Shown: piece after piece, positions 1-10,406 of the stretch
Numbering within the stretch: position 1 is the stretch's first letter
Layout: each line of letters opens with the position of its first letter
NCBI GenBank assembly: GCA_965195285.1
Contig: CBDAFS010000002.1
Coordinates: 1 to 10,406, forward strand
Origin: an uncultured Aminicenantes bacterium
Lineage (GTDB): Bacteria; Acidobacteriota; Aminicenantia; UBA2199
DNA length: 10,406 nucleotides
Direction of reading: 5' to 3'
Translations under genes and position numbers: made by a program
Notes under the pieces: model-generated
What the model was told of the DNA's origin: nothing
Databases searched by the model: none
The model's input: only the letters and a program-made list of their open reading frames with translations

Positions 1-121
1 ATGCGGAAAAAATATGGAATTTATGCCCGGATTGTGGGAAACGGATTGGATAAAAGATGATGAAACCGTGGTCTTATTCAATACCGGCAGCGGTCACAAG
101 TATTACCATTTATGGGATTAA
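1..121 (+). pseudogene. thrC: Threonine synthase remnant: N-terminal Zn-ribbon piece joined out of frame to the extreme C-terminus
   Basis: Frame 3 (3-41) reads AEKIWNLCPDCGK, like the N-terminal CxxC of this ThrC subfamily, and stops at 51-53. Frame 2 (32-121) reads LWETDWIKDDETVVLFNTGSGHKYYHLWD*, the ThrC C-terminal VVLFNTGSGxKY motif. The 5' end lies outside the window. Confidence 0.75.
80..113 (+). repeat. 34-bp direct repeat, copy 1 (within the thrC 3' end)
   Basis: AATACCGGCAGCGGTCACAAGTATTACCATTTAT, 32/34 identical to 2059-2092. Confidence 0.95.
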
Positions 122-132
122 GATCCAATTCA

Positions 133-199
133 ATATGAATGCAGCTACGTGAAGTACAAGTACGGCTTTTCGGTGTCTATCTATAGCTGCCTGTTATAT
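133..199 (-). other. Degenerate attC-like hairpin (may also terminate convergent transcripts)
   Basis: Minus strand reads ATATAAC-AGGCA-GCTATAGATAGAC..., with the methyltransferase TAA stop inside the R''-like heptamer. Inverted repeat GCAGCTA (141-147)/TAGCTGC (184-190). The distal end lacks a clean GTT. Confidence 0.45.
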
Positions 200-928
200 A
201 CTGAGTTCTCTTGTGAAATCACGACATCGCTGAATTCTTGGACTACGGCATTCATAGAAACGATACAAGGAGATCGACTTCGCCAGTCCAAATACTCTGC
301 ACACAACATCCTCGAAAAAGTACATCAATACCTCTTCAATTTCCCTTGCCGAGTTTACGTGTTCGTGCTTCATTAACAGTCCATAATCGAGCCCATACTT
401 CAGCTTGAACTCCAACCCGGTAGTCAATTTCCAACCCAGAGCCCAAAGGAATGTACCTTCGCTTGGTATGCCCGCACGGAACATACCATTCTCAGCCAAT
501 AATAATCCACTTTGGGCGACAACTTCCGGCAGGTTACAAATATGTTCCAAAGTAGCTATGGAAGTGATTCTTTCGTAGCAACAACTACTCGGTATTTCAG
601 AAATATCCGAATAGATATTTCTAATGTTTGCGAGAAGAGGTGAATCGTTGAAAAGCTCAATAAAAGGCTCAACAATGTCATACCGCCGAACATCAGGTTC
701 ATATTGCAGGTGCTTGAGAGTGCCCGCACCCAACTCCAAAGTTGCCCTTCTTGATTTCCTGAGGGTGACAATATCTTTTGCCACTTGCTTGTGTAACCAT
801 GACTCCATTCTTTGCGCAAGCGATGAAGCAGTTGTCTGTCCCTCTCGGTTTGACTTGTATTGAGCTGAATAAATTTCTTCGATCTCTTTTGGTAATGGAG
901 GACGTGTCTTGGGAAATTTCTCAAACAT
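194..928 (-). CDS. Class I SAM-dependent methyltransferase (244 aa)
   Basis: Motif I TLELGAGT, acidic motif YDIVEP, and ITSIATLEHI...LLAENG typical of Methyltransf_11/23-like proteins. Confidence 0.85.
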   Translation of the reverse strand: MFEKFPKTRPPLPKEIEEIYSAQYKSNREGQTTASSLAQRMESWLHKQVAKDIVTLRKSRRATLELGAGTLKHLQYEPDVRRYDIVEPFIELFNDSPLLANIRNIYSDISEIPSSCCYERITSIATLEHICNLPEVVAQSGLLLAENGMFRAGIPSEGTFLWALGWKLTTGLEFKLKYGLDYGLLMKHEHVNSAREIEEVLMYFFEDVVCRVFGLAKSISLYRFYECRSPRIQRCRDFTRELSI

Positions 929-948
929 TAAGGTTCCATTTGTCTAGT

Positions 949-955
949 GCATAAC
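949..955 (-). other. attC R' core-like site GTTATGC (cassette head)
   Basis: Minus strand ACGCT-GTTATGC lies 20 nt before the ATG at 928; the rest of the attC is missing. Confidence 0.45.
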
Positions 956-966
956 AGCGTAAAACA

Positions 967-991
967 GAGTCAGGTCTTTGATTTTCACATT
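967..991 (+). repeat. Possible solo copy of a GGGGTCAGGTCTTG-type extragenic repeat
   Basis: GAGTCAGGTCTTTGATTTTCACATT resembles, from memory, the GGGGTCAGGTCTTG...ACATT repeats seen next to IS200/RAYT-like transposases; only one copy here. Confidence 0.3.
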
Positions 992-1548
992 CACTTTTTT
1001 CCCAAAAGGACCGCACGGTTTCGACCTATCTTGGGACTGTTCAATACATTAAAACCATTCTGTTCGGCAATAGAAATAGTTATTTTAAAATCCTTTTCTG
1101 ACACATGCCCCTTTGGTTCTACTACAAAAAATGTTCCGATAGGTTTTATCGTTTCATATATCTGAGAAAAAAACGTGTGAGCATCAGGAACTTCGTGTAC
1201 CACAGCAGATGCAAAAGCGAAATCGATTTTTTCCTTAAGGTCATCCAGACCAAGTGAATTATGGTTACATATACGTGTTTCAATTCTATTGGCCAATCCT
1301 GCTTTCTGTGCGCGTTTTTCGAGTGATTTAATCATCTTCTCCTGTACATCCACACATATGACTTTCCCTTTCGAACCGATCATCTGTGCAAGAGGCAAAC
1401 TGAAGAAACCCATTGCACAGCCAATATCTAAAACCTTCATCCCGTCCTTCACATATGGAGCGAGTATCTTTTTGGGATTTTCAAATAATTTTCTTACCGG
1501 ACTAGCAAGAAGATAACCAACCCATACCGGACACACTCTCTCAGGCAT
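991..1548 (-). CDS. Class I SAM-dependent methyltransferase, UbiE/Methyltransf_31-like (185 aa)
   Basis: VLDIGCAMGFFS motif I, VICVDVQEKMI, DFAFASAVVHEV. Start placed at ATG 1548 (MPERVCP) after a purine-rich AGGGTGGA; the ORF track starts at GTG 1557. Confidence 0.9.
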   Translation of the reverse strand: MPERVCPVWVGYLLASPVRKLFENPKKILAPYVKDGMKVLDIGCAMGFFSLPLAQMIGSKGKVICVDVQEKMIKSLEKRAQKAGLANRIETRICNHNSLGLDDLKEKIDFAFASAVVHEVPDAHTFFSQIYETIKPIGTFFVVEPKGHVSEKDFKITISIAEQNGFNVLNSPKIGRNRAVLLGKK

Positions 1549-1639
1549 TATTTCCACCCTTTCTTTTTTTCTTTCGTGAAATGTATTTTTCTTGATTTTC
1601 AGTTATCATTGATTTCACCTTTACACTCGAAATGAACGG

Positions 1640-1668
1640 TTTCGGCCCGCTGGAGTGAATCATTATAG
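1640..1668 (-). other. Left half (R''-L'') of a degenerate attC
   Basis: Minus strand CTATAAT-GATTC-ACTCCAGCGG has the spacing of AAC-N5-(G)CTCCAGCGGAC-type attC sites and contains the upstream gene's TAA; no right arm found. Confidence 0.45.
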
Positions 1669-2043
1669 GATTTTGTCATATAGTTTTTTGCATTCGGTAC
1701 AAAACCCCTGGGAAAATTCTATCTTGGAATGTGTGTCAAAATAGGTTTCAAAAGGTACCCATTCCTGGTTATTGCTATCATATATTTTTTTACACACGCA
1801 ACATATATGAAGAAATTCCTCCAAGTATTTTATTCTTTTTAGCAATTTTTTTGTTATTAATATAACCAAAATAGCCAAAACAATAACAATAAAAGATTCC
1901 AATATACTTTCTGTAAAATTAATTGGGGTTTGAGGTGTTTTAAATAGGACGTGGGGAAGGTCGATAATTTCATCCAGCCAAATAAAAATTATCACAAATC
2001 CAAATCCTATAGTTTCACAAATAATTATTTTCTTCTTTTCCAT
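1663..2043 (-). CDS. Small membrane protein (2 TM) with a C-terminal CxxCKKI...W...FSxGxCxxC putative metal-binding domain (126 aa)
   Basis: Two hydrophobic stretches, then ICCVCKKI...W...FSQGFCTEC. GGGAGA RBS upstream of ATG 2043. The ORF-track extension to 2088 is the antisense of the thrC repeat. Confidence 0.8.
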   Translation of the reverse strand: MEKKKIIICETIGFGFVIIFIWLDEIIDLPHVLFKTPQTPINFTESILESFIVIVLAILVILITKKLLKRIKYLEEFLHICCVCKKIYDSNNQEWVPFETYFDTHSKIEFSQGFCTECKKLYDKIL

Positions 2044-2058
2044 TGTTTTTTCTCCCAT

Positions 2059-2092
2059 AATACTGGCAGCTGTCACAAGTATTACCATTTAT
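2059..2092 (+). repeat. 34-bp direct repeat, copy 2 (displaced thrC 3' fragment)
   Basis: AATACTGGCAGCTGTCACAAGTATTACCATTTAT, 2 mismatches to 80-113; translates NTGSCHKYYHL. Confidence 0.95.
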
Positions 2093-2120
2093 TATATCGA
2101 AAACCCAATTTTTTCACAAT

Positions 2121-2148
2121 CCATAACATCGGGGGTAAAAAGTTGAGC
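2121..2148 (-). other. Collapsed attC-like remnant
   Basis: Minus strand GCTCAAC (perfect RYYYAAC, about 10 nt after the stop at 2158), 14 nt, then GTTATGG; no internal stem. Confidence 0.3.
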
Positions 2149-2157
2149 GTTCGTGCA

Positions 2158-2297
2158 TTAATCAATTTCCATACTGGTATTATAGCGAATATCAATAATT
2201 TCCAAATCTAACCATGTCCAATTCCCGTTTTCAAGCACCCAGATAAATGGATTAGTCCGTGAAGTCCGATGATTATTATGAAAATTATCCTTGTCAT
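2158..2297 (-). pseudogene. DUF6544-like membrane protein remnant: N- and C-termini only, frameshifted
   Basis: AGAGG RBS, then ATG 2297 gives MTRIIFIIIIGLHGLIHL. A second frame gives IWVLENGNWTWLDLEIIDIRYNTSMEID* (TAA 2160-2158). HGLIHL and WTWLxLEIxDIxYN are the two ends of this family as I recall it. Not in the ORF track. Confidence 0.65.
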
Positions 2298-2344
2298 CTT
2301 AAACCTCTATTATTTTTGCATAAAATTCTTAATATGCAAATTTG

Positions 2345-2416
2345 ACTTAACGGAAAATTAAGCCGCCTGAAAAAGCAGTACGCTTTTTCAGGTCGGTCTC
2401 GAACAGCTTATTAGGC
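2345..2416 (-). other. Integron attC recombination site (72 bp, slightly degenerate)
   Basis: Minus strand GCCTAAT-AAGCT-GTTCGAGACCGA-CCTGAAAAAGC-GTACT-GCTTTTTCAGG-CGGCTTAAT-TTTCC-GTTAAGT. Perfect 11-bp inner stem, 5-nt spacers, GTTRRRY end, arms close to the aadA-type GTTCAAGCCGAC...GCGGCTTAA. Confidence 0.8.
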
Positions 2417-2459
2417 GAAAATTTATGTGATTATAGTTATTTATGTTGAATGTCAATGA

Positions 2460-2756
2460 TTAGAAACTACGGCCACCGCCGTATCCTCCTCCGCCTCTAC
2501 CACCGCGACTTTCGGTGCGAGGGCGAGCCTCATTCACTTTAACCGCTCTTCCTTTTAGCTCTTTGCCATTTAGGCCATCGATTGCAGCCTGTCCTTCATC
2601 TTTAGAGGCCATCTCCACGAATCCGAATCCTTTTGATTGACCACTATACTTGTCTTTTATAATAGTGGCGGATTCAACCTGCCCGAATTCTTCTACAGCC
2701 AGCCGTAAGTCCTCTTCGGTGACCTCATACGACAAATTCCCTACATAGATCTTCAT
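2460..2756 (-). CDS. RRM (RNP-1) RNA-binding protein with Gly/Arg-rich tail
   Basis: RNP2 IYVGNL, RNP1 KGFGFVEM, VNEARPR, RGG-rich tail, AAGGAG RBS. Confidence 0.97.
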   Translation of the reverse strand: MKIYVGNLSYEVTEEDLRLAVEEFGQVESATIIKDKYSGQSKGFGFVEMASKDEGQAAIDGLNGKELKGRAVKVNEARPRTESRGGRGGGGYGGGRSF

Positions 2757-2864
2757 TCAAATCTCCTTTTGTACTAAATTATAAATTTGCACATTGCATA
2801 ACTATTACTAAACACCAATATATGTTTTATAAGAAAAAAGAAAAAAATTCAATAAACAATTGAA

Positions 2865-3128
2865 TTATATTTGTAAATTGGGGAAAAATAGGCAAAATTT
2901 GTTGTTTTTGCTTTGGATGCCTGCGATACCTACTAATTTATTATCCAAAATCACATAAAACCCTGACTCGAAATTTGTAGCTGCCTGGATGAGTCGTAAT
3001 GCTTTGTCTTTCTTCTTAATCAAAACTCTCATTTTAATATAAAACGATTCATACAATAATTTTATAGCCTGACTTCTAAGGGTATTGGGTAGTAATTGAA
3101 CTATTTCTATTCTATTAGTAGATTGCAT
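2865..3128 (-). pseudogene. 3'-truncated GNAT-family acetyltransferase (N-terminal part)
   Basis: QAIKLLYESF...DNKLVGIAGIQ resembles GNAT N-terminal helices and strands; no acetyl-CoA-binding motif A (R/QxxGxG/A); ends in AT-rich sequence. Confidence 0.5.
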
Positions 3129-3215
3129 TATCTTTTATTTGTATCAAATATTTATATTTAAAACAAAATAATCTTTCGTTTATTATGGCTTTGACTTATA
3201 TATTGTTATCAGCTT

Positions 3216-3464
3216 TTATTCAATAGATTTAATAAGTTTGAATATTAAAACATCTCTGGCAGGTATTTTAACCGAATATGAGATTTTGGTGTTTCCAATG
3301 AATTTGTCTTCCCAAAGATTTATTACATTATAGGTATGGGTATTTGGAAAATCTTTTATATTGATTTTGCCCCAATTAATGGTAAAGTCTTTGTCTTTAA
3401 TTTCAAGATTTAATAAACACACTGCAACGCTTTTTTTTATACGTTTGGCCAATTGCTTGTTCAT
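3216..3464 (-). pseudogene. GH27 alpha-galactosidase remnant: first 7 residues fused in frame to the C-terminal beta-sandwich domain
   Basis: VAVCLLN...INW...YNVINLW...IPARDVLIFKL matches the Melibiase_C pattern. MNKQLAK matches the start preceding TPPMGWNSW. The catalytic barrel is absent. It starts 10 nt after a sugar-type SSS gene. Confidence 0.7.
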
Positions 3465-3474
3465 AAATCCGGGA

Positions 3475-5061
3475 TTACGAAAATAAAATGTAAATGCTTA
3501 TAACGATAATGGTGATTACTATGCTGAAAACCTTGAGGTGTTTCCAAGGAGTAATATTTACATCATGGGAAAAAACCTGTCGATAAGCTTCTTCTCTTGG
3601 GGCAATTTTTCCGATAATTAACATAACAGCCACATTAAGCACAAATAATATGGCCATGACATGCAGATAGTGCGGATAGTTATCAGATCCAAATATATAT
3701 GGTTTTAAAATAAATTGACTGATACTGTATAATATTACCCCGGACAGGATTGCAATTTTTGCCGCTATGGGCGGAACATATTTTGTAAATATCCCCACCA
3801 AAATAATGGTGAGAATAGGGATGCTGTAGCAGCCGTTCACTTCCTGCAAATAACCAAATAAACCATGGGGAGCTTTGGCAATTAAAGGCGCAATGCTCAT
3901 GGACATAATAGCCAATATAACGCCATAGAGCTTACCGGCTTTTACGGTTTTCACCTCATTGGCTTCTCTGTTGATATACGTTTTGTAAATATCCAAACTA
4001 AATAAGGTTATTGAACTGTTAACGGCTGAATTAAATGAACTTAGAATCGCCCCAAAAAGCACGGCAGCAAAAAACCCCAGCAAATATGCCGGTAATACAC
4101 TGTTTACAAGCATGGGATAGGCTTGGTCCGGATTTTCCAAAATACCGCCAAACATATGAAAAGCGATAATACCGGGCAGAACAACGATCAGCGGTCCCAA
4201 AATTTTAATGAAAGCTGCCAATAACAGCCCTTTTTGCCCTTCTTTCAGATTTTTTGCTCCCAGTGCCCGTTGAATAATCGCCTGATTGGTTCCCCAATAA
4301 AACAATTGTACCAGCATCATTCCTGTAAAAATGGTGGAAAAAGGCACCGAAGCAGTGCTGTTACCGATTATATTAAATTTTTCGGGATGTGTCTGAAACA
4401 ACACATCAATACCATTCAAAACATTACCCGAACCAATAGCCATTAAGCCGAAAACAGGAATCATGGCGCCTCCTATTAACAGGCCTACGGCATTAATTGT
4501 ATCCGAAACAGCGACCGCTTTTAGCCCTCCGGAAATGGCATAAATAGACCCGATGATGCCAATTCCCCAAACGGTAATCCACAGCGCAGTTGTTTCCGAA
4601 ACCTTAAGAAGCCCGGATACATTAAACATGGTGCTTATAGCCAGAGCGCCGGAATACAACACAATTGGCAAGAGCACAATCATATAGCCGCTTAAAAACA
4701 GGGCGGAGGTTATGGTTTTGGTTTTTTTATCATATCGATTTTCCAAAAATTGAGGAATAGTGGTGATTCCTCCCTTTAAATACTTTGGCAACAGTACGAT
4801 TGCGGTTAAAACCATAGCAATAGCAGCAAGTGTTTCCCATGCCATTACCAATATACCTTCTCTGCTGGCCGCGCCATTCAATCCAACAATTTGTTCGGTA
4901 GACAAGTTGGTAAGTAATAAAGAACCGGCTATTACAACACCCGTTAAACTTCTTCCTCCGAGAAAATACCCATCAGCGGTTTTCCCTGCTTTTTTTCTGG
5001 TTAAAATATATGTGATTATGGCAACCAATGCCGTAAATACAAAAAAGGAGATTATTTGCAT
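3475..5061 (-). CDS. Sodium:solute symporter, YidK-like (probable sugar/polyol uptake)
   Basis: GYFLGGRSL, SLLLTNLSTEQIVGLNG, FYWGTNQAIIQRALGA and many TM segments; 528 aa. Confidence 0.95.
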   Translation of the reverse strand: MQIISFFVFTALVAIITYILTRKKAGKTADGYFLGGRSLTGVVIAGSLLLTNLSTEQIVGLNGAASREGILVMAWETLAAIAMVLTAIVLLPKYLKGGITTIPQFLENRYDKKTKTITSALFLSGYMIVLLPIVLYSGALAISTMFNVSGLLKVSETTALWITVWGIGIIGSIYAISGGLKAVAVSDTINAVGLLIGGAMIPVFGLMAIGSGNVLNGIDVLFQTHPEKFNIIGNSTASVPFSTIFTGMMLVQLFYWGTNQAIIQRALGAKNLKEGQKGLLLAAFIKILGPLIVVLPGIIAFHMFGGILENPDQAYPMLVNSVLPAYLLGFFAAVLFGAILSSFNSAVNSSITLFSLDIYKTYINREANEVKTVKAGKLYGVILAIMSMSIAPLIAKAPHGLFGYLQEVNGCYSIPILTIILVGIFTKYVPPIAAKIAILSGVILYSISQFILKPYIFGSDNYPHYLHVMAILFVLNVAVMLIIGKIAPREEAYRQVFSHDVNITPWKHLKVFSIVITIIVISIYILFS

Positions 5062-5105
5062 TATAGGTTCAAATTTGGTCTAATTTTAAAAAAAGGTGTC
5101 TTTCC

Positions 5106-6242
5106 CTATTTTTTTTTATCAATACACTTCGTTGATTCTGAATATCTACCAAAGTTTGATACCGCCTTTTTCAATGTACTGCCGTGCGAAGTGAAAACAG
5201 ATTCATAGTTGCTGACAATAAAAGTGTTTTGCACACATCCGATGTTATACTCCACGCTGTAATCATGAAAAAACTGCTCAACTGGACCGGTGAAAAAAGC
5301 ATGAATATCCAGCATTTTCACAGGAGTTTGGCACGAAAAATCAAAACTCTCAAAATCAAGCGTTTTGATCTCAGGTGATGGTTTTGTTTTAAAGTAAATC
5401 TTGCAAGCCTTAAGATCAAAAACGGTTGACCATTGAGTTCCACTCCAGCTAAATTTTCTTAACATCTCAAAACCATAGTCAATAGCTGGGGATTTGGAAG
5501 GATCAAATTCTTTGATCATTTTTGCGCCATAATTAAAAACTGGCATCTGATCATTTTCCAAATCAATTTTTTTACTTCCCCCAAAACCTTCGTATTCTTT
5601 GATCAATTTTAATTCTTTAGCATAAGCTGTATTTGCCAGTACAGGTATGGGTAAGTCCTTACCTTTGAATACAACCACTTTTTCATCTAAAAACTCAATT
5701 ACAGCCGCATTTCCCTCTCTATCAGCGGTAAAGAAGTGCCAACTCCACCCTTCGATAGTCAAATCATGCGCACTCTTGACGACTTGCTCAATCGATTCAA
5801 AACTATCGAGAACATACTGCATCCACAAACACATGAAAATCTTTGGCTTAGAATCATCAGTTGGCCAACTGGTTCCGGCAAGGGACATTTCCTCGATAAA
5901 AAGACCTGCTTCGTTCATTCCCCCATCCGGAAAATCCCGACAGAATCTATTGAAAGTAATCGAGCCGTACTTGGAAGTCCATTGCATTGGAGGATTCGGG
6001 ATACTCTGGCTGTATGCCAATTCAGTCCAGGATCTGCACTGCTTTTGTATGCCCTGCTTGTTTACAACGACGACACCGTGAGCATGTTTCCCTTTGTCTA
6101 GATTATGCCCAACGATCAAGGTTGAATCTCTTTTTAACATGAAGGTTGAGCAAGAGTGAGCGTCCGCCTTAGGGTCTTCTCCTTTCAAAGAAAGAAACAG
6201 AATAATGATTAACCAGACTACAAGTCTCATATTATTTTTCAT
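5106..6242 (-). CDS. Secreted linear amide C-N hydrolase (choloylglycine hydrolase/penicillin V acylase family, Ntn hydrolase)
   Basis: Signal-peptide-like N-terminus, then nucleophile motif CSTF, GHNLD, DGGMNEAGL, WHFFTADREG..VIEF, TQWSTVFD. Confidence 0.9.
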   Translation of the reverse strand: MKNNMRLVVWLIIILFLSLKGEDPKADAHSCSTFMLKRDSTLIVGHNLDKGKHAHGVVVVNKQGIQKQCRSWTELAYSQSIPNPPMQWTSKYGSITFNRFCRDFPDGGMNEAGLFIEEMSLAGTSWPTDDSKPKIFMCLWMQYVLDSFESIEQVVKSAHDLTIEGWSWHFFTADREGNAAVIEFLDEKVVVFKGKDLPIPVLANTAYAKELKLIKEYEGFGGSKKIDLENDQMPVFNYGAKMIKEFDPSKSPAIDYGFEMLRKFSWSGTQWSTVFDLKACKIYFKTKPSPEIKTLDFESFDFSCQTPVKMLDIHAFFTGPVEQFFHDYSVEYNIGCVQNTFIVSNYESVFTSHGSTLKKAVSNFGRYSESTKCIDKKK

Positions 6243-6266
6243 CTTAACCCTCTCTACATATTCAAA

Positions 6267-8120
6267 TTAAATACTTTTGGCTGCCCTGAACATAATATCC
6301 TGAATCCGGGGTACAGCCGTATCAATATGATCAATCACTCCCTCTCTCAACATCATATTATCAAGCAATTGAATTGATAAAGTTTTGAGTTCCGGGGAAT
6401 CCGGTTTCTTTTTATGAATCCGAACCATTTCTTTTATCAGTTTATTTTTTGGATTTATTTCAAATGCTCTCTTGGAAAATGAATATTCCTTGTTAACCAT
6501 TTTCATGACTTTTTCCATCTGGACTGAGGGTCCGTCACTGGGATGAACCAGGATACAGGGGCTGTCAACCAATCGTTGCGAAATCTTGACATCTGCTATT
6601 TTATCACCGAATATGACTTTCAGATATCCGATATAATTTTCAACATCCTTCAAATATTCTTTATCCTTGGTGGTCTTCTTCTCTTCATCTAGCTTGATGT
6701 CAGCGCTCTCTACCAATTTAAAGACCTTTCCATCAAAAGCTCTTAAATGATCGATGACAATCTCATCCAGCGGATCCCCCAAATACAAAACCTCTATATC
6801 CTTTTTTCTGAAAGCTTCAAGGGCCGGATTTTTATCCAGGGATTCAATATCAAGACCGGTGACATAATAAATTTCATTTTGATCTTTGTTCATCCGTTCA
6901 ATATATGCCTTTAGATCAGTAAATTCTTCTTTACCCTTTTTGGAGGAATGAAATAATAAGAGTTGTGCAATTTTATCACGATTGTTGAAATCAGTGGCTA
7001 TTCCTTCTTTGAAATTACGGTTGTAATTTTTCCAGACACCAAGATATTGGTCCATATCCTTTTGTTTCATTTTGACAAAATGATCGAATATTTTTTTTAA
7101 AATATGTTTTTTAATTTTGTCAATAATAATATTTTTCTGAATGGTTTCCCGAGAAATATTCAGGGGGATATCTTCGGAATCAATCACACCTTTGATAAAT
7201 CGAAGATAATCGGGCATGATATCACTGCTTCCCTTTTTAATGAGCACCTTCCTTGAATAAAGATCAACGCCAGGTTCGGTTTTGAATAATCCCGCCATTT
7301 CAAATGAGGTTTTGGGAATAAATAAAATCGCATTGAATTGAACCGGTGCATCTGAAGAAAGATGAAGGTGGGTTTCGGGTTCTTCTTGACTGTTTTCAAT
7401 AAACTTGTAAAAATCATCATAATCTTTTTGTTTTAGGCTTGACTTTGGTTGAGTCCATATCGCTGCTACACTCTCAATCTTTTCTTCTTCAATATAAACC
7501 GGGAAAGGCACAAATTTCGAATGTTTGGCAATGATATCTTTAATGGCTGATTTTTCCAGAAATTCTTTTTCCTCTTTTTTTAAAAACAATTCAATTCGGG
7601 TACCACGATACTTTTTTACCATATCCTCGATTGAATAGTTGGCATCACCCTTGGATTTCCACAAGTATCCTTTACTTCCCTTTTTAAATGACTTCGTATA
7701 AATATGGATTTCCTTGGCAACCATGAAGCTGGAATAAAATCCAACACCGAATTTCCCGATCAAATCAACCTGATCCTTTTTCTTGGTCTCTGATAATTTC
7801 TTCAGGAAATCGATAGTTCCGGAATGCGCAATTGTCCCGATATTTTCAATTAATTCCTCTTTGGTCATTCCGATTCCCGTATCTTCGATAACCACTTTGT
7901 TTTGAGATTTCACAAAGGAGATATTGATCTTCAAATCCAGATCTTTATCTTCAATATTGGGATTGGTTAAAACTTCAAACTGCACTTTATTGAGAGCATC
8001 AACCGCATTTGAAATTAATTCCCTTAAAAAAACCTCCTTGTGTTTGTATAAAGAATAAACCAAAATGTCCAGCAATTGCTTCACTTCGGATTGAAATTCA
8101 AATTGTTCTGTTTTTTCCAT
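6267..8120 (-). CDS. htpG: Molecular chaperone HtpG (Hsp90)
   Basis: FLRELISNAVDA, DTGIGMT, IGKFGVGFYSSF, IDSEDIPLNISRE, EINP motifs; AGGAGG RBS at 8130-8125. Confidence 0.99.
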   Translation of the reverse strand: MEKTEQFEFQSEVKQLLDILVYSLYKHKEVFLRELISNAVDALNKVQFEVLTNPNIEDKDLDLKINISFVKSQNKVVIEDTGIGMTKEELIENIGTIAHSGTIDFLKKLSETKKKDQVDLIGKFGVGFYSSFMVAKEIHIYTKSFKKGSKGYLWKSKGDANYSIEDMVKKYRGTRIELFLKKEEKEFLEKSAIKDIIAKHSKFVPFPVYIEEEKIESVAAIWTQPKSSLKQKDYDDFYKFIENSQEEPETHLHLSSDAPVQFNAILFIPKTSFEMAGLFKTEPGVDLYSRKVLIKKGSSDIMPDYLRFIKGVIDSEDIPLNISRETIQKNIIIDKIKKHILKKIFDHFVKMKQKDMDQYLGVWKNYNRNFKEGIATDFNNRDKIAQLLLFHSSKKGKEEFTDLKAYIERMNKDQNEIYYVTGLDIESLDKNPALEAFRKKDIEVLYLGDPLDEIVIDHLRAFDGKVFKLVESADIKLDEEKKTTKDKEYLKDVENYIGYLKVIFGDKIADVKISQRLVDSPCILVHPSDGPSVQMEKVMKMVNKEYSFSKRAFEINPKNKLIKEMVRIHKKKPDSPELKTLSIQLLDNMMLREGVIDHIDTAVPRIQDIMFRAAKSI

Positions 8121-8166
8121 ATTTCCTCCTTAATCGCAATATACAGAAATTATCAATTTCACTAAT

Positions 8167-8185
8167 ATTATAACATCAATGTCAA
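8167..8185 (-). promoter_or_regulatory. Candidate htpG promoter (extended -10 TGnTATAAT)
   Basis: Minus strand TTGACA-TTGATGT-TATAAT. The hexamers are only 7 nt apart, so only the extended -10 (8175-8167) is plausible as a unit. Confidence 0.45.
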
Positions 8186-8221
8186 GTAGACCGGATAACC
8201 AAGAGAAAAATAGGTTCGGAC

Positions 8222-9385
8222 TTATTCCAATAACTGAGAAACAAATACTATCTTAATTCCACTGTCACGGATGGATTTTATTGAATCTCTTATAGCCTGA
8301 AAAGTTGTTTGAAAGGGGTGGCCAATCGCAATGGCTTTGCCCTTTTTTTGGGCCACTGCGATTAATTTTTGGATTTGCTTCATCGAATGTGGATAGGTTT
8401 TTTCCGAATCCAAAAAAATATCGCGGAATGCCGTTTTTATTTTCAGTTCCCTGGCCACATCATAGGCCACTGTTTCTGAAGTGGTTCGGGAATCCACAAA
8501 AAAGAGCCCTTCCTGCTTAATGATTCTTAAAAATTTTGTAATAATACCTTTTTTGGAAGTAATAAGAGATCCCTCATGATTATTAACACCTCTGGCATGG
8601 GGAATGATTTGTCTGGCTTTTAATACAATCTGTCTCATTTCATCAATATCCGAATGAATTTGAATGATGGTAAAGCCCCGGTATGAGCTGTTTTTTGAAT
8701 TCTTGGGCTGCATGGGTATGTGTATCATCGCTTGTAATCCATACTGCTTTATCTGTCTGGCTTCATCAAAAGCGAATGAGGATTCAGGTAGAATCGATGC
8801 AGTGATCGGGATATTCAGTTTTTTTAGATCCAAAGAAATACCAGATCGATTTCCGATATCATCGATTATAAAGGCTACTTTTGGCTGAAGATCTTCCGCT
8901 TTTTTTTCCGGAATTTTATCATCACTGACTTGACAAGTAATTAATATAATGTGGGTCACATCCTGATTTTTCTTGATATGATATAAGTGAATGGTCTTGT
9001 TAGTCTGCTGACGCATTTCGGAAAGTTCCAGTAAATAATTCAATCCAGAGGAAATCTTTTTTATGTCTCTGACAATATTTTTTATTTCTTCCTGATTAAC
9101 ATCCAGTTTAAAGTGGTATTTTTCCGACTGATCCAAGAAATAATTGAATTTAATGTGGTTTCGGTTGAAAAGTTTAATCAATTGCTGTTTGAATTGATTG
9201 GACTCTGATTTATCTTCCCCAGTCATTTTCAGTTTGATTATTTTTTTGAAAATAAATGAGACTTTACCATTTCTGAAATCAATATATTCCAGTACTATCA
9301 CCGTTATCAGGGCAATTAGGATAAAAACAACAAAGAGTGGTAACAATACTGATCTTTTTGATTTGGATGTTTTTCGAGTAGTCAT
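8222..9385 (-). CDS. Divergent polysaccharide deacetylase (YibQ-like) with N-terminal membrane anchor
   Basis: VAFIIDDIG, MIHIPMQP, GVNNHEGS, FFVDSRT, RDIFLD, AIAIGHP motifs; N-terminal TM segment; ATGA overlap with the upstream gene. Confidence 0.95.
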   Translation of the reverse strand: MTTRKTSKSKRSVLLPLFVVFILIALITVIVLEYIDFRNGKVSFIFKKIIKLKMTGEDKSESNQFKQQLIKLFNRNHIKFNYFLDQSEKYHFKLDVNQEEIKNIVRDIKKISSGLNYLLELSEMRQQTNKTIHLYHIKKNQDVTHIILITCQVSDDKIPEKKAEDLQPKVAFIIDDIGNRSGISLDLKKLNIPITASILPESSFAFDEARQIKQYGLQAMIHIPMQPKNSKNSSYRGFTIIQIHSDIDEMRQIVLKARQIIPHARGVNNHEGSLITSKKGIITKFLRIIKQEGLFFVDSRTTSETVAYDVARELKIKTAFRDIFLDSEKTYPHSMKQIQKLIAVAQKKGKAIAIGHPFQTTFQAIRDSIKSIRDSGIKIVFVSQLLE

Positions 9386-10406
9386 TTGTGATCTCCCAGG
9401 ATTGATATACAGGCAGAAAACAGTGCGTTATCCTCAATGGTTTTTCTCTCATACATGGGCTTCACTCCGGTTCCCAGTATCGGATTATTCATTAATTTAT
9501 AAATCCCCGTATTGAGCACTACCGAAGTTCCGTCATCGAGATAAAACTGTTTTAAGCGAGGAACAAATCCGGAAGTTTCCTCACCTATCAGGGTGGCATT
9601 GGTTAACTTCAAAATATGAGCCAACAACTCAGAGTATAAAACAGTTGATGCATTAATAATAAAAACACAATCATATCCGGGATCATTGTCGGAGCCAACC
9701 AATAAGTTTATTTTGCCATTCTTGGTTTCAATTGAAAGGAAAATATTTTCATGGACAAAAATTTTCGAAACTTCAAGGAATGATTTGAAATCTCCTCCTG
9801 AATATCTTCTTAAATCAATAATCCATTTTGAATTTTTGTACTCGGTCATTCTCGCTTTTATTTGGGCAACCGACATCGTATCCAGCCTCATCAAAGATAT
9901 GAGCTGAATATCTTGGCTGAGTTTTCTGAACTTAACAGTCCTGGATATGAATATTGGGTTTATCGTTAACGTTTGAAGATTTTCTGAATTTTTTTTCAAA
10001 CAGATTAAGGTAAACGGGATTGACTTTTCCGATATCATAGACAAAAACATGTCCCAATAAGAAAGTGCATACAAACTGTTTCCGTTTACATAGCGGATAA
10101 TATCCCCAATTTTCAAACCGGCTTTCAGGGCCGGTGAATCTGGTATAATATCCGTAATATAAAAATAATTGTTTTTTTTGATACCGTATACCCCGATACC
10201 ATAATAATTACCCTGCTGGTATAATCGAAATGTTCTACTTTTCCGTTCATCCAGATATGACGAATAATCATCAACACCTGAAACAAGGGAAGAAAATGCC
10301 CCCGGATATTTTAGTAGAGGATTTAATTCTTCCACATAATCAGTTTTTACCAGGTTCATGACCTCGGAAAATAGAAATAAATATTTATCATCACCAGGGG
10401 ATTCAG
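9382..10406 (-). CDS. PDZ + S41 C-terminal processing protease (CtpA-like) homolog, predicted inactive; 5' end outside window
   Basis: Frame is open to the window edge (ESPGDDKYLFLFSEVMNLVKTDYVEE). PDZ motifs YYGIGV and SPALKAGLKIGD, IIDLRRYSGG, GVKP. The catalytic Ser and Lys positions read Leu and Phe. Confidence 0.85.
   Translation of the reverse strand, partial: ESPGDDKYLFLFSEVMNLVKTDYVEELNPLLKYPGAFSSLVSGVDDYSSYLDERKSRTFRLYQQGNYYGIGVYGIKKNNYFYITDIIPDSPALKAGLKIGDIIRYVNGNSLYALSYWDMFLSMISEKSIPFTLICLKKNSENLQTLTINPIFISRTVKFRKLSQDIQLISLMRLDTMSVAQIKARMTEYKNSKWIIDLRRYSGGDFKSFLEVSKIFVHENIFLSIETKNGKINLLVGSDNDPGYDCVFIINASTVLYSELLAHILKLTNATLIGEETSGFVPRLKQFYLDDGTSVVLNTGIYKLMNNPILGTGVKPMYERKTIEDNALFSACISILGDHK

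Follow-up and report, generated by a model that had tools for sequence, protein, structure and literature searches.

How do neighbouring genes come to keep both ends while their interiors disappear? The question is raised by one end of a 10,406-nt stretch (hereafter the window), which is the entire contig C2 of an Aminicenantes MAG of 94.9% completeness (G000), with position 1 lying at the contig end. A preliminary description of this DNA reported three hollowed-out genes, thrC, a DUF6544 gene, and a GH27 gene, as the same lesion occurring three times, and proposed either microhomology-mediated deletion with selection to keep read-through or an undescribed excision process. Open reading frames (ORFs) cover 0.586 of the first 3.5 kb compared to a genome median of 0.938, a value that puts this part among the lowest 0.9% of the 6180 genome segments compared, and it is flanked by the thrC locus on one side and by a conserved CBAH-family hydrolase gene and htpG on the other. 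We found four broken genes (Table 1): thrC and the DUF6544 gene, each with an interior of about 1 kb lost, a GNAT gene without its 3' part, and a GH27 gene of which only the C-terminal domain is left. The most probable reading, held with good though not full confidence, is that the first 3.5 kb are a decaying, strain-variable accessory stretch of an uncultured marine-sediment Aminicenantes, in which the four pseudogene remnants reflect microhomology-mediated deletional decay of dispensable genes.

Table 1. Features at the thrC end of the window, with strand and supporting evidence
Feature	Positions	Strand	Evidence or remark
thrC 5' remnant, codons 17-30	1..42	+	100% identical to G003:C106 2731-2772
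thrC deletion junction, one retained copy of 11/12-nt direct repeat	31..42	+	alignment to G003 thrC
thrC 3' remnant, last ~25 codons and stop, in another frame than the 5' remnant	43..121	+	DNA and tblastn
34-nt direct repeat, copy 1, inside thrC 3' end	80..113	+	94% to 2059-2092
244-aa ORF, weakly methyltransferase-like	194..928	-	Methyltransf_23 E 0.02, below cut-off; strain-variable
Class I SAM-dependent methyltransferase, intact	991..1557	-	Methyltransf_31 E 8e-20; common to G003 and second-study strain
Small ORF, no family match, hydrophobic by eye	1663..2043	-	absent from second-study contig and G003
34-nt repeat, copy 2, orphan	2059..2092	+	G002 counterpart, with same left boundary, adjoins htpG
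DUF6544 remnant	2158..2297	-	both ends of one relative matched; spanned by contigs of two studies
RRM-type RNA-binding protein gene, intact, between remnants	2460..2756	-	RRM_1 E 1.9e-23
GNAT acetyltransferase fragment, residues 1-78 of 198 aa, 3' part lost	2895..3128	-	88% identity to 198-aa GNATs
GH27 alpha-galactosidase C-terminal beta-sandwich domain, ~ residues 317-391 of 391	3216..3464	-	Pfam, BLASTP
Sodium:solute symporter, intact	3475..5061	-	in ~2.2-kb block (~2905-5105) missing from G003

Remnants of thrC and the DUF6544 gene

As reference for thrC we used the intact 395-aa threonine synthase of G003, a genome of the same genus, which scores 597 bits against NF006050 (cut-off, 303). 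Searched by tblastn against all of G000, this protein matched only with residues 1-32 (75%) and 351-387 (73%), the former mapping to C56:22985-23080. The last 141 nt of contig C56 are the same as window positions 1-141, and C56 carries codons 1-16 of the gene, so that thrC does not begin at position 1, as had been described, but 49 nt upstream. Altogether, the gene keeps 30 codons at its N-terminal end and about 25-29 at its C-terminal end, and neither Pfam nor NCBIfam assigned a family to the 39-aa thrC piece. At the DNA level, window positions 31-115 are 94% identical to G003:C106 3758-3842; the tblastn and DNA matches to both ends of the G003 gene indicate that the two remnants derive from one thrC gene, from which 997 nt are absent compared to the intact allele. 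The 12-mer at the join, ATTGTGGGAAAC (window 31-42), is identical to G003:C106 2761-2772, and a second copy, ATTGAGGGAAAC, lies at G003:C106 3758-3769, matching it at 11 of 12 nt, with 7 nt perfect. The repeat is thus present at both breakpoints of the intact allele and only one copy is left in G000, as expected from the microhomology-mediated deletion that the preliminary description had put forward. Alignment to the intact allele shows a single frame-shifting loss of 997 nt, bounded by the two copies of this 11/12-nt direct repeat, with a join of the type left by replication slippage or by end joining at microhomologies. The N-terminal frame ends at a stop three codons past the join. Upstream, the start of thrC overlaps a DUF2784 gene at its stop; this gene is not found immediately upstream of thrC in G003.

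No full-length threonine synthase was detected in G000 with TIGR00260 (best score, 47.1 bits; cut-off, 167.1) or NF006050 (53.1 bits; cut-off, 303), and both best matches are the same other PLP enzyme, on contig C40. Since no threonine synthase scores above the cut-off in a genome of 94.9% completeness, this MAG likely has a threonine requirement. Many relatives are also without a copy of this thrC type: NF006050 is above cut-off in just 10 of the 72 family genomes, and in G002, of the same genus and just 70% complete, only a 65-nt thrC 3' piece is kept and NF006050 is unmatched. Thus, thrC looks dispensable in this family.

The DUF6544 remnant consists of about 23 N-terminal codons (2297-2229) and about 25-28 C-terminal codons (2241-2158) in different frames. 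Window positions 2291-2229 match residues 12-32 of a 376-aa DUF6544 frame in the relative G024 (62%; E 5e-4), and positions 2241-2167 match residues 352-376 of the same frame (52%; E 6e-6); a 409-aa frame in G015 is likewise matched at both ends. The interior loss amounts to about 319 codons (~957 nt), and the N-terminal frame stops at codon 30. The two alignments overlap by 13 nt, which is only suggestive as a trace of microhomology. A PF20181 search of G000 with E values up to 10 reported only an intact copy on C52 and not the remnant, of which too little is kept. In a DNA search of window positions 1-3700 against 40 relatives, no intact near-identical allele of the DUF6544 or GH27 gene was found at this locus, and the best relatives of both genes are 52-68% identical at the protein level. 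Both thrC and the DUF6544 gene are frame-shifted and are therefore dead genes; the proposed selection to keep read-through does not agree with two hollowings that are both out of frame and soon reach a stop.

Fragments of the GH27 and GNAT genes

The GH27 fragment is a different lesion. Its only Pfam match is Melibiase_C (residues 11-77; E 4.9e-10), and BLASTP aligns the ORF from its third residue to residues 317-389 of a 391-aa GH27 protein. The catalytic TIM-barrel (Melibiase_2, PF16499), which the 391-aa homologues carry, is absent from the ORF by Pfam, and residues 1-30 of the homologues P0002 and P0004 remained unmatched at E values up to 50. Because homology begins at residue 3, no N-terminal GH27 piece is detectable; an original N-terminal remainder could comprise the first two codons at most. 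Of the three genes said to be hollowed out, then, thrC and the DUF6544 gene do have halves that match opposite ends of one protein, with a middle of about 1 kb gone, but the GH27 gene does not keep both termini: its C-terminal domain stands alone after a one-sided 5' truncation, and the lesion is not the same one three times.

The GNAT fragment was identified through relatives, its family being named by neither Pfam nor NCBIfam. It breaks off at a boundary of strain variation near 2904, and no C-terminal piece was found. A metagenome scan with the 198-aa GNAT returned one locus at 68%, adjoined by neither a GH27 gene nor the symporter gene. The locus of the closest symporter, in G024 (80% DNA identity at the 3' end), was considered as an intact GH27 site and rejected, having galT and other genes downstream and no GH27 gene.

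Could selection maintain such remnants because they function, as mini-genes or as fusions by read-through, for instance as small peptides from the N terminus, a GH27 beta-sandwich on its own, or regulatory ends? The GH27 fragment is an uninterrupted ORF of 82 codons whose ATG lies 10 nt past the symporter stop, the first bases of thrC are constrained by the overlap with the DUF2784 stop, and two strains share exactly the same thrC join. However, with their halves in different frames, thrC and the DUF6544 gene would not yield a fusion protein. G003 is without the DUF6544 remnant, and the GH27 and GNAT fragments are missing from both G003 and a strain sequenced in a second study. Moreover, GH27 homologues were found seven times in the other 71 genomes of the family, in each case within an open frame of 388-424 aa. 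We therefore regard functional mini-genes as highly improbable.

Assembly, strain variation, and the excision hypothesis

An assembly artefact or chimera, in which a collapse or mis-join aided by the ending of the contig at position 1 hollowed the genes, would be suggested by the contig end itself, by the overlap with C56 of exactly 141 nt, by the k141 in the contig name of a related MAG, and by an alternative continuation past position 141 in the source run. However, the 141-mer common to C56 and C2 itself includes the thrC join, and the branch past position 141 reflects strain differences beyond the end of thrC, away from the join. Logan contigs from the probable source run cover positions 1-141, 1414-2537, and 2508-3700 with no differences. 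In the second study, a 7980-nt contig contains window positions 1-141 (0 differences), with the thrC join, and 2160-2904, with the DUF6544 remnant. The runs X16 and X2 yielded short pieces only, and neither their depth nor the parts they leave uncovered enter into this comparison. A 12-nt repeat, in addition, should be unable to collapse a k=141 graph. All three junctions are thus spanned by contigs of an independent assembler, which at the contig level largely refutes the objection of assembly collapse, and we consider an artefact extremely improbable.

Close strains differ extensively in this stretch. In the second-study contig, window positions 142-958 are exchanged for 993 other letters and positions 1572-2040 are skipped, with 6 filler letters in their place; slippage alone is no explanation for such filler. 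Positions 1626-2315 are absent from G003, and the DUF6544 remnant is missing there entirely. The indels that separate close strains here, of 58, 469, 690, ~817, and ~2200 nt, have unrelated end points. For gene turnover among close strains, the stretch 3' of thrC is a hot spot, with methyltransferase genes here and a TIR gene in the sister genome.

The same stretch is marked by a 34-nt direct repeat derived from the thrC 3' end, with only two copies in the genome besides the C56 overlap. Copy 2 sits 1.98 kb downstream, and the two copies bracket 1.95 kb of strain-variable genes; in G002, two thrC 3'-end pieces bracket a three-gene insert (Big_5, unknown, and TIR). The thrC end of G000 resembles the natural thrC ends of G001 and G014. 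An integrated element at the thrC 3' end was considered and rejected: no integrase was seen beside thrC in G000, G001, G003, or G014 or in the G002 contig, by Pfam on selected ORFs of G000 and G002 and mostly by reading ORF lists of G001, G003, and G014, with one G003 ORF scanned by Pfam.

These repeats hint at local recombination and bear on the suggestion of an undescribed, dedicated excision process, site-specific or gene-targeted, that strips gene interiors here and leaves both termini. Such a process would also fit the fact that two deletions confined to a gene, similar in size (997 and ~957 nt) and separated by 2.1 kb, each have a chance expectation of about 1% when placed at random. Several observations weigh against it, however. 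No motif is common to the junctions: when 13 junction neighbourhoods were compared in 75 local pairwise alignments and set against shuffled sequences, the smallest shuffle fraction was 0.01, a value to be expected from that many comparisons, and an apparent similarity immediately 3' of the joins in thrC and DUF6544 had a shuffle fraction of 0.06 and was likewise not significant. Among nine window ORFs scanned, Pfam named no recombinase, and none came up in five window ORFs scanned with NCBIfam or among the neighbours covered by a further scan; the two ORFs at 8222-10404 were inspected only by eye. At thrC, the join is that of a simple deletion between direct repeats, the GH27 lesion is of another kind, the thrC and DUF6544 products are frame-shifted, and the other strain indels vary in size and ends. 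Dedicated excision is therefore very unlikely, and the thrC and DUF6544 losses look like ordinary decay.

A probable decay mechanism in relation to known systems

Under deletional decay of dispensable genes, the DUF6544, GNAT, and GH27 lesions may have arisen in the same way as that of thrC. Deletions confined to a dispensable gene would be harmless and those running into neighbours would be purged, and for this reason gene ends would survive; the DUF2784 gene, its stop overlapped by the thrC start, is an example of a constrained neighbour. When a deletion of about 1 kb is placed at random, it falls within a single ORF in 24-26% of cases, and in about 1% no more than 200 nt of the ORF remains. 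Two such ~1% events 2.1 kb apart weigh against the decay reading unless a selection filter of this kind acts; a dedicated excision machinery is unnecessary.

The proposed scan of the rest of the genome, run with paralogues, revealed three more remnants with both ends kept among 54 internal gaps with matches, including remnants on C15 and C31, a count that covers only families with paralogues, misses the DUF6544 remnant of the window at its threshold, and is thus not an unbiased rate. Two of the three are IS200-like Y1 transposase genes. That hollowed genes form a recurrent class, in which a lineage-specific high rate of microhomology-mediated, gene-sized interior deletions made the thrC, DUF6544, and C15/C31 remnants, is unlikely. 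The locus would bear on mutation and selection in pseudogene removal only if deletions confined to single genes proved to be in excess in an unbiased count. Its main value lies in corrected annotation, with two cautions: a short ORF that matches one end of a family may be the scar of a true deletion, and a gene start can be mimicked by the edge of a window.

Several known systems resemble parts of this locus. Some genomic islands have a duplicate of the target gene's 3' end at their flanks. Here too a thrC 3'-end piece is duplicated with variable genes between the copies, and likewise in G002, but the repeat is short, no integrase was seen in the loci compared, and the island model leaves the interior deletions themselves unexplained. 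Internally deleted derivatives of insertion sequences keep both termini while their interior is gone, a pattern shared by the thrC and DUF6544 remnants, and two of the three additional cases of the genome scan are IS200-like transposase genes; in contrast, thrC and the DUF6544 gene are ordinary cellular genes, and neither terminal inverted repeats nor mobility is involved.

Replication slippage deletes DNA between short direct repeats. The thrC join resembles the product of such deletion or of alternative end joining, in that a single copy of the imperfect 12-nt repeat is left and the DNA between the copies is gone, although one strain indel of this stretch differs in having filler letters. 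Ku was not found in the 94.9%-complete G000, which fits Ku-independent routes, the mechanism being putative. Alternative end joining occurs in E. coli (Chayot et al. 2010, as cited in a passage of PMC6054270).

A further parallel is pseudogene erosion. Kuo and Ochman (PMC2817411, PMC2916853) describe erosion of bacterial pseudogenes under a deletional bias, and Danneels et al. 2018 (PMC6054270) describe microhomologies flanking deletions in bacterial pseudogenes, likened to alternative end joining. As in those studies, dispensable genes are inactivated and removed piecemeal, remnants lie between functional genes, and microhomologies occur at deletion sites. Those studies deal mostly with small indels in host-restricted bacteria, whereas the present case, in a free-living sediment MAG, comprises single near-whole-gene deletions of about 1 kb that stop inside the gene, twice within 2.3 kb.

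Two genes reduced to their ends

The MAG consists of 62 contigs (3.28 Mb, 94.9% complete), and the window is the complete contig C2, so that its position 1 is an assembly edge. DNA comparison showed that window 1-141 is identical to the final 141 nt of contig C56 of the same genome (G000), which supplies the upstream context: a GH77 4-alpha-glucanotransferase gene and, directly before thrC, a DUF2784 gene, its stop and the thrC ATG sharing a 4-nt overlap. The DUF2784 gene is absent at the same place in a genome of the same genus, G003, where 109 nt stand against 614 nt in G000. The G+C content of C2 (36.8%) is low for G000 contigs (range 33 to 48%).

The thrC start lies on C56, 49 nt ahead of window position 1, and 30 normal N-terminal codons can be read from it, including the CxxC...CPDCG zinc-ribbon-like start. 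After the join this frame runs through three out-of-frame codons into a stop, while the last ~25-29 ThrC codons lie in a different frame ending at the stop at 119-121. In G003, thrC is intact (395 aa; NF006050 597 bits versus a cut-off of 303); window 1-42 matches positions 2731-2772 of its thrC region with 100% identity, and window 31-115 matches positions 3758-3842 with 94%. Window 31-42 (12 nt) aligns at both G003 places, the copies being identical at 11 of 12 positions (7 perfect), so a single frame-shifting direct-repeat deletion removed 997 nt. With G003 ThrC as query, tblastn matches in the whole of G000 are limited to residues 1-32 and 351-387, and no threonine synthase model scores above its cut-off in this genome. 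NF006050-type thrC exceeds the cut-off in 10 of 72 family genomes.

The second remnant was compared with DUF6544 genes from 12 of the 72 family genomes. It matches a 376-aa frame of the relative G024 at residues 12-32 (62%, E 5e-4) and 352-376 (52%, E 6e-6), leaving ~319 codons gone, and a frame in G015 likewise matches at both ends. The two alignments share a 13-nt overlap, which would fit a microhomology join without proving one. A distant intact DUF6544 paralogue is located on contig C52. Thus, the preliminary description of genes with both termini kept holds for thrC and DUF6544, the halves of each being opposite ends of one protein; the selection for read-through that it also proposed is excluded because the halves of both genes are in different frames.

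Remnants and neighboring features
Feature	Location	Strand	Description
DUF2784 gene	C56:22602-22988 (2603-2989 of L052, a stretch of C56)		directly upstream of thrC
DUF6544 remnant, N-terminal frame	window 2297-2211	minus	HGLIHL word; stop at codon 30
DUF6544 remnant, C-terminal part	window, down to stop at 2158	minus	second frame; ends in YN word
GNAT fragment (fourth remnant)	window 2865-3128	minus	88% identity over residues 1-78 of 198-aa GNAT acetyltransferases
Further both-ends-kept remnant	C15:112804-113681		found via paralogues
Further both-ends-kept remnant	C31:108756-109331		found via paralogues
Further both-ends-kept remnant	C15:1406-2054		found via paralogues

Independent contigs and a strain-variable stretch

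The sequence was checked against Logan contigs of sequencing runs. Contigs of the probable source run agree with the window at every position over 1-141 (part of a contig of 4233 nt), 1414-2537 and 2508-3700, and one more departs from the window after position 141, which explains the break made there by the MAG assembler. A 7980-nt contig from a second study contains 1-141 with 0 differences, replaces 142-958 with 993 other letters, carries 959-1571, has 6 filler letters where 1572-2040 would be, resumes over 2041-2101, lacks 2102-2159, and continues through 2160-2904 before diverging. The join in thrC and the remnant of DUF6544 are thus each present in data of two studies, on two different strain backgrounds. 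In G003, window 1625 is joined straight to 2316 and the sequence preceding the RRM gene straight to a CBAH-family hydrolase gene, so this genome lacks 1626-2315 and about 2905-5105. ORFs cover a fraction of 0.586 of window 1-3500, the genome median being 0.938; among 6180 windows this falls within the lowest 0.9%.

The third gene described as hollowed, GH27, did not conform. Its 82-codon ORF (3464-3216, minus strand) has a Pfam match to Melibiase_C only and aligns to 391-aa relatives from ORF residue 3 (residues 317-389, 58%) or residue 12 (residues 323-389, 67%), with no match found to their N-termini. Its ATG lies 10 nt past the symporter stop; therefore, the start codon and one more codon are the most that could be original. 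The ORF is a remnant truncated at its 5' end and not a gene emptied between its termini. GH27 homologues in the 71 other family genomes number seven, each in an open frame of 388-424 aa. A 266-aa JGI relative (P0003) appears internally deleted, its signal-peptide-like N-terminus leading straight into the part that begins around residue 175 in the 391-aa forms.

The GNAT fragment breaks near 2895-2904, on a strain boundary, and no C-terminal piece was found after it. Its identity to 198-aa GNATs is 82-88%, one of these being named in NCBI from a Calditrichia MAG; given such identity across phyla, the block at about 2905-5105 may be horizontally acquired.

Repeats and putative signals

Window 80-113, a 34-nt segment from the 3' end of thrC, has a second copy at 2059-2092 (94%) and no other in G000. 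In G002, also of this genus, thrC is reduced to its last 65 nt, fused to RRM upstream sequence, and another 3'-end piece adjoins htpG (250-314 and 2543-2596 of L017, a stretch of G002:C220). The pieces enclose strain-specific genes in both genomes: methyltransferases in G000, and Big_5, unknown and TIR genes in G002. G000 copy 2 and the htpG-side piece have a common left boundary, so the duplication is older than the split of these genomes; the copies may be what remains of an old insertion into the 3' end of thrC.

The AT-rich stretch that precedes the RRM protein gene (2796-2878) is found again before other genes, e.g., ahead of the TIR gene (G002:C220 2304-2373) and on several G020 and G002 contigs; it may be a promoter or 5' leader that these genes have in common. 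Immediately past the end of the RRM gene, the minus strand at 2358-2400 has an 11-nt inverted repeat and then a run rich in T, which by eye looks like an intrinsic terminator.

Cause of the deletions

Placed at random, a ~1-kb deletion falls within a single ORF in 24-26% of cases, and in about 1% no more than 200 nt of that ORF remain; a pair of such deletions 2.1 kb apart is therefore unexpected without a filter. Plausibly, only deletions confined to dispensable DNA would survive, in a stretch rich in such DNA.

In a local scan, 914 gaps of at least 100 nt were compared with 2380 long ORFs. Paralogues matched in 54 internal gaps, 3 of which hold an N-terminal and a C-terminal piece in collinear order but no middle part, and one-sided fragments lie in many other gaps. 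The scan is blind to single-copy genes, and it missed the window's own DUF6544 remnant. Two of the three candidates derive from IS200-like Y1 transposase genes, and one paralogue has a DnaA_C HTH as well; the third comes from a family whose match to TolB-like proteins is weak.

A dedicated excision process at this locus, the alternative offered in the preliminary description, is very unlikely and has no support: 13 junction neighborhoods (75 pairs) share no likeness beyond shuffles (lowest fraction, 0.01; thrC versus DUF6544, 0.06), and Pfam names no recombinase among the scanned ORFs of the window and its neighbors. The cause is most likely ordinary decay through microhomology-mediated deletions, in an accessory stretch that varies between strains. 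No Ku was found in G000, at 94.9% completeness. In one published study, bacterial pseudogene deletions flanked by microhomology are described and likened to alternative end joining (PMC6054270).
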